Source of the DNA: an uncultured Candidatus Rokubacteria bacterium | Lineage (GTDB): Bacteria > Methylomirabilota > Methylomirabilia > Rokubacteriales > CSP1-6 | Direction of reading: 5' to 3' | NCBI GenBank assembly: GCA_963789955.1 | Contig: CAWBMV010000022.1 | Coordinates: 480,001-544,000 of the forward strand | Length of the DNA stretch: 64,000 nucleotides | Shown here: positions 1 through 64,000 of the stretch, in pieces | How positions within the stretch are numbered: the stretch's first letter is position 1 | How the letters are laid out: each line of letters starts with the position of its first letter | Made by a program: the position numbers and the translations under genes | Notes under the pieces: model-generated | Databases searched by the model: none | What the model saw: the letters and a program-made list of their open reading frames with translations, nothing else | Told to the model about the DNA's origin: nothing

Positions 1-291
1 CGGCAATTCCTGCGGCTCTACAAGCGACACGTCAGACCCTTCCGGTCCATCCCCGTCCCGCGCCTGGTCAGCTATCTGCTCTGCTCCGCTTGGGAGAAAT
101 ACTCCACGTGGTCCGAGGGCCAATTGCCTCCTGTCTTCAATCGCCGGGCGTGGCACGCGTACTGGAAGGGCAGCCGCTATACCAACGCGAAGCTCAAAGC
201 GCTCCTGGGCTGGACCCCGGGCGTGACGACCGCAGAAGGGCTTCGGCGCTACTTCGAGAGCTGCAGGGCACGAGAGCGCGGTGTCTCTTAG
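1..291 (+). CDS. NAD-dependent epimerase/dehydratase family protein, C-terminal fragment (5' truncated by window)
   Basis: Frame 1 is open from base 1 to TAG at 289-291. It ends ...YTNAKLKALLGWTPGVTTAEGLRRYF, typical of extended-SDR C-termini, and overlaps the next gene start. Confidence 0.6.
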   Translation, partial: RQFLRLYKRHVRPFRSIPVPRLVSYLLCSAWEKYSTWSEGQLPPVFNRRAWHAYWKGSRYTNAKLKALLGWTPGVTTAEGLRRYFESCRARERGVS

Positions 292-1366
292 CGTGGCCAT
301 CGTCGGATGCGGCAAGATCGCCGATGCTCATGCCGAGCAGATCCGGCGCATCAAGGAATGTGACCTCGTGGGAGCCTGCGACCGCGAAGAGCTGATGGCC
401 CGGCAATTCGCCGAGCGGTTCGAGGCTCCGCGCTACTTCGATAATCTGGACCAGCTCCTCGAGGAGGCCAGGCCAGAGGTCGTGCACGTCACGACACCGC
501 CCCAGAGCCATTTCACGATCGCCCGACAATGCCTCGAGCATGGGTGTCATGTGTACGTGGAGAAGCCGTTCACGCTCAACGCTCACGAGGCCGAGGTGCT
601 CGTCGGGCTGGCCGAGCGACGCGGGCTGCGCTTGACCGTCGGGCATGACGCTCAGTTCAGTCAGGCCGCCCGGCGCATGCGGTCACTGATCCGCCAGGGA
701 TACCTCGGCGACACCGTTGTCCACATGGAAAGCTATTATGGCTACGACCTCGGCGACCCCATGTATGCGCGCGCGTTCCTGGGCGAGAAGGGGCACTGGG
801 TGCGGATGCTTCCGGGAGGATTGCTGCAGAATGTCATCAGTCACGGCATCGCCCGCATCGCCGAGCTACTCAGTGGGGAGAACCTCCGAGTCATTGCCCA
901 CGGCTTCGTGAGCCCGTTTCTTCGGCGCCTCTGCGGCGAAGAGGTGCTCGACGAGCTCAGGGTCATCGTCGTCGACGAGCGTGGCAGCACAGCGTATTTC
1001 ACGTTCTCGTCCCAGATGCGGCCCGTCCTCCATCAGTTCCGAGTCTTCGGGTCCCGAAACGGTCTGGTGCTTGACGAACAGCAGCAGACCGTTGTGAAGC
1101 TGAGAGGTGGGGCACTCAAGAGCTATCTGGAGCGCTTCGTCCCCCCGATCACCTTGGCCCGGCAGTACGTCGGAAACACGGCGCGCAATGCGCGATTGTT
1201 CCTGAGGAACGACTTTCACATGGAGGCTGGTAAGAAGGAGTTGATGGCGGCTTTCTACCGCTCGATCGTGGACGCTACGCCGCCGCCGATCCCTTCCAGC
1301 GAGATCTTGCGCACGGCGAGGCTTATGGACTCGATTTTCGAGCAAGTCAGGATTCCATCGCCCTAG
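281..1366 (+). CDS. Gfo/Idh/MocA family oxidoreductase
   Basis: N-terminal VAIVGCGKIA Rossmann motif and HVYVEKPF motif. Confidence 0.9.
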   Translation: MSLSVAIVGCGKIADAHAEQIRRIKECDLVGACDREELMARQFAERFEAPRYFDNLDQLLEEARPEVVHVTTPPQSHFTIARQCLEHGCHVYVEKPFTLNAHEAEVLVGLAERRGLRLTVGHDAQFSQAARRMRSLIRQGYLGDTVVHMESYYGYDLGDPMYARAFLGEKGHWVRMLPGGLLQNVISHGIARIAELLSGENLRVIAHGFVSPFLRRLCGEEVLDELRVIVVDERGSTAYFTFSSQMRPVLHQFRVFGSRNGLVLDEQQQTVVKLRGGALKSYLERFVPPITLARQYVGNTARNARLFLRNDFHMEAGKKELMAAFYRSIVDATPPPIPSSEILRTARLMDSIFEQVRIPSP

Positions 1367-1371
1367 AGAGC

Positions 1372-2280
1372 ATGCACGCGATCGGCGTCGGACGGGTCCC
1401 TCATATCACTGTTTGCATCTGCACGTACAAGAGGCCCAACTCTCTAAAGAGACTCTTAGAGGGACTGCTCCAACTAGAGACGGCCTCGTTGTTTTCTTAC
1501 TCCGTAGTTGTTGTCGACAACGACCGCGACGAGTCCGCCAGAGCCGTCGTTAGCGACTTCCAACAGAGTTCTCTCATTTCAACGGCCTATCGTGTTGAGC
1601 CCAGGCAGAGCATTGCACTAGCGCGAAATGCGGCGCTCGCCGGCGCCGTCGGCGACTACGTCGCCCTCATCGATGACGATGAGGTGCCGACCTGCGATTG
1701 GCTCCTGAAACTTCTCGACTGTTTAAATGAGTACAACGTGGATGGTGTTCTCGGGCCCGTCAAGCCGCTCTTTGAAGGACAACCGCCATTGTGGATTGTG
1801 AGAGGCCGGTTCCATGAACGTCCGACCTATCGAAGCGGTTTCACGATCGGATGGAGACAAGGGATTACTGCGAATGTTCTTCTAAGACGGGAGATCCTTG
1901 AAGGGGAATCTGCGCCATTCGACCGCCGCTATATCGTCGGCGAGGACCAAGATTTCTTTAGAAGGATGATGGCAAAGGGATATAGGTTCGCTTGGTGTAA
2001 TGAGGCCGTCGTCTACGAGGCCATCCCTCCTGTTCGGTGGACGCGTTCCTTCCTAATTAGGAGGGCCGTGCAACGGGGTCAAGTATCCCCGACGTTTGGT
2101 ATCCGTGATGTTATCAAGTCAGTCGTCGCTGTCCCGATTTATCTCCTGGCACTTCCTGTCTTAGCGGTGCTCGGGCATCATTGGTTCATGAGTTATTTTG
2201 TCAGGCTTTCTGAGCACGTGGGCCGGCTTCTAATGCTCATTGGGCTGCATATTGCTCAGGATACGTACGTGATCGAGTAG
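1372..2280 (+). CDS. Glycosyltransferase family 2 (ExoM-like)
   Basis: ITVCICTYKRP, VVVDND, ARN, IDDDE and GEDQDF motifs. Confidence 0.9.
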   Translation: MHAIGVGRVPHITVCICTYKRPNSLKRLLEGLLQLETASLFSYSVVVVDNDRDESARAVVSDFQQSSLISTAYRVEPRQSIALARNAALAGAVGDYVALIDDDEVPTCDWLLKLLDCLNEYNVDGVLGPVKPLFEGQPPLWIVRGRFHERPTYRSGFTIGWRQGITANVLLRREILEGESAPFDRRYIVGEDQDFFRRMMAKGYRFAWCNEAVVYEAIPPVRWTRSFLIRRAVQRGQVSPTFGIRDVIKSVVAVPIYLLALPVLAVLGHHWFMSYFVRLSEHVGRLLMLIGLHIAQDTYVIE

Positions 2281-2518
2281 TATCGGTGGTCCACTAGGGG
2301 CATCACCGACGGGACGCATCGTTGCTTCTAATAGCGAATCCGTCTGCATGAAGGTGAACAAATCGAAGCTGCATAGGATCATCAACGGAATCGTAACCCT
2401 CCGCTACGCGCGCCATGCGGATCACGGTCCGCTCAATGCGAATTTCTTTATGGAAAATGTGCATTGCGACTCCCTTGCCTACCACCTCGGAGGCTGCCTA
2501 CAGTCCTCGACGAACACA

Positions 2519-3613
2519 TCAATGCTCGCCTTCTGCTGTCGATTCCAGGTCATGGCTGTGGCGGCCTGCTTCCGCTTGACTGAGTGCTGACAGAGAAAGC
2601 TCCAAATGGGCAGATGGCCGCCGGCTCTTAACAGAGCGTGGAACTTCCAACAACAAAGAGAGCGGCAGGCCGGCGAGTGCTGGATGCCCGACTCCAAGCT
2701 TTCGCAGGATTCGGCTAAACGCATAGTGAGGGTCCATCCAATCGGCATCGCACTCAAGACCCTTCCTGAATGTCAGCGCAGAAAGCGTATACGGCGAGAG
2801 ATCGAGGTAAATACTCTTTATGGACTCGCGTAGACCAGTCTCTCGTCGCCACTCCTCAGACCACGGCTTCCCTCCCGGAGAATGGACGAAGGTCGGGCCG
2901 TCGCTCAGCAGGTTTCGAACACGCTCCACAACGGTGTAACCGTAGACACCGTTAAACTGAATAATGTGTTTGCCCCTTCGAAGTATGCTTAGCCGAATCT
3001 CCGAGAAGTACTTTGATGTCAGCAGAGCCGTTAAGACGTCCTGGTCTCCCAACAAATGAAAGGGCCTTTGTCGCCATCGCAACTTCTGGGCTTCAAGGTA
3101 TTCACTTGATTGGAGCAATTCCCACCACCGCCGCAGAAGACCGTGGTGATGCCCTGTCACACGAAGAACACCAGAGTTCAACCCGAATGGCAGCACTCTG
3201 CCAACGGGGAACCCCCAAAGGCGCGCGCGAAGTGCATTTCGGTCGTCGCGTTCGTCCCCAAGTCCGTCCTCGCAGACAACGAAAGCGTCCTCGCCAACTG
3301 GAGCAAATAGAGGGACCAAATCCTTCTTAACGACGATGTCCGTATCGACCCAGATTACCTGTTCAAATCCCTCTTGCAGCATCTGCATTAGAGCGACCGG
3401 TTTTACATTCCAACCGGAAGCATTGGCAAGGGCCCCGGTCTGAAAGCGAACCTGGGGACATTTCTTCATCCACGCGAAGAACTCCGGTGTGGCCGGCGGA
3501 TAGAAGAGATTTATTTCCAGGCTGGGACTGTGGGCAGTCAGGCTAAGTAGGAGAAGTTTCAGGGCGGGTTCGCAACTTGGTCGATTTTTCGCAACACAAA
3601 TTGTTGTTCTCAT
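2519..3613 (-). CDS. Putative GT-A fold nucleotide-diphospho-sugar transferase
   Basis: KP..L, WVDTDIVV (DxD), NSGVL and GDQDVL motifs as in GT8/GT77-like enzymes. Start may extend to 3628. Confidence 0.65.
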   Translation of the reverse strand: MRTTICVAKNRPSCEPALKLLLLSLTAHSPSLEINLFYPPATPEFFAWMKKCPQVRFQTGALANASGWNVKPVALMQMLQEGFEQVIWVDTDIVVKKDLVPLFAPVGEDAFVVCEDGLGDERDDRNALRARLWGFPVGRVLPFGLNSGVLRVTGHHHGLLRRWWELLQSSEYLEAQKLRWRQRPFHLLGDQDVLTALLTSKYFSEIRLSILRRGKHIIQFNGVYGYTVVERVRNLLSDGPTFVHSPGGKPWSEEWRRETGLRESIKSIYLDLSPYTLSALTFRKGLECDADWMDPHYAFSRILRKLGVGHPALAGLPLSLLLEVPRSVKSRRPSAHLELSLSALSQAEAGRHSHDLESTAEGEH

Positions 3614-3754
3614 GAAGTGTTTGCCCATAGAGGTCTGTCGAACAGGAAAATGTTAGGACTTTCCCTGCTTACCCAGTTTCATCGCAAGGTCGCGGATTGT
3701 CCCGCTCGAGGAGTTCGAGGCTGCTCACTCGTGACCGGATATTTCTCTCACACT

Positions 3755-5254
3755 TCATTTAACGTTCAGGTTCGTGGGGATCGCAGATGCCGACGAGTCG
3801 GTCGCGAGAGGATGTGGATACATGTAAGGCCGGTAATAGATTGTCCAGATATTCGCCGGCGCGCATTGATACAGAGTCTTTGTATCTGTCGCCCAGTAGG
3901 CCACCCTCGGTGTACAGGTGGCGGGGCGCGCGCTCAAGAGGCCCTGGCCCGTACCCACGCTGCCGTTGAAGGCCGCGTGTTGGTCTTGGTAATAGTCGCG
4001 GTTCTCAAGGCATGAGGGGCAAAAGAAATTCGAGGTCCCGACGGGACCGCCCTTGTTCGTATTGCCCCACTCGTAGAGCGGCTCGATATCCTGACGCGGC
4101 CACGCACTCGCTTGACTCGAGATCCCCCCGGTGATCGTGTTCGTGACGTTCGGGAAGTCGCCCGAGAGCAGATCGCCCCGGCCACGCCCGGGCTGGTCCA
4201 GGCAGGCGTACCCCGTCGAGGCGTTGCTGTTCTGGTCCCAGTTCGTGCCGCCCCCGTTGGTCGTGCCGCAGATGCCCCATCCGTTCGGAGGAGCGATCGG
4301 TCCCTGGCTGTTATCACGCCGGTAGTTGACCAACTGGTAGAACGACGAGCCCGACACCGTCGTGTTATTCCACGCGAGCGCGGATCCCGTGGTCACGGCG
4401 ATCACCACCGCGCCACCTTGCCCGCCGTCGTTGAAATTGTTCCCGTAGGCTTCGATCGTTCGGCACCCCCGTGTTCGCGCATCGCCGAAGAGTCCGGTGC
4501 CATGCGCGTTGATGCCGTTGCCGGGAGAGACCGTATTGTTTCGGACCACGACCCGCGAGCCCCGCTCACAATCCATCGCGCTGCCGATGGTGTTGTCTTC
4601 AACAAAGAAGGCGTCGGACGAGCCAAAGCCCGGCGCCGAAGACCACGCGCCATCAGCGGAATTACTAAAGGGCTGCCCCCCATGCTGGTAGCCGGTATAC
4701 ATCGCAATGGTGCCGCCCGCGCCAGCCGTGCCCACGTTATGATCGAAGACCCCGGTCATTCCCGATACGTACGCGCTATACAGGAAGGCACCACCGCCGC
4801 CATTGAAGGTGTTGTGATCAATCCGGATCTGGTTGGCACGCCCAAACGTTTTGAGGAAACCTTGAGCCTTCAACCCTCCCGTTCCGCGCGTCATCGAGAA
4901 CCCGGCGACCCGAGCCGTACTGGTGTTGTTATTGATCTGCCACATCGTGTCGGTGCCAGGTACATCGTCAATGATGACCGTGCCGCAGGTCCCGCACCCG
5001 CGCGCCGTCCCCGTGGTCGTGCCCGCGCCCAGGATCTCGATCGTCCCGGTCCCGGCCGGGATCGTCAGCGTCGGCGCGACGGTCCAGTGGCACGTTCCTG
5101 CCGGGATCTTGACCTGCGTCGTCGCGGCGGTCACCCTCGCGAACGCCGCGCGAACGTCACTTTGAGAACACGAAGCCGCGCTGATGACGTCGGCTGCAAC
5201 TGGACTCGCGAGCAGCAAGCAGATGAGCCCGGTAAGATACTTTAGACATGTCAT
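3755..5254 (-). CDS. Secreted parallel beta-helix (pectin-lyase-like) protein
   Basis: Signal peptide MTCLKYLTGLICLLLASPVAA. Repeated IRIDHNTF, VFDHN, VEDNTI and VVRNNTV turns. Gly/Thr/Asn-rich, C-terminal YPHPL motif. Confidence 0.7.
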   Translation of the reverse strand: MTCLKYLTGLICLLLASPVAADVISAASCSQSDVRAAFARVTAATTQVKIPAGTCHWTVAPTLTIPAGTGTIEILGAGTTTGTARGCGTCGTVIIDDVPGTDTMWQINNNTSTARVAGFSMTRGTGGLKAQGFLKTFGRANQIRIDHNTFNGGGGAFLYSAYVSGMTGVFDHNVGTAGAGGTIAMYTGYQHGGQPFSNSADGAWSSAPGFGSSDAFFVEDNTIGSAMDCERGSRVVVRNNTVSPGNGINAHGTGLFGDARTRGCRTIEAYGNNFNDGGQGGAVVIAVTTGSALAWNNTTVSGSSFYQLVNYRRDNSQGPIAPPNGWGICGTTNGGGTNWDQNSNASTGYACLDQPGRGRGDLLSGDFPNVTNTITGGISSQASAWPRQDIEPLYEWGNTNKGGPVGTSNFFCPSCLENRDYYQDQHAAFNGSVGTGQGLLSARPATCTPRVAYWATDTKTLYQCAPANIWTIYYRPYMYPHPLATDSSASAIPTNLNVK

Positions 5255-6029
5255 TCACGTCGCCTCGCTCAGGTTAATAACAAGCTACGGGTCGCCGTAG
5301 CTCGTAGTCAAATACGACAGCCAATATTAACGCGAAGGCACGGAGATGCCTCCCTCTTGCCGCCGGTGCCACCACGCCGAGCACATCGCCCGGCGGGCTG
5401 TGCAGACGCTCGAGCAACGGGGCTACGAGTCACCTCAAACGCGTTGCGTGAGGCGGCGGTGATTTTCTGAGGCACTCTAGGACTTCGCCGATGCCGGATC
5501 TGGTGCTGCATTGAAATCGCATATCTCTGTTCGCCTATAAGAACCGAAGACTCTTAGGCAGAGTTGTAGACGAGCTTTCCTGCGAAGACTGCTCGTTCTT
5601 TATGCCGAGCGCAACTTGAATGACTCTTCGACAACGTCCGCGGCCGCACGTCATACTATACGGTATATGAACCCTCCGGTGTCATCGGCTCTGGCTCGGC
5701 CACGAGGACTTCGGCGGTGCGTTGATTGACCCCGTAATCGTATCGAGGCGCGGCACCGCGTCCGCGAAGGGCGATACGCTCACTCAGCGTGGCCACCGCC
5801 TCTCTTCGAGATGGTCGAGATGGGCCAGGATCTGGGTCGTGAGAAAGGCGCAATGGAGGCGGAAGTGGCCGGCGAGCGCGTGCCGCAAGGCCGGGAGTTT
5901 GGTCCGCATGCGGCCCCGCGCCAACTCGGCCAAGACCGCGGGGTCGCTCGTGCCGTGAATGAGAGCCTCCGGCTCTCATTCGGTTCCAGCAGTATGATAC
6001 TCTCGCAGCAAAGGTAACGAGTCTGCGTC

Positions 6030-6686
6030 TTGCGCCCATTCACCAGCTACGCAAGAGTGCGGGCGGTCATCTCCATCTGCCTCCGCAACCGAAGACTCTT
6101 CTTCGATCGGGCAAAGATCGCCCGCACGCCGTACCTCGACATCGGCTGCGGCCCCAACGCTAATCCGGGATTTCTGAACCTGGACTACTACTGGAATCCA
6201 CACGTGGATCTCTGCTGGGATGTGACCCGCGGCCTGCCCCTCGAGGACGCCTCACTGCGCGGTATTTTCAGTGAGCACTGTCTCGAGCATCTCCCCATCC
6301 GGGCGGCGTTCGACGTCTTGCGTGAATGTTGCCGCGTCCTCCAGCCGGGTGGCCGTCTTCGGATCGTTGTCCCTGACGGCGAACTCTACCTCTCACGGTA
6401 CGTTAAGGTCCTCGCAGGCGATCTCTCGGCGCCTCTCCCTTACGCGGAATCCGACAGATTCCGTGACCGCCACACGCCCATGTTGAGCGTGAACCGCATC
6501 TTCCGCAACCACGGCCACCAGTTCATCTACGATTTCGCGACCATGCGGCTGCTCCTGGAAGAGGCCGGCTTTGCCGACATAGCCCGGCACGCCTTCCGGC
6601 AGGGTGTCGATCCTGCGCTCCTGCGCGACACGGCAGAACGTGAGATCGAGTCACTCTACGTCGAGGCTGGGAAGCCAAATGCGTGA
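6030..6686 (+). CDS. Class I SAM-dependent methyltransferase (Methyltransf_11-like)
   Basis: LDIGCG, EHCLEHL and RVLQPGGRLRIVVPD motifs. Confidence 0.85.
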   Translation: MRPFTSYARVRAVISICLRNRRLFFDRAKIARTPYLDIGCGPNANPGFLNLDYYWNPHVDLCWDVTRGLPLEDASLRGIFSEHCLEHLPIRAAFDVLRECCRVLQPGGRLRIVVPDGELYLSRYVKVLAGDLSAPLPYAESDRFRDRHTPMLSVNRIFRNHGHQFIYDFATMRLLLEEAGFADIARHAFRQGVDPALLRDTAEREIESLYVEAGKPNA

Positions 6687-6803
6687 GCAGGCGGGTTGCC
6701 AGGTCGTGCAGGCTCCTGGCGAGAGCCGTGTCTGAAGACTCGTGGAAATCATGCCCGGATTGAGCGTCCGCACTGCACCAAACGGGTTGTGCAGTCTCGT
6801 GCT

Positions 6804-8162
6804 TCAGCTCGTGCCTTTGACCCCCGCCGGGCTGGCTCGCTCAGCCATTGGAGCTTCGGAATGGGCAAAGGAGATAACGATGCTATTTGCTAGGAGTAGC
6901 AACCACAGCGGGCCCTTGAAAATAGCCGCCTCGGTCATATTGTAGAGTATCGTAACGATCCACACTGTCAGGCCGAGGGAGAAAAGTTCAACCGTCGCAG
7001 CGTTCCAGATCCTGTAATAACTAACGCAGAGAAAGCCGCCGACGATAAGAAGCCCGACGAAGCCGAGATTAAGATAGACCTCGATGTAGCCGTTGTGCGC
7101 TTGATTTGGTTGCCACCAAACTGCCGTCCACATAGTCATAAGTCGATCACCGAGCCAAAATCCTTCATAGCCAGCGCCAAGTAGGGGATCGGGATTGAGC
7201 GGTAAGATCATCTCCCACAGTTCTGTTCGGCCTGTCAAAGTCGGCTCACGCCCCAACGCGGATGTTATGAGACTCTGGAGCTCGAAGAGGTAGTCAAGGC
7301 CTAGATAAAGGCACATCCAAATCGGAATACCAACCTTGAGCCACAGTGGCCGGGCGCCGCTCAATCGCCAATGCGCAGCCAGTACCACTACGCATGCGAT
7401 CAGCAGACAGAGTTGAGACGTCGCGCTACTGGAGAGCCAGAGCAACCACAGAGTCATCCCCATCAGAGCTACATTTATGAGGAGCGTTCGCGTGGTGAGA
7501 GCATCCCTTCGATGAGGCCATCGCCTGACGGTGTCCCAGACGAAGAAAATTCCGCTGACGAGACACAGGCTTCCGAGTGAGTTCTTGTTCAGGGTCGCGC
7601 CCTGGTACGCCGCCAGACCTGTCCATTGATCGTTCGTAACACCAAGTTCTCGATAGTACTTGATGAGGACGACAGACAGCGGCACCACCACGTAGCACAC
7701 CCGGCGGATAACTGCGTCGAGCGCCGCCAGGGGCCGGGGATCAGAAAGTATTACCAGAGCGCACAGATAGCTTCCAAGGTCTCGAATCCAACGTTTGAAG
7801 GAAATGTCGGGATAGTCTGACCACACCGTGCTCACCAGCGTAAACAGGAGCAGCAGGGCCAAGATGTAATTGCCTGCCAGAAGACCACGCCAACTCATTG
7901 ATCGAGTGGATATGATGTAAAGTGCGAGAAGAATAATCACGCTATAGACGCATCGATCTAACCAGTTACCTTCTTCCATAGCTTGTGCTGAGGAACCGGC
8001 AGTCATCTCGAGCCATTGAGACGGCAGTCGCGTCATTGCAACGCCCAACCAAACCACAGGGACCCACCGCGCCCATGTGTGTGGCCCTTCCTGTGCCGAG
8101 GCATGACGGAGGAGAGGAATTAGAAGCACGATATAGAGGGCTAGGGCGATCGGCGGCGGCAT
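6804..8162 (-). CDS. O-antigen ligase / Wzy-type polymerase family membrane protein
   Basis: Many TM segments, with NKNSLG, LTGRTELW, GAGY and AHNGYIEVYLNLG Wzy_C motifs. Confidence 0.85.
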   Translation of the reverse strand: MPPPIALALYIVLLIPLLRHASAQEGPHTWARWVPVVWLGVAMTRLPSQWLEMTAGSSAQAMEEGNWLDRCVYSVIILLALYIISTRSMSWRGLLAGNYILALLLLFTLVSTVWSDYPDISFKRWIRDLGSYLCALVILSDPRPLAALDAVIRRVCYVVVPLSVVLIKYYRELGVTNDQWTGLAAYQGATLNKNSLGSLCLVSGIFFVWDTVRRWPHRRDALTTRTLLINVALMGMTLWLLWLSSSATSQLCLLIACVVVLAAHWRLSGARPLWLKVGIPIWMCLYLGLDYLFELQSLITSALGREPTLTGRTELWEMILPLNPDPLLGAGYEGFWLGDRLMTMWTAVWWQPNQAHNGYIEVYLNLGFVGLLIVGGFLCVSYYRIWNAATVELFSLGLTVWIVTILYNMTEAAIFKGPLWLLLLANSIVISFAHSEAPMAERASPAGVKGTS

Positions 8163-8253
8163 GACCTATTGGGTGTTTCCTGATGGGCTTTGCGTGCCGG
8201 CAGCACGCAGCAGCAGTCGATCGATTGCGGCGCACGTCAGTACCATGTTGATG

Positions 8254-10004
8254 TCAGGCAGATAGTTCTTGCGACCGTTGATATGGGCGTCTGCCAGTTG
8301 GTCGAACAAAACGCCCGTTCCACAACGGGCTCTGCAAGGTGCGAGACGCCCTGAGCTGATCGCAAACGTATTCGGCGAGCTCGTCGCGAAACCACCGCCG
8401 ATATGTCAGAAATCGATGCGAGCCCAACATGCCGTCGAGACCGGAAAGTAGATCGTCGAAACCAGTAAGCCAGTGGGGCAGGGCGTCCTTCCTCCAGTAG
8501 TCCAGCCTGAAGGAGGTTTTATACCAAATCGATGCGACGGACGTGAAGAATCGAGATGCAGGTAGCAACCCCTGATCCGTGGGAATTGAATCCAATCCGG
8601 CCCCGATCCTCTTGAGGATGGCCGCCCACGGCATGAGCGATCGCCGACACGCCGCGGGCGCACGAAACGCGAGAGCGACGAGCTCGTTGTCCAGATAAGG
8701 CGTGCGCATACTGACCTGAGACTGGCCTGCGCGGGCACTGCCAAACAGCTTCCACGGGATTTCCTTGAACGCCGCGAATGACACCGGATTCGGCGACGTA
8801 CTGTTGCTCGCCAAGGATCTCTCGCTGAGCAATTCACGACGCAGGCCCGGGTCGATCAGATTGGGTGATAAACCGAGCTGCTTGAACGTTGATACGCCTC
8901 GGAAGATCTCGCTGCCAAAATTTCCAGTAAGCCTCACTGGTGCCAGGCCGCGGGCCTGGCGGTTCAAGTAGATCTCGTGCGCGCCACACAAGCCGAAATA
9001 GCCGTCGGTCACATACACGGTACGATCCACGAGAGAGGAATAGTCCGAGAAGAAGTCGGATCCGATACGGAGAACGCGATGAGGGATCCGGCATGCCGAT
9101 GCCACGCGTGCCGCGAGCCGGACGTCCATCGTGTCGCCGGCGACGCCCCCAAAGGTATAAGAGGTTAGCCGGCCGTTCTGAGCCGCGCTGCAGGCCATGA
9201 TGAGACGAGTGTCGATTCCCCCGTCAGCGAGACGCCGACCGGTCGATCCGAGTCGAAGTAGCGCCCCATTACACGTGTGAGCGTGTTGGTAAATTCCTCC
9301 TGAAAGGATTCAACGCTCAGCTGGGGCTGCGATTCCGGTGCAACCAGCGTTAAATAAGACCGCTTCTTATACGGTTGCCGAGTGATGTCCCATGCGGACC
9401 CCGCAGGCAGAATCCCGACGTCCCGAAAGAGGCTTCTCCAATCCGATGTGCAACCATACCGAAGGAAATCTGCCAACCCCTCACTGTCGTACGCCCGCAA
9501 CTCCGGCAAGATCCGAAGGAGCGACTTGGCTTCGCTCGCGAAGTAAAATCCCTCTCGGCCTTCGTGGTAATAAATTCGGTCGAGTCCGTACCGATCGTTG
9601 AAAAGCACCGCCTTGTGTCTCTGCCGATCTATCAGAAGTCCGCTAAAGACGCCATTGAGCTCTTCGAAGAACGTGTGCTCCCTTTCTCGGTAGAGCTGAA
9701 GGAGCCGAGACGCCGTGTTATCACCGGTTCCACGTTGCGGCCCTGTCGGCTTCCGGCGAGAAGGCGGGTCTGAATAGCATTCACCGGAAAACACGAGGGT
9801 GACTTGATCGTCACCGACGATGGGCTGGCAGTCGGCAAATGAGTGTTCGTGCACTGACCAGCCTGCGAAGACGCCAAGCTCTGGCGCCGCGTGTGTCCCC
9901 GAGACGTAGAAAGTCTCGTGTTGCATGCAGGCGACCATCTCCGTCACGCGCGCAGAACACAAGGCAGGGGGTTGCCGGCTGACTAAGCCGACTATCCCCG
10001 GCAT
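8254..10004 (-). CDS. Asparagine synthase-like (AsnB family) amidotransferase, frameshifted
   Basis: GATase-like N-terminal part (LFNDRYG, FASEAK). The SLTGGIDTR PP-loop is restored by one extra G in the C5 run at 9218-9222. C-terminal RTPYLDNELV motif. True 3' end uncertain because of a second probable frameshift near 8300. Confidence 0.8.
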
Positions 10005-10049
10005 GAGGCAAAAGACTTGCGATCTATTAGCATAGAAGCTCTCGTTAAA

Positions 10050-11009
10050 TCAGCTGTGAACGATGCGGAGCCAGTGCGCCCGGAGGGTCTTGAGACGATC
10101 TCTGAGTTGATTAGGAATCAGTTGCTTCCATCCACGGTGAAGGCCTGTCGCAATAGCGAGACTCCCCTTGCGGGTGATGGGTACGTAGTACCGGGGCAGC
10201 GACATCATGGAAAATCCATTGGATTGCTTGAAATCAAACAACGACCCGTCACCCCAGAACGCGTAAACCAGGTGCGGAAGCCCCTTCCGTTCGCAGACTT
10301 CGATCGCTTTCCCGATCAGAGCATTGTTGGGCGCTTTGTCTCGGTGCTGGATCTTTGAGATGATCTGCCCGAGGTCGCCGAAGCGTCCTGCGTTCCCCAA
10401 CATGACGAAGCCGATCAGCTCGTCGCGATAGTAAGCACCAAGCAAATCTTCTCGAGAGATGTGCCGAGAAAACTGTGCCTTGACCGTGTCAAAGTCCTTT
10501 CCATAATGCCAAAACAAGCGGCCCTGGCGCACAGGAACCTCGTTGAAAATGTCGGTCATCCCCCGAACGAAGCTATCGTCGTAGCAGACTTCGCGAACCT
10601 CAACCCCAAGCTTCTGTGCCTTTCTGATCTTATTTCGGGCTGTTGGCTTGACCTGTTTGTTCAACCAGTGGTCAAAGGTCGTTACTGGGAGAGCAGCAAC
10701 CATGGCAGGCTCGGTATAGAAGTCAAAGTGAGGGACAGTGTCGGGGACGCGCTGCCAGAAACTGAAAATGTCAACACCAACGCGCGAGGCTCGTAAACTG
10801 GCGATGACAGATTCAGGGTCTCGCACGTCTTCGTACCACTCATCCTCGAGCCGGGCGATAGTCACGGCGCCTCGTGTCAAGCTATATGTCTGCCCACTGA
10901 CCTCGAAACACTCGACGTGAGCAGGCCTACCGTCGACGATCGTCTCTATACGAAAAGTCTTCATACCCGAAGTGGATTGCGCGATCCCAAGCGGACTGTC
11001 TTGGTCCAT
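10050..11009 (-). CDS. GNAT / FemAB-like acyl(aminoacyl)transferase
   Basis: RNKIRKAQKLGVEVREV, APNNALIGKAIE and SLFDFKQSNGF resemble FemAB/Acetyltransf_6 motifs. Alternative start at 10964. Confidence 0.65.
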   Translation of the reverse strand: MDQDSPLGIAQSTSGMKTFRIETIVDGRPAHVECFEVSGQTYSLTRGAVTIARLEDEWYEDVRDPESVIASLRASRVGVDIFSFWQRVPDTVPHFDFYTEPAMVAALPVTTFDHWLNKQVKPTARNKIRKAQKLGVEVREVCYDDSFVRGMTDIFNEVPVRQGRLFWHYGKDFDTVKAQFSRHISREDLLGAYYRDELIGFVMLGNAGRFGDLGQIISKIQHRDKAPNNALIGKAIEVCERKGLPHLVYAFWGDGSLFDFKQSNGFSMMSLPRYYVPITRKGSLAIATGLHRGWKQLIPNQLRDRLKTLRAHWLRIVHS

Positions 11010-11014
11010 CACTG

Positions 11015-12316
11015 TTACGAAGTCGCAACGCTCAGAAGTTCTGCCGTCTTGTTGACAAGGCCGCTGCGCTCTTCGCTCCATCGGTGCGCGAGATATACCT
11101 CCTGACCACGCTTCACCACGCCCGCGACCTCCGCCGGATGGCAGAAGACATGAGTCATGATCCGGGCCAGATCCTCCGCGTCTCCCAGTTCGAAGAAGAA
11201 CAACGCGTCTTCGGCAAAGTAGTCCTGGACCCCGGGCGCTCGACCTGCAATCACTGGCTTGCCGCGGGACAGGTACTCGAATATGCGAGTCGGTGTATTG
11301 ATTTCCGTGAAAATGCTGCGGCGGTTCGGAATGATACCGACATCGCACTCGTCGATTGCCGTGGCGATCCCTTTCGGGCCTTTGGCGCCAAAGTATCGCA
11401 CCGCGTCCTTCAGGCCGTCCTTTCGGGCCTTTCTCAGCACGAGTTCGAGGAAGGGCGTTGCCTCGCCATAGATTCGGAGTTCCGCGCTCGGCAGTCTGGG
11501 GCGAATGGCCGCCAGCGCGTCCACAGCGAGATCGAGACCATTACGCTCGAGAATCGACCCGTGGTACATCATGACGAAGGGTTGATCCGCCTTGCTGGCC
11601 TCGGGCAAGACCGACCGGAACGCGAAGATGTTCTCATCGGGTGAGTTCATCACCACGTGGATCTTGTCGGCGCGACAACTGCGCGACTCAAATATCTTCT
11701 TGCAGGCGAGATTGACGGTGAACACCGTGTCAGCGAGGGCAATGCTCCATCGCTCGAAATGCTTGAGCAGGCGAACGGCGGAGCTCGAGGCTTCGAGGCG
11801 AAAAATGGTCATCATGAGCTCGGGCATTGGATCATGAAGATCCAGGATGACCTTGGCGCCGAGGAGTTTGGGAATAGCGGCGCTGAAGACTAACAGGTCC
11901 GGCATGTTGTGGACGTGGACGAGGTCGAAGCGTCGGGTCAGCGAACGCATGGCGAGCAAGCAGAACGCGATCAGGAGGAACGCCGAGTACTGAAGAAAAT
12001 ACGCTCTCGGTCCGCCGCGGTGGCGTCTGAGTGGGAGCCGCCGGATGTTGACCCCATTGAAGGTTTCTCGCGCGCGTTCGTCCCTGGATTTCCTGAGGCA
12101 GATGAGCTCGACCTGCATGCCTTCGTTGACAAGGGTTTCGGCCGCCCGACGCGGTCGATTATCGGCCGGGTAATATGCGAAGAGCAGGACGGCGGCTCGT
12201 CGTCCACGCAAAGTGGCGCCGCTGCAGGCTGCCAACTCCGCGCTGGTCGGCTTACCATCGACCGCCGTATCCTTTGTGAACGTGTTCGTGCTCATGCCGA
12301 TGTCGACCGGAGCCAT
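11015..12316 (-). CDS. Glycosyltransferase family 4
   Basis: DLVHVHNMPD, ILDLHD, YHGSILERNGLD and PTRIFEYLSRGKPVI motifs. Confidence 0.9.
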   Translation of the reverse strand: MAPVDIGMSTNTFTKDTAVDGKPTSAELAACSGATLRGRRAAVLLFAYYPADNRPRRAAETLVNEGMQVELICLRKSRDERARETFNGVNIRRLPLRRHRGGPRAYFLQYSAFLLIAFCLLAMRSLTRRFDLVHVHNMPDLLVFSAAIPKLLGAKVILDLHDPMPELMMTIFRLEASSSAVRLLKHFERWSIALADTVFTVNLACKKIFESRSCRADKIHVVMNSPDENIFAFRSVLPEASKADQPFVMMYHGSILERNGLDLAVDALAAIRPRLPSAELRIYGEATPFLELVLRKARKDGLKDAVRYFGAKGPKGIATAIDECDVGIIPNRRSIFTEINTPTRIFEYLSRGKPVIAGRAPGVQDYFAEDALFFFELGDAEDLARIMTHVFCHPAEVAGVVKRGQEVYLAHRWSEERSGLVNKTAELLSVATS

Positions 12317-14170
12317 TGCTCGAACAGAACGAGGCTGAAGAGAATCTTGTGGTTATCCTGCCGTCTCGACTGATGGTCGTCGAGGAGCGTGCGCACCTGC
12401 TCGTGGCCGAAAAATCCCGAACATCAGCGCGGCCGGATCGCGGAGCGTGGAGACGAGCTGCCCGGCCAGCGACGAGTTGAACCAGTCGTCGACGACGTTG
12501 ACCGCGAATCCCCGCTTCTTCCGCCTGAGAATGGCCTCGGGCAGGAATCGGCTGCAGACCTGACGATGCAGCCATTTGCGGCTCGTCTTGCGAACCTTGA
12601 GATCGCTGTGCAGTCGCTGGACGTATTCGACGACCGTGCGATCCAGGTAGGGCACCCGCAGCTCGAGGCTGTGCGCCATCGAGAGCTTGTCGGCGTACAT
12701 CAGCAGCTCGTCGGGAAGCGAGGACCGGATCTCGAGCAGCTGCAGGCCGCCCAGCTCGTCCGTCTGCTGCCATCTGCGGCACGCAGCTCCCGCCAGCAGT
12801 CGAGAACTCGGTCGCCCGGCCGTCTGGCGGCAGGAGGCCGTCGCGGAAGAGCCCGTCGACCGTCTCGGCCGGAGCGAGCGAAAAAACGTGCTGATAGCGG
12901 CTGCAGCCGATCATCGACGGCCAGTGACGCAACACCCCGCTTCAGCGTCTCGTTGCGCGGCAGCCGTCCGACCGCCGAGCCCACCAGGGATCGCACGGGC
13001 GCCGGCAGCTTCCGCCAGTACTCGCCGTACCGGACGCCGAGGTGGCGCTTGTAGCCGCCAAAGAGCTCGTCCGGGCCCTGGCCGATGAGCCCGACCTTCA
13101 CGTCCTGCCGGGCCCGGCGGGAGACGAAGTACATGGGCACGATGGACGAGGCGGCGATCGGCTCTTCCAGGGAAGCGACGATCGACGGCAAGGATCGCTC
13201 GAACTCCGCCCGGTCGAGCCTCACGGTGGCGTGCTGCGCGCCCAGGAGCGCCGCCGTCTCCGCCGCGTCGGCCAGCTCGTCGTCGCGAAGCTCGTCGCCG
13301 TAACCCACCGTGTAGGCTGGCCATGGCCCGCCGTGCTCGTTCATCAGCGCCAGGAGCAGGCCCGAGTCGAGGCCTCCGCTCAGCAGAATGCCGACCGGCA
13401 CATCGCCGATCAGGTGCCGGCGGACCGCCGCGCGATAGAGCTCCAGCAACTCCTCGGCGGCTTCGTCGTCGCGCTTCGGCGTCTCGAAGGGCACCGGCGT
13501 GTAGCGGTACCAGCGCTCCGTCCGGGCTTGTCCGTTCTCCACGATCAGCATCGTGCCCGGCGCCAGCTTCTCGATGCCCTTGAAGATGGTCAGCGGCGAG
13601 GGCGTGTAGCGGTAGCGCAGGAAGAGGTTCAGCGCGACGGGGTCGACCTCCGGCCGCTCGCGGAGCGCCGCGATGACGGCTCGCATCTCCGAGCCGAACC
13701 AGACGGTGCCGCCGCGAATCGCGTAGTAGATCAGCTTGATGCCCATGGCGTCGCGCGCCAGGACGAGGCGTCGCCGGCGCGCGTCCCAGATGGCGAGGCC
13801 GAACATGCCGTTGAGACGATCGAAGACGTCGGTGCCCCACTCCTTGTAGCCGTGAACGATGACCTCGGTGTCGGACTTCGTCCGGAACTCGTGCCCGCGG
13901 CCCTCGAGCTCCGCGCGCAGCTCCTGGAAGTTGTAGATCTCACCGTTGAAGATGACCCAGACGGTCTGCTCGGCGTCGGACATCGGCTGATGGCCGCCGG
14001 CCAGGTCGATGATCGAGAGTCGACGGAAGCCGAGCCCGACCGGGCCGTCGAGGTAGTAGCCCTCGTCGTCGGGACCCCGGTGGACGATGGTCCGTGTCAT
14101 CGCCTCGATGTCGTTCAGGCAGGACGGGAGCGCGGTCGCCGAAGTTGAACTGTCCGCAGATTCCACACAT
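12300..14170 (-). CDS. asnB: Asparagine synthase (glutamine-hydrolysing), multiply frameshifted
   Basis: Starts MCGICG. Contains HRGPDDEG, RRLSIIDL, FNGEIYN, LSGGLDS, GPDELFGGY, DKLSMAHSLELRVPYLD and RKKRGF, spread across ORFs 13940-14170, 12700-14166 and 12353-12700. 3' end approximate. Confidence 0.9.
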
Positions 14171-14178
14171 GGCTCAGC

Positions 14179-15395
14179 TCACTCCCCGGCGCTTCTCAGC
14201 AAGAGCGCCAGGCTCCGGAACATCTGCGACTGCGCCCACCGGTGCATGGGCACGTTGTCCCAGCCGACGAAGAGCTCGCGGGCTCGGAACGAGCCGTCGG
14301 GCTTGCTGCCAGCGAGCGAGCAGATCGTCGACGACGGCCGCCAGGATCGCGTCGAGGCGCGCCGAAGCGCCCGCGCAGCAGGGTGGCCAGATTGACGCAT
14401 TCCGCGTAGTCGTACAGCTCGCGACGGTACACCGTCAGCCGGGGCGCGCGCGAGAACGGCTTCGGCAGGCGGCGCTCGTCGAAGAGATGGCGGACGTAGT
14501 ACGCCACGCCGCGCTCGATCGCCTCGGTGCAGCGCCGGTCGCCGGTCAGCGCCTCGATCTTGGCCAGGGCCTTCAGCACGAAGCACGTGTGGAAGTGATC
14601 GACGAAGTCGCGCTGGCCGTCGATCGAGTAGTACCAGGAGCCGTCCGCGTTCTGGGCTCCCAGGACGAAGCGCAGATTGCGCTCCGCCGTCTCCGCGTAC
14701 TGGGGATCGGCCAGGTCTACGCGCCGCCGTCGTGAAGAGCATCGCGGCACGGTAGGCGCTGGCGTTGATCACTCCGCCCGGATCGGTCGACGACGGCGTA
14801 TAGGTGCAGCGTGGCCACGCCGGGCGCTATCTCGATGTCCCGGTAGTCCAGCAGGGCGTGCTCGGCGGTCGACCGCATGACCGCGCGCCACCGCTCGTCC
14901 TTGTCGAGCGCGTACACCTCTCTGAATGCCTCGTACACGTAGGGCAGCGTCGTGATCAGCGGGGTGGCCGCGCGCGATCGTCCCATTCCGCGTCTCCCAG
15001 TCGAACGGATAACCCCAGGCGTGGCGTTCGCCAGCCGCGGCAGCGCGTGTGCTCCAGCATCTCGAGGAAGTGGACGGCTCGCTCGTAGTGCGCCGGGCGC
15101 TCGGCGATGCGGGCCAGAAAGGCAAACCCCATGGCGTAATGGGCATCGGCGATCGGGAACCGCTGCGCCTTCCAGAACAGGCGGCGCGCCGAGGGAACCA
15201 GCGCCTCGGATGCGATCATCGGCGCCACCGCCAGCGATTCCCAGCAGTGGCCGGCGGTAATACAGCGCCTTCGCGCGGCGGCCGATGGGGCCGGCGAAGT
15301 AGCTCTGATGGTCGTACGACGTCTCGCCGTTCCGGCTCGAGCCAGCCGACGAACCGATCGACGGCCGCGCGGACGTCCGTGAGCGGCAGGCTCAT
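14179..15395 (-). CDS. Conserved EPS-locus protein with probable (alpha/alpha)6-barrel fold, frameshifted
   Basis: Pieces join across frames: MSLPLTDVRAAVDRF..., FPIADAHYAMGF, WGYPFDWETR, PLITTLPYVYEAF, AQNADGSWYY, FVDHFHTCFVL, VPMHRWAQSQMF. Confidence 0.6.
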
Positions 15396-16333
15396 GGCGC
15401 CTGGTATCCGCCCCGCGAGCTCGTCGGGCTCGAGGCGACCTGGAACTTGTCGATGCGCCGCATCGTCAGCAGCGACTTGAAGATCGCCCTCAGCTTCCGC
15501 AGCTCCTCGGCGCGATGGAAGCGCATGAGCTCGGCCGACACGGGGCGCTCGATGCGCCGCACGGCCGCCCAGAGGTATCCCAGCCCGACGGCCAGGCCGT
15601 CTACGAGATACGGCCGCTTGCACATCCGGTACGCGACGCGGAAGAGCTGCCACAGCGGATGGTTGCCGAGGTAGTAGTCCTTTTCGCCGTACGAAAAGCT
15701 CGACGCCAGCTTGCTGCGATCGGCGGTGCCGAGGCTGCGATGGTGGAAGAACCAGCGCTCGCGATACGAGCGCGTCTTCCAGCCCTTCATGCGGGCCGTG
15801 GTGACGGCGATCCAGTCGATGCCGCCCGCCCGATGCGGCACGTAGCCGCCGATCTCCCGGAAGCACTCACGCCGGAATAGCTGGCACTGGCCGGAGACGT
15901 GGTTCTGGCCCTCGAAGCTGTCCGCGTCCGAGCTGTAGCCGCCGTCCTCCTTGAAGATGGTGCCGGCCACGCCCAGCCGTGGATCCTCTGCGAAGCGCTC
16001 GAGGAGGAATTGCAGGTGATCGTTCTCGAACGAGATGTCGGCGTCGAGATTGCCGATGACGTCGTAATCGAGCTGCTTGACACGCTCGTAGCCGGCGTTG
16101 AAGGAGTGCACCTTGGCGGCGAAGCTCCGCTCCTTGCGGACCGGCCGGTCGACCACCTCGATCCACGCGTGCCGCTCGGCGTACCGGCGGGCGATCGCGC
16201 CCGTGTCGTCGGTGGACCCATCGTTGACGATGACCCAGCGCAGCGGCAGCACCGTCTGGCTCACGACGGACTGGAGCGTTTTCTCGATGAACGCTTCCTC
16301 GTTGCGAGCCGGCGTGACGAGAACGTACTTCAT
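15392..16333 (-). CDS. Glycosyltransferase family 2
   Basis: MKYVLVTPARNEE, IVNDGSTD, NLDADI and GGIDW motifs. Start overlaps the stop of the upstream aminotransferase. Confidence 0.9.
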   Translation of the reverse strand: MKYVLVTPARNEEAFIEKTLQSVVSQTVLPLRWVIVNDGSTDDTGAIARRYAERHAWIEVVDRPVRKERSFAAKVHSFNAGYERVKQLDYDVIGNLDADISFENDHLQFLLERFAEDPRLGVAGTIFKEDGGYSSDADSFEGQNHVSGQCQLFRRECFREIGGYVPHRAGGIDWIAVTTARMKGWKTRSYRERWFFHHRSLGTADRSKLASSFSYGEKDYYLGNHPLWQLFRVAYRMCKRPYLVDGLAVGLGYLWAAVRRIERPVSAELMRFHRAEELRKLRAIFKSLLTMRRIDKFQVASSPTSSRGGYQAP

Positions 16334-17433
16334 CCCGCGAAGAAGGCCTTGATGTGATCGGTCACGTAGTGGATGAGCTCCTGCGACATTTCCGGATAGA
16401 TCGGCAGTGACAGGATCCGGGACTGATTTCGATGGGCGACCGGAAATTCCTCCGGCTTGTGGCCCAGGTAGTCGTAGGCCGGATAGAACGGCAGCGCCTT
16501 CGGATAGTGCAGCCCCGTGGAGATGCCGGCGGCGTCCAGATGCTGCTTCAGCGCATCGCGTCGCCCCGTGCGAATGACATATAGATGATAGACGTGGTCG
16601 CGGTCGGTTCCGATCCTGGGCGTCTCGATGTCGCCCACGCCGGCCAGGAGCCGGTCGTACTCGGCCGCCACCCGGCGCCTCGTCTTCCGTCCACTTCGGC
16701 AGATGCGGGAGCTTGGCGTTCAGGATCGCGGCCTGCAGGCCGTCCAGGCGGCTGTTGATCGCCTCCATCACGTGCTGCGCCTTGCCGCCGTGGCGCGCGA
16801 ACGACACCATCCAGTCAGCCAGGCGGTCGTCGTTGGTCGTGATGCCGCCGGCGTCGCCATACGCGCCAAGGTTCTTGCCTGGATAGAAGGAAAACGTCGC
16901 GATCGTGCCGAAGCTGCCGACCGGCCGGCCCTTGTAGCGGGCCAGGTGGGACTGGGCGCAGTCCTCGATCGACCCAGAGGTTGTGCCGCTCCGGCAATCG
17001 CCATGATCGGGTCCATGTCGGCGGGCTGGCCATACAGATGGACCGGAATGATGCCAACCGTCCGGGGGGTGATCCGCGCCTCGAGCTGGGCCGGGTCGAT
17101 CGTGAAGGTCACCGGGTCGACGTCGCAGAACACCACGCGGCCGCCGGCCTGCGTGATCATTGCGGAGGTCGAGATCCAGGTGTGGGCGGTGGTGATGACC
17201 TCGTCGCCCGGCTTCAGGCCCAGGGCGCGGATGGCGATCATCAGCGCGTCGGTGCCGTTGGCGCACGACACGCAGTGGCGTGCCCCCGCGGCCTTCGCCC
17301 ATGCCCGCTCGAACCCCTCGACGTGCGCGCCGCCGATGTAGGCCGAGTCCGCGATCACGCTGCTTATCGCGGCATCGATCTCGTCCTTGATGGTCAGATA
17401 CTGCGCGTGGAGGTCGACGAGTGGAACTTTCAC
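16330..17433 (-). CDS. DegT/DnrJ/EryC1/StrS aminotransferase (WbpE-like), frameshifted
   Basis: ANGTDAL, PVHLYGQPAD, IEDCAQSH, SFYPGKNLGAYGDAG (PLP Lys), NSRLDGLQAA and LSLPIYPEM in successive frames. Confidence 0.9.
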
Positions 17434-17436
17434 GGC

Positions 17437-17916
17437 TCAGCAGCTCCCTTCGGGCGTCAACGGTCGCAGCAGTCGGGCGGGATTGCCCGCATAGATCCCT
17501 GGCTTCGTGATGTCCTTGGTCACGACGGCGCCCGCCCCGATGACCACGTGGTCGCAGACGTTCACGGGCATCAGCGTCGCGTTGGTACCGACGCTGACGT
17601 GGTTGCCGAGCCGGGTGGCCCCCCACAGCTCACGCTTGCCGGCGGGCCCACCGATCGTGAACGGATCGTTGATGAACATCGCCCCGTGCGACACGAAGCA
17701 GTCGTCGCCGATCGTCACCAGCTCGCAGATGAAGGCGTGCGACTGGATGCGGCAGCGCTTGCCGATGACGACGTCGCGCTGGATCTCGACGAACGGGCCG
17801 ATGAAGCTGTCGTCGCCGATGGTGCAGCCATAGAGGTTGACGGGCTGCATGATGCGGACGTTCTCGCCGAAGCGGACGTCCACGATGCCGACCGACAGGA
17901 GCCGGGGCTCGCCCAT
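17437..17916 (-). CDS. Hexapeptide-repeat N-acetyltransferase (WbpD/WxcM-like)
   Basis: CTIGDDSFIGPFVEIQ, GAGAVVTKDI and YAGNPAR motifs. Confidence 0.9.
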   Translation of the reverse strand: MGEPRLLSVGIVDVRFGENVRIMQPVNLYGCTIGDDSFIGPFVEIQRDVVIGKRCRIQSHAFICELVTIGDDCFVSHGAMFINDPFTIGGPAGKRELWGATRLGNHVSVGTNATLMPVNVCDHVVIGAGAVVTKDITKPGIYAGNPARLLRPLTPEGSC

Positions 17917-17920
17917 GATC

Positions 17921-18946
17921 TCAGGCTCCCACCCGCGCGTGGGCCGCGTCGGCGCGCTCGAGGATGGAGACGACCGTGCGGGCGTGGGCGACGCCCGTCG
18001 CCGGCTCCTTGCCGGTACGGATGCACTCGAGGAAGTGCTCGGCCTCCAGGCGGAGAGGCTCGACGAAGTCCACGTGCGGCAGCAGGATGTCGCCGCTGCG
18101 ATAGCTGAAGTCCGGCCGCAGCGGCTGGTCGAAATCCATGTGCTCGCCCAGCACGGCTTTGCGGTCGATGCCCTTGTCGTAGATGGCGATCTTGTCGTCG
18201 GCCACGTCGTCGTACATCACCATCTTGCGCGAGCCGACCACGGTCATCTTGCGGACTTTCTGCGGGTCCAGCCAGCTCACGTGGACGTTGGCGATCACCT
18301 TGCTCGGGTAGGCCAGGTTCAGGAACACGACGTCGTCGATGCCGGGCTGGATGCAGTCCATCCCCTGGCGCAGCACGGACGTCGGCTCCTGGTCATCGAG
18401 CCAGTACTGGATGATGCTGATGTCGTGCGGGGCGAAGTTCCACATCGCGTCGATGTCGGAGCGGATGCGCCCGAGATTCAGCCGCTGGCTGTAGATGTAC
18501 CGCACGTCGCCGAGCTCGCCCGCCTCGATCAATCGCTTCACGTAGCGGACGGCCGGGTTGTAGATGAACGTGTGACCGGCCATGACGACGAGGCCGCGGT
18601 CGGTCGCGCAGCGGCTCAGCGTATCCACCTCGGCCACGGTCGTCGCCAGCGGCTTTTCGACCAACACGTGCTTGCCGGCCTCCAGCGCCCGACGGGCCAG
18701 ATCGAAGTGCGTCGCCGCCGGCGTGGCGATGATGACGGCGGCCACGTCGGGGTCGTCGAAGATGACGTCGGCCGTCTCGACGGCCTTCGTGTTCGAGAAA
18801 TTGCGCGTGACGAAGGCCCGCCGCTCGGCGCTCGCGTCTGCCACGTACTTGACGCGGCAGGCCCGCAAGGCCGAGAAGTTCCGGAGCAGGTTCGGGCCCC
18901 AGTAGCCACAGCCGAGCTGGGCGACCGCGAGGGGATTCGGGGTCAT
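17921..18946 (-). CDS. Gfo/Idh/MocA oxidoreductase (WbpB-like sugar dehydrogenase)
   Basis: GCGYWGPNLLRNF, HVLVEKPL and APHDISI motifs. Confidence 0.9.
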   Translation of the reverse strand: MTPNPLAVAQLGCGYWGPNLLRNFSALRACRVKYVADASAERRAFVTRNFSNTKAVETADVIFDDPDVAAVIIATPAATHFDLARRALEAGKHVLVEKPLATTVAEVDTLSRCATDRGLVVMAGHTFIYNPAVRYVKRLIEAGELGDVRYIYSQRLNLGRIRSDIDAMWNFAPHDISIIQYWLDDQEPTSVLRQGMDCIQPGIDDVVFLNLAYPSKVIANVHVSWLDPQKVRKMTVVGSRKMVMYDDVADDKIAIYDKGIDRKAVLGEHMDFDQPLRPDFSYRSGDILLPHVDFVEPLRLEAEHFLECIRTGKEPATGVAHARTVVSILERADAAHARVGA

Positions 18947-20695
18947 CGTGAAGTCACCGGCACGTGCGGCCGTCGGATCAGCTTCACCGCGGCCGTGGCC
19001 CATGGAGAACGGACGACGTAGTTGTCGCGAAACTCCGACAGATAACGACGCGTGGCGACCTTGGCCCGGTACCGGATCGGTCGAGCCGGCCGCGACACTG
19101 GATCGGGCTGGGAGACTCTTATCCGCACCGTAGTCGGCAGCTCCGCCGGGACCACGTACCGGAAGCTCAGGTCCCCGCCTTCCCGGCACGCCTTGACGTG
19201 CTCGTCGCCGACCTGCACCTCGAACTCACGGTCGAGGAGTGGCTCGGCCTTCGAGCAGCGAACTTCCGCCCCGTGACCCGCGCTCACCGTGCTCGTGGGG
19301 GAGAACAGTTGGACGTCGATGCCGTCGCCGCTGCGGCGAGTGGAGTACGCGCGCGTGACGATGCTCTCGAGGTTCGTCCACCGCAGACGTGGCTCTAGCC
19401 GGTTGAGCGAGCGAATGAGCGCGGCGAAGGGCTCCATGCCGGCCCTGGAAATCGTCGTGATGTGTCACGATCAGGCACGGCTTGCCGAGCAGGAGGTCGA
19501 GCGCGAAATTGGCCAGCGGCTCGCTCATCTTCCGCCGCAGGAATAGCGGAAATCCCGCATACGACATGATGGCCGGGGCCAGCAGCTCGCCGGCGCGGAC
19601 GCCCCGCTGCGTCGAATGGTCCAGCAGCTCGGTGTTGACGGCGGCCATGAATTCGCTCTGCCGGAGGCCTTCCATGGCCCGCTGCGAGAAGCGGCCCTGT
19701 GGGAAGACCATGACCTTGTCGTGCGGGAGCCCCGTGCGGGCGCTGAGGGCCCGCATTCGCTCGAGGCTCGTCGCGACGAGCGGGAGCGAGTCGGCGACGG
19801 ACTGCGTGGCGAACTCGGCTCCCAGGTGATCGCAGCCGTGGATGGACAGCGACAGCCCTGGCCAGTGCGCCCGGAACACCTCGACAGCGTCCGTCGAGGT
19901 GCGGTTGCAGTTCCACGGAATGAACGCAATTGACACGGCGCAGCCGAGGTCGCGGACGCTACGAGCCAGCGTGCGGATGTTCACGAAGCCGTAACGCGGC
20001 CTCAGGGGTAGGTCGTCGATGATCAGGTTCGCGGCCGGTACTGTCGTGCGCCAGAACGGAACGTTGCTGTGTTGCAGGAAGAACAGGAGCGGCACCAACC
20101 CCGAAAAGCACTGCTGGCAGTCGAGATTCCGCGTCCGTTCGTCATCGACGTCGAACACGGCCGTCGACGACACGATGAAGACGTCTGAGCCCGGACGCTG
20201 AATCCACGTGGCGAGTCCGCCGTCGTCCACGGAGACGAGCCGGGCGATCGGGTAAGGCGACTCGCGAACGGTGAGTGCGGTATCGGCGGCTGGGTCCGCG
20301 ACCTCGATGTCGAGGCCCGCGAACGGACTCTGGACGGGGCTGTCGGCCGGGACTGCGTACCGAGGCCGTCCTGCCGTACCCGGCGAAGTCGCTTCGGCGA
20401 TCACCCCGATGCACTGGCGTACCGCGGCCAGGGCGTCGGCCGTGCTCCGGAACGGGTAGAGCAGGACGCGGCGGTGTCGACGGAGAAAGCCCGCCATGAC
20501 ATCCGCCGAATGTTCCCGGACGCCGCGCGTGAGCTCCTCGCTCGAGAGGATCACTGTGTCGCCGAGATCCAGCCGACGCTCCCCAGAAGCGAGCGCCTGG
20601 GCGAGCGACCGCGTTGTGAAGACGACGCCGAGCGTGTCAAGGAGACGCGACAAGGCCGTCGTCCCGTTGCTCTCCAGGAGCTGCAACCCGCCCAT
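18943..20695 (-). CDS. Conserved hypothetical protein with polysaccharide-deacetylase-like central domain, frameshifted near 19440
   Basis: LIIDDLPLRPRYG, SIHGCDH, VFPQGRFS and IVTHHDDF motifs. C-terminus continues in ORF 18943-19437. Confidence 0.55.
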
Positions 20696-20703
20696 CCTGC
20701 TTT

Positions 20704-21570
20704 TCAGGACGGCCTCTGCGCGACGACCAGTGAGCGCATGGCGAACGACGGCACGCACACATCGAGGACCGGTGCCAGCACGCGGAGCAGCCCGACCAGT
20801 GCCGGGCCCGCGGAGTGGGGGAACCAGCAAAAGTTCCGGCGCTCGAGGATCTTGAAGCCGACGCGCGCGAACGGCTCCGTGTACTCTGCGAGGCTCGGCA
20901 GATAGTATTCGCTCTTCGACCGTCCGCTGAACGCGTCGCGCAGCCGGCTGCGAAATAGCGGGAATTGCTGATTCATGTCGATCATGATCGAGTAGCCGCC
21001 TGGACGGAGGAGACTGAGAATGTCGCGAGCACAATCGATCTGCCGGGCAAGCCGGTGACAATACCTGAACGTGTTGACGCCCACGACGACGTCGAAGGAG
21101 TCCGCGATCTCCCGATCACCGACGCCGAGATCCTTCGCGAGATCGCGCAGCAGCGTTTCGTTGGCGGCCACGGCGAAGCCGATCTTTTTCTGGAGCTGTG
21201 GCGTCAAGCGCTGAGCGGCGTCCTGGCGGGCCGCCTCGACCATGCGCGGGGAAAAGTCGGCGCCGATCGCCCGGTCGATCTCGGCCCGTTCCTCCCGGAA
21301 GATGTCGACCAGCTTGACAAGATTCATGCCGCCGCCGCAGCCGTACTCGAGGACACGGAACGCCTGACCGCGTCGACGCTGGGCCACGAGCGCCTTCACC
21401 ACCTTGCGGTAAACAGGCCCGTAGACATGCGTCAGCGCGTGCTCGATCCCGGTACCGGCGGTCTCGCTGAGGTATTTCGCGATCACGTCGTCACGGGAAT
21501 ACTCGTCGAGAAAGACATCGACAAGGACCGGAGTGTCGGGCGCCATCTCTCCCTCTCTGGTGAGCTGCAT
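20704..21570 (-). CDS. Class I SAM-dependent methyltransferase
   Basis: VLEYGCGGG, GADFSPRMV and LLRPGG motifs. Confidence 0.85.
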   Translation of the reverse strand: MQLTREGEMAPDTPVLVDVFLDEYSRDDVIAKYLSETAGTGIEHALTHVYGPVYRKVVKALVAQRRRGQAFRVLEYGCGGGMNLVKLVDIFREERAEIDRAIGADFSPRMVEAARQDAAQRLTPQLQKKIGFAVAANETLLRDLAKDLGVGDREIADSFDVVVGVNTFRYCHRLARQIDCARDILSLLRPGGYSIMIDMNQQFPLFRSRLRDAFSGRSKSEYYLPSLAEYTEPFARVGFKILERRNFCWFPHSAGPALVGLLRVLAPVLDVCVPSFAMRSLVVAQRPS

Positions 21571-21573
21571 CGG

Positions 21574-23217
21574 TCAGAGACCAGCCAGGATCGCCGGCCG
21601 CGTCGGACCGATCTTCACGTTCGCCTCGAGCGGGCCGTTGACCGGCATGTCGAAGGACCGCGATCGTCCTCCGGATGTCGGGGTATGGAATCTAAGGTTC
21701 AGGCCGGGCAGGTGCTGCAGAGGTGTATCGGCGACGTTCGCCCGGAGGGACTCTCCGTCCCAGCGGACAGCCTCGAAGGTCGCCGATCGACGGCGCTGGA
21801 ACCATGCAACAGCACGTCCCGCGGTCGGAAACCAGGCGCCTCGTTGGCGGAGCTCACCCAACAGGTCGCAGTAGAACGCGCCCCATAGCCGCTCGGGGGC
21901 GAGACTGCGGTCGTGCCAGTTGATTGTCAGCGCACCGCCGAAGCGTTCAGTCGCGTCGATGAGCGGCCTGACGACGTCGTGCGCGGCATGCTGAGTGAGA
22001 TTGAGGTATGCCGGGTAAAACAGCGCGGTGTCCATGACGTGCAGCGGCAGCTCGAGCAGACGCGTCGCGGACAGCGGCCGGAATGCCTGCGTCGTCCCCG
22101 CGCGAAACCCGACGGTGTCGTTGTAGCCGACGGTGGAGTCGTAGGTGAACCCGGCTCGTTCCAGGTGGCGCGGTGCGTCGCCTTCCCAGTAGAGCCAGTG
22201 CATGCGGCTGCCAGCCGGCGGCGTCCCGATGACCCGAGCCACCGCCTGCCTCTCCTCTTCGCCACGCGCGCTGTCACGCCAGGCATCGATGCCATGAACC
22301 GCGACCTCGCCACCGGCGGACAGGACGGCTCCGAGCTGCCTCGCGATGTCCGGCAGGCCATAGGAGGCTCCTCGCTTTCGGGGCGCCGCCCCATGAGCCG
22401 TCAGGCCCGGATTGTTCCGCTCGGGAATGACGAAGAAGGTCGAGCCGAGCCCCTGCTCGATCTCGAGATAGCGATCGAAGTCGGACCAGAAGTCCCGGGC
22501 CCACCCCAGGTGGACGAGCGGTAACCGAAACGCCGCGGCGAGGTTCTCGCGCACCACTTCGGCCGTGATGCGCTTGCGCGACCAGTTGATGAGCGACCCG
22601 AGCACAGCACGATACAGGAAGCCGAACATCGTGCGATCGAGCTTATGCGAGCGGATCGACGCGTGGTCGACGTCATGGGTCAAGCAGGCCATGAAGCGAT
22701 GGCCGGCCGGCACTGGGGGAATTTCCACCAAGGGAATGCCGGCCGCGACGATCGTGTCGCGCAGGATCGCGATGTGACGCTCGAGGGTCGGAATGGCCGC
22801 GTAGCAGGCTGGCTGACCGCTCGTCAATAGATATCGTACTTCTCCTATGAGGTCGTATCCGAGGCGCACGATTGTTGTCCCACCCTCGCGACTGACCGAG
22901 ACGACGGACCGGTTCGTGCCTTCGACGACGACATCCGATACGTGCCCGTTGGAGGGAAATGTCAGACACGTGCCGTAGACCGGGATTCGGTCGCCTTGGT
23001 GGGTCAGAACGGTCGTCTGCCCGGCGATGCCCGCGACCGGTCGACCGGCGGCGTAAGCGATGACGAGCTGCGCCGACGGATGCTGCAGAGCGCCAGTAGC
23101 ATCGACGATGACATCGTAGCGTCTGGCACTTCGCCAAAAGTCCCATGGGGTCTTGAACAGCTCGAAGAATTCGCGCATGACACTACGCTGCTCGACGCTC
23201 GTGACGACACCGATCAT
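21574..23217 (-). CDS. Polysaccharide deacetylase family protein
   Basis: CLTHDVDH, STFFV, EVAVHG, RMHWL, YDST, ELPLHVMD and NWH motifs. Confidence 0.8.
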   Translation of the reverse strand: MIGVVTSVEQRSVMREFFELFKTPWDFWRSARRYDVIVDATGALQHPSAQLVIAYAAGRPVAGIAGQTTVLTHQGDRIPVYGTCLTFPSNGHVSDVVVEGTNRSVVSVSREGGTTIVRLGYDLIGEVRYLLTSGQPACYAAIPTLERHIAILRDTIVAAGIPLVEIPPVPAGHRFMACLTHDVDHASIRSHKLDRTMFGFLYRAVLGSLINWSRKRITAEVVRENLAAAFRLPLVHLGWARDFWSDFDRYLEIEQGLGSTFFVIPERNNPGLTAHGAAPRKRGASYGLPDIARQLGAVLSAGGEVAVHGIDAWRDSARGEEERQAVARVIGTPPAGSRMHWLYWEGDAPRHLERAGFTYDSTVGYNDTVGFRAGTTQAFRPLSATRLLELPLHVMDTALFYPAYLNLTQHAAHDVVRPLIDATERFGGALTINWHDRSLAPERLWGAFYCDLLGELRQRGAWFPTAGRAVAWFQRRRSATFEAVRWDGESLRANVADTPLQHLPGLNLRFHTPTSGGRSRSFDMPVNGPLEANVKIGPTRPAILAGL

Positions 23218-24150
23218 CGAGAGTAGTTAGCTGTCCAGCCTTCAGCGCGCCGTAGCAGCCACGCCAGGCCGCCAAGGATGGTCAGGGAGGCGATGAACAC
23301 CGGAATTCCGCTGGTGCGATGCACGAGGCCGGCGCCGATAAAGCCCGGATCAACGTGGATCGCCAGCCACGACAGCACGACGATCCGGACGGCATTCTTG
23401 ACGATCGCCACCGGGATGATTAACGCGGCGAACACGCCTACGAGCCCAGCCTCGGCGCAACACGAAGTATCCAATGACGAGGCCGTTGATCAGCAGCGCC
23501 AGGCTCGAGCGGATGCCGCTACACTCCTCGGCCACCTGGATCGTGAGACCGGGCAAGGCAAAGACGAAGCGGCTCGCGCGGAAAAACGGCATGCCGATCA
23601 GCCCAAAGATCACCGCGGAGACGTCGGCAGACGCCTTCTGCAAAGAGACGATCGCGGCCGTCTGCACCACCGGCGGCAGTGGCACCATGAAGAGCAGCAA
23701 CGCGAAAGGAAAGGTGACGCTGTATAAGGCGCGAATCCCGTAGCGGATGACGAAACTGCCGACCCAGAGCACGACCAGGCCAAGCATGCTGAGGGAGAGT
23801 CGGTGTTCGGCGTCTGCAATGAAGGCGCTCGCTCCGAGGACCGCGACTAGGAACGCGCCCATGAGCATGATCGCGAGCCCGGTGACCAGCCCGGGTCGGG
23901 CCAGCTTCACGATCCTCTCGCGATTCAAAAACACGAGGAAGGCGCTGAGAAACGGCATCAGCACGATGTGCGAATAGTGCTCGTAGTCTTCCGAATTGAG
24001 CGAGCGGCCGATGACCGTGATGAGCGGCTGCCAGCACCAGACGGCGGAGAGCAGCAACAGTGCCGCGAAGACGGCGTCGCGGCTCCGCGCGCCGAAGGCA
24101 AGATCTAGCGACGCGTTGGGAGTGGCGACCGAAACAGGCTCTTTGGACAT
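23214..24150 (-). CDS. Exosortase (EpsH/Xrt family transpeptidase), frameshifted near 23455
   Basis: YSHIVLMP, LLLFMVPLP, VAEECSGIRS (catalytic Cys), KNAVRI (Arg) and VHRTSG (His). Multi-TM. Confidence 0.9.
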
Positions 24151-24158
24151 CCGGACGC

Positions 24159-25292
24159 TCACCACGCACCCTTTCCACCCAGGACCGCGGCGGGAGTGCG
24201 GAACAGGATGAGCAGATCTGTCCACAGCGATCGAGTGCGGGCGTACTGGAGGTCCAGCCGCACCATCTCGTCGAACGTCGTCCGGCTGCGTCCCTTGACC
24301 TGCCACAGCCCGGTGATGCCGGGCGTGGCTTCGAGAATCCGGCGGCGGTGCCAGGGCGCATAGTGACGCAGCTCGTACGGCAAGGGCGGGCGCGGCCCGA
24401 CGAGCGACATCTCCCCGATGAGCACGTTCCAGAGCTGGGGCAGCTCATCGATACTCGTTTTGCGAAGGAGGTGGCCGATCGGCGTGATGCGCGGATCGTT
24501 CGTGAGCTTGAAGACTGTGTCCGTAGGCGTGGTACCGTTGCGGCCGCTCTCCTTGATGAACTTCGTGATGTACTCGTAGTGCGCCGTCTCGGCGACGTTG
24601 ACGTACATCGTCCGGAACTTGAGCATCTTGAATTGTTTGCCCATCTTGCCGATTCGAATCTGCCGGAACAGAACGTGCCCTGGAGAAGTCAGCCACACCA
24701 CGGCGGCGACCACGAGCAGCAAGGGCGCGAGCCAAACTAGAAGCGTGACGCTGGCGAAGATGTCGAGGGCGCGTTTGATCCAGTTGGAGAGTTTACGTGC
24801 GCGCTCTTCGCGAGGCAGGTCCGGATGGAAGATGGGGTCGGCGGGACCCGGGCCGGACTTCGAGTCGCCGTCGCTCGGTTCCGGATAGATCCGGAACTCG
24901 AGAGAAAAGTCGGCGATCGCCTCGGCATCAAGGCGTCGGCCGAGCTCCCGATAGATGCGGGCGCGAACCGTTTCGACCGCCGGGAGTGGTTGGGAGTCGC
25001 CGATCTCGGAGAAGATGACACCGGCGACTGTTGGCCATTTGACCCAGCCCAGGATGTCGGTCCGGCGTGTCACGGCTGCCAGGGCGTCGAGGGCGGGATC
25101 CAGCCGGTCCTTCGCCTCGAGGGACAGAAGAATGAACGGTCGGTTCGACCGCTCCGACCGTTTGCGCTCCATGACGAGCAGGTGCGAGAAGAGTCCTTCG
25201 TCGATAACGGGTGATCTGCCGTCCCGCTGTGGGGGGCGGTGAGCCTCTGCTATGTGGGGAATATCGCGCTTGCGGCTCACTGACGTTGACAT
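24159..25292 (-). CDS. Priming (undecaprenyl-phosphate) sugar transferase with extra N-terminal domain
   Basis: [48 protein letters not shown] and PGITGLWQV (Bac_transf). Start chosen at MSTSVS. Confidence 0.9.
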
Positions 25293-25338
25293 GCTCGCCC
25301 GCCCTAATCGAGCGGGGCGAAAACTTCCGGGACGGCAC

Positions 25339-26364
25339 TCATGCGAACGTTGCTGACTCGAGCCGATGGACACCGGCTGGCCGCCAAGTTTGAGCGATTT
25401 CTGGGTGGCCTCCAGCATCCTCACCACGCGCAGCCCCGCACGGCCATCATTGAACGGCCGCTGCCCCGAGCTGACGCAATCGAGGAAGTAGCGCGCCTCG
25501 AGCAGCAGCGCCTCGGTCTGCTCTAAGCGCGGAGCCCACATGTCGCCGCTGCGGTAGCTGACGAGGAGGTTATAGATGCCCTGCTTGCTTTCGAGCTCGA
25601 CGCCTTTGTCGTAGACCTTGACCTTCTCGGTAGGGTCGAGATCGTTCCACACGAGCATCTTCCGCTCGCCACCCACCAGGGTCGTCCGCACCTTGACCGG
25701 CGAGAGCCAGTTCACGTTGATGTGGGCCGTCACGCAGTTGGGGAAATAGAGCGTGATATACGCGATGTCCTCGAAACCGTTCAGGTGGGCTTGCCCGGTG
25801 GCCACCACTTGCTCGGGCTCCAGCCCGATCAGGTAATCCATGATGGACAGATCGTGCGGGGCCAGATCCCAGACGACGTTAACGTCGTGCTGGAACAGCC
25901 CCAGGTTGACGCGAGTCGAGTCGTAGTAGTACAGGCGTCCCAGCACACCCTGGTCGATCAGCTCCTTCATCTTCCGCACGGCGCCCGTGAACAGGAAGGT
26001 GTGGTCCACCATGATGACCAGGTTCTTCCGGTCCGCGAGCTCGATCAGGTCCTCGGCCTGCCGTCGATTCCGCCGTGAAGGGCTTCTCGACGAAGATGTG
26101 CTTGCCATTCTCGAGCGCCTGCCGGGCAAGGGCGTAGTGCGTCGACACCGGGGTGACGATGGCCACCGCGTCGATCTCCGGCGAGGTGACCACCTCGCGG
26201 GCATCGGTGATCGCCTGCGCCGCTGGATACTGGATGAGTGCACGCGCACGAGCCGCCGGGTCCCCGTCACAAATGGTGGTGACCCGGCAATCCGGGTGCA
26301 TGGCAAAGTTCCGGACGACGTTCGGGCCCCAGTATCCGTAGCCGATGACGCCGATTCTGAGCAC
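25339..26364 (-). CDS. Gfo/Idh/MocA oxidoreductase, frameshifted
   Basis: MLRIGVIGYGYWGPNVVRNF, FVEKPF and DLAPHDLSI motifs. Frameshift near 26065, and probably another near the 3' end. Confidence 0.85.
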
Positions 26365-26389
26365 GATGAAGGTCTCCTGGGTCTGTGGC

Positions 26390-27494
26390 CTAGAACACCC
26401 GCTCGGGCACGATGAGCACGTCGCCGGGGCGGAGTGCGAGGTCTTCGTTCTTCTCCGGATCGTTCATGATGTCTTTGAGGTCGACTTTCATGAGAACCTT
26501 CTTGTCACCATCGCGACGGACGAGCGTGGCGCGACTGGGTGCCGCATACTTCGTGAACCCGCCGGCCAGGCTAACGAGCTTGAGCAGGCTGAGCGCCTCG
26601 GGCTGCGAGTACACACCCGGTTTCAGGACCTCACCCATGATGTAGACGGCATTCTGCAGCTCGCCGCCGGCCGGGATGACGATCGTGTCTTCGTGCTTGA
26701 CCATCACGTTTTGTGAGACGTCGCCCTTCTGGATGAGCTTCCAGAGGTCGACGGGAATCTTTTGTTTGCCTCGGATGATGAAGGCGGAAGCCAGATCACC
26801 GCCCTCCGCAGCCCCTCCGGCGAGGAAGAGCGCGTGAAGGATGGGGACGTCCTGCTTGAGGTTGTACACGCCCAGGTTTGGCAACCTTGCCAAGCACGTA
26901 GATGCGACGGTCCTGCATCTCCTGCAGGCTGCTGCCCAGTGCAATCTCCGGTACGACGATCGTATCGTCGCGCTCGAGCGGTACATTCTTGCTGAGGTCG
27001 GCTTCCTGCACGAGCTTTCGCAGATCGACGGGCAGGGTCTTGTTCCCCCGAATGATGTAGGCCGCGGTGAGGTCGGCGTTCTCACTCGTGCCGCCGGCGA
27101 GTGTCAAGGCCTGCAGCAACGGTGTCCCCGCCCTGATTGGATATACCCCCGGCTTCAGGACCTTGCCGACGAAGTAGACGCGGAAGCTCTTGATCTCTTG
27201 AACCATCACCGAGACGTTCGGGTTCTTCACCGCGGTGCTGAGGCGCTTGGTGAGTTCCTTGGTGAGCTGCGGCACGGTCAGGTCCTGCGCCTGGAGCTCT
27301 CCGGCGAGCGGATACGAGATCTTGCCGTCTGGACGGACGACGACCGTCTGTTCGAGATCCTTGTTGTCCCACACTATGATGTGCAGGACGTCATCCGCGC
27401 CGATCCGGTATTCGTCCTCGGCCGCGCTGGCGATGATGCTGCCGCCCAGAACGCACACGAAACCGATCAGCAGGCCAGTGAAGAAAGACTTCAC
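26390..27494 (-). CDS. wza: Polysaccharide export protein (Wza/Poly_export plus three SLBB domains), frameshifted near 26870
   Basis: GTG start after GGAGG, then a signal-like segment. YRIGADDVL, VRPDGKISYPLAG, repeated G.V.KPGVY SLBB units, LRPGDVLIVPE. Confidence 0.85.
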
Positions 27495-29706
27495 GCTCCT
27501 CCGTTTCCGTGTTCGCCCGGTCTTCCCGGAGCTGACGTAGTCGTTGTACTCGGCCCAGTAACGGCGCGTCTCGCGGGGCGACAGGCCATTGACGACAACG
27601 CCGACGACACGAGCACGGACCTTCTGGAGCAGCTCCTTCGCCCGGATCAAGCTCCGGCGCTGCGTCGTACCGAAGCGCGTGACGAGCAGCACGCCATCGA
27701 CCTTGGAGCTGAGCGGCAGACAGTCGGAAACCGCCAGCACCGGCGGCGAGTCGATCAGCACGAGGTCGGCCCGCTCCCGCGCCTGCTCCAGCAGCGCGAC
27801 CATGGCGCCCGAGCTGAGGAGGGCGGCCGGATTCGCGGCCTTGATGCCCGACGGCAGGAAGTCGAAGCCTGTCGCTACACCACGAAAGCCCTTCGGCCAG
27901 GCGGCGCCCTTCTGCAGCATGTCGGTCAGGCCGTGCTCGTTCGGCACACCGACCGCGCGGTGCAGGGAAGACCGGCGCAGGTCGGCGTCGATGACGAGGA
28001 CGCGGCGGCCCGACTCGACGAAGGCCAGCGCCAGGTTCAGGAGCACCGTCGACTTGCCATCGTGCGCGGTCGGGCTCGTGACGAGCAGCGTCTTGATCGG
28101 ATGATCGAGGCCGAGGCTGTGACAGTCGATGGCCGTCCGGATCGCACGGCAGGAGTCGGCCTGCAGTGAGTGGGGGTCATGTGTCGCCACGAAGATCATT
28201 GGCGTGGTCTCCGCGTTTGCCGGAGCCCCGGACAGCGGTCGCGCCGATCGGGATCGAGCCGAGCACCGGGAGGCCGGAGGCCGCCACCACCTCTTGCTCC
28301 GTCTCGATGACCCGGCTCGCGTATTCCCGGAGCACCGCCGCCGCGACACCGAGGCCCAGACCGCCGAGCAGGCCGAGCAGCAAGGACTTCAATGGCCGCT
28401 TCGAGCTGGGCTGCTTCGGCTGCTCCGCCAGGTCGATGACGTGGATGCCGCGGACCTGGGCCTGCTCGCTGATCCGGGCGGCGGTCATCTTCTCGGCGAG
28501 CGAACCGGTGAGCTTCGCCTGGATCTCTGCCATCCGTGCCAACCCTGCGTATTCCTGCTCCTTGGCGCCCATGGAGCCCATCGACTTCTTCAGGCGGGCG
28601 ATGCGCGCTTGCACGCCGCTCTCCTGGGACCGGAGCGAGATGACCTCGACCTCGAGATCGGCCATCTGCTTCGAGAGCTGGGCGGCTTCCAGCGGCTTCA
28701 GCCGGGCAACTCCGCCCGGCCGGGGAGTTTGCTGGCCCCGTACGGCGAGTCGGAGCCGCTCCTGGGCGTCCTCAAGATCGGCGCGCGCCGCCTGAACGAG
28801 CGGATGCTGGTCGGTGTACTTCTCGTTCAATCCGACGAGCCTGGCCGCCAGCTGGGCGACCCGCTCCCGCAGCAACTGGGCGTCGCCGGCTAGCGGCCCT
28901 GACTTCCCGCCGCCCTTCAGATAGTTCAGGCGGCTCTCGGCGATCTCACGGTCGACCTGTACGTCGGACAGCGAGGTCTCCAGTTGCGTCAGCCGCTGCA
29001 GGTCGACTCTCGCCTCGTCGGGAAGCTTCACGGCCCCACCGGTTTGCGCCTGAAACTTTCTCAGGGCGTCCTGGGCGTCGGCCTGACTCGTCTTGGCCTG
29101 GGTAAAGAGGTTCTCGAGCAACTCGCGCGTGCCGCGAGCCTGCTGTCGCGCGAACGCGCTACTTCTGGAGAGCAGCACGTCGACGTAGGTGTTGGCGAGA
29201 TCGGCGGCGACCCGCGGGCTGAACGCGGTGGCCGTGAGCGTCACGGTACCGTCCCTCCCAATGTCGAAGGCCATGCGGGACTGGCGCAGCTCGCGGATAG
29301 TCAGCTCCGTCGGACTGTAGACGATCCCTTCCTGCCCCTGCCATCGCCGGATCTGGTTCATCACGGCGAGCACGTAGTCGCGGAAGCCGATCCGGCGGCT
29401 CAGCTCGTCGCGGCCCTCTTTCGGCAGCGCCTCGACGACCGCCTGGGCCAGCGAGCGGCTCCTCAGCATGACCTGGTAGAGCGAATTGACGTCGGGATTC
29501 GTGAACTCGCGAAGGAACGCGGGTTCGCTGCTCTCCGGCAGCAGGAAGAGTGTGGCCGAGGCCTCGTAGGTGTCGGGCGTCAGGAACACCGCCCACACGA
29601 TCGTCGGCAGGGCGACCGCCAGGAACACTGCGAGCACGAGACGCCAGCGATTGGCGGCCACGCGGCGGAGGAGACGCAAGTAGTCGAAGGACGGCGGCTG
29701 ATTCAT
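27491..29706 (-). CDS. wzc: Wzc-type polysaccharide co-polymerase / tyrosine autokinase, frameshifted near 28200
   Basis: N-terminal TM, coiled-coil periplasmic region, second TM, LPVLGSIP, Walker A SPTAHDGKST, IDADLRR, LIDSPP and a Tyr-containing tail. Confidence 0.85.
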
Positions 29707-30003
29707 TCAACGAACCTCCGTCGACGTTGGCTGCGACAGTCTATCGACGGATCGGACGATTTCGAGGCAGACGTGGTCTCGGTCGAGCAACTCACGAATC
29801 GCAATCCATCACTCCGTTCGAAGGTACGATCTGCGCTATGGCCCCTCAATCCGCCCAATCCCCGAATGCGCTTCGGAAAATCCCGGAGAGCCCGGCCGGG
29901 ACTCGGTGAGCGGTGAGGACGTCGATCGCCGCCCGCGTTCCGCTTGCTCGAGCGATGGCTTCGCCCCCTGTCAGGTGACGCGACTATTTCTGGTGACTGC
30001 ATC

Positions 30004-30019
30004 TGCACCGAACGAACCA
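30004..30019 (-). promoter_or_regulatory. Candidate sigma-54 promoter for the wzc-led operon
   Basis: Minus strand TGGTTCGTTCGGTGCA (GG-N10-GC), about 300 nt upstream of wzc. Confidence 0.4.
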
Positions 30020-30601
30020 GGTCGCGGTGATGAGCGGACAATACCGGACGTCAGAGGTTTCTGCCACTGACACCTTGGCCCAATCTCAGTGGCACTTTAG
30101 GCCAGTGTCGTTGAAAAACGCGTTCAGCGCGGCGCGGGGTTTGCCATGGAACTCTAGAAGCACAACGCTACGAGATGATGGCGGCCGCTATACGATTTTG
30201 CGTCGGAGAGTGGTCGTAGCCGGGCGAGATTGCACCCTCGATGTTGCTGCGGAAGTGCGATGCCAGGTCGAAGCGACGATGGTCAGCGACGGCGATGTCG
30301 CGCGATGCGACGGTTCCCGTTGGGGCGAAGTGAAGGATGGGTCGAATTTCGAAGCCCGCGTGTTAATCAGTGCCGCGTCGCACCTTGACGAGTGCAGGGT
30401 TCCCGGCCAGCGCGCGGGAAACGGGGCTTAAGCTTTCGCGGACTCAAGAGTTCGTGGTGCACTACCACGAGGAGCGGAGCGGAACGTCACGGCCTCCACA
30501 ACGCCTTGATGCGCCCGCTCCCCGCGATCGCCAGCGCCCGAGTTCGTTGCCGCGATCGCTTGGCGCGCCTGTTGCGCTGCGATCACCGGGCGCGGCCAAT
30601 G

Positions 30602-30618
30602 TGTCGACAATTCTTACA
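30602..30618. promoter_or_regulatory. Candidate enhancer-binding-protein site (TGT-N11-ACA)
   Basis: TGTCGACAATTCTTACA, ending about 60 nt upstream of the sigma-54 site. Confidence 0.55.
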
Positions 30619-30679
30619 CTCACCCACCCGGCGAGCGGGTGTCCCCCTAAACTGACTGGCAAAACTACGTTTCCGGAAA

Positions 30680-30694
30680 TGGCGCGATTATTGC
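30680..30694 (+). promoter_or_regulatory. Sigma-54 (-24/-12) promoter of the PEP-CTERM gene
   Basis: TGGCGCGATTATTGC closely matches TGGCACG-N4-TTGC. Confidence 0.75.
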
Positions 30695-30835
30695 GTGACA
30701 TGCCACGCGGAGGAGCTAGTCACCGCGATCTTGTAAAGTTTGCTGGCAGCCAAGGCCTGGCCGTTCTCTCGGAGCTGAGGCACTGGTGCGAAAGGCGGTC
30801 TGACAGAACCAAGGCAGCATCGAGGAGGGCGTGGT

Positions 30836-31723
30836 GTGAACCGAATCCCGAATAGGCGACAACCAAGACGACACACGATGACTGCCGCCCGATTCGTGTG
30901 CCTCGTGCTCGCAGCCGTCCTTCTGACCCTGCCCGACTCGGCGAGCGCGCTGCCGCAGTTTTTCGTAGACCTAGGTTCCACTGCCGCGGACGTCCAGGAT
31001 ACGGTCGCTGCCTTCCAGTCGGCTCTCGGCGCTCCCAACAATGGCAACACAGCCGGCCCGCTGCCAAGCGGAAGGCGAGAGATCAACTGGGACGGCGGCG
31101 GCGCCGTGGATGGCACGCTTTCTGGAACGCCCTTTGCCGGCTTCTCGAACCGTGGCGTCATCTTCCAGACGCCCGGCACCGGCTTCCTGCAGGGACCCGT
31201 CGGGCCGAGCGGGGCCTCGAACGACTTCTCCGACGTTTTCGGCACGAATTACAGCGGGACGTTCGCGCCCTTCAGCCAGGCGCGACTGTTCGTCCCTGTG
31301 GGCAGCAACGTCACGAGCGCCAACTTCTCGATTCCGGGCTCAAACGGGGCAGTCCCGGCGACGGTCGCCGGCTTCGGCGCGGTCTTCTCCGATGTCGACA
31401 CCGGGGCCACCACGATCGAGTTCTTCGACGCCTCCAACAATCTGATAACAACCCTGGGCGTTCCGTTCGTCACTGGTAACCAGATGTTCTCATTCGCCGG
31501 CATCCTGCTGGACCCGAGCGCGCCGGGGATCGCGAGCCTGAGAATCACCACCGGCAACGCGCAGCTCGGCGTCGCGGATGGTGGAGGTAATGACGTCGTC
31601 GCGATGGACGACTTCCTCTTCTCCGAGCCACGGGCAGTCCCCGAGCCCGCCACGCTCCTCCTCCTCGGCTCCAGCCTCGCTGGGCTGGCGAGCACCGCGG
31701 CGTTTAGGCGGCGCCGAAAGTAG
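30836..31723 (+). CDS. PEP-CTERM sorting-domain protein
   Basis: Signal peptide, Gly/Ser/Thr/Asn-rich body with REINWDG motif, C-terminal VPEPATLLLLGSSLAGLASTAAFRRRRK. Start may be the ATG at 30878. Confidence 0.92.
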   Translation: MNRIPNRRQPRRHTMTAARFVCLVLAAVLLTLPDSASALPQFFVDLGSTAADVQDTVAAFQSALGAPNNGNTAGPLPSGRREINWDGGGAVDGTLSGTPFAGFSNRGVIFQTPGTGFLQGPVGPSGASNDFSDVFGTNYSGTFAPFSQARLFVPVGSNVTSANFSIPGSNGAVPATVAGFGAVFSDVDTGATTIEFFDASNNLITTLGVPFVTGNQMFSFAGILLDPSAPGIASLRITTGNAQLGVADGGGNDVVAMDDFLFSEPRAVPEPATLLLLGSSLAGLASTAAFRRRRK

Positions 31724-31781
31724 TCCGGATTCCTGCAGCGGTGGCAGCGAGCTTGACGATCCCTTGGCCGAGGAAGGAGTC

Positions 31782-32819
31782 GTGAAGCGTCGATCAGCGT
31801 CGGCCCTACCGAAGTATCTTCTCGTCACGTCGGCTCGAAACGAAGAGCAGCTCTTGGAGCAAACAATTCGTGCCGTGCTCGCCCAAACCGTGCGCCCCGT
31901 CAAGTGGATCATCGTCAACGACGGTTCGACCGACGGTACGGCAAAGATCATCGACCGGTATGCGGCGTCCTTGGGTTGGATCGAGCGCCTCGATATGCCG
32001 ACGCACCGCGACCGAAACTTCGCCGCGAAAGCGTACTGTTTCAACGCCGCCTGGAAGGCGGTCGATGGGCTCGACTATGACGTAATCGGCAATCTCGATG
32101 CGGACATTACGTTTGAGCCCGACTATTTCGAGTTCTTGTTGACGAAGTTCGCCGAGATCCGCGATCTCGGAGTCGCTGGCACGCCGTTCTTGCAACACGG
32201 CGGCTACGATTCGTCCCGTGACAGTTTTGAAGGCGAGAATCATGTTGCGGGCGGTTGCCAACTCTTCCGGCGCGGCTGTTTCGAAGAGCTCGGCGGATAT
32301 GTTCCCGCCAAAGGTGGAGGGGTGGATTGGATCGCCGTCACAACAGCCCGGATGAATGGCTGGAAGACTCGGTCGTTTCGCGCGAAGCGTTTCATCCACC
32401 ATCGCCCCCTCGGCACCGCCGAACGCAGCTCGCTGTCAGCGTTCTATTCTTACGGCGAGAAGGATTATTGTTTCGGAGGGAGCCCTGTGTGGGAAGTCTG
32501 CAGGGTCGCGTATCGAATGAGCAAGCCCCCGCTCGTCCTGGGGGGGCTCGCGTTAGGGGCGGGCTTTCTTTCCGCGGCCATCCGCAGGGTCGAGAGGCCG
32601 GTCTCGGCTGATTTGATGCGCTTCCATCGGCTCGAGCAGATGAGAAAACTCAAGGCGATTGTCGAAACGCTCGCTCTGCTCAAAAAATTGGACAACTTCA
32701 CCCTTCACGCACGCCCCCGAAACTCTCTCCAGGGGATCATTGTCGCGATCCTGGCCGGGGCCCCGCTGGCCAGGATCGAGGCCTTGGTGGACCACTTCTT
32801 GCAGTGGCTCGTATGGTAG
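31782..32819 (+). CDS. Glycosyltransferase family 2 (paralogue of 15392-16333)
   Basis: YLLVTSARNEE, IVNDGSTD, NLDADI and GGVDW motifs. GTG start after AAGGAG. Confidence 0.88.
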   Translation: MKRRSASALPKYLLVTSARNEEQLLEQTIRAVLAQTVRPVKWIIVNDGSTDGTAKIIDRYAASLGWIERLDMPTHRDRNFAAKAYCFNAAWKAVDGLDYDVIGNLDADITFEPDYFEFLLTKFAEIRDLGVAGTPFLQHGGYDSSRDSFEGENHVAGGCQLFRRGCFEELGGYVPAKGGGVDWIAVTTARMNGWKTRSFRAKRFIHHRPLGTAERSSLSAFYSYGEKDYCFGGSPVWEVCRVAYRMSKPPLVLGGLALGAGFLSAAIRRVERPVSADLMRFHRLEQMRKLKAIVETLALLKKLDNFTLHARPRNSLQGIIVAILAGAPLARIEALVDHFLQWLVW

Positions 32820-33617
32820 AGCGGAATCGTGCCGTGGGGCTCAAAAGAAGGCTCAAACGAAATGCGCGTGTCGTCAGGAATGGCGTGAAATTTGCGCTCT
32901 TTCGACTGCAAACATTCCGGTCGCGCAAGGAGAAGTTCGAGTGTCCGGTGTGCGGCTACATCGGCCCGCTCATGGATGTGCATCCTCCGACGGGTCTGAG
33001 AAAACACGCGAAATGTCCCTATTGTGGCGCGCTCGAGCGCCACAGACTGCAATACCTCGTGATCAGAGGCGTGTTGCAGGGTCGCGATACGTCAGCGATG
33101 AGCATGCTTCACTTCGCGCCCGAACCATGTTTTCGCCGATTGTTTCGCCGGCAGTTCGGACAGTACGAGACTGTCGACCTGGCTATGGACGATGTCGACT
33201 GCACATGTCGATATCCGAAACCTTCCATTCCGTGATGCGAGCTATGACTTCGTCATGGCGTCAGCGGTGCTCGACTACGTCCCCGACGACAGTACGGCGA
33301 TACGAGAAATTCGCCGGGTTCTCAAGCCACATGGCGTGGCGATTCTTCCCATCTCACTGGCAAGTCCCAAGACGATCGAATATTCGGAGCCGAATCCCTA
33401 CGAGGCTGGCCATCTGCGCGCGTGTGGGATGGACTATTTCGAGCGGTACGAACCCTATTTTCGTGAAGTGCAACGAATCGCTTCGGACTCTTTGCCCGCG
33501 AGATATCAGCTGTTCATTTATGAAGATAGAACTCTGTGGCCGAACAAGAGATCGCCACTGCGCGTGTCCATGCCGGGTGAAAAGCATATCGACGTTGTTC
33601 CTGTCTGTTACGCGTGA
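32813..33617 (+). CDS. SAM-dependent methyltransferase with N-terminal CxxC...CxxC, frameshifted near 33202
   Basis: CPVCG...CPYCGALERHR, MLHFAPE, then DIRNLPFRDASYDFV...EIRRVLKPHG in the next frame. Confidence 0.8.
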
Positions 33618-33663
33618 CGCCGACATGCGCGGCGTGCTTCGTGGCAGCCCTTCGTTCTAGGAC

Positions 33664-34695
33664 ATGAAACGCCATCTGGGCGCGCTCGTCAGATACTTGC
33701 CGCTGCCTCTCATGAGGACGATGCTGCCGGGTCGTGTGTTCATCGTGTGCTATCACGCCGTCAGCTCCCGCCCACTCCCTCACATGCGGAATCTGTATGA
33801 CATCAAATCGCCGCACCAGTTCGAGCAAGACCTGCTCTTCTTCAAGGAGCACTGCTACGTCGCGAGCCACGACGAGCTCGTCGCGCACCAGGAGGGCCGG
33901 CATCGCCTCCCTGACGGTTCGGTATGCATCACGTTCGACGACGGTTTTGCCGAGTGCCATGACACGGTGCGGCCCTTGCTTCTGAGGTATGGGCTCCCGT
34001 GTACGTTTTTCGTCTGTGAGAGCGTGGTCGACAATCGAGCGATGATATATCGGAACGCCATCAGCCTCTGTCTCGACGCCTTGCGCGGTATGAACGACGA
34101 AGAGCTCGGGGCCGCACGGGTGCGCCTCGGTGAGGGCTGTGGCGTTCGGTTCACGAATCGGGAGCAGCTTCGAAACTGGATACTGGGCTTGACGTATTCG
34201 CAGCGTGACAGAGTGCAGCTGATCTGTGAGGTTCTGGGGCTCGACACTGATGAGTTCCTTCGTCGTGAAAAGCCCTACATGACTCGGGAGCAGATCCTGG
34301 ACCTGCACCGCGACGGCTTCACGATCGGTGGACATTCGTGCAATCACCCTGAACTGTGGCTTCTGGATTGGGAGAACGCGACTCGCGAGATCGTTGACTC
34401 CTGCGATGCCGTGCGCGAGCTGACGAATCAAGAACGGGTCCCGTTCGCTTTCCCTTTCAACGGCGCGACTCTCAGCCGAGACAAACTCGTGCAATTGCGG
34501 CGGGAGCACCCATTTCTGAGCCTGTTCTACGACACGAACAACTTGCGGCTGGAACAGAAGTTCATTGTGAACCGGATCGCGGGCGACACGCCGGCAGGAT
34601 GTGAGACTGGTGAATCGAATTTCCCACTGCTGATGCGAGAGGCCTACGCTCTGGAGCCCCTGAGACAGATCAAGCGCATGGCGCGAGGGCTGTAA
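33664..34695 (+). CDS. Polysaccharide deacetylase (NodB/CE4)
   Basis: CYHAV, ITFDDG, TFFV, IGGHSCNHP and FAFPFNG motifs. Confidence 0.88.
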   Translation: MKRHLGALVRYLPLPLMRTMLPGRVFIVCYHAVSSRPLPHMRNLYDIKSPHQFEQDLLFFKEHCYVASHDELVAHQEGRHRLPDGSVCITFDDGFAECHDTVRPLLLRYGLPCTFFVCESVVDNRAMIYRNAISLCLDALRGMNDEELGAARVRLGEGCGVRFTNREQLRNWILGLTYSQRDRVQLICEVLGLDTDEFLRREKPYMTREQILDLHRDGFTIGGHSCNHPELWLLDWENATREIVDSCDAVRELTNQERVPFAFPFNGATLSRDKLVQLRREHPFLSLFYDTNNLRLEQKFIVNRIAGDTPAGCETGESNFPLLMREAYALEPLRQIKRMARGL

Positions 34696-34749
34696 CGCCG
34701 AGCCACGCTCATCGCCGATCTGGTTCCCTTCCGGCCCGCGAAGGATCAG

Positions 34750-34965
34750 CTGCCGCCGCTCATGGTCTACGTCGCCGCGGGCATGATCACCGCGAGCCTC
34801 GGCGTATGATCGGCTTGCTTGGCCACACCGACTCGATGCGCGCGTTCGCGAGCGTCGAGGCGTGTTCGGCTGTCCACGTTGCTCGCGCCGATCGGCTACG
34901 TCGTGCAGGACGTGGTCGCCGACGTGATGACGGTCGAGGCCGTGCCGCGCGTTGACGCCGAGGGC
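34750..34965 (+). pseudogene. Decayed partial copy of the BT1/MFS transporter gene at 36763-38418
   Basis: Nucleotide similarity to 36868-36902 and 37085-37269 (LPPLMVYVAAG; LLAPIGYVVQDVVAD.MTVEAVPR) with indels. Confidence 0.85.
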
Positions 34966-35599
34966 GGCGACCAGTATGGCTCCCTCGCGGTAAAGGTTGA
35001 CGTTCAGTCCTGGCGGCCGCGAGCCCGCCGTGAAGGGCTCTAGTCGGTTGCAGGAGGGACGAGGGCTCCTTTGGTCGGTGCAGCAAGACTTCGATGGGGC
35101 CGTCGGCGCGTGTGATTACCACGCGATCTGACTGATCCGCTCACCTGCCCGCCGCCAGCTATCTCGCGTCTATAGCTCGAGATTCGCTTCGTGACCAGAT
35201 CATGGACGAACGCGACACGAGTGTCGTCGCTGATTGCTCGCATAGAGTGCCAATGTCGACACCGCAGCGAGTGGGCCGTCGTTGCCGAGGATGCCGAGTC
35301 CGAACGATCGGGATGGAAGAGTGTGCGTTTTGCGATAATTCGTAATCTCCGCGCGAGGACAGCTCGCACCACGTCGTGCTCGCGAGGGGCAGAAGCCTCG
35401 AGCGGTCTTGCGGAGGGCAATGGCGACTGGTGAGCCGGGTAAGACGCGTGCGATGCGATGAACAGACGACCGACACCCCGGCCATGCAAGGTTGAGTGGA
35501 GCAGCCGCCTCCCACCCGCCCGCTGCGCAATGCCGAGCGGACGATCGCGAGATCGATGGAAATGCGCCGACGCACATCGTGTGCGACGCCGCGCCACCG

Positions 35600-35839
35600 G
35601 ACGAGCCTCGGCGGATGTGCCGCGAACGGCCAGACGAATCGTCCGGCCGCTGCGGATCGGCCACGGCGCCGACTCTGCAAGTGACGGCGCCCGTAATGAA
35701 AAGAATGACGTCGTCGTAATCGTTGTCGTCGTAGAACCCGGGAATCCACGTCGGGTCCGTCGGGGCTGGCGTGGGCACAGGGGGGAAGCGCGAGCAGGAC
35801 GCCCAGGAGGAGAGCAGCAACTAACCCCCGGGATCTCAT
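35600..35839 (-). pseudogene. Small secreted protein (signal peptide plus DPTWIPGFYDDNDYDDV motif), frameshifted or degenerate
   Basis: MRSRGLVAALLLGVLLALPPCAHASP joins DPTWIPGFYDDNDYDDVILFIT in another frame. 3' end undefined. Confidence 0.45.
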
Positions 35840-35946
35840 GGTCCCGCGACCATACGCCGGTCGCACATCAGGCGCAAGGGCCCGAGAGACGTTCCGCGAA
35901 GCGGACCGATACGCGCGGAAACTGATGCAGACTTCAGGCGCGCGCG

Positions 35947-36237
35947 TCAGACTCCTTCGACGATGCGGATGTCGCGCTCGGCGCCGCTGCCGAGCGCCTT
36001 CAGCGCGGCCTGGTAGCCGGGGCTGTCGTGCGCCGCGGTCGCCTGCGCGACGCTGTCGAACTCGATCAGGACCGTGCGCTGGTTCATGCCGACCTCGTAG
36101 GTCTTCGACGGCATGCCGCGCGCGAGAAAGCGGCCGCCCGCGGCCTGGATGGCCGGCGCCGCGAGCTTCGCGTACGCGGCCAGCGCGTCAGGGTTCTTGA
36201 TGGAGTGATAGCACGCGATCCAGTACGCCTTCGCCAT
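35947..36237 (-). CDS. DUF1330 family protein
   Basis: AAGGRFLARG, RTVLIEFDS, SPGYQAA and RIVEGV motifs. Confidence 0.9.
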   Translation of the reverse strand: MAKAYWIACYHSIKNPDALAAYAKLAAPAIQAAGGRFLARGMPSKTYEVGMNQRTVLIEFDSVAQATAAHDSPGYQAALKALGSGAERDIRIVEGV

Positions 36238-36262
36238 GACGTCCTCCTATTCTCATTCTTGT

Positions 36263-36311
36263 GCGCGCCTCGGCCGGCGGGGCCCCAGCCCCGCGACGGC
36301 CTGCAGCGCGC
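36263..36311 (-). repeat. Single copy of a REP-like palindromic element
   Basis: Reverse complement GCGCGCTGCAGGCCGTCGCGGGGCTGGGGCCCCGCCGGCCGAGGCGCGC matches the core of the repeats at 55864-56054. Confidence 0.85.
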
Positions 36312-36322
36312 ACGGCTGCTCG

Positions 36323-36685
36323 TTACTTCTTCTTGAACGCGCCTTCGTGGTCGAGCTGCATCAGCGCCTGCACGCCCGTGCTCAGGGTCGGGCCACCGCC
36401 CGGCACCGCCGCCGACTCGATCGCCTCGAGCAGCTCACGCTTGGTGGCGCCGTGCTCGATGGCCCGGCGCATGTGCGTCACCACGCCGTTCTCGAGGCCG
36501 CGGTAGGCCAGAATCCCGATGATGACCATCTCGCGATGCTTGATCGAGAGCTCCTTGCCCTCGCCGACCGACAGCGCGCTCAACGGCCCGCGGGCCCGCA
36601 CGTACTCCGGATCTTCTTTCGCCATCCAGTCCCAGAACGGGTAGCCGTATGGGCTGGCGGTCTTGCCGTCGACCTTGTCGCTCAT
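36323..36685 (-). CDS. Carboxymuconolactone decarboxylase (CMD) family protein
   Basis: LSIKHREMVIIGILA...HMRRAIEHGATKRELLEAI...GGP. Confidence 0.85.
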   Translation of the reverse strand: MSDKVDGKTASPYGYPFWDWMAKEDPEYVRARGPLSALSVGEGKELSIKHREMVIIGILAYRGLENGVVTHMRRAIEHGATKRELLEAIESAAVPGGGPTLSTGVQALMQLDHEGAFKKK

Positions 36686-36762
36686 CGTGACCCTCCTGAA
36701 GGTTTTCGCGCCGAAGGTATCACATTGCCCGGAACGGTGATTCCGGGCATACCCTGTGACCA

Positions 36763-38418
36763 ATGGCGTCCGCGCCGCCTTCCACCGCGCCGGGAGCCGT
36801 CGGCTTCGCCCGGTCCTGGATCGATCGAAACTTCCTGGCTCTCGGGCGGGAGATGCGCCTGTCGTATCTGCCGCCGCTCATGGTGTACGTCGCGGCGGGC
36901 ATCTCCGGGCTCACGGCGATCGTCGCCACGTTCTACATCAAGGAGCGTCTGGGGCTGTCCGCGGAGTTCCTCGCCGGGCTCGGCTTCTGGGCGGGCCTGC
37001 CGTGGGCGCTCAAGGTGCCGCTCGGGCATCTGGTCGATTTGATCTGGCGCTGGAAGGGCGCGCTCGTCTTCGTGGGCGCGGGCACGATCACCGCGAGCCT
37101 CGCGATCATGATCGGCCTGCTCGGCTACACCGACTCGATGCGCGCGCTCTGGAGCATCGAGGCGTGGTTCGTGCTGTCCACCTTGCTCGCGCCGATCGGC
37201 TACGTCGTGCAGGACGTCGTCGCCGACGCGATGACGGTCGAGGCGGTGCCGCGCTTCGACGCCGACGGCACTCCGATCGGCATGGCCGAGCGCAAATCGA
37301 TGAACACCACCGTGCAGACGCTCGGTCGCGTCGCGATCATCGGCGGCTCCGTGCTGGTCTCGCTCGCCAACGTGTACCTGCTGCGTGGAGTGGGGGACAT
37401 GCCCGCGGCCGAGAAGGCGCTGGCCTATCTCCGGGTCTATCAGCTGGCGCTGATCATTCCGGTCGTCTCGGTGCTCGGCGTCGTCCTGGCCTCGGCGCTT
37501 CGCTGGCGCGACGGTCGACGGCTGATGGCGAAGGGGTTCGCCAGGAGCGAGGCGCGCCGGATGCTGAATCCCCACGGCGAGCGGCCGCCGATCAACTGGT
37601 GGATCATCGGCGGCGGCCTCGTCTTTGCGGTCGTCTCGCTCGGGGTCGGCATCGGGAACGTCGCCGGCGGGCAGGAGATCGTGTTCGGCGCGTCGATGGC
37701 GATCGTGCTGTTCCTGATGTGGCGCATCACGAACGAGCTCGAGCCGGACGCGCGACACGTGCTGGTGGGCACGGCGGCCCTGGTGTTCGTGTTCCGGGCG
37801 ATCCCCAGCCCCGGCGCCGGCTCCACCTGGTGGATGATCGATCAGCTCGGCTTCGACCAGCAATTCCTGGCCGAGCTGTCGCTGATCGGCAGCGTCCTCA
37901 CCCTGGCCGGGTTGTTCATCTTCCGCCGCTTCATGGCCGAGCGATCGATCGCCTACATCGTCGGCTCCTTGACGGTCGTCGCCACGGTCATCGGCGCGCC
38001 GGTCGTCGGCATGTACTACGGCCTGCACCACTGGACCGCGGCGCACACCGGGGGCCTCGTGGACGCGCGCATGATCGTGCTCATCGACACGGCCATCGAA
38101 TCGCCGCTGGGCCAGATCGCGATGGTGCCGATGCTGGCCTGGATCGCGAACTCGGCGCCCGACCGGTTGAAGGCGACGTTCTTCGCGGTCATGGCCTCGT
38201 TCACCAACCTGGCGCTGGCCGCCTCGCAGCTCGGAACGAAGTACCTGAACCAGGCCTTCGTCGTCACGCGCGAGGTGAAGGACGCGTCGGGCGCGATCAC
38301 GACGCCGGCGGACTACCATCAGCTCGGGGTCTTGCTGGTGCTGACGACCGTGATCGGATTCGTGCTGCCGATGCTGGCGGTGGTCTTCGTGAAGGCGACG
38401 CGCTTCCGCAGCGCCTGA
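36763..38418 (+). CDS. MFS transporter, BT1 (folate/biopterin)-like
   Basis: About 12 TM segments, with LPWALK, QDVVADAMTVE and ATFFAVMASFTNL motifs. Confidence 0.8.
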   Translation: MASAPPSTAPGAVGFARSWIDRNFLALGREMRLSYLPPLMVYVAAGISGLTAIVATFYIKERLGLSAEFLAGLGFWAGLPWALKVPLGHLVDLIWRWKGALVFVGAGTITASLAIMIGLLGYTDSMRALWSIEAWFVLSTLLAPIGYVVQDVVADAMTVEAVPRFDADGTPIGMAERKSMNTTVQTLGRVAIIGGSVLVSLANVYLLRGVGDMPAAEKALAYLRVYQLALIIPVVSVLGVVLASALRWRDGRRLMAKGFARSEARRMLNPHGERPPINWWIIGGGLVFAVVSLGVGIGNVAGGQEIVFGASMAIVLFLMWRITNELEPDARHVLVGTAALVFVFRAIPSPGAGSTWWMIDQLGFDQQFLAELSLIGSVLTLAGLFIFRRFMAERSIAYIVGSLTVVATVIGAPVVGMYYGLHHWTAAHTGGLVDARMIVLIDTAIESPLGQIAMVPMLAWIANSAPDRLKATFFAVMASFTNLALAASQLGTKYLNQAFVVTREVKDASGAITTPADYHQLGVLLVLTTVIGFVLPMLAVVFVKATRFRSA

Positions 38419-38435
38419 GGCGACGGGCCGCGCAG

Positions 38436-38921
38436 CTAGCGCGGCAGCAGCATGATCTCGGCGGGACTCGTTTCGGCCACCTTGATGTTCAGGCGCCAGG
38501 GTGCCGGGCCGACCTGGTCGAGCGCGAAGTACAGCACCGTATTCCCCGCCACGCGCGCGTCGCCGCTGCCGACGGGAACGCTGACGCCCACGCCGCTGCC
38601 GACGCCCACGCCGCCGCCGCGGCCGCCGCTGAAGCTGCCGCCGCCGAATCCGAAGCCGACGGTGGGGCCGGGGTTGTAGGCCATGGGTGGCTGCTCGATC
38701 GTCTGCGGCCGGACGACGGCGTTGTCGGCCCTCACGATCTGCGCGTCTTCCAGTCGATAGCCGCTGGTGTCGATTTCGACGCGCAGTCGGTCGGCCATGA
38801 CCATGTAGTCGGCGGACAGGGTCGCGCCCGACGGCTGGGATACCGGCTTGTAAGGAAGCGTGGTGCTCGAGCATCCGGTCAGCGCGATCGCCAGCGCGAA
38901 CAGGTATCTCGTGAGCTTCAT
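38436..38921 (-). CDS. Lipoprotein, hypothetical
   Basis: Lipobox LTGC and a Gly-rich GVGVG segment. Confidence 0.75.
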   Translation of the reverse strand: MKLTRYLFALAIALTGCSSTTLPYKPVSQPSGATLSADYMVMADRLRVEIDTSGYRLEDAQIVRADNAVVRPQTIEQPPMAYNPGPTVGFGFGGGSFSGGRGGGVGVGSGVGVSVPVGSGDARVAGNTVLYFALDQVGPAPWRLNIKVAETSPAEIMLLPR

Positions 38922-38930
38922 CGCATCCTC

Positions 38931-40859
38931 CTAACCGGAGTGTAGTTGACCACCGGCTTGCTTGGCCACCACCTGAAGGATCCCGGCCCCGTACTTCGCT
39001 GCCTTATATGGTCCCACACCGTGGGCGCGCTCGAGCTCGGCGAGGTCGCGGGGGCGGAGCGCGGCGATGTCGCGCAGGGTGCGGTCGCTGGCGACGATGA
39101 ACGGGGCGACGCCTTCGGCTCGGGCCACGGTGAGGCGATAACGACGGAGCGCCTCGAAAAGATCCTGCGCCGGCGCGTCCAGCTCGGCGGGCTCGCGCGC
39201 GGCCAGGCTCGCGGGCACGCGGTCGATCGTCGCCGTATCGCGTCGGCGCGCCGGCTCGGCGCCCGGGCTGCGCGCTTCGGGCGGGAGCAGAAGCCTCGCC
39301 GGACGCTCGCCGCGCATCACGGCGCGCCCGTCGTCGGTGAGCGTGACGACCGGGCGGTCGATACCGGCGAAGCTCACCCAGCCGGCCGAGACGCACCGGC
39401 GCAGCAGCGCGACCAGCCACGGCGCCGCGTGCTCCTTGAGGTTGCCGAAGGTCTTCACGGTGGTGAGTCCGGCCCGATCGAGGCGCTCGTCGGGCTCGCC
39501 GCGGACCAGCTTGACGGCGAGCTGGAGCCCGAAGCGCCCGTGCACACGCGCGACGCCCGAGAGCGCTTTGCGGACGATCAAGGTCACGCGCTCGGGATCG
39601 CGCGCCTCCGGAGCGTCGCCGAGGGCGAGACACACGTCGCAGCGGCCGCAGCCGGCGAGCGTCTCCGCTTCGTCGCCGAAGTAACGAAGAATCGCGTCGT
39701 GGCGGCAGCTGCCGCCCTCGGCCCAGCGAATCAGCTCGAGGAACATGCTCCACTTGTGCTCGACCACTGCGGCGTCCGCGGTCGCGTCGCCGGCGCCCCG
39801 CTCGAGGAGCGCCCGCCGCAGCGGCAGATCGCGCGTGCTGATGAGCAGGAGCCCGAGCGCGGGGGCGCCGTCGCGGCCGGCGCGCCCGACTTCCTGGTAG
39901 TAGGCTTCGATCGATCCCGGCGGGCCGAGATGGATCACCGCGCGGACGTCCGGACGGTCGATCCCCATCCCGAACGCGTTGGTCGCCACCACGATCTCGA
40001 GCTGGCCGTCCGCGAACTCGCGCTGCGCGACGTCGCGCGTCTTCCCGTCGAGCCCGGCGTGGTACGCCCGCACGCGCCAGCGGCGCGCGGCGAGCCGCGC
40101 GCTTTCTTCGTCCGCTTGCTTGCGCGTCGGCGCGTAGACGATGGCCGTCCCGCGCGCGCGCCCCGGACCGCCGAGCGCCTCGGCGAGGGCGCCGTCCACG
40201 AGGCTGTCTCGCTCGCGACGCCCGCCGATCTCGGCGGCGCGCAGCGCCAGGTTGGGCCGCGCGAAGCCGCGCACGATCTGCGGCGTATCCGGCGGCAGAC
40301 CGAGCCGGGCGAGGATCTCGTCGCGCACGATCGGCGTCGCGGTCGCCGTGCAGGCCAGCACGCGCGCGCGGGGCAGATCGCCGAGCACGGCGCCGATCTC
40401 GAGATACTCCGGCCGGAAGTCGTGACCCCACTCGCTGATGCAGTGGGCCTCGTCGATCGCGACGAGCGGGCAGTCGAACTCGCGCAGGAGTGCCCGGAAT
40501 CCGGGGAACGCGAGACGCTCGGGCGCGACGTAGACGAGCGCCATCTCGCGCCGGGCGATCAGCGCCATGCGCCGGCGCATCTCCGATGCGTCGAGCGTGG
40601 ACGCGAGATAGGTCGCGCGGACCCCGCGCGCCTCGAGCGCCTGGACCTGATCGGCCATGAGCGCCACCAGCGGCGACACGACCAGGGTCGTTCCTTGCAG
40701 GATCGTCGCCGGGAGCTGGTAGCTCAGGCTCTTGCCGCCGCCCGTCGGCGCCACGAGCAGGAGCCGGCCCTGCGCGAACAAGGTTTCCACCGCCTCGCGC
40801 TGGCCCGGACGAAACTCCGTGTAGCCCAGCCGCGCGAGGGCCACGTCGAGGTCGCTCAC
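38931..40859 (-). CDS. recQ: RecQ family ATP-dependent DNA helicase
   Basis: PTGGGKSLSYQLP, DEAHCISEWGHDFRP, ATNAFGMGID, YYQEVGRAGRDG, Zn motif CR...CGRCDVC, RQC and HRDC domains. Confidence 0.95.
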   Translation of the reverse strand: MSDLDVALARLGYTEFRPGQREAVETLFAQGRLLLVAPTGGGKSLSYQLPATILQGTTLVVSPLVALMADQVQALEARGVRATYLASTLDASEMRRRMALIARREMALVYVAPERLAFPGFRALLREFDCPLVAIDEAHCISEWGHDFRPEYLEIGAVLGDLPRARVLACTATATPIVRDEILARLGLPPDTPQIVRGFARPNLALRAAEIGGRRERDSLVDGALAEALGGPGRARGTAIVYAPTRKQADEESARLAARRWRVRAYHAGLDGKTRDVAQREFADGQLEIVVATNAFGMGIDRPDVRAVIHLGPPGSIEAYYQEVGRAGRDGAPALGLLLISTRDLPLRRALLERGAGDATADAAVVEHKWSMFLELIRWAEGGSCRHDAILRYFGDEAETLAGCGRCDVCLALGDAPEARDPERVTLIVRKALSGVARVHGRFGLQLAVKLVRGEPDERLDRAGLTTVKTFGNLKEHAAPWLVALLRRCVSAGWVSFAGIDRPVVTLTDDGRAVMRGERPARLLLPPEARSPGAEPARRRDTATIDRVPASLAAREPAELDAPAQDLFEALRRYRLTVARAEGVAPFIVASDRTLRDIAALRPRDLAELERAHGVGPYKAAKYGAGILQVVAKQAGGQLHSG

Positions 40860-41070
40860 GCTTCACCCGTCACGCCTCTGGATATAGCAGAGGCGCTCGT
40901 GACCAACAACGCGTCCACGAAATGTGTCATCCAGCGGTGGGCGACGATGCGGCGCGAGCGGGCGAGGCAGCGGCGCGCGCCGCGGCGCGTGTCAGCGATG
41001 AGGGGCGACGGCGAAGGGCGCGCAGATCACGAGACCGCGCGATCCCGCGAGCACGACGTGATTCGAGCGA

Positions 41071-41208
41071 TCAGCGGACGCCGTCGGCGCGCACGATGAA
41101 GTGCTTCTGCGCCGCCGGCATTTCGACGTCGATGGGTTTCGGGTTGATCGACGCGCAACCGACGAGCAGGAGGACCAATCCAAGGGACGCATACCGGAGA
41201 GCCACCAT
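41071..41208 (-). CDS. Small 45-aa lipoprotein (not in ORF track)
   Basis: MVALRYASLGLVLLLVGCASINPKPIDVEMPAAQKHFIVRADGVR*. AGGAGG RBS and LVGC lipobox. Confidence 0.75.
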   Translation of the reverse strand: MVALRYASLGLVLLLVGCASINPKPIDVEMPAAQKHFIVRADGVR

Positions 41209-41289
41209 TGCTTCCTCCTGCCACGGGAGCGAGTGCGCGGCAGAATAGAAGCGATGCTGATTTCTGTCAAGCCGGACGTGGGGTTCCGG

Positions 41290-41324
41290 AAAAAATGACG
41301 GCGCGGGAGAGGCCCGCGCCGTCA
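41290..41324 (-). terminator. Rho-independent terminator
   Basis: 12-bp stem TGACGGCGCGGG/CCCGCGCCGTCA followed by T6 on the minus strand, just after the stop at 41347. Confidence 0.85.
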
Positions 41325-41346
41325 GAGCTTCGCGACGAGGGAGTTC

Positions 41347-41676
41347 TTAGTTGCTGTCGCCGGGGCTCTGGATCTCGTTCCGCTCGGGGAAGGACCGGGG
41401 GCTGAGGTTCAGCTCCTGGCCATTGTGGTACGCGCGGCCGTCACGCAAGATGACCTGGTTGGCCGGGTACTGGGGCGCCGTCTGAACGCTCTGGGCCTGG
41501 ACACCCGACGCCTGACCGGCGACCTGAGGATTAGCCTGTCCCGCCTGGCACGGACCGAAGTTCGTGCCCTCGGACCCGTACGAGCCGCCACACCAGGCGC
41601 CCTGACCCTGAGCGAAGGCCATCGCCGGGATGGCCACCGCCGCTACCGCAATCGCTACGACTCCCGTCCAGCGCAT
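41347..41676 (-). CDS. Small secreted protein, hypothetical
   Basis: Signal peptide MRWTGVVAIAVAAVAIPAMAFA, WCGGSY...GTNFGPC motif, GGAG RBS, downstream terminator. Confidence 0.75.
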   Translation of the reverse strand: MRWTGVVAIAVAAVAIPAMAFAQGQGAWCGGSYGSEGTNFGPCQAGQANPQVAGQASGVQAQSVQTAPQYPANQVILRDGRAYHNGQELNLSPRSFPERNEIQSPGDSN

Positions 41677-41958
41677 GTCGCACTCTCCGTCGTGTGTGAG
41701 ATTCACTGCACTGACTTCGACCGAATCCGCGTTTCAAGCGATTCCGAGAAAAAGCAACGCCGATGCCAAGGAGCCGCGGTCGGCCCCTGGTCGGTGGCGT
41801 GTGCACTTAGCGGGCAGAGCCAGGAGACGGGCGCGCCGCGACGGGTTTTACGATGCCGGAAAATGTTCTCTATCGGTGCCGTGCTGACAACACGTCCTCG
41901 ACGAAATTGCTTGACTCGAACGGGACGGCGCATCCGTCCGGCGTGCCAAAGACTGCGG

Positions 41959-41994
41959 CTTGACACGGGGCCGCGGCTGGAGCAGCCTCGCGTG
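41959..41994 (+). promoter_or_regulatory. Bipartite motif CTTGAC-N19-AGCCTCGCGTG upstream of E1-alpha
   Basis: Same motif and spacing as at 55805-55840. Confidence 0.6.
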
Positions 41995-42026
41995 AGGCTT
42001 CGAAGGACACACGGGGAGACCTTGCG

Positions 42027-43010
42027 ATGACGACTCAGATGATCGAACCGCGGATGGAGCTCGAGCAGAACCTCCACATGTATCGCCAGATGGCGAAGAT
42101 TCGCGCCTTCGAGGAGCAGGTGAACGAGCTCTACAAGAGCGCGAAGATGCCGGGCCTGGCCCATCTCTACGTCGGCGAGGAAGCGGTGGCGGTCGGGGTG
42201 TGCGAGGCGCTGCGCCGTGACGACTTCATCACGAGCACGCATCGCGGCCACGGCCACTGCCTGGCCAAGGGCGCGTCGGTGAACCGGATGTTCGCCGAGC
42301 TGCTCGGCAAGGAGTCGGGCTACTGCCGGGGCAAGGGCGGCTCGATGCACATCGCCGATCCCGAGACCGGCAACCTCGGCGCCAACGCGATCGTCGGCGG
42401 CTCGGCCGGCATCGCCACCGGCGCCGCGCTCTCCGCGAAGATGCGCGGGAGCAATCAGGTCGCCGTGTGCTTCTTCGGCGACGGCGCGCTGGGCCAGGGC
42501 CTGCTCTACGAGTCGATGAACATGGCGGCGCTCTGGAAGCTGCCCGTCATCTATGTCTGCGAGAACAACCTCTACGGCGAGTACACGCCCGGCAACGAGA
42601 CCATCGCCGGCGAGATCCTGGCGCGCCCGCGCGCGCTGGGCATCCACGCCGAGAGCGTCGACGGCCAGGACGTCCAGGCGGTCAACGCGACGATGCGGCG
42701 GCTGGTGGAGCGCGCGCGTCGCGGCGAGGGGCCGGCGTTCCTCGAGTGCAAGACCTACCGCTACTACGGCCACCACGTCGGCGACGTCAACCGCGAGTAC
42801 CGCACGCGGGACGAGGAGAAGGAGTGGATGACCAAGCGCGATCCGCTCCAGACCCTCGCCGGACGGCTCGAAGGCCAGGGCCTGGCCGATGCGGCCGTCT
42901 TCGAGCGCATCCAGACCGACGTGAAGTCGGAGATCGACAACGGCGTGCAGTACGCGCTGGCCGCGCCGTATCCGGATGCGAGCCAGGTCGGTGAAGACGT
43001 CTATGCGTAG
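42027..43010 (+). CDS. TPP-dependent 2-oxoacid/acetoin dehydrogenase E1 alpha subunit
   Basis: HLYVGEEA, STHRGHGH, GKGGSMH, GDGA...ENN and TYRYYGH motifs. Confidence 0.95.
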   Translation: MTTQMIEPRMELEQNLHMYRQMAKIRAFEEQVNELYKSAKMPGLAHLYVGEEAVAVGVCEALRRDDFITSTHRGHGHCLAKGASVNRMFAELLGKESGYCRGKGGSMHIADPETGNLGANAIVGGSAGIATGAALSAKMRGSNQVAVCFFGDGALGQGLLYESMNMAALWKLPVIYVCENNLYGEYTPGNETIAGEILARPRALGIHAESVDGQDVQAVNATMRRLVERARRGEGPAFLECKTYRYYGHHVGDVNREYRTRDEEKEWMTKRDPLQTLAGRLEGQGLADAAVFERIQTDVKSEIDNGVQYALAAPYPDASQVGEDVYA

Positions 43011-43031
43011 AGACGCTCGAACGGACCGTTC

Positions 43032-43958
43032 GTGAGCCTGAGCCCCGAGGAGTTCCGCGAGCACCTGAAACTGTCGTCGGCCACGGCCGGGCTGACCTTG
43101 CCCGACCTGGCGTTGCCGGCCGCGCATCACGTCATCCTGCGCGGGATGCGCTTCCATTATCTCGATTGGGGCACGCGCGGCCTGCCGCCGATGCTGTTCC
43201 TGCACGGCGGCGGGCTCAACGTCCACACGTGGGATCTCGTCTGCGCGTCCCTCAAGCCCGAGCGCCACTGCCTGGCGCTCGACCAGCGGGGCCATGGCGA
43301 CAGCGAGTGGTCGCCGGTGATGGACTACGCCACCGAGAGCCACGCCGAGGACCTCGACGCGTTCGTCGACCACCTCGGTTTCGAGCGCTTCGTTCTCGTC
43401 GGCATGTCGCTGGGTGGCGCCAACGCGCTGGCGTGGGCGGGGAGCCACAGCGAGCGGCTGGCGGCGCTCGTGCTCGTCGACGTCGGCCCGGAGGTGCGTC
43501 AAGCCGGCGTACGCAAGATCGCCGCGTTCACCTCGGAGGCCACGCCGCTCGACTCGATCGAGGATTTCGTGGCGAAGGCGCTGGCGTTCAATCCGCGGCG
43601 TGACGCGACCCTCCTGCGCCGGAGCTTGCTCCATAACCTGCGCCGCATGCCCGACGGCAAGTGGATGTGGAAATACGACCAGCGTCACCGGGGCCGTGCG
43701 CTCGATCCGGCGGCGGCCGGTCGCCGGCGCGAGCTTCTGTGGTCGGCGGTGGCCAAGGTGTCGTGTCCGACCCTCGTCGTGCGCGGCGCGGAGAGCGACG
43801 TGTTCCACGACGAGGACGCCGAGCGCCTGTCCGGGGCTCTGCCCCACGGGCGCTGGGTGAAGATCGCGAACGCCGGGCACACCGTGCAGGGCGACAACCC
43901 GGCCGGGCTGCTGGTGGCGCTGCGCGAGTTCCTGGGTGAGGTCGCCGCGAAGCGCTGA
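43032..43958 (+). CDS. Alpha/beta fold hydrolase
   Basis: LHGGG, DQRGHGDS, GMSLG nucleophile elbow and AGHTV. Confidence 0.9.
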   Translation: MSLSPEEFREHLKLSSATAGLTLPDLALPAAHHVILRGMRFHYLDWGTRGLPPMLFLHGGGLNVHTWDLVCASLKPERHCLALDQRGHGDSEWSPVMDYATESHAEDLDAFVDHLGFERFVLVGMSLGGANALAWAGSHSERLAALVLVDVGPEVRQAGVRKIAAFTSEATPLDSIEDFVAKALAFNPRRDATLLRRSLLHNLRRMPDGKWMWKYDQRHRGRALDPAAAGRRRELLWSAVAKVSCPTLVVRGAESDVFHDEDAERLSGALPHGRWVKIANAGHTVQGDNPAGLLVALREFLGEVAAKR

Positions 43959-43990
43959 CGGAGTACAATCCCGAGAGGGAGGCCCAGCCT

Positions 43991-44875
43991 ATGTCCGTCG
44001 TCACTCGCCAGATCGGTCCATGCTTCGCCGCGGAAATGGAAGGCATCGACATGACCCGGCCGCTGACCCCGGACGAGGTCAAGGCGATCCACGCCGGCAT
44101 GGACAGATATGCCGTGCTGGTCTTCCATGACCAGCAGATCGACGACGAGCAGCAGCTGGCCTTCACGCGGAGCCTCGGCGAGATCGAGCTCGCCGTCGGG
44201 ACGAGCCTCCGGGCGGCGAACGAATACCGTCTGCCGACGACCTTCGCCGACGTGTCGAACCTCGACCAGAATCACCAGGTGTTCGCCCGCGACGACCGGC
44301 GGCGTCTGTTCGCGATCGGCAATCGCCTCTGGCATTCCGACAGCTCGTTCAAGGTCATCCCGGCGAAGTACTCGCTCCTGCACGCCCGGGCGATTCCGTC
44401 GAAGGGCGGCAACACCGAGTTCGCCTATATGCCCGGGGCCTACGACACGCTCGACGCCGACACCAAGGCCCAGGTCGAAGACCTGATCTGCGAGCACTCG
44501 CAGATCTTCTCGCGCCAGCAGCTCGGCTTCACCGACTTCACCGACGAGGAGCGCGCGCGCTTCAAGCCGGTGCTCCAGCGTCTCGTGCGCGTGCATCCCG
44601 GCACCGGGCGGAAGTCGCTCTACCTGTCCTCGCACGCGGGGTCGATCGTCGGCTGGCCCGTGCCCGAGGCGCGCTTCTTCCTGCGCGATCTGGTCGAGCA
44701 CGCGACCCAGCGCGAGCTCGTGTACTCGCACACGTGGCGGGTCGGCGACCTCGTGATGTGGGACAACCGCCAGACGATGCACCGCGCGCGTCCGTTCCCG
44801 GCGCACGAGCCGCGCGACATGCGCCGTACCACGCTCAAGGGCGACGGGCCGACGGTCGCTCAGGCCGCCGCCTGA
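43991..44875 (+). CDS. TauD/TfdA family 2-oxoglutarate-dependent dioxygenase (TfdA-like)
   Basis: WHSDSSF (HxD), GGNTEFA and WDNRQTMHR motifs. Confidence 0.92.
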   Translation: MSVVTRQIGPCFAAEMEGIDMTRPLTPDEVKAIHAGMDRYAVLVFHDQQIDDEQQLAFTRSLGEIELAVGTSLRAANEYRLPTTFADVSNLDQNHQVFARDDRRRLFAIGNRLWHSDSSFKVIPAKYSLLHARAIPSKGGNTEFAYMPGAYDTLDADTKAQVEDLICEHSQIFSRQQLGFTDFTDEERARFKPVLQRLVRVHPGTGRKSLYLSSHAGSIVGWPVPEARFFLRDLVEHATQRELVYSHTWRVGDLVMWDNRQTMHRARPFPAHEPRDMRRTTLKGDGPTVAQAAA

Positions 44876-44911
44876 GGAGCCCAGAGACTCCGACGAGGGG
44901 GGGTGATTCGG

Positions 44912-44971
44912 ATGGCGAAAGGCACGGGCATGCGGAAGGAGACGAAGAAGCCGAAGAAGAAGAAAAAGTAG
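44912..44971 (+). CDS. 19-aa Lys-rich peptide (uORF) MAKGTGMRKETKKPKKKKK
   Basis: SD-like GAGGGGGGGTGA just upstream. Stop ends 6 nt before the ABC-F ATG. Confidence 0.6.
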   Translation: MAKGTGMRKETKKPKKKKK

Positions 44972-44977
44972 CGTCGG

Positions 44978-46771
44978 ATGGCCCGACCGCTCCTGCTCAG
45001 CTGTGAGGCGGTGAGTAAGGCCTATGGCACGCGCAGCCTCTTCGAGCGCCTGACCTTCGGACTGTTCGAGGGCGACCAGGCCGGTCTCGTCGGCCCGAAC
45101 GGCTCCGGCAAGTCCACCTTGCTCAAGATCCTGGCCGGCATCGAGCCGGCCGATCGCGGCTCTCGTTCACTGCGCGGGGGTGTGCGGGTCGGCTACGTTC
45201 CCCAGGACCCGGTCTTTCCGACCGGTCACACCGTCGACGCCGTCGTGCTCGCCGCGCTGACCGGCGTCGACGAGGAGGATCGGCCCGGGCGACTCGCCCA
45301 CGCGCTGAGTCGCTCCGGCTTCGCCGACGGGCGCGCGGCCGTCGACACCTTGTCGGGCGGCTGGCGCAAGCGGCTGGCCATCGCGCGCGAGCTCGCGGCG
45401 GCGCCCGACATCCTCCTGATGGACGAGCCCACCAACCACCTCGACGTGGAAGGGATCCTCTGGCTCGAAGACTTGCTGACCGAGCGTTCTCGAGCGTTCC
45501 TGGTGGTGAGCCACGATCGCTATTTCCTGGAGCACGTCGCCACGCGCATGCTCGAGCTGAACCGCGCCTATCCGGACGGTCTGTTCCAAACCGACGGGAG
45601 CTACAGCGAGTTCCTGGCGCGCCGCGACGAATTTCTACGCGGGCAGGCGGCGTACCAGGATGCGCTCGCCAACACGGTGCGCCGCGAGATCGAGTGGCTC
45701 CGTCAGGGTGCCAAGGCGCGCTCCACGAAGGCCAAGGGCCGCATCAAGCAGGCCGGGCGCCTGATCGAGGAGCTCGAGGACGCCCGCGCGCGCGGGCTGA
45801 CGGCCACCGCGGGAATCGACTTCACGTCGTCGCAGCGCCGCACGCGCCGGCTGCTCGTCGTGCGTGGGCTCACGGTGTCGCGCGGCGGCCGGACGCTCGT
45901 CAGCGGCCTCGACCTCGTCGTCACGCCCGGCACGCGGGTCGGGTTGATCGGGCCCAACGGCAGCGGCAAGACCACGCTCCTCGAGGTGCTCGCCGGGGTC
46001 GCGCCGCCGGACGCGGGTGAGATCGAGCGGGCGGACGGTCTGCGGATCGTCCGCTTCGAGCAGCAGCGCGCGGCGCTCGATCCGGCGCAGAGCCTTCGCC
46101 GCGCGCTCGCTCCCGAGGGCGACACCGTCACGTGGCAGGGACGCAGCGTGCACGTCGCCGCGTGGGCCAAGCGCTTCCTGTTCCGGCCCGAGCAGCTCGA
46201 GGTGCCCGTCGAGCATCTGTCGGGCGGCGAGCAGGCGCGCATCCTGATCGCCCGGCTCATGCGCGAGCCGGCGGACCTCTTGATCCTCGACGAGCCGACC
46301 AACGATCTCGACATCCCGACGCTCGAGGTGCTCGAGGACAGCCTCGCGGAATTCGACGGAGCCCTCGTTCTGGTCACGCACGATCGCTTCATGCTCGAGC
46401 GCGTGTCGACGGTGATCGTCGCGCTCGACGGTCGGGGCGGGACCGCGACATTCGCCGACTACGCGCAGTGGGAATCGGCCCAGACCACGGTCGAGCCGGC
46501 TCAGCGCAAGGCGCCGGACCGTGCCGCCGAGGCGTCGCGGCAGCGGCCGAAGCGTCTGGGCTATCGCGAGCAGCGCGAGTGGGAGGGCATGGAGCAGGCG
46601 ATTCTCGACGCCGAGCGCGCCGTCGAGGCATGCCAGGGAGCCGTCGACGATCCGGCGATCGTCTCGGACCCGACCGCGCTGCAGCAGCGCTACGCGGCGC
46701 TCGAGGCCGCGCGGGCCGACGTCGATCGACTCTACGCGCGCTGGGCCGAGCTGGAGGCCAAGCAGGCCTAG
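44978..46771 (+). CDS. uup: ABC-F family ATPase (Uup-like)
   Basis: Two ABC domains (GPNGSGKST/T, LSGG, DEPTN), no TM segments, linker EIEWLRQGAKARSTKAKGR, C-terminal coiled coil ending LYARWAELE. Confidence 0.9.
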   Translation: MARPLLLSCEAVSKAYGTRSLFERLTFGLFEGDQAGLVGPNGSGKSTLLKILAGIEPADRGSRSLRGGVRVGYVPQDPVFPTGHTVDAVVLAALTGVDEEDRPGRLAHALSRSGFADGRAAVDTLSGGWRKRLAIARELAAAPDILLMDEPTNHLDVEGILWLEDLLTERSRAFLVVSHDRYFLEHVATRMLELNRAYPDGLFQTDGSYSEFLARRDEFLRGQAAYQDALANTVRREIEWLRQGAKARSTKAKGRIKQAGRLIEELEDARARGLTATAGIDFTSSQRRTRRLLVVRGLTVSRGGRTLVSGLDLVVTPGTRVGLIGPNGSGKTTLLEVLAGVAPPDAGEIERADGLRIVRFEQQRAALDPAQSLRRALAPEGDTVTWQGRSVHVAAWAKRFLFRPEQLEVPVEHLSGGEQARILIARLMREPADLLILDEPTNDLDIPTLEVLEDSLAEFDGALVLVTHDRFMLERVSTVIVALDGRGGTATFADYAQWESAQTTVEPAQRKAPDRAAEASRQRPKRLGYREQREWEGMEQAILDAERAVEACQGAVDDPAIVSDPTALQQRYAALEAARADVDRLYARWAELEAKQA

Positions 46772-46781
46772 CTCGGCGCCG

Positions 46782-48395
46782 TCACGCGACGCCTTCCTCC
46801 GCCACGCGCGCGGCGGTGGGCTCGCTCGCCGGCGCGGTGGCCGCCGTCGAGGGCGCCATCCGGATGCGCCGCATCAGCGGCAGGACCAGGGGCACCGCCG
46901 CGAACATCATCGCCAGGAGCCAGAAGTCGTCGGCGTAGGCCAGGAGCTGCGCCTGCGCCACCGTCTCGCGGTAGAGCATCGTGACGGCCTGGCGCTCGGC
47001 GGTGAAGACGTCGCTGCCGCGGGCCACGAAGTGGCTCGCCCACTGCGCCAGGCGATCGCGCGTCGCCGGATCCCACACGGTGATGTGGCTCGCGAGCGTG
47101 GTCTGGTGGATCTGGCTCCGCTGGGCGAGCAGGGTCGTGACCACCGCGATGCCGACGCTGCCGCCGATGTTGCGCGACATGCCGTAGACCGCGGTCGCGT
47201 TCACGAGCTTGTCGCGCCGGATCGTGGCCAGGGTCAACGTCGACAGCGGCACGAACACGAACCCGAGCGCGAAGCCCTGGATGAATCGCGGCAGCGCCAG
47301 CGCCCAGTAGTCCATCCCGAGCGTCAGCGAGGTCATCATGTAGAAGCTGACCGCGTTGAGCAGGCAGCCGAAGGCGAGCATGAGGCGCTGGTCGACGCGG
47401 GTCACGATGCCCGAGGCGAAGAGCGAGAAGATGTTGCCGAGACCGCCGGGGGCCAGCACGAGGCCGGACGTCCACGCGTCGTAGCCCAGGAGCTTCTGCG
47501 TGAAGATCGCGATCAGCAGCATGCCCGAAAAGCTCCCGAAGCCGACGACCATGCTCAGCGCGGCGCCGGTCGCGAAGTTGCGGTCGGCGAACACGGTGAG
47601 GTCGAGGATCGGTTCACGGGTGGTCAGCTCGCGGATCAGGAAGCCGGCGAGCGCGCACACGGCGACGATGCTCAGCGCGACGATCGCGCGCGAGTCGAAC
47701 CAGTCCTCGCGCTCACCGCGGTCGAGCACGAGCTGCAGACAGCCGAAGCCGGCGACCATGAGGCCGAGGCCCCACCAGTCGATCCGCGTGGCGCGACGCA
47801 GGTACGGCGGATCGAACAGGAAGACGCTCGCCAGGAAGAAGCCGACGACGCCGACGGGCAGGTTGATGTAGAAGATCCAGCGCCACGACCACTGGTCGGC
47901 CAGGTAGCCGCCGACGGTCGGGCCCAGGATCGGGCCGAAGATGAAGCCCAGGCCCCAGACCGCCATCGCGAGCCCGCGCTGATGAAACGGGAAGATCTCC
48001 CAGAGGATCGCCTGCGAGAGCGGAATGATCGGCCCGCCGCCGAGGCCCTGGAAGATCCGCGCCACGATCAAGGTCGTCAGGTCGGGGGCGGCGCCCGAGA
48101 TGAACGAGCTGACGACGAACAGGGTCGCGCAGATCAGAAAAAACCGGCGGCGCCCGAACAGGCCGGCCAGCCAGCCGGTGGCCGGGATGATCACGGCGTT
48201 GGCGGCGAGGTAGGACGTGATCACCCACGAGACCTCGTCCAGGCCCGCGGACAGCGATCCCTGGAGATGCGGCAGGATCACGTTGGTCACGCTGGTGTCG
48301 AGAATCTGCATGAACGCCACCACCATGACGGTGATGGTGATGGCCCACTTCCGCGGGGCGGAGATCACGGGCGCTTCCGGTGCCGGGGACGTCAT
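46782..48395 (-). CDS. DHA2 family MFS efflux permease (EmrB/QacA)
   Basis: MQILDTSVTNV, GPILGPTVGG, WRWIFYINLPVG and RNIGGSVG motifs. Confidence 0.92.
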   Translation of the reverse strand: MTSPAPEAPVISAPRKWAITITVMVVAFMQILDTSVTNVILPHLQGSLSAGLDEVSWVITSYLAANAVIIPATGWLAGLFGRRRFFLICATLFVVSSFISGAAPDLTTLIVARIFQGLGGGPIIPLSQAILWEIFPFHQRGLAMAVWGLGFIFGPILGPTVGGYLADQWSWRWIFYINLPVGVVGFFLASVFLFDPPYLRRATRIDWWGLGLMVAGFGCLQLVLDRGEREDWFDSRAIVALSIVAVCALAGFLIRELTTREPILDLTVFADRNFATGAALSMVVGFGSFSGMLLIAIFTQKLLGYDAWTSGLVLAPGGLGNIFSLFASGIVTRVDQRLMLAFGCLLNAVSFYMMTSLTLGMDYWALALPRFIQGFALGFVFVPLSTLTLATIRRDKLVNATAVYGMSRNIGGSVGIAVVTTLLAQRSQIHQTTLASHITVWDPATRDRLAQWASHFVARGSDVFTAERQAVTMLYRETVAQAQLLAYADDFWLLAMMFAAVPLVLPLMRRIRMAPSTAATAPASEPTAARVAEEGVA

Positions 48396-48432
48396 TGGCT
48401 CCAGCCGCTTCGCTCGGCGCGCCGAGCGGGGA

Positions 48433-49473
48433 TCAGGCGAGTCGATAGGCTCGTCTCGCGGTGCCGCTGAAGAGCGCCAGCTTCTCCTCGGGCGAGGCGC
48501 CGGCGGCGATGCGCTTGAACGCGTTCCAGAGCGCGGCGAACCCGATCCCCATCTTGTCGACGGGAAAGTTGCTCTCGAACATGCAGCGCGCCGGGCCGAA
48601 GCGCTCGATGCAGAGCTCGATGTACGGACGCCAGTAGTCGGCCAGCTCCGCCGAGGACGGCGGCGTCGGCCGCGTGCCGTAGTCGTACGCGGCCAGTCGC
48701 ATCATCATGCCCCCGAGCTTCATGACGACGTTCGGGCATCGCGCCAGCTCGGTGATGCCGGTCTTCCACGCGGCGAAGACCTCGTCGCGCCGGCCGGTGT
48801 ACGGTCCGTAGCCGAGCGGGCCCCCGCAGTGGCCGACGATGATGTTGGCGGCCGGGAACGCGCGGGCCAGGTCGATCGCGTCGGCGAGCTGCGGATGGAA
48901 CACCCACGCGTCGAGGGACAGCCCGAGCGCGGTGAGGCGCGCGAGGCCCGCACGGAAGTCGGCCTGCTTCATGAGGTGCGGGCCCTTGGCGACGGCGCTG
49001 TTGCCGATCACGTCGCTCGCGTCCCACGCGGCGGAGTGGCGCACGCCGCGAAACCGTCCGCCGCCGGCCCGGATCAATGCCTCGAGCACCGGCTCGACCC
49101 GATCGCCCAGGGTCAGATCGGCGAAGCCGACGATGCCCGCGGCGACGCGCGTCGCGCCGTACTGGCCGCTCTCGCTCATCGCGGCGATGCCCGCCACGAA
49201 CTCGGTCTCGCCCACCGGCCGCATCTCGACCGGGCCGGACGCGCGGTACATCGCGTGGCACTCCAGGAACACCGTCGCGACGACGTGATGGCCGGTGCGG
49301 AGATCGGCGAGCAGCTCGTGCAGCAAGTAGCGGTGGTCGGGCCGGTCCCACAGATGGTGATGCGTGTCGATGATCGGCAGCTCGGGCTCGAGGATCGGCT
49401 CGGGCGGCGCCTTGGCGAGCCACGACTCGTTCGGGGGACGGATCCTTCCGTAGCGCGTCGGCGATCCGCCCAT
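48433..49473 (-). CDS. Amidohydrolase family protein
   Basis: IIDTHHHLW, FRGVR, HCGGP and RCMFESNFPVD motifs. Confidence 0.9.
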   Translation of the reverse strand: MGGSPTRYGRIRPPNESWLAKAPPEPILEPELPIIDTHHHLWDRPDHRYLLHELLADLRTGHHVVATVFLECHAMYRASGPVEMRPVGETEFVAGIAAMSESGQYGATRVAAGIVGFADLTLGDRVEPVLEALIRAGGGRFRGVRHSAAWDASDVIGNSAVAKGPHLMKQADFRAGLARLTALGLSLDAWVFHPQLADAIDLARAFPAANIIVGHCGGPLGYGPYTGRRDEVFAAWKTGITELARCPNVVMKLGGMMMRLAAYDYGTRPTPPSSAELADYWRPYIELCIERFGPARCMFESNFPVDKMGIGFAALWNAFKRIAAGASPEEKLALFSGTARRAYRLA

Positions 49474-49474
49474 G

Positions 49475-49711
49475 TCAGTGCGCGTGATGGCCGGTGCCCG
49501 GCCCGTGCGAATGACCGTGGTGCGAAAAGCCGCTCGACGGGGGACTCGGCGTGGTGGACGCGGGGCGATTGAAGTTCATCGACGGCACCGTGAAGATGCG
49601 CTCGGCCGCGGCGCCGTCGGCCGGGCACGAGGCGTCGGCCGACGACTCACGGGCCGGCCGGGACACTTCGAACTCGAGACCGCAGCCCTTGCAGCGGAAT
49701 GGATAGCGCAC
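49475..49711 (-). CDS. FmdB-like zinc-ribbon protein with His-rich tail
   Basis: YPFRCKGCGLEFE...CPADG, ending HHGHSHGPGTGHHAH. Confidence 0.8.
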   Translation of the reverse strand: MRYPFRCKGCGLEFEVSRPARESSADASCPADGAAAERIFTVPSMNFNRPASTTPSPPSSGFSHHGHSHGPGTGHHAH

Positions 49712-49717
49712 GGCCGG

Positions 49718-50417
49718 TCAGCCCCTGTCGGCGACGTGCGCTGTGCCAGTAGTGATGCGTCTTGGCCACGACCGTGATGATGCTCTTCACCTCGTCCTTC
49801 AGCTGGTAGTCGGGACCGGCCGGGAGGAGCAACCGATCGTCGTCCACGCGCGCGCCGACGTTCTCGAGAATGATCGCCGCGCACAGCCACGCGGCCATCG
49901 TCGGCGAGTCACAGGTGATCGAGAGCCAGCCGGCCGCGCCCGACTCCGTGTAGAGCCCGGTCGTCTCCCAGATCCCGCGGCGCATCTCGGCGAGCATCTC
50001 ACCGTCGGAGTCCGCGGCCGACGCGGTCGTGGCGCGAAGGGCGCTCTGGGGCCCGCGCTGCGGAGGACCGCCGTAGAGCGCGAGCTCGCAGAACGTCGTC
50101 CACATGCCGCCCCAGTCCGGCCGTCCGTCCGGACGCCACAGAAAGGGCGCGGAGGTCATGGGCGCCGCCGGATCGAGACGCGCCGCCGGCGCGTACTCAC
50201 GCCGCTGCGCAGTCGTGTCCCGGCGCAGCGACGCCTCGAGCGCGTCGAGGCGGGAGATCGGGACCGCGGCCACGGTGACCGGCATGCCGGCCTGGTTGGC
50301 GAGCGCGGCGGCGAGGTCGGCGCACGCCTGCCGAACCGCCGCGGGAAGGTCGACGTCGGTCACGAGCACGAGACGGCCGGCCATGCCCTCATCGAGCGGC
50401 CGCGGTTCGTCGGTCAC
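49718..50417 (-). CDS. Conserved hypothetical protein (DW..MW..FC.LAL.GGPP.RG motif)
   Basis: APMTSAPFLWRPDGRPDWGGMWTTFCELALYGGPPQRG, ENV, VAKTHHYW. A probable frameshift just before the stop explains the 3' overlap in the ORF track. Confidence 0.65.
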
Positions 50418-50506
50418 AGCGCGCGATCATAGCATCTCCGTCGCTCACCGGGGCGCCTCGGCGCCGCGTCTCGCTCGTGTACACTGGCCGGGCGGAGGAA
50501 CCCCAG

Positions 50507-51787
50507 GTGGCGCTGTCCATCGAGCCGATCACGCGGCCGTTCGACGCCGTGGTCGAGCTACCCGGATCGAAGAGCTACTCGAACCGGGCGCTGCTCGTCG
50601 CCGCGCTCGCGCGCGGGCGCTCCGAGATCACGCGCGCGCTCTTCTCGGACGACACGCGCTACATGCACCGCGCGCTCGAGGCCCTCGGCGCGCGCGTCCA
50701 GGCCGACGAGATCTCGCAGGCGTTCACGGTCGACGGCGTCGACGGGCGGTTCCCGGCGTCGGAGGCGACCCTGGAGATCGGCAACGCCGGAACCGCCGCG
50801 CGCTTCCTGACGGCCGCCGTCGCGATCGGCCGCGGCACGTTCGTGATCGACGGCTCGCCGGCGATGCGCAAGCGGCCGATCCAGCCGTTGCTCGACGGCC
50901 TGCGGGCGCTCGGGGTCGACGCGGAGAGCCGTGAGGGCACCGGCTGCCCGCCCGTGGTCGTGCGCGCCCGGGGCATCGCGGGCGGTCGCGCGCGCGTGCG
51001 CGGCGACATCTCGAGCCAGTATCTGAGCGCGTTGCTGATGGCGGCGCCGTACGCCGCGCGCGACGTGGAGATCGAGGTCGAGGGCGACCTGGTCTCGGCG
51101 CCGTACGTCACGATGACGCTCTCCACGATGGAGGAGTTCGGCGTGCGCGCCGAGCGCGACGGCGATCGTCGCTTCCGGATCACGGCGGGCCAGCGCTACA
51201 CGGCCCGCCGCTACGCGGTCGAGCCGGACGCGTCCGCCGCGTCGTACTTCTTCGCGGCGGCGGCGGTCACCGGTGGCCACGTGGTGGTGCCGCGGCTCGG
51301 CTCGCGCTCGGCGCAGGGCGATCTCGGGCTGCTCGACGTGCTCACGCGCATGGGCTGCGAGGTCACGATCGAGCCCGACGCGATCGCGGTGCAGGGGCCC
51401 GCGCGCCTGCGCGCCGTCGACGCGGACTTCACCCGCATGGGCGACGTCGCGACCACCTTGATGGCGATCGCGCCCTTCGCCGACGGCCCGGTGACCGTCC
51501 GCGGCGTCGCCCAGACTCACTACGAGGAGAGCGACCGCCCGGTCGCCGCCGCGACGGAGCTGCGGCGCATGGGGCTTCGCGTCGAGAGCACGTGGGACTC
51601 CGTGACGATCCACCCGGGCCCGCCGCAGCCGTGCGAGGTGCAGACCTACGACGATCACCGGATCGCGATGAGCTTCGCCGTCACGGGGCTGCGCGCGCCG
51701 GGGATCGCCATCGCCAATCCCGCGTGCGTGTCCAAGACGTTCCCGGAGTTCTTCGAGGTGTTGCGAGGCCTGACCAAGCCGAGGTGA
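50507..51787 (+). CDS. aroA: 3-phosphoshikimate 1-carboxyvinyltransferase family enzyme (divergent)
   Basis: LPGSKSYSNR, NAGTAARF, SSQYLSALL, DDHRIAMSF and CVSKTFPEFF motifs. Confidence 0.88.
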   Translation: MALSIEPITRPFDAVVELPGSKSYSNRALLVAALARGRSEITRALFSDDTRYMHRALEALGARVQADEISQAFTVDGVDGRFPASEATLEIGNAGTAARFLTAAVAIGRGTFVIDGSPAMRKRPIQPLLDGLRALGVDAESREGTGCPPVVVRARGIAGGRARVRGDISSQYLSALLMAAPYAARDVEIEVEGDLVSAPYVTMTLSTMEEFGVRAERDGDRRFRITAGQRYTARRYAVEPDASAASYFFAAAAVTGGHVVVPRLGSRSAQGDLGLLDVLTRMGCEVTIEPDAIAVQGPARLRAVDADFTRMGDVATTLMAIAPFADGPVTVRGVAQTHYEESDRPVAAATELRRMGLRVESTWDSVTIHPGPPQPCEVQTYDDHRIAMSFAVTGLRAPGIAIANPACVSKTFPEFFEVLRGLTKPR

Positions 51788-51789
51788 CC

Positions 51790-52565
51790 GTGATCAACGT
51801 CTACGCGCTCTGCACCGGCTTCATCGAGCTCGACCGCGCCAGCATGGTGTCCGATCTCGCCCCGGGACAGCCCTGGACCGTTCCGGTGATGAGCTTCCTG
51901 GTGAGCCATCCGAAGGGCCACGCTCCTGTTCGACACCGGCGTGCACTGCCAGGCGCGCCTCGACCCGCTGAGCCGTCTCGGTCCCGAGCGGATCAAGCGG
52001 CTGACCGTCAAGTCGCGAGAGGGCGACGACGTGGTGCCAGCAGCTCGCGCGGCTCGGCCTCAAGCCGGACGACGTTCGCTTCGTGGCGAACTCGCACCTG
52101 CACTTCGATCACTGCGGCGGCAACGAGTTCTTTCCTCGCGCGACCTTCCTGGTGCAGCGGGCCGAGCTGGAAGCGGCGCGCCGTCCGGGTTTCGTGCCGA
52201 GCTACAGCCCGAGCCCGCTCGACTTCGATCATCCGCTCGACTACCGGATGCTCGACGGCGAGCACGACGTGTTCGGCGACGGCGCGGTGGTGTTGCTGCC
52301 GACGTACGGCCACACGCCAGGGCATCAGTCGCTGCTGGTGCGTTCCGGCAAGCAGTCCCAGATCGTCTGCGCGTCCGACGCGTGCTACACGCGGGAGAAC
52401 ATGGACCGGGACGTGCTGCCGAAGATCCTCTGGAACCCGTCGGTCATGTTCGAGTCGCTGAAGGCGCTCCGGAAGCTCCGCGACCAGGCCGGGGCCACGG
52501 TGTTCTACGGCCACGACCCGGCGCAGTGGGAGACGATTCCCAAGGCGCCGGCGCCGGTGATCTGA
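51790..52565 (+). CDS. N-acyl homoserine lactonase-like metallo-beta-lactamase, frameshifted
   Basis: LFDTG across a frameshift, SHLHFDHCGG, DVFGDG, GHTPGHQS and YGHD motifs. Confidence 0.85.
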
Positions 52566-52578
52566 GGAGCCGACCGCC

Positions 52579-53628
52579 ATGCGATTCGGGCTCTTCTATC
52601 AAGCGTCGGAAGCGGACGGACAGACGCACGCCGAGCGCTACGCCGAGATGCTCGACTTGATCGCGCTCGGCGACACGCTCGGCTTCGACGTGGCGTGGCT
52701 GGCGGAGCTGCACTTCGGCGGCGCGTTCTCGCTGCTGGCGAGCCCGCTCATGGTCGTGCCGGTGATCGCCCAGCGCACACGCCGGATTCGTATCGGGACG
52801 GCCGTGACCCTGCTGCCACTGCACAACCCGCTGAGCTGCGCCGAGCAAGCCGCGACGGCGGACCTGCTCTCCGGCGGTCGCCTCGAGTTCGGCGTGGGCC
52901 GCGGCTCGATTCCGAGCCAGTTCCATGGCTTCGGCGTGCCCGTGTCGGAGAACCGCGGGCGCTTCGACGAGGCGCTCGAGATCATCCGCCGGGCGTGGAC
53001 CCAGGAGCGATTCAGCTATCGCGGCACCTACTACCAGATCGAGGACGTCGCGGTGGTGCCGCGCCCGCTCCAGCGGCCGCACCCGCCGATCCGCGTTGCC
53101 GTCCACACGGCCGAGAGCTTCGCGCACATCGGCGATCTCGGGGTGCCGATCTATTCCGGGACGACGACCACGGCCCTGCCGCAGCTGCGCGAGTACATGG
53201 CGCTCTATCGCACGCACCTCGCCGCGGCGGGGCATGCGTGGCAGAGCGATCAGATGGCGCTCATGCTGCCCGTCCACGTCGGCACGACCTCCGCGGCGGC
53301 GCGCGACGCCATGCGCCCGGGAGTGCTCAAGTACTACAAGAACCTCGAAGTGATCTTCTCGCAGCTGCCCGACTCGTACGCCGACCATCTGCCGCGCCTG
53401 AAGACGATCCGGGAGACGATCGCGAATCTCCCGTACGAGAAGTTCTTCCGCGATCAGGCCGTGTTCGGCGACGCCGCGGAAGTCGTCGATCGACTCCAGG
53501 CCGTGCGCGACGAGTTCGGGCTCTCGCAGATCATCTGCTGGTTCGATCAGGGCGCGATGCTGCCGCGCGCCGACGTCGAGCGCGCGATGCGCCGCTTCAC
53601 CGACGAAGTCATGCCCAAGCTTCGCTAG
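52579..53628 (+). CDS. LLM class flavin-dependent oxidoreductase
   Basis: GFDVAWLAELHF, DLLSGGRLEFGVGRG and PRPLQRPHPPI motifs. Confidence 0.92.
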   Translation: MRFGLFYQASEADGQTHAERYAEMLDLIALGDTLGFDVAWLAELHFGGAFSLLASPLMVVPVIAQRTRRIRIGTAVTLLPLHNPLSCAEQAATADLLSGGRLEFGVGRGSIPSQFHGFGVPVSENRGRFDEALEIIRRAWTQERFSYRGTYYQIEDVAVVPRPLQRPHPPIRVAVHTAESFAHIGDLGVPIYSGTTTTALPQLREYMALYRTHLAAAGHAWQSDQMALMLPVHVGTTSAAARDAMRPGVLKYYKNLEVIFSQLPDSYADHLPRLKTIRETIANLPYEKFFRDQAVFGDAAEVVDRLQAVRDEFGLSQIICWFDQGAMLPRADVERAMRRFTDEVMPKLR

Positions 53629-53672
53629 GCCGCGCGCCGCAGACGGGCGCGCCGAACCATAGGAGGACAAGC

Positions 53673-54404
53673 GTGGCCAAGAGTGTCGTGACGCCCGAGC
53701 GATTCGCCCGAGGGAGGACGTTCGACGAGTACGTGAAGTACACCGGGAGTCCCGAGAACCTCGCCCGCGAGGCGTTCGGCAGCTACTACCCCGACGGCGG
53801 ATCGATCGGCGTCGCCCGCCGGGACAACAGCGCCGTGTTCCGCGAGCGCTATGCACGGGCGCGGCTCACCGACCACCAGGCCGCCGCCATCACGTGGCTC
53901 GCCGCGCAGCCGGACGGGCCAGCGAAGATTCTCGTCATCTCGGAAGACTGGTCGTCCGACTGCCGGCGTGACGTGCCGATGCTGGCGCGGCTGGCCGAGG
54001 CCGGCGGGCTGGAGCTCCGGATCTTCAACCGCGACGGAAAGAAGATTCTCGGCACGCGTCGACCCGATCCAGCCGCGCATCCGGACGGCAACCACGACAT
54101 CATGCTCGAGTTCCTCAACGCGAAGAACGGCGGCGAGTGGGCATCGCTGCCGGTCGTGGTCGTTTATACGAAGGACCTCCGCGAGCTGCACCGGTACATC
54201 GAGTTTCCGGCCATCTATCACAAGGACTACATCCGCGGATACATGCAGGCCGCGCGGGCCGGCGAGAGCGAGGCGCAGACGAAGGAGCGCGGCCAGCGCG
54301 AGTTCGTCGCGCTGCAGGGCTCGCCGTTCTTCGACGTGTGGGCCTCGGCCGGGATCGACGAGATCCTCGCCGCGCTCTACGAGAAGCTGACGGTGAAGGC
54401 CTAG
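53673..54404 (+). CDS. Thioredoxin-fold protein (Thioredoxin_9-like)
   Basis: AGGAGG RBS plus GTG start. ILVISEDWSSDCRRDVP...LRIFNRD...SLPVVV. Confidence 0.75.
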   Translation: MAKSVVTPERFARGRTFDEYVKYTGSPENLAREAFGSYYPDGGSIGVARRDNSAVFRERYARARLTDHQAAAITWLAAQPDGPAKILVISEDWSSDCRRDVPMLARLAEAGGLELRIFNRDGKKILGTRRPDPAAHPDGNHDIMLEFLNAKNGGEWASLPVVVVYTKDLRELHRYIEFPAIYHKDYIRGYMQAARAGESEAQTKERGQREFVALQGSPFFDVWASAGIDEILAALYEKLTVKA

Positions 54405-55762
54405 GACGGGCGCGCGGCGACGACCAGAAGGCCGTCGACCGGCTTCTTCAGCTCGAGCCGCAGATGGACGTGCGTGATCTGTCGCGGCTCGAGCCGCGCG
54501 CCGGCCAGCACCCGCCGGACGTACGCCTCGGTGTGGCTGTAGCGGCCGTGCGGGTTGATCCGGTAGCCCTGCGGCGCCTCGTCGTCGCTCGCCCGCTCGA
54601 GCGTGAACACGACGTGGCCGCGCGGACGGAGCCCTCGGTGCGCGGCGGCCATCGCGGCCGCCAGATCGCCGAAGTAGACGAGCGTATCCGCCGAGACGAT
54701 CAGGTCCCAGGCGGCCGGCACCGCGCCCACGAACGCCGTCAGCTCGCCGAGGATCAGCTCGTCGTAGAGCTTGCGCATCCCGGCGCGCTTCAGCATCTCG
54801 AGCGACAGGTCCACGCCGACCAGGCGCCGGGCGAACGGCTTGACATGCTCGGCGCAGAGGCCGGTGCCGCAGCCGGCGTCGAGAATGTCGAGACCGGCCA
54901 CCGGAGCGCCCATCACGTCGGCGGCCGCCTGGCCGACCAGCGCCGGCGCGCGATACTGCAGCCCCTCGAGGATGTAGTCGAAGCTGTCCGCGAAGCCCTC
55001 GAAGATGTTCCGCACGGTGTCGTCCGAGGCGCGCGCGGGCACGCCCTGTCCCGTGCACGCGGACAGGAGGTGTCGCGCCAGGGGATTCTCCGGCTCCAGC
55101 GAGAGCCACTTTCGGTAGACGTCCGCGGCTTCCTCGATGCGCCCCCATCCGTAGAGCGCGGCCCCGAGCCGGCGATAGGAATCGAAGTGAAACGGCCGGA
55201 GCATCACGGCCTGCCGGTACGCGGTGAGCGCTTGCGGCATGAGGTCGAGCGCCTCGAGCGCCTTGCCGAGATTGAGATGGGCGTCGGCCATGTCCGGTCG
55301 TAGCGCGATGGCCCGCTCGTAGAACACGATCGCTTCGTCGTGGCGCTTCTGTTGCTGGAGCGCGTTGCCCAGGTTGTTGTAGGCGTCGGCCAGCTCGGGC
55401 TGGAGCGCGATGGCGCGCTCGTAGCAGGTGACCGCCTCGTCGGTGCGCTTTTGATGCTGCAGGACGTTGCCCAGGTTGTTGTGGGCGTCCGAGTAGGCGG
55501 GCGCCAGCTCGACCGCGCGGCGGATCAAGGTCTCGGCCTCGGAGAGTCGTCCGAGCTGGAACGCCACCACGCCGCGGAAATGCCAGGCGTCGGGATAGTC
55601 GGGAGCGGCCGCGAGGATGCGCCGGTAGAGCTCGTCGGCCGCCTCGAGGCGATCCTCCTTCTGCAGCTCTCTGGCGTAGGCCATCGCGTCCGCGAGCCCG
55701 AGCTCCTTCGGTACGCTCTCGCCGGCTGGAGCCGTGGCGCCAGGGTCGTCGGCGGTGACCAT
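54401..55762 (-). CDS. TPR-repeat protein with C-terminal SAM methyltransferase
   Basis: Repeated AHNNLGN/AYNNLGN TPRs, LDAGCGTGL and DTLVYFGDL motifs. Confidence 0.9.
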   Translation of the reverse strand: MVTADDPGATAPAGESVPKELGLADAMAYARELQKEDRLEAADELYRRILAAAPDYPDAWHFRGVVAFQLGRLSEAETLIRRAVELAPAYSDAHNNLGNVLQHQKRTDEAVTCYERAIALQPELADAYNNLGNALQQQKRHDEAIVFYERAIALRPDMADAHLNLGKALEALDLMPQALTAYRQAVMLRPFHFDSYRRLGAALYGWGRIEEAADVYRKWLSLEPENPLARHLLSACTGQGVPARASDDTVRNIFEGFADSFDYILEGLQYRAPALVGQAAADVMGAPVAGLDILDAGCGTGLCAEHVKPFARRLVGVDLSLEMLKRAGMRKLYDELILGELTAFVGAVPAAWDLIVSADTLVYFGDLAAAMAAAHRGLRPRGHVVFTLERASDDEAPQGYRINPHGRYSHTEAYVRRVLAGARLEPRQITHVHLRLELKKPVDGLLVVAARPS

Positions 55763-55804
55763 GGCGTGATTCTAGTCGATTCGCGAAAGGCCGCGAGCCA
55801 TCCT

Positions 55805-55840
55805 CTTGACTCTGCGGCCCGATCGGGCGAGCCTCGCGTG
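55805..55840 (+). promoter_or_regulatory. Bipartite motif CTTGAC-N19-AGCCTCGCGTG upstream of E1-beta
   Basis: Same motif and spacing as at 41959-41994. Confidence 0.6.
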
Positions 55841-55863
55841 GAGCCAGGGGTCACCGGGCGACC

Positions 55864-56054
55864 ATGGCAGGGCGCGCTCCAGGCCGTCGCGGGGCTGGGG
55901 GCCCCGCCGGCCGAGGCGCGCCTACGAATGGCAGGGCGCGCTGCAGGCCGTCGCTGGGGCTGGGGCCCCGCCGGCCGAGGCGCGCCTACGAATGGCAGGG
56001 CGCGCTGCAGGCCGTCGCTGGGCTGGGGCCCCGCCGGCCGAGGCGCGCCTACAA
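55864..56054 (+). repeat. Three tandem 63-64 bp copies of a REP-like palindromic element
   Basis: Units start at 55864, 55928 and 55992 (ATGGCAGGGCGCGCT...GGCCGAGGCGCGCCTAC). Confidence 0.95.
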
Positions 56055-56069
56055 ATGGAGGGCGGTGTC

Positions 56070-57057
56070 ATGAGCGAGCGAGAGCTGACGTACGGCGAGG
56101 CGGTCAAGGAAGCGATCGCGGAGGAAATGCGGCGCGATCCGCGCGTGTTCCTCATCGGCGAAGACGTGGCCGAGGCCGGCCACCCGTTCAAGACCCTCAT
56201 CGGGCTCGTGCAGGAGTTCGGCACGCAGCGGATCATCGACACGCCCATCTCGGAGCCCGGCTACGCCGGCATCGGCGTCGGCGCGGCGATGACGGGCATG
56301 CGGCCCGTGGTCGACGTGATGTTCGGCGACTTCATCACCTTGACCATGGACCAGATGGTCAACCAGGCCGCCAAGGCGCATTACATGTCGGGCGGCAAGA
56401 TCAAGGTGCCGATCGTCTTTCGCACCACGCTCGGCGCGACGCGACGCTCGGCCGCGCAGCACTCGCAATCGTTGCATGCGTGGGTCAGCCACGTCCCCGG
56501 CCTCAAGGTGGCGCTGCCGTCGGGGCCGTACGAGGCCAAGGGGCTGATGAAGACGGCCATCCGCGACGACAGCCCCGTGGTGATCTTCGAGGACAAGATG
56601 ATGTACCGCGTCAAGGGCCCGGTGCCCGCCGAGGACTACACGATCCCGTTCGGCGTCGCCGAGGTGAAGCGGGTCGGGGACGGACATCACGATCGTCGCC
56701 ACCAGCAGCATGGTCGCGGTGGCCCTCGGTGCCGCGAAGCTTCTCGAAGAGGCCGGCATCAGCGCCGAGGTGATCGATCCCCGCACGACGTGGCCGCTCG
56801 ACAAGAAGGCGCTGATCGAGTCGGCCAAGAAGACGTCGCGCGCGATCGTGGTGGACGAGGGCTACGAGCGCTACGGGGTCACCGCCGAGATCGCCTCGGT
56901 GATCGCCGAGGGCGCCTTCTATCATCTGGACGCGCCCGTGAAGCGGATCGGCGCCATGGACGTGCCGGTGCCGTTCTCGCCGGTGCTCGAAGACCTCACC
57001 GTGCCGTCGGAGCAGGCGGTCGCCGACGCGGCGAAAGCGCTCTGCCGCAAGGCATGA
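56070..57057 (+). CDS. 2-oxoacid/acetoin dehydrogenase E1 beta subunit, frameshifted near 56680
   Basis: GEDVA, DTPISE, AAQHSQS, EVIDPRT and DAPVKRI motifs. Confidence 0.92.
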
Positions 57058-58092
57058 TGCGCCTCGACGTCGATCTCTTCAGCGACACGGTCACCCGCCC
57101 CACCGCCGAGATGCGCCGCTTCATGTGCGACGCCGAGGTGGGCGACGAGCAGAAGCTCGAGGACCCGACCGTCAATCTGCTCTGCGAGATGGTCGCCGAG
57201 CTGCTCGGCAAGGAAGCCGCGGTGTTCCTGCCGTCGGGCACCATGTGCAACGAGATCGCGCTGCGCGTGCACGCGCGGCCCGGCGAAGAGGTGATCGCGC
57301 ATCACACCGCGCATCCGATCCACTTCGAGACGGGCGGGCCGGCGGCGCTCGCCGGCGTCAACGTGCGGCCGGTCGACGGCGCGCGCGGTCAGTTCGACGC
57401 CGAGGCGGTCGAGGCGGCCGTACGCCACGCCTCGCGGTACGCGCCCGCGCAGCCGTCTCGTCTGGGTGGAGCAGACCAGCAATCTCGGCGGCGGCTCCGT
57501 GTGGCCGCTCGAGCGCATCGAGGCGGTGACGGCGGTCGCGCGACGTCACGGCCTGGCGACGCACATGGACGGCGCGCGCCTGATGAACGCGGTCGTCGCG
57601 AGCGGGGTGTCCGCGCGCGACTACGCGGCCACGTTCGACTCGGCGTGGATCGACTTCACCAAGGGCCTCGGCGCGCCCGTCGGCGCGGCGCTCGCCGGCT
57701 CGCGCGCGTTCATCGACGAGGCGTGGCGATGCAAGCAGCAGATGGGCGGCGCCATGCGCCAGGCCGGAATCATCGCGGCCGGCGGCGTGTGGGCGCTGCG
57801 CCACCACGTCAAGCGCCTGGCCGACGATCACACGAACGCCCGGCGCCTGGCCGAAGGCCTGGCCGGTCTTCCGGGGGTGAGCGTCGATCCGAAGACGATC
57901 GACACCAACATCGTGTTCTTCGATCTGACCGGCGCGCTCACCGCGGGTGTCGCGGTCGAGCGCATGCTCGCGAGCGGCGTGCGCATGGGCGCCCTGGGGG
58001 CGCGCACGATTCGCGCCGTCACCCATCTGGACGTCGACGCCGCCAAGATCGAGCGGGCGCTCTCGGTGGCTCGCGAGGTCTTCACCGCGTGA
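57054..58092 (+). CDS. ltaE: Low-specificity threonine aldolase family protein, frameshifted near 57445
   Basis: DLFSDTVTRPT, PSGTMCN, HMDGARL, KGLGAPVG and GGAMRQAG motifs. Confidence 0.88.
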
Positions 58093-58105
58093 GCGCAGAG
58101 CCCTG

Positions 58106-59440
58106 ATGCCGACCAACATCATCATGCCCGCCCTCGAGATGGCGCAGGAGACCGGCAAGGTCGTGCGCTGGCTCAAGCGTCCCGGCGACACCGTGCGGAA
58201 GGGCGAGCCGATCGTCGAGATCGAGACCGACAAGGTCACGGTCGAGATCGAGGCCCCGGCGTCCGGCGTCCTGCGCGACGTGACCGCGAACGAAGGTGAC
58301 GTGGTGCCGGTGGGGCGGACGATCGCGCTCATCACGGCGGCCGGTGAGGCCGCGAGCACAGTCGCGGCGATGTCGGTGATGCCACCCGCGAGCGCGGCGG
58401 CGACCGGCTCGGTCCCGGCGCCGCCCGCCTCGGGCGGAGCGTCGACCGGCACGGTCAAGGCCTCGCCGCTCGCGCGCCGGATCGCCGAGCAGCACGGTGT
58501 CGATCTCGGGCGTGTGACGACGGCCAGCGGTCGGATCGAGAAGGCCGATGTGCTGGCCTATGTCGAGAGCCGACGGCCGACCGCGGGCGGTAACGGGCCG
58601 GCTGCGCGGCTCGCGGCGGCGTCGCCCAAGGCGCGCCGGCTCGCCGCCGAGCGCGGGCTCGACGTCGGTGCCCTGCGAGGCTCCGGGCCGGGCGGGGCCG
58701 TCCTGGCCGACGACGTGCCGGTCGCGGCGCGCCCGGCGGCGACGGCGGCGCCCAGCGCGCCGCGCGAGAGCGCTCCGAGCGTCGGTACCGTCTGGCGAAT
58801 CATGGCCGAGCGCATGACGACGAGCTGGACGACCGCGCCGCACTTCTATCTGGTGCGCGAGGTCAACGTGACCCGACTGGCCTCGTGGCTCGACCAGGCG
58901 CGCACGCAGACCGGCGCCCACGTCACCTATACGGATCTACTGATCAAGCTCGTCGCGGCGGCGATCTCACGGCACCCGCGCGTGAACGCGTCGTGGAAGG
59001 ACGGCACGATCGTGCAGAGCTCCGACATCAATGTCGGGCTCGCCGTGGCCATTGACGACGGTCTCGTCGTGCCCGTCATCCATCGCGCCGACACCTTGCA
59101 TCTGCCCGAGCTCGCGGCGCGGCGCGCCGACATCGTGAGCCGCGCCCAGGCCGGCAAGCTACGCCCGGCGGACATCCAGGGCGGCGGATTCACGATCAGC
59201 AACCTCGGGATGTTCGGTGTGGACGCCTTCAGCGCCATCGTCAACCCGCCGCAGGCCGCCATCCTGGCCGTCGGACGGATCGCCGACCGCGTGGTCGCGC
59301 TCCACGGTCAGCCGGTCGTGCAGCCGACCCTGGTGCTCACGCTGTCCTGCGACCATCGCGCCCTCGACGGCGCGCGCGCCGCCCAGTTCCTCGGCACGCT
59401 CGCCGACCTCGTCGAGGAACCCCTGGCGCTTCTCGTCTAG
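58106..59440 (+). CDS. Dihydrolipoamide acyltransferase E2
   Basis: Lipoyl motif ETDKV, two ASP.ARR.A subunit-binding domains, FTISNLG and DHRALDG. Confidence 0.95.
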   Translation: MPTNIIMPALEMAQETGKVVRWLKRPGDTVRKGEPIVEIETDKVTVEIEAPASGVLRDVTANEGDVVPVGRTIALITAAGEAASTVAAMSVMPPASAAATGSVPAPPASGGASTGTVKASPLARRIAEQHGVDLGRVTTASGRIEKADVLAYVESRRPTAGGNGPAARLAAASPKARRLAAERGLDVGALRGSGPGGAVLADDVPVAARPAATAAPSAPRESAPSVGTVWRIMAERMTTSWTTAPHFYLVREVNVTRLASWLDQARTQTGAHVTYTDLLIKLVAAAISRHPRVNASWKDGTIVQSSDINVGLAVAIDDGLVVPVIHRADTLHLPELAARRADIVSRAQAGKLRPADIQGGGFTISNLGMFGVDAFSAIVNPPQAAILAVGRIADRVVALHGQPVVQPTLVLTLSCDHRALDGARAAQFLGTLADLVEEPLALLV

Positions 59441-59449
59441 AATAGCGAT

Positions 59450-60205
59450 ATGTGGAACCTTCGAGTCCTCGCCGTCGCCCTCGTTCTTGGCCTCGCCGTT
59501 GCGGTGCCGTTCGCCGGTCGAGTACTCGCCGACGAGCCCAAGCTCTCGCAGCAAGAGATCGAGAAGATCGTGCACGACTATCTCCTGCGGGAGCCGGAGG
59601 TGCTCGCCGAGGCGTTCCGGCGTCTGCAGCAGCGCCAGTCGGCCGCGGCGGCGACGAAGGCCAGGCAGGCGATCCAGGACAACCAGCAAGCGCTGCTGTC
59701 GGATCACGCCTCGCCGGTCGAGGGCAATGCGCAGGGCAAGGTCACGATCGTCGAGTTCTTCGACTACCGCTGCGTGCATTGCCGCCACGTCGCGCCCACG
59801 ATCGATCGGATCGTGAGCTCGAACGCGTCCGTGCGCGTGGTCTACAAGAACTTTCCCGTGCTCGGCGAGCCCTCGGTCCTCGCGGCTCGAGGCGCTGTCG
59901 CGGCGCAGCAGCAGGGCGGATGGCCGAAGCTCCATCGGGCGATGCTTGCCTTCGAGGGCGACTTCACGGTCGAGAGCATCCTCGCGCTCGGCGCGTCGGT
60001 CGGTCTCGACTCCGCCAAGCTGAAGACGGACATGATGTCGCCGGCCACGGACAAGGCCTTGCAGGCCAACATGACCCTGGCGGCGGCGCTCGGGCTCGAC
60101 GCGACGCCGAGCTTCGTGATCGGCGATCGCGTCATTCGCGGGGTGCTCTCGCCCGAAGCGTTCCAGGCGCTCGTCGACGACGAAGCCGCGAAGAGCGCGC
60201 GCTAG
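59450..60205 (+). CDS. DsbA/ScsC-like thioredoxin-fold oxidoreductase
   Basis: Signal peptide, EFFDYRCVHC, ATPSF cis-Pro loop. Confidence 0.9.
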   Translation: MWNLRVLAVALVLGLAVAVPFAGRVLADEPKLSQQEIEKIVHDYLLREPEVLAEAFRRLQQRQSAAAATKARQAIQDNQQALLSDHASPVEGNAQGKVTIVEFFDYRCVHCRHVAPTIDRIVSSNASVRVVYKNFPVLGEPSVLAARGAVAAQQQGGWPKLHRAMLAFEGDFTVESILALGASVGLDSAKLKTDMMSPATDKALQANMTLAAALGLDATPSFVIGDRVIRGVLSPEAFQALVDDEAAKSAR

Positions 60206-60347
60206 TCTTTGGGGGTGCGGAATACTGCTTGACGACGCGTTTTATAAATTCCTGGTATTACCTCACAAAAGGCATATCCTGAACAAAGCATAAGCTGTCA
60301 GTAACAGGAGTTTGACCGGATAGACTCTGGTTCCACATGGAGAGCCG

Positions 60348-61211
60348 ATGAGTCTAGAGCCTGACCTAGAAGTTCCTCGAGGCGTTCCCGCCGTTCGGCA
60401 TCGCGTTGTCAAAGTTCGAGATCACGCTGCCTCCGAGTGTCTGGATTATCTCGCCGTCGAAGAGCCCCTCGAGATTCGCCTGGGCGGTATCAATCTCAGC
60501 GTCACGATGCGAACCCCAGGCGACGATGAGGAGCTCGTCGCGGGCTTCCTGTTCTCCGAGGGCATCATCGCGAGCGCCGACGATCTCGACGTCATCGCCC
60601 GCTACCGCGGCCCCGACGGAGATCCCGACGACGGCAACGTGATGAACGTGCTGCTGAAGGGCGACATGCGCGTCGCCAAGGACCGGTTGCGCCGCAACTT
60701 CGTCGCGTCCTCGTCCTGCGGTCTCTGCGGCAAGGCGACGATCGACGCGATTCGCGCGACGCTCCCGCCGGTGCAATCCGACATCGTCATCTCCGTCGAT
60801 CGGCTCAACCGCCTCGGGGCGGTGATGCACGACGCCCAGTCGACGTTCGAGAAGACCGGCGGGCTGCACGCGGCCGGGCTCTTCGATGCCGACGGCCGGA
60901 TGATCGTGCTGCGGGAAGACATCGGTCGCCACAACGCCGTCGACAAAGTCATCGGCCATCGGGTACTGGCTCGCAGCATGCCGCTCGACCGCCACGTGCT
61001 CATGGTCAGCGGCCGGGTGAGCTTCGAGATCATGCAAAAGGCCTTGACCGCGCGCATCCCCGTGATCGCCGCGGTCTCGGCGCCTTCGAGTATGGCTGTG
61101 CAGATGGCGCTCGCCGCGGACATGACCCTGATCGGGTTCGCGCGGAACGGCGGGTTCAACCTTTACGCGGGCGCCCATCGGGTGGCGCCGAATGTCGCGG
61201 AACTCGTGTGA
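60348..61211 (+). CDS. fdhD: Formate dehydrogenase accessory sulfurtransferase
   Basis: EEPLEI, MRTPG, SSCGLCG, TGGLHAA, EDIGRHNAVDK and SAPSS motifs. Confidence 0.95.
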   Translation: MSLEPDLEVPRGVPAVRHRVVKVRDHAASECLDYLAVEEPLEIRLGGINLSVTMRTPGDDEELVAGFLFSEGIIASADDLDVIARYRGPDGDPDDGNVMNVLLKGDMRVAKDRLRRNFVASSSCGLCGKATIDAIRATLPPVQSDIVISVDRLNRLGAVMHDAQSTFEKTGGLHAAGLFDADGRMIVLREDIGRHNAVDKVIGHRVLARSMPLDRHVLMVSGRVSFEIMQKALTARIPVIAAVSAPSSMAVQMALAADMTLIGFARNGGFNLYAGAHRVAPNVAELV

Positions 61212-61274
61212 TGTTTCGGATGTTACTGATCGGCGATACCAACGCCGTTGTCGCTTCGTAGGAGGAACGAAACC

Positions 61275-64000
61275 ATGTCCCAGATGACACGACGGGATTT
61301 CGTCAAGCTCGGCGCCGTCAGTGCGGGGGCGCTGGGCGCCACCCCCCTGGGCTTCGATCTCGCGGAGGCGGTCCAGGTCAAGCGGGACCTCCGGATCGAG
61401 GGCGCGAAGGAAGTGCACTCGCTGTGTCCGTACTGCGCGGTCGGGTGCTCGATCATCGCCTACACCAAGGACGACGGGAAGGGCCACGCGAAGCTGCTGC
61501 AGATCGAGGGCGACCCCGACAGCCCGGTCAACGAGGGCCGGCTCTGCCCGAAGGGCGCCACGTCGATGCAGCTCGCCGTGTCGACCCGGCGTGTCGAGAA
61601 GCCGCTCTATCGCGCGCCCGGGCAGCGACAAGTGGCAGGAGATCTCCTGGGACGAGATGCTCGACAAGCTCGCCCAGCGCATCAAGGAATCGCGCGACGC
61701 GACGTTCGTCACCACCGACGCCAAGGGCAACACCGTCAACCGTTGCGAAGGCGTCGCCTTCGCCGGCGGCGCCGCCTTCAGCAGTGAGGAGGGCTATTTC
61801 GCCGCCAAGCTCATGCGCACCCTGGGGGTGGTGCACATAGAACAGCAGGCCCGAGTCTGACACGGCCCCACGGTCGTCAGTCTGGCGGCCACATTCGGTA
61901 GGGGCGCGATGACGAATCACTGGCGTGACATTCAGCACGCCGACGTGATCATGATCAACGGGGCGAATCCGGCCGAGGCTCACCCGGTCGGCTTCCAGTG
62001 GTTCCTGAAGGCGAAGCTCGATCCGCGGCGCGGGATCGGCCGCGGCGGCGGCGCCAAGATGATCCACATCGATCCGCGGTTCACCCGGACCTCCGCGGTG
62101 TCGGACGTCTATGCGCGGATCCGGACCGGCACCGACGTCGCCTTCTTCGGCGGCCTGATCAACTACGTCCTCGAGAAGAACCTGATCCACCACGAGTACG
62201 TGAAGAACTACACGAACGCGTCGTTCATCGTGAAGCAGGGGTTCGGCTTCAGCGAAGGGCTGTTCAGCGGCTACGACCCGGTCAAGCGCACGTACGACAC
62301 CGCGACGTGGGCCTACGAGGGCGACGCGCCCGCCCAGGCCGCGTTCGAGCGCGACGCAGAAGGAGATCATCGCCGGCGGTCAGGGCCCGGCCGGCGCCGG
62401 CGCCGGGGTGGCGCTCGCCAAGCGCGACATGCACCTCGAGCACCCGCGCTCGGTGTTCCAGCTCCTGCGCAAGCACTACGCGCGCTACACGCCCGAGATG
62501 GTCGCGTCGATCACCGGCATTCCCGCGGATCAGTTCCTGGAGATCGCCAAGATCGTCGGCGAGACCGGCCGGCCCGACAAGGTGATGACGATCGTCTACG
62601 CGGTCGGGCTCACGCACCACACCACCGGCGGCCAGCTGATCCGCACCGGCGCGCCCTGCTGCAGCTCCTGCTCGGCAACATGGGGCGCCCGGGCGGCGGC
62701 ATGAACGCCGAGCGCGGTCACGCCAACATCCAGGGCAACACCGACAACGCGATCTCGTGGGAGATCCTGCCCGGCTATCTCCGGATCCCGGCGCCGGGCC
62801 AGAAGAACCTGGACGACTACGTGACCCAGAGCGCGCCCAAGAAGTTCGACGCGAACTCCTGGAACTTCTTCGGCACGAACTATCGGAAGTTCATGGTCAG
62901 CCTGCTCAAGACCTGGTACGGCGACGCGGCGACGGACAAGAACGAGTACGCGTTCGACTTCATTCCCAAGCCGGCGACGAACTCGTCGTGGATCTCGATC
63001 TACGACCAGGCGCTCAAGAAGAAGATGGAAGGCGTCATCCTGTCGGGCATGACGGCGACCAGCATCGGCCCCGACGCCAACCAGGTGATGACGGCGCTCG
63101 GCAACCTCAAGTGGCTGGCAGTGATGGACCCGCTGCCGACGACCAGCTCGGAGTTCTGGCGGCGGCCCGGCGCGGATCCCAAGACGATCCAGACCGAAGT
63201 CTTCATGATCCCGAGCACGCACTGGATCGAGAAGGACGGCTCGTTCGTGAACAGCGGCCGGTGGATGCAGTGGAAGGACGCGGCGATTCCGCCCGAGGGC
63301 GCCCGCCACGACCACTGGGTCCTGGCCGACGTGTTCCAGCGCGTGAAGAAGCTCTACACGCAGCAGGGCGGCAAGTTCCCGGCGCCGCTGATGGCGGTGA
63401 CGATGAACTACAAGGACCCGATGAAGCCGGAGCTCGACGAGATCTGCCAGGAGATCAACGGCTTCGATCTGACGACCGGCAAGCGGATGGCGACGCTTCG
63501 GCGCGCTCAAGGACGACGGGACGACCACCGCCGGCAACTGGATCTACACCGGCTCGTATCCCGACGCCGGCAACCTCTCGAAGCGTCGCGCCGGCATCCA
63601 GGATCCGAAGAAGAACGACCCGACCGGCATGGGCTTCTATCACAACTGGGCGTGGAGCTGGCCGCTCAACCGGAGGGTTCTGTACAACCGCGCGTCCGCC
63701 GATCTCAACGGCAAGGCGTGGGATCCGGCGCGCCCGGGCATCCAGTGGGACGAGGCGGACAAGAAGTGGAAGGGGGACGTGCCCGACTATCCGCCGACGA
63801 TGGAGCCGAAGAACCCGAAGGCCTGGGGGCCGTTCATCATGAACGGCGAGGGCGTCGGGCGGCTCTTCTCCAGCTCGATGCTCGACGGGCCCTTCCCCGA
63901 GCACTACGAGCCGGTCGAGTCGCCGGTCGAGAACCCGCTGCATCCCAAGCAGTCGGAGTCACCGGTCGTGTTCCTGTACGACAAGCAGGCCGGTCGTGAG
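61275..64000 (+). CDS. fdnG: Formate dehydrogenase-N/O alpha subunit, selenocysteine-containing, 3' truncated and frameshifted
   Basis: Tat signal TRRDFVK, CPYCAVGC...LCPKG, QARV-TGA(Sec, 61858-61860)-HGPTV...GRGAMTNHW, RGHANIQG. Frameshifts near 61621, 62360, 62655 and 63497. Confidence 0.92.
61872..61890 (+). promoter_or_regulatory. Bacterial SECIS element
   Basis: Hairpin GGTCGTCA-GTC-TGGCGGCC begins 11 nt after the in-frame UGA. Confidence 0.75.

Follow-up and report, generated by a model that had tools for sequence, protein, structure and literature searches.

The locus studied here raises the question whether a lysine-rich micro-ORF that ends directly before the gene of an ABC-F ATPase is a leader peptide of that gene or a gene in its own right. 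It lies in a window of 64,000 nucleotides from an uncultured Candidatus Rokubacteria bacterium (contig CAWBMV010000022.1, positions 480,001 to 544,000 of the forward strand), and all coordinates below refer to this window. A first-pass annotation had proposed that the tract KKPKKKKK is a built-in stall reporter that couples ABC-F expression to the activity of the ABC-F itself, and had named a free-standing small basic protein as the alternative. The explanation favored here, to which a probability of about 0.55 is assigned, is that the micro-ORF encodes a stand-alone micro-protein that would bind RNA or the ribosome, and that its translation would feed the ABC-F by termination and re-initiation.

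The micro-gene (44912..44971, + strand) consists of 19 codons, about half of them for lysine, followed by a stop, and its translation is MAKGTGMRKETKKPKKKKK, a 19 aa member of a family with the pattern MAKG-x4-5-[KR]E-x-KKPK. An extended Shine-Dalgarno (SD) sequence, GAGGGGGGGTGAT, is located at 44895..44907 (+), pairs with the 16S tail and is conserved in relatives. Six nucleotides, CGTCGG (44972..44977, +), separate the stop of the micro-gene from the start of the ABC-F gene and likely form a re-initiation window. The ABC-F gene itself (44978..46771, +) encodes an arm-less ATPase of 597 aa from the Uup/EttA clade with the C-terminal extension PF16326, and has almost no SD of its own. Translation and 16S pairing therefore bear out the initial observation of an ORF with a strong SD that stops 6 nt before an SD-poor ABC-F gene. 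A 5-bp hairpin at 44973-44987 carries the ABC-F ATG in its loop; it is terminator-like on the minus strand and is not conserved in relatives. The upstream neighbor, encoding a TauD/TfdA-family dioxygenase (43991..44875, +), ends 36 nt before the micro-ORF in this genome, and this interval contains no -10 box. It is found here and in some relatives and does not belong invariably to the unit, which is closed by a convergent gene for a DHA2-family MFS transporter (46782..48395, -) that is no member of it. The same three-gene order is present in a Candidatus Methylomirabilota record, in which the ABC-F is 85% identical.

The micro-ORF is not a chance ORF, but a real and selected gene. Base shuffling produced a similar lysine run ahead of a stop in 1 of 100 windows. 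The ABC-F was identified at E ≤ 1e-100 in 33 of 61 related genomes, of which 30 loci were taken, and the DNA upstream of the orthologous genes, which the first-pass annotation had proposed to inspect, contained the peptide at 19/29 loci (own locus included) and lacked it at 10/29. These 19 copies were thus reached via the ABC-F, without any peptide pattern. Within them the micro-ORF is 87% identical compared with 31% for the flank, and codons 2-13 of the 17 distinct copies gave a pN/pS of 0.22. The SD is conserved as well, as GG(A/G)GGTGA was found in 44 of 45 aligned relatives and GGCGA in the remaining one. When the phylum was searched with the peptide pattern, 95 of 251 genomes contained it, with one copy each, and a reversed control pattern matched none of the 251.

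The family extends far beyond this phylum. A GTDB scan with MAKG-x-E-x-KKPK gave an estimate of ∼5,500 stretches, based on 2 of 64 parts, from which 120 matches were sampled. Small ORFs starting at the motif accounted for 118 of these, and the other two were off-frame inside longer ORFs. Complete members (117) had a length of 17-52 aa and an SD of at least 5 nt preceded 94 of the 118 ORFs; since the search pattern fixes the motif, conservation inside it arises by construction, but this does not apply to the small size of the ORFs, to their start exactly at the motif or to the SD. Record titles placed the members in Alpha-, Beta- and Gammaproteobacteria, Patescibacteria, Acidobacteriota, Verrucomicrobiota, Planctomycetota and Methylomirabilota, that is, in six or more phyla, and a copy from Nomurabacteria equals the peptide of this locus at 16 of the first 19 residues. 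Four consecutive lysines were present in just 3/117 members, which indicates that the conserved feature is the motif and not a poly-lysine tract. The median net charge of the members is +10.

At E ≤ 0.001, a profile built from 96 members retrieved 2,178 cluster representatives. It identified the family in 13/201 genomes of one Patescibacteria class and in 56/201 genomes of the order of a Bradyrhizobium genome, and almost every carrier had a single copy. Family members were also found on plasmids and in 26 viral stretches, where all ORFs were 18-43 aa long and five were on contigs >200 kb. A tblastn search of INPHARED phages gave no match, which carries little weight as the query was short and of low complexity. 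No meaningful match to the family was obtained in Pfam, NCBIfam, PHROGs or PDB, the ESM Atlas matches were 'hypothetical protein' clusters only, a 44-aa member had no homologs other than unnamed or 'hypothetical' ones among the 120 matches listed, and no description of the family was found in the open-access full-text literature. A separate family, with micro-ORFs of the MAKKKATKKKK type, occurs in 30/61 relatives with 0 control matches. Three further free-standing lysine micro-ORFs, 10-12 aa long and each with a perfect AGGAGGTGA site, were observed at G000:C6:252638(-) and at G000:C34:854673(+) and 854768(+) (loci L177 and L176), the latter two being arranged in tandem at a distance of 95 nt.

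The surroundings of the family members were varied (146 scanned neighbors), and no ribosomal-protein operon was among them. The gene downstream of the member was on the opposite strand in 28/73 cases and on the same strand within 20 nt in 5/73. At 79 flanked loci, an ABC-F followed the member directly in one case, the Methylomirabilota record, and an EttA was located 383 nt away in another; outside the Methylomirabilota lineage, none of the flanked loci had the member directly before an ABC-F. In 41 further loci there was a single distant ABC match, upstream of the peptide. Homologs of the peptide are thus located mostly away from ABC-F genes, the very arrangement that the first-pass annotation had named as speaking against its stall reporter. 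Among promoter patterns in 138 family loci, a sigma-70-like pattern was enriched (14 vs 3.6 in shuffled sequences), and EcfG, sigma-54 and RpoH promoters were not. In betaproteobacteria, the member is divergent from a stand-alone RF-1-domain gene at two loci (L054, L105) and lies beside a RIO1 kinase gene at two others (L102, L127).

One distant member, SM2011_a6027 (47 aa) of Sinorhizobium meliloti, is translated and its protein was detected. Ribo-seq RPKM values of 3,967 and 6,588 and a TE of 5.4 are given for it in Supplementary Table 2 of PMC10117765, and it was identified by MS in the same study. It shares the N-terminal motif with the peptide of this locus, but has a longer Ala/Pro/Ser-rich tail and is encoded on pSymA, where it is annotated as a hypothetical protein. 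No ABC-F was among the upstream neighbors seen; the gene is located 0.8-2.5 kb downstream of a groES-groEL pair.

Inside the phylum, the peptide and the ABC-F are connected, yet separable. The link drawn by the first-pass annotation holds within this lineage, as 64 of the 95 copies are located directly before an ABC-F. Thirty copies are not (28 without the two from genomes marked as unpublished, G025 and G139) and one is at a contig end. Behind the intact peptide gene, G148 and G150 retain 18 nt that match the beginning of the ABC-F gene exactly but lack its ATG, and G141 retains an 18-codon internal ABC-F remnant (78%, E 5e-8). No ABC-F orthologue was detected in G148, G141 and G248 (98, 97, and 93% complete, respectively) or in G150 (79% complete); in G215 and G029 it is located on another contig. 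These remnants and missing orthologues beside intact peptide genes show that the peptide gene outlives the ABC-F; a leader would be confined to the regulated gene and lost with it, which is not what is seen for the peptide. At the ABC-F gene of G029 (L028), where the peptide is absent, TATACT is located 7 nt before the ATG, suggesting a leaderless transcript. It is concluded that the micro-gene is a member of a widespread, undescribed family that is independent of the ABC-F. This agrees with the free-standing small basic protein that had been offered as the alternative.

The reading as a stall reporter also depends on the type of the ABC-F. The protein contains PF00005 twice, the PF12848 linker and the C-terminal extension PF16326, which corresponds to the architecture of Uup. 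Among NCBIfam models, Uup (NF050005) ranked first with 415 bits, far below its curated cut-off of 900, followed by EttA with 380; two further ABC-F models, presumably those of YheS and YbiT (PRK15064, 243 bits), scored ∼245 bits. In a tree of 21 rows, including the four E. coli K-12 paralogues, the protein joined Uup and EttA (100/98) and was separate from YbiT/YheS, although long branches lower the certainty; Uup, EttA and the protein formed a three-way open fork. It shares 32% identical residues with E. coli Uup and 33% with EttA. Compared with the others, its first domain has 30-40 residues fewer, which indicates that the arm is missing, and arm loss has been reported for several Uup lineages (PMC6723617). 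Judged from its sequence, the protein is an arm-less member of the Uup/EttA clade and not of the YbiT type. It resembles Uup/YfmR in its best NCBIfam match, clade, C-terminal extension and arm loss, and differs in that low score and low identity. The genome also encodes a true EttA and a YbiT/YheS-like paralogue, and no lysine-rich micro-ORF was found at the start of either gene.

A possible coupling between both genes was assessed by the pairing energies of their SDs with the 16S tail of the genome itself, using 1,213 long ORFs as background. With -19.4 kcal/mol, the SD of the micro-ORF exceeded the best start of all 1,213 background ORFs (1st percentile -14.2). The ABC-F SD of -2.4 kcal/mol was weaker than 92% of the background, a comparison in which it appears somewhat weaker than is fair, because for each background ORF the best of several candidate starts was counted. 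Among the ABC-F loci, the median ABC-F SD was -2.8 with the peptide (n = 19) vs -5.8 without it (n = 9). The gap between peptide and ABC-F is 6 nt in 51 of the 64 adjacent copies and -4 to 9 nt in the others, which include a GTGA stop/start overlap. A stop close to a weak-SD start, as expected of a coupled pair, is thus found here. Small ORFs of S. meliloti that are well initiated, end at or near a main start and are predicted to raise its translation have been described (PMC13285730). The micro-gene is similar in its strong initiation and its end near the main start; however, the validated cases overlap the main ORF, whereas here the gap is mostly 6 nt and a conserved protein is encoded.

Ribosomes would load at the very strong SD of the micro-gene, make the peptide, terminate at its stop and re-initiate 6 nt downstream at the SD-poor ABC-F start, so that ABC-F output would follow translation of the peptide without a sensing step. 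This supposes that the micro-gene and the ABC-F gene are co-transcribed and that this copy is translated. A stand-alone protein with translational coupling to the ABC-F is, on these grounds, considered probable. Coupling is not required everywhere, since three peptide-bearing relatives offer the ABC-F a usable SD (-9.3 to -9.7). TANNAT was present 29-78 nt upstream in 62/94 phylum loci vs 0 in control windows and is absent from this locus. RNA-library contigs from four studies span the micro-ORF and its neighbors, but as such contigs cannot show transcript, strand or level they were given no weight.

The two ORFs are in frame here and in 53 of the 64 adjacent copies overall, which would permit read-through of the stop codon into an ABC-F with a poly-lysine N-terminal extension. 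The ORFs are, however, out of frame in 11/64 copies, and the stops are 53 TAG, 6 TGA and 5 TAA, with a double stop in one copy. On the basis of the out-of-frame gaps and the varied stop codons, a read-through fusion was rejected, its probability being close to nil. Gaps ranging from the GTGA overlap to 9 nt, together with the out-of-frame copies, fit re-initiation and exclude a required fusion.

As a sensor, the tract KKPKKKKK would stall ribosomes when the ABC-F is short and thereby raise its expression. In 64 of 95 genomes the peptide gene immediately precedes the ABC-F gene, mostly with a 6-nt gap, which is consistent with this, and terminal K/R runs of at least four were present in 26/64 ABC-F-adjacent copies vs 1/30 of the others, although these relatives are not independent. 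Stalls at poly-lysine are also real and are relieved by an ABC-F (PMC11162784; PMC11381351). In these studies, however, poly-basic stalls, observed with reporters of 20 lysines, were assigned to YbiT/YkpA, and proline motifs to Uup/YfmR. The ABC-F of this locus falls with Uup/EttA, and it is the YbiT/YheS-like paralogue of the genome that has no lysine-rich micro-ORF at its start. Moreover, the terminal run is just two in 30/64 adjacent copies, the mean number of K+R is 10.3 in adjacent copies vs 10.1 in the others, and lysine codons are 192 AAG vs 26 AAA. Poly-A slippage was rejected, since the longest A run is at most 5 in 22/23 copies. Given the size of a ribosome footprint, stalling at the end of the micro-ORF would place the ribosome over the start of the ABC-F gene and lower its output, which is the wrong sign for a compensating sensor.

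Leader regulation of an ABC-F is known from vmlR of B. subtilis, an antibiotic-resistance ABC-F gene with a leader uORF (PMC9226507). Here too a short ORF on the same strand precedes an ABC-F, but it is separated from the start by just 6 nt, without a terminator/antiterminator or SD-sequestering structure; the peptide is conserved across phyla and persists without an ABC-F, and the ABC-F is of the housekeeping type. Indeed, the fold z-score was +1.14 at this locus, the median over 64 loci was +0.8 with 0/64 below -2, and the consensus fold of the alignment (-2.25 kcal/mol) had no structure over the ABC-F start. An attenuator or SD-sequestering structure was rejected on these results, and no alternative RNA structures that a stalled ribosome could switch were found at this locus. 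With an independent peptide, an ABC-F of the wrong clade and no RNA switch, the stall reporter was not upheld, and a sensor of this kind is considered highly improbable.

The lowering sign of the 6-nt geometry would suit a different dual use, in which the stand-alone gene has been co-opted as a rheostat and lysine-tail codons that are decoded slowly, as upon lysine shortage, reduce re-initiation at the ABC-F. The longer K runs of adjacent copies and the lysine content of about half of the codons agree with this, but the excess of K runs is concentrated in a few related genera and total lysine content is equal in copies without the ABC-F. Such a use is regarded as improbable, although less so than the sensor.

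The stand-alone peptide is likely disordered and positively charged. Its job may be to bind RNA or the ribosome, with slightly less than even odds, and the conserved N-terminal motif would then make the contact. The charge of ∼+10, the fixed N-terminal motif, the mostly single copy and the presumed co-expression with a translation factor at this locus hint weakly in this direction, as do nearby cold-shock genes and a phage member located among tRNA genes, and related loci are not independent of one another. A cold-shock-domain gene was located within 1.5 kb in 7/105 proteobacteria-rich loci and 0/9 Patescibacteria loci, and this genome has two such genes; the seven loci are L067, L076, L116, L358, L366, L368, and L379, and in six of them the gene is at most 450 nt upstream. 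In a viral contig of 217 kb (L216:2453-2548), an array of 10 tRNAs and one tmRNA surrounds the family member, which is on the opposite strand. At L204 and L205 the member converges on tRNA-Tyr.

The same charge, and the patchy, mobile distribution on plasmids and phages, would also be expected of a general polyanion binder without a special ribosome link, be it a DNA-condensing (nucleoid), polyphosphate-binding or anti-aggregation chaperone protein. Terminase and capsid genes among the phage neighbors and the S. meliloti copy near groES-groEL fit this as well. On the other hand, the N-terminal motif, fixed with set spacing across phyla, would suggest one specific site rather than bulk charge, there is usually one copy per genome, and no match of the peptide to the SERF-like model PF04419 was obtained. 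A general polyanion binder is therefore considered rather unlikely. Eukaryotic SERF/ZNF706 proteins are small, charged and bind nucleic acids, and the first residues of the peptide are presumed to resemble them. PF04419, however, gave no match to the peptide at E ≤ 10 in 5 carrier genomes, in which the peptide was perhaps unscored, and none in 85 members; an identity as SERF was rejected for lack of a match to this model.

For binding to the ribosome, the nearest comparison is with bS22, bL37, bTHX, and bL38, which are very small, strongly basic, missed by annotation and lineage-restricted, with strong SDs. The family is alike in its length of 17-52 aa, basic character, strong SD and absence from annotation. 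It differs in being patchy within orders and classes, without a ribosomal-protein operon among the scanned neighbors, and no Pfam or NCBIfam model or PDB chain of such small basic ribosomal proteins was matched. The patchy presence (13/201, 56/201, and 95/251 genomes) speaks against a core ribosomal protein. A narrower proposal is that the MAKG...KKPK protein is an accessory ribosome-binding factor that would be co-expressed with the arm-less Uup in this lineage because both act at one ribosomal site, possibly replacing its missing charged arm. This is doubtful; if it holds true, a factor among the smallest known would occur in at least six phyla as well as in large phages.

Thousands of genomes and some phages thus carry a conserved micro-protein without a family model. 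Its function is testable at once, since SM2011_a6027 is strongly translated in the tractable model S. meliloti. For studies of ABC-F proteins, the locus urges caution, as a lysine-rich ORF before a housekeeping ABC-F gene need not be a sensor. If binding to the ribosome holds true, the family would represent a mobile, accessory layer added to bacterial translation.
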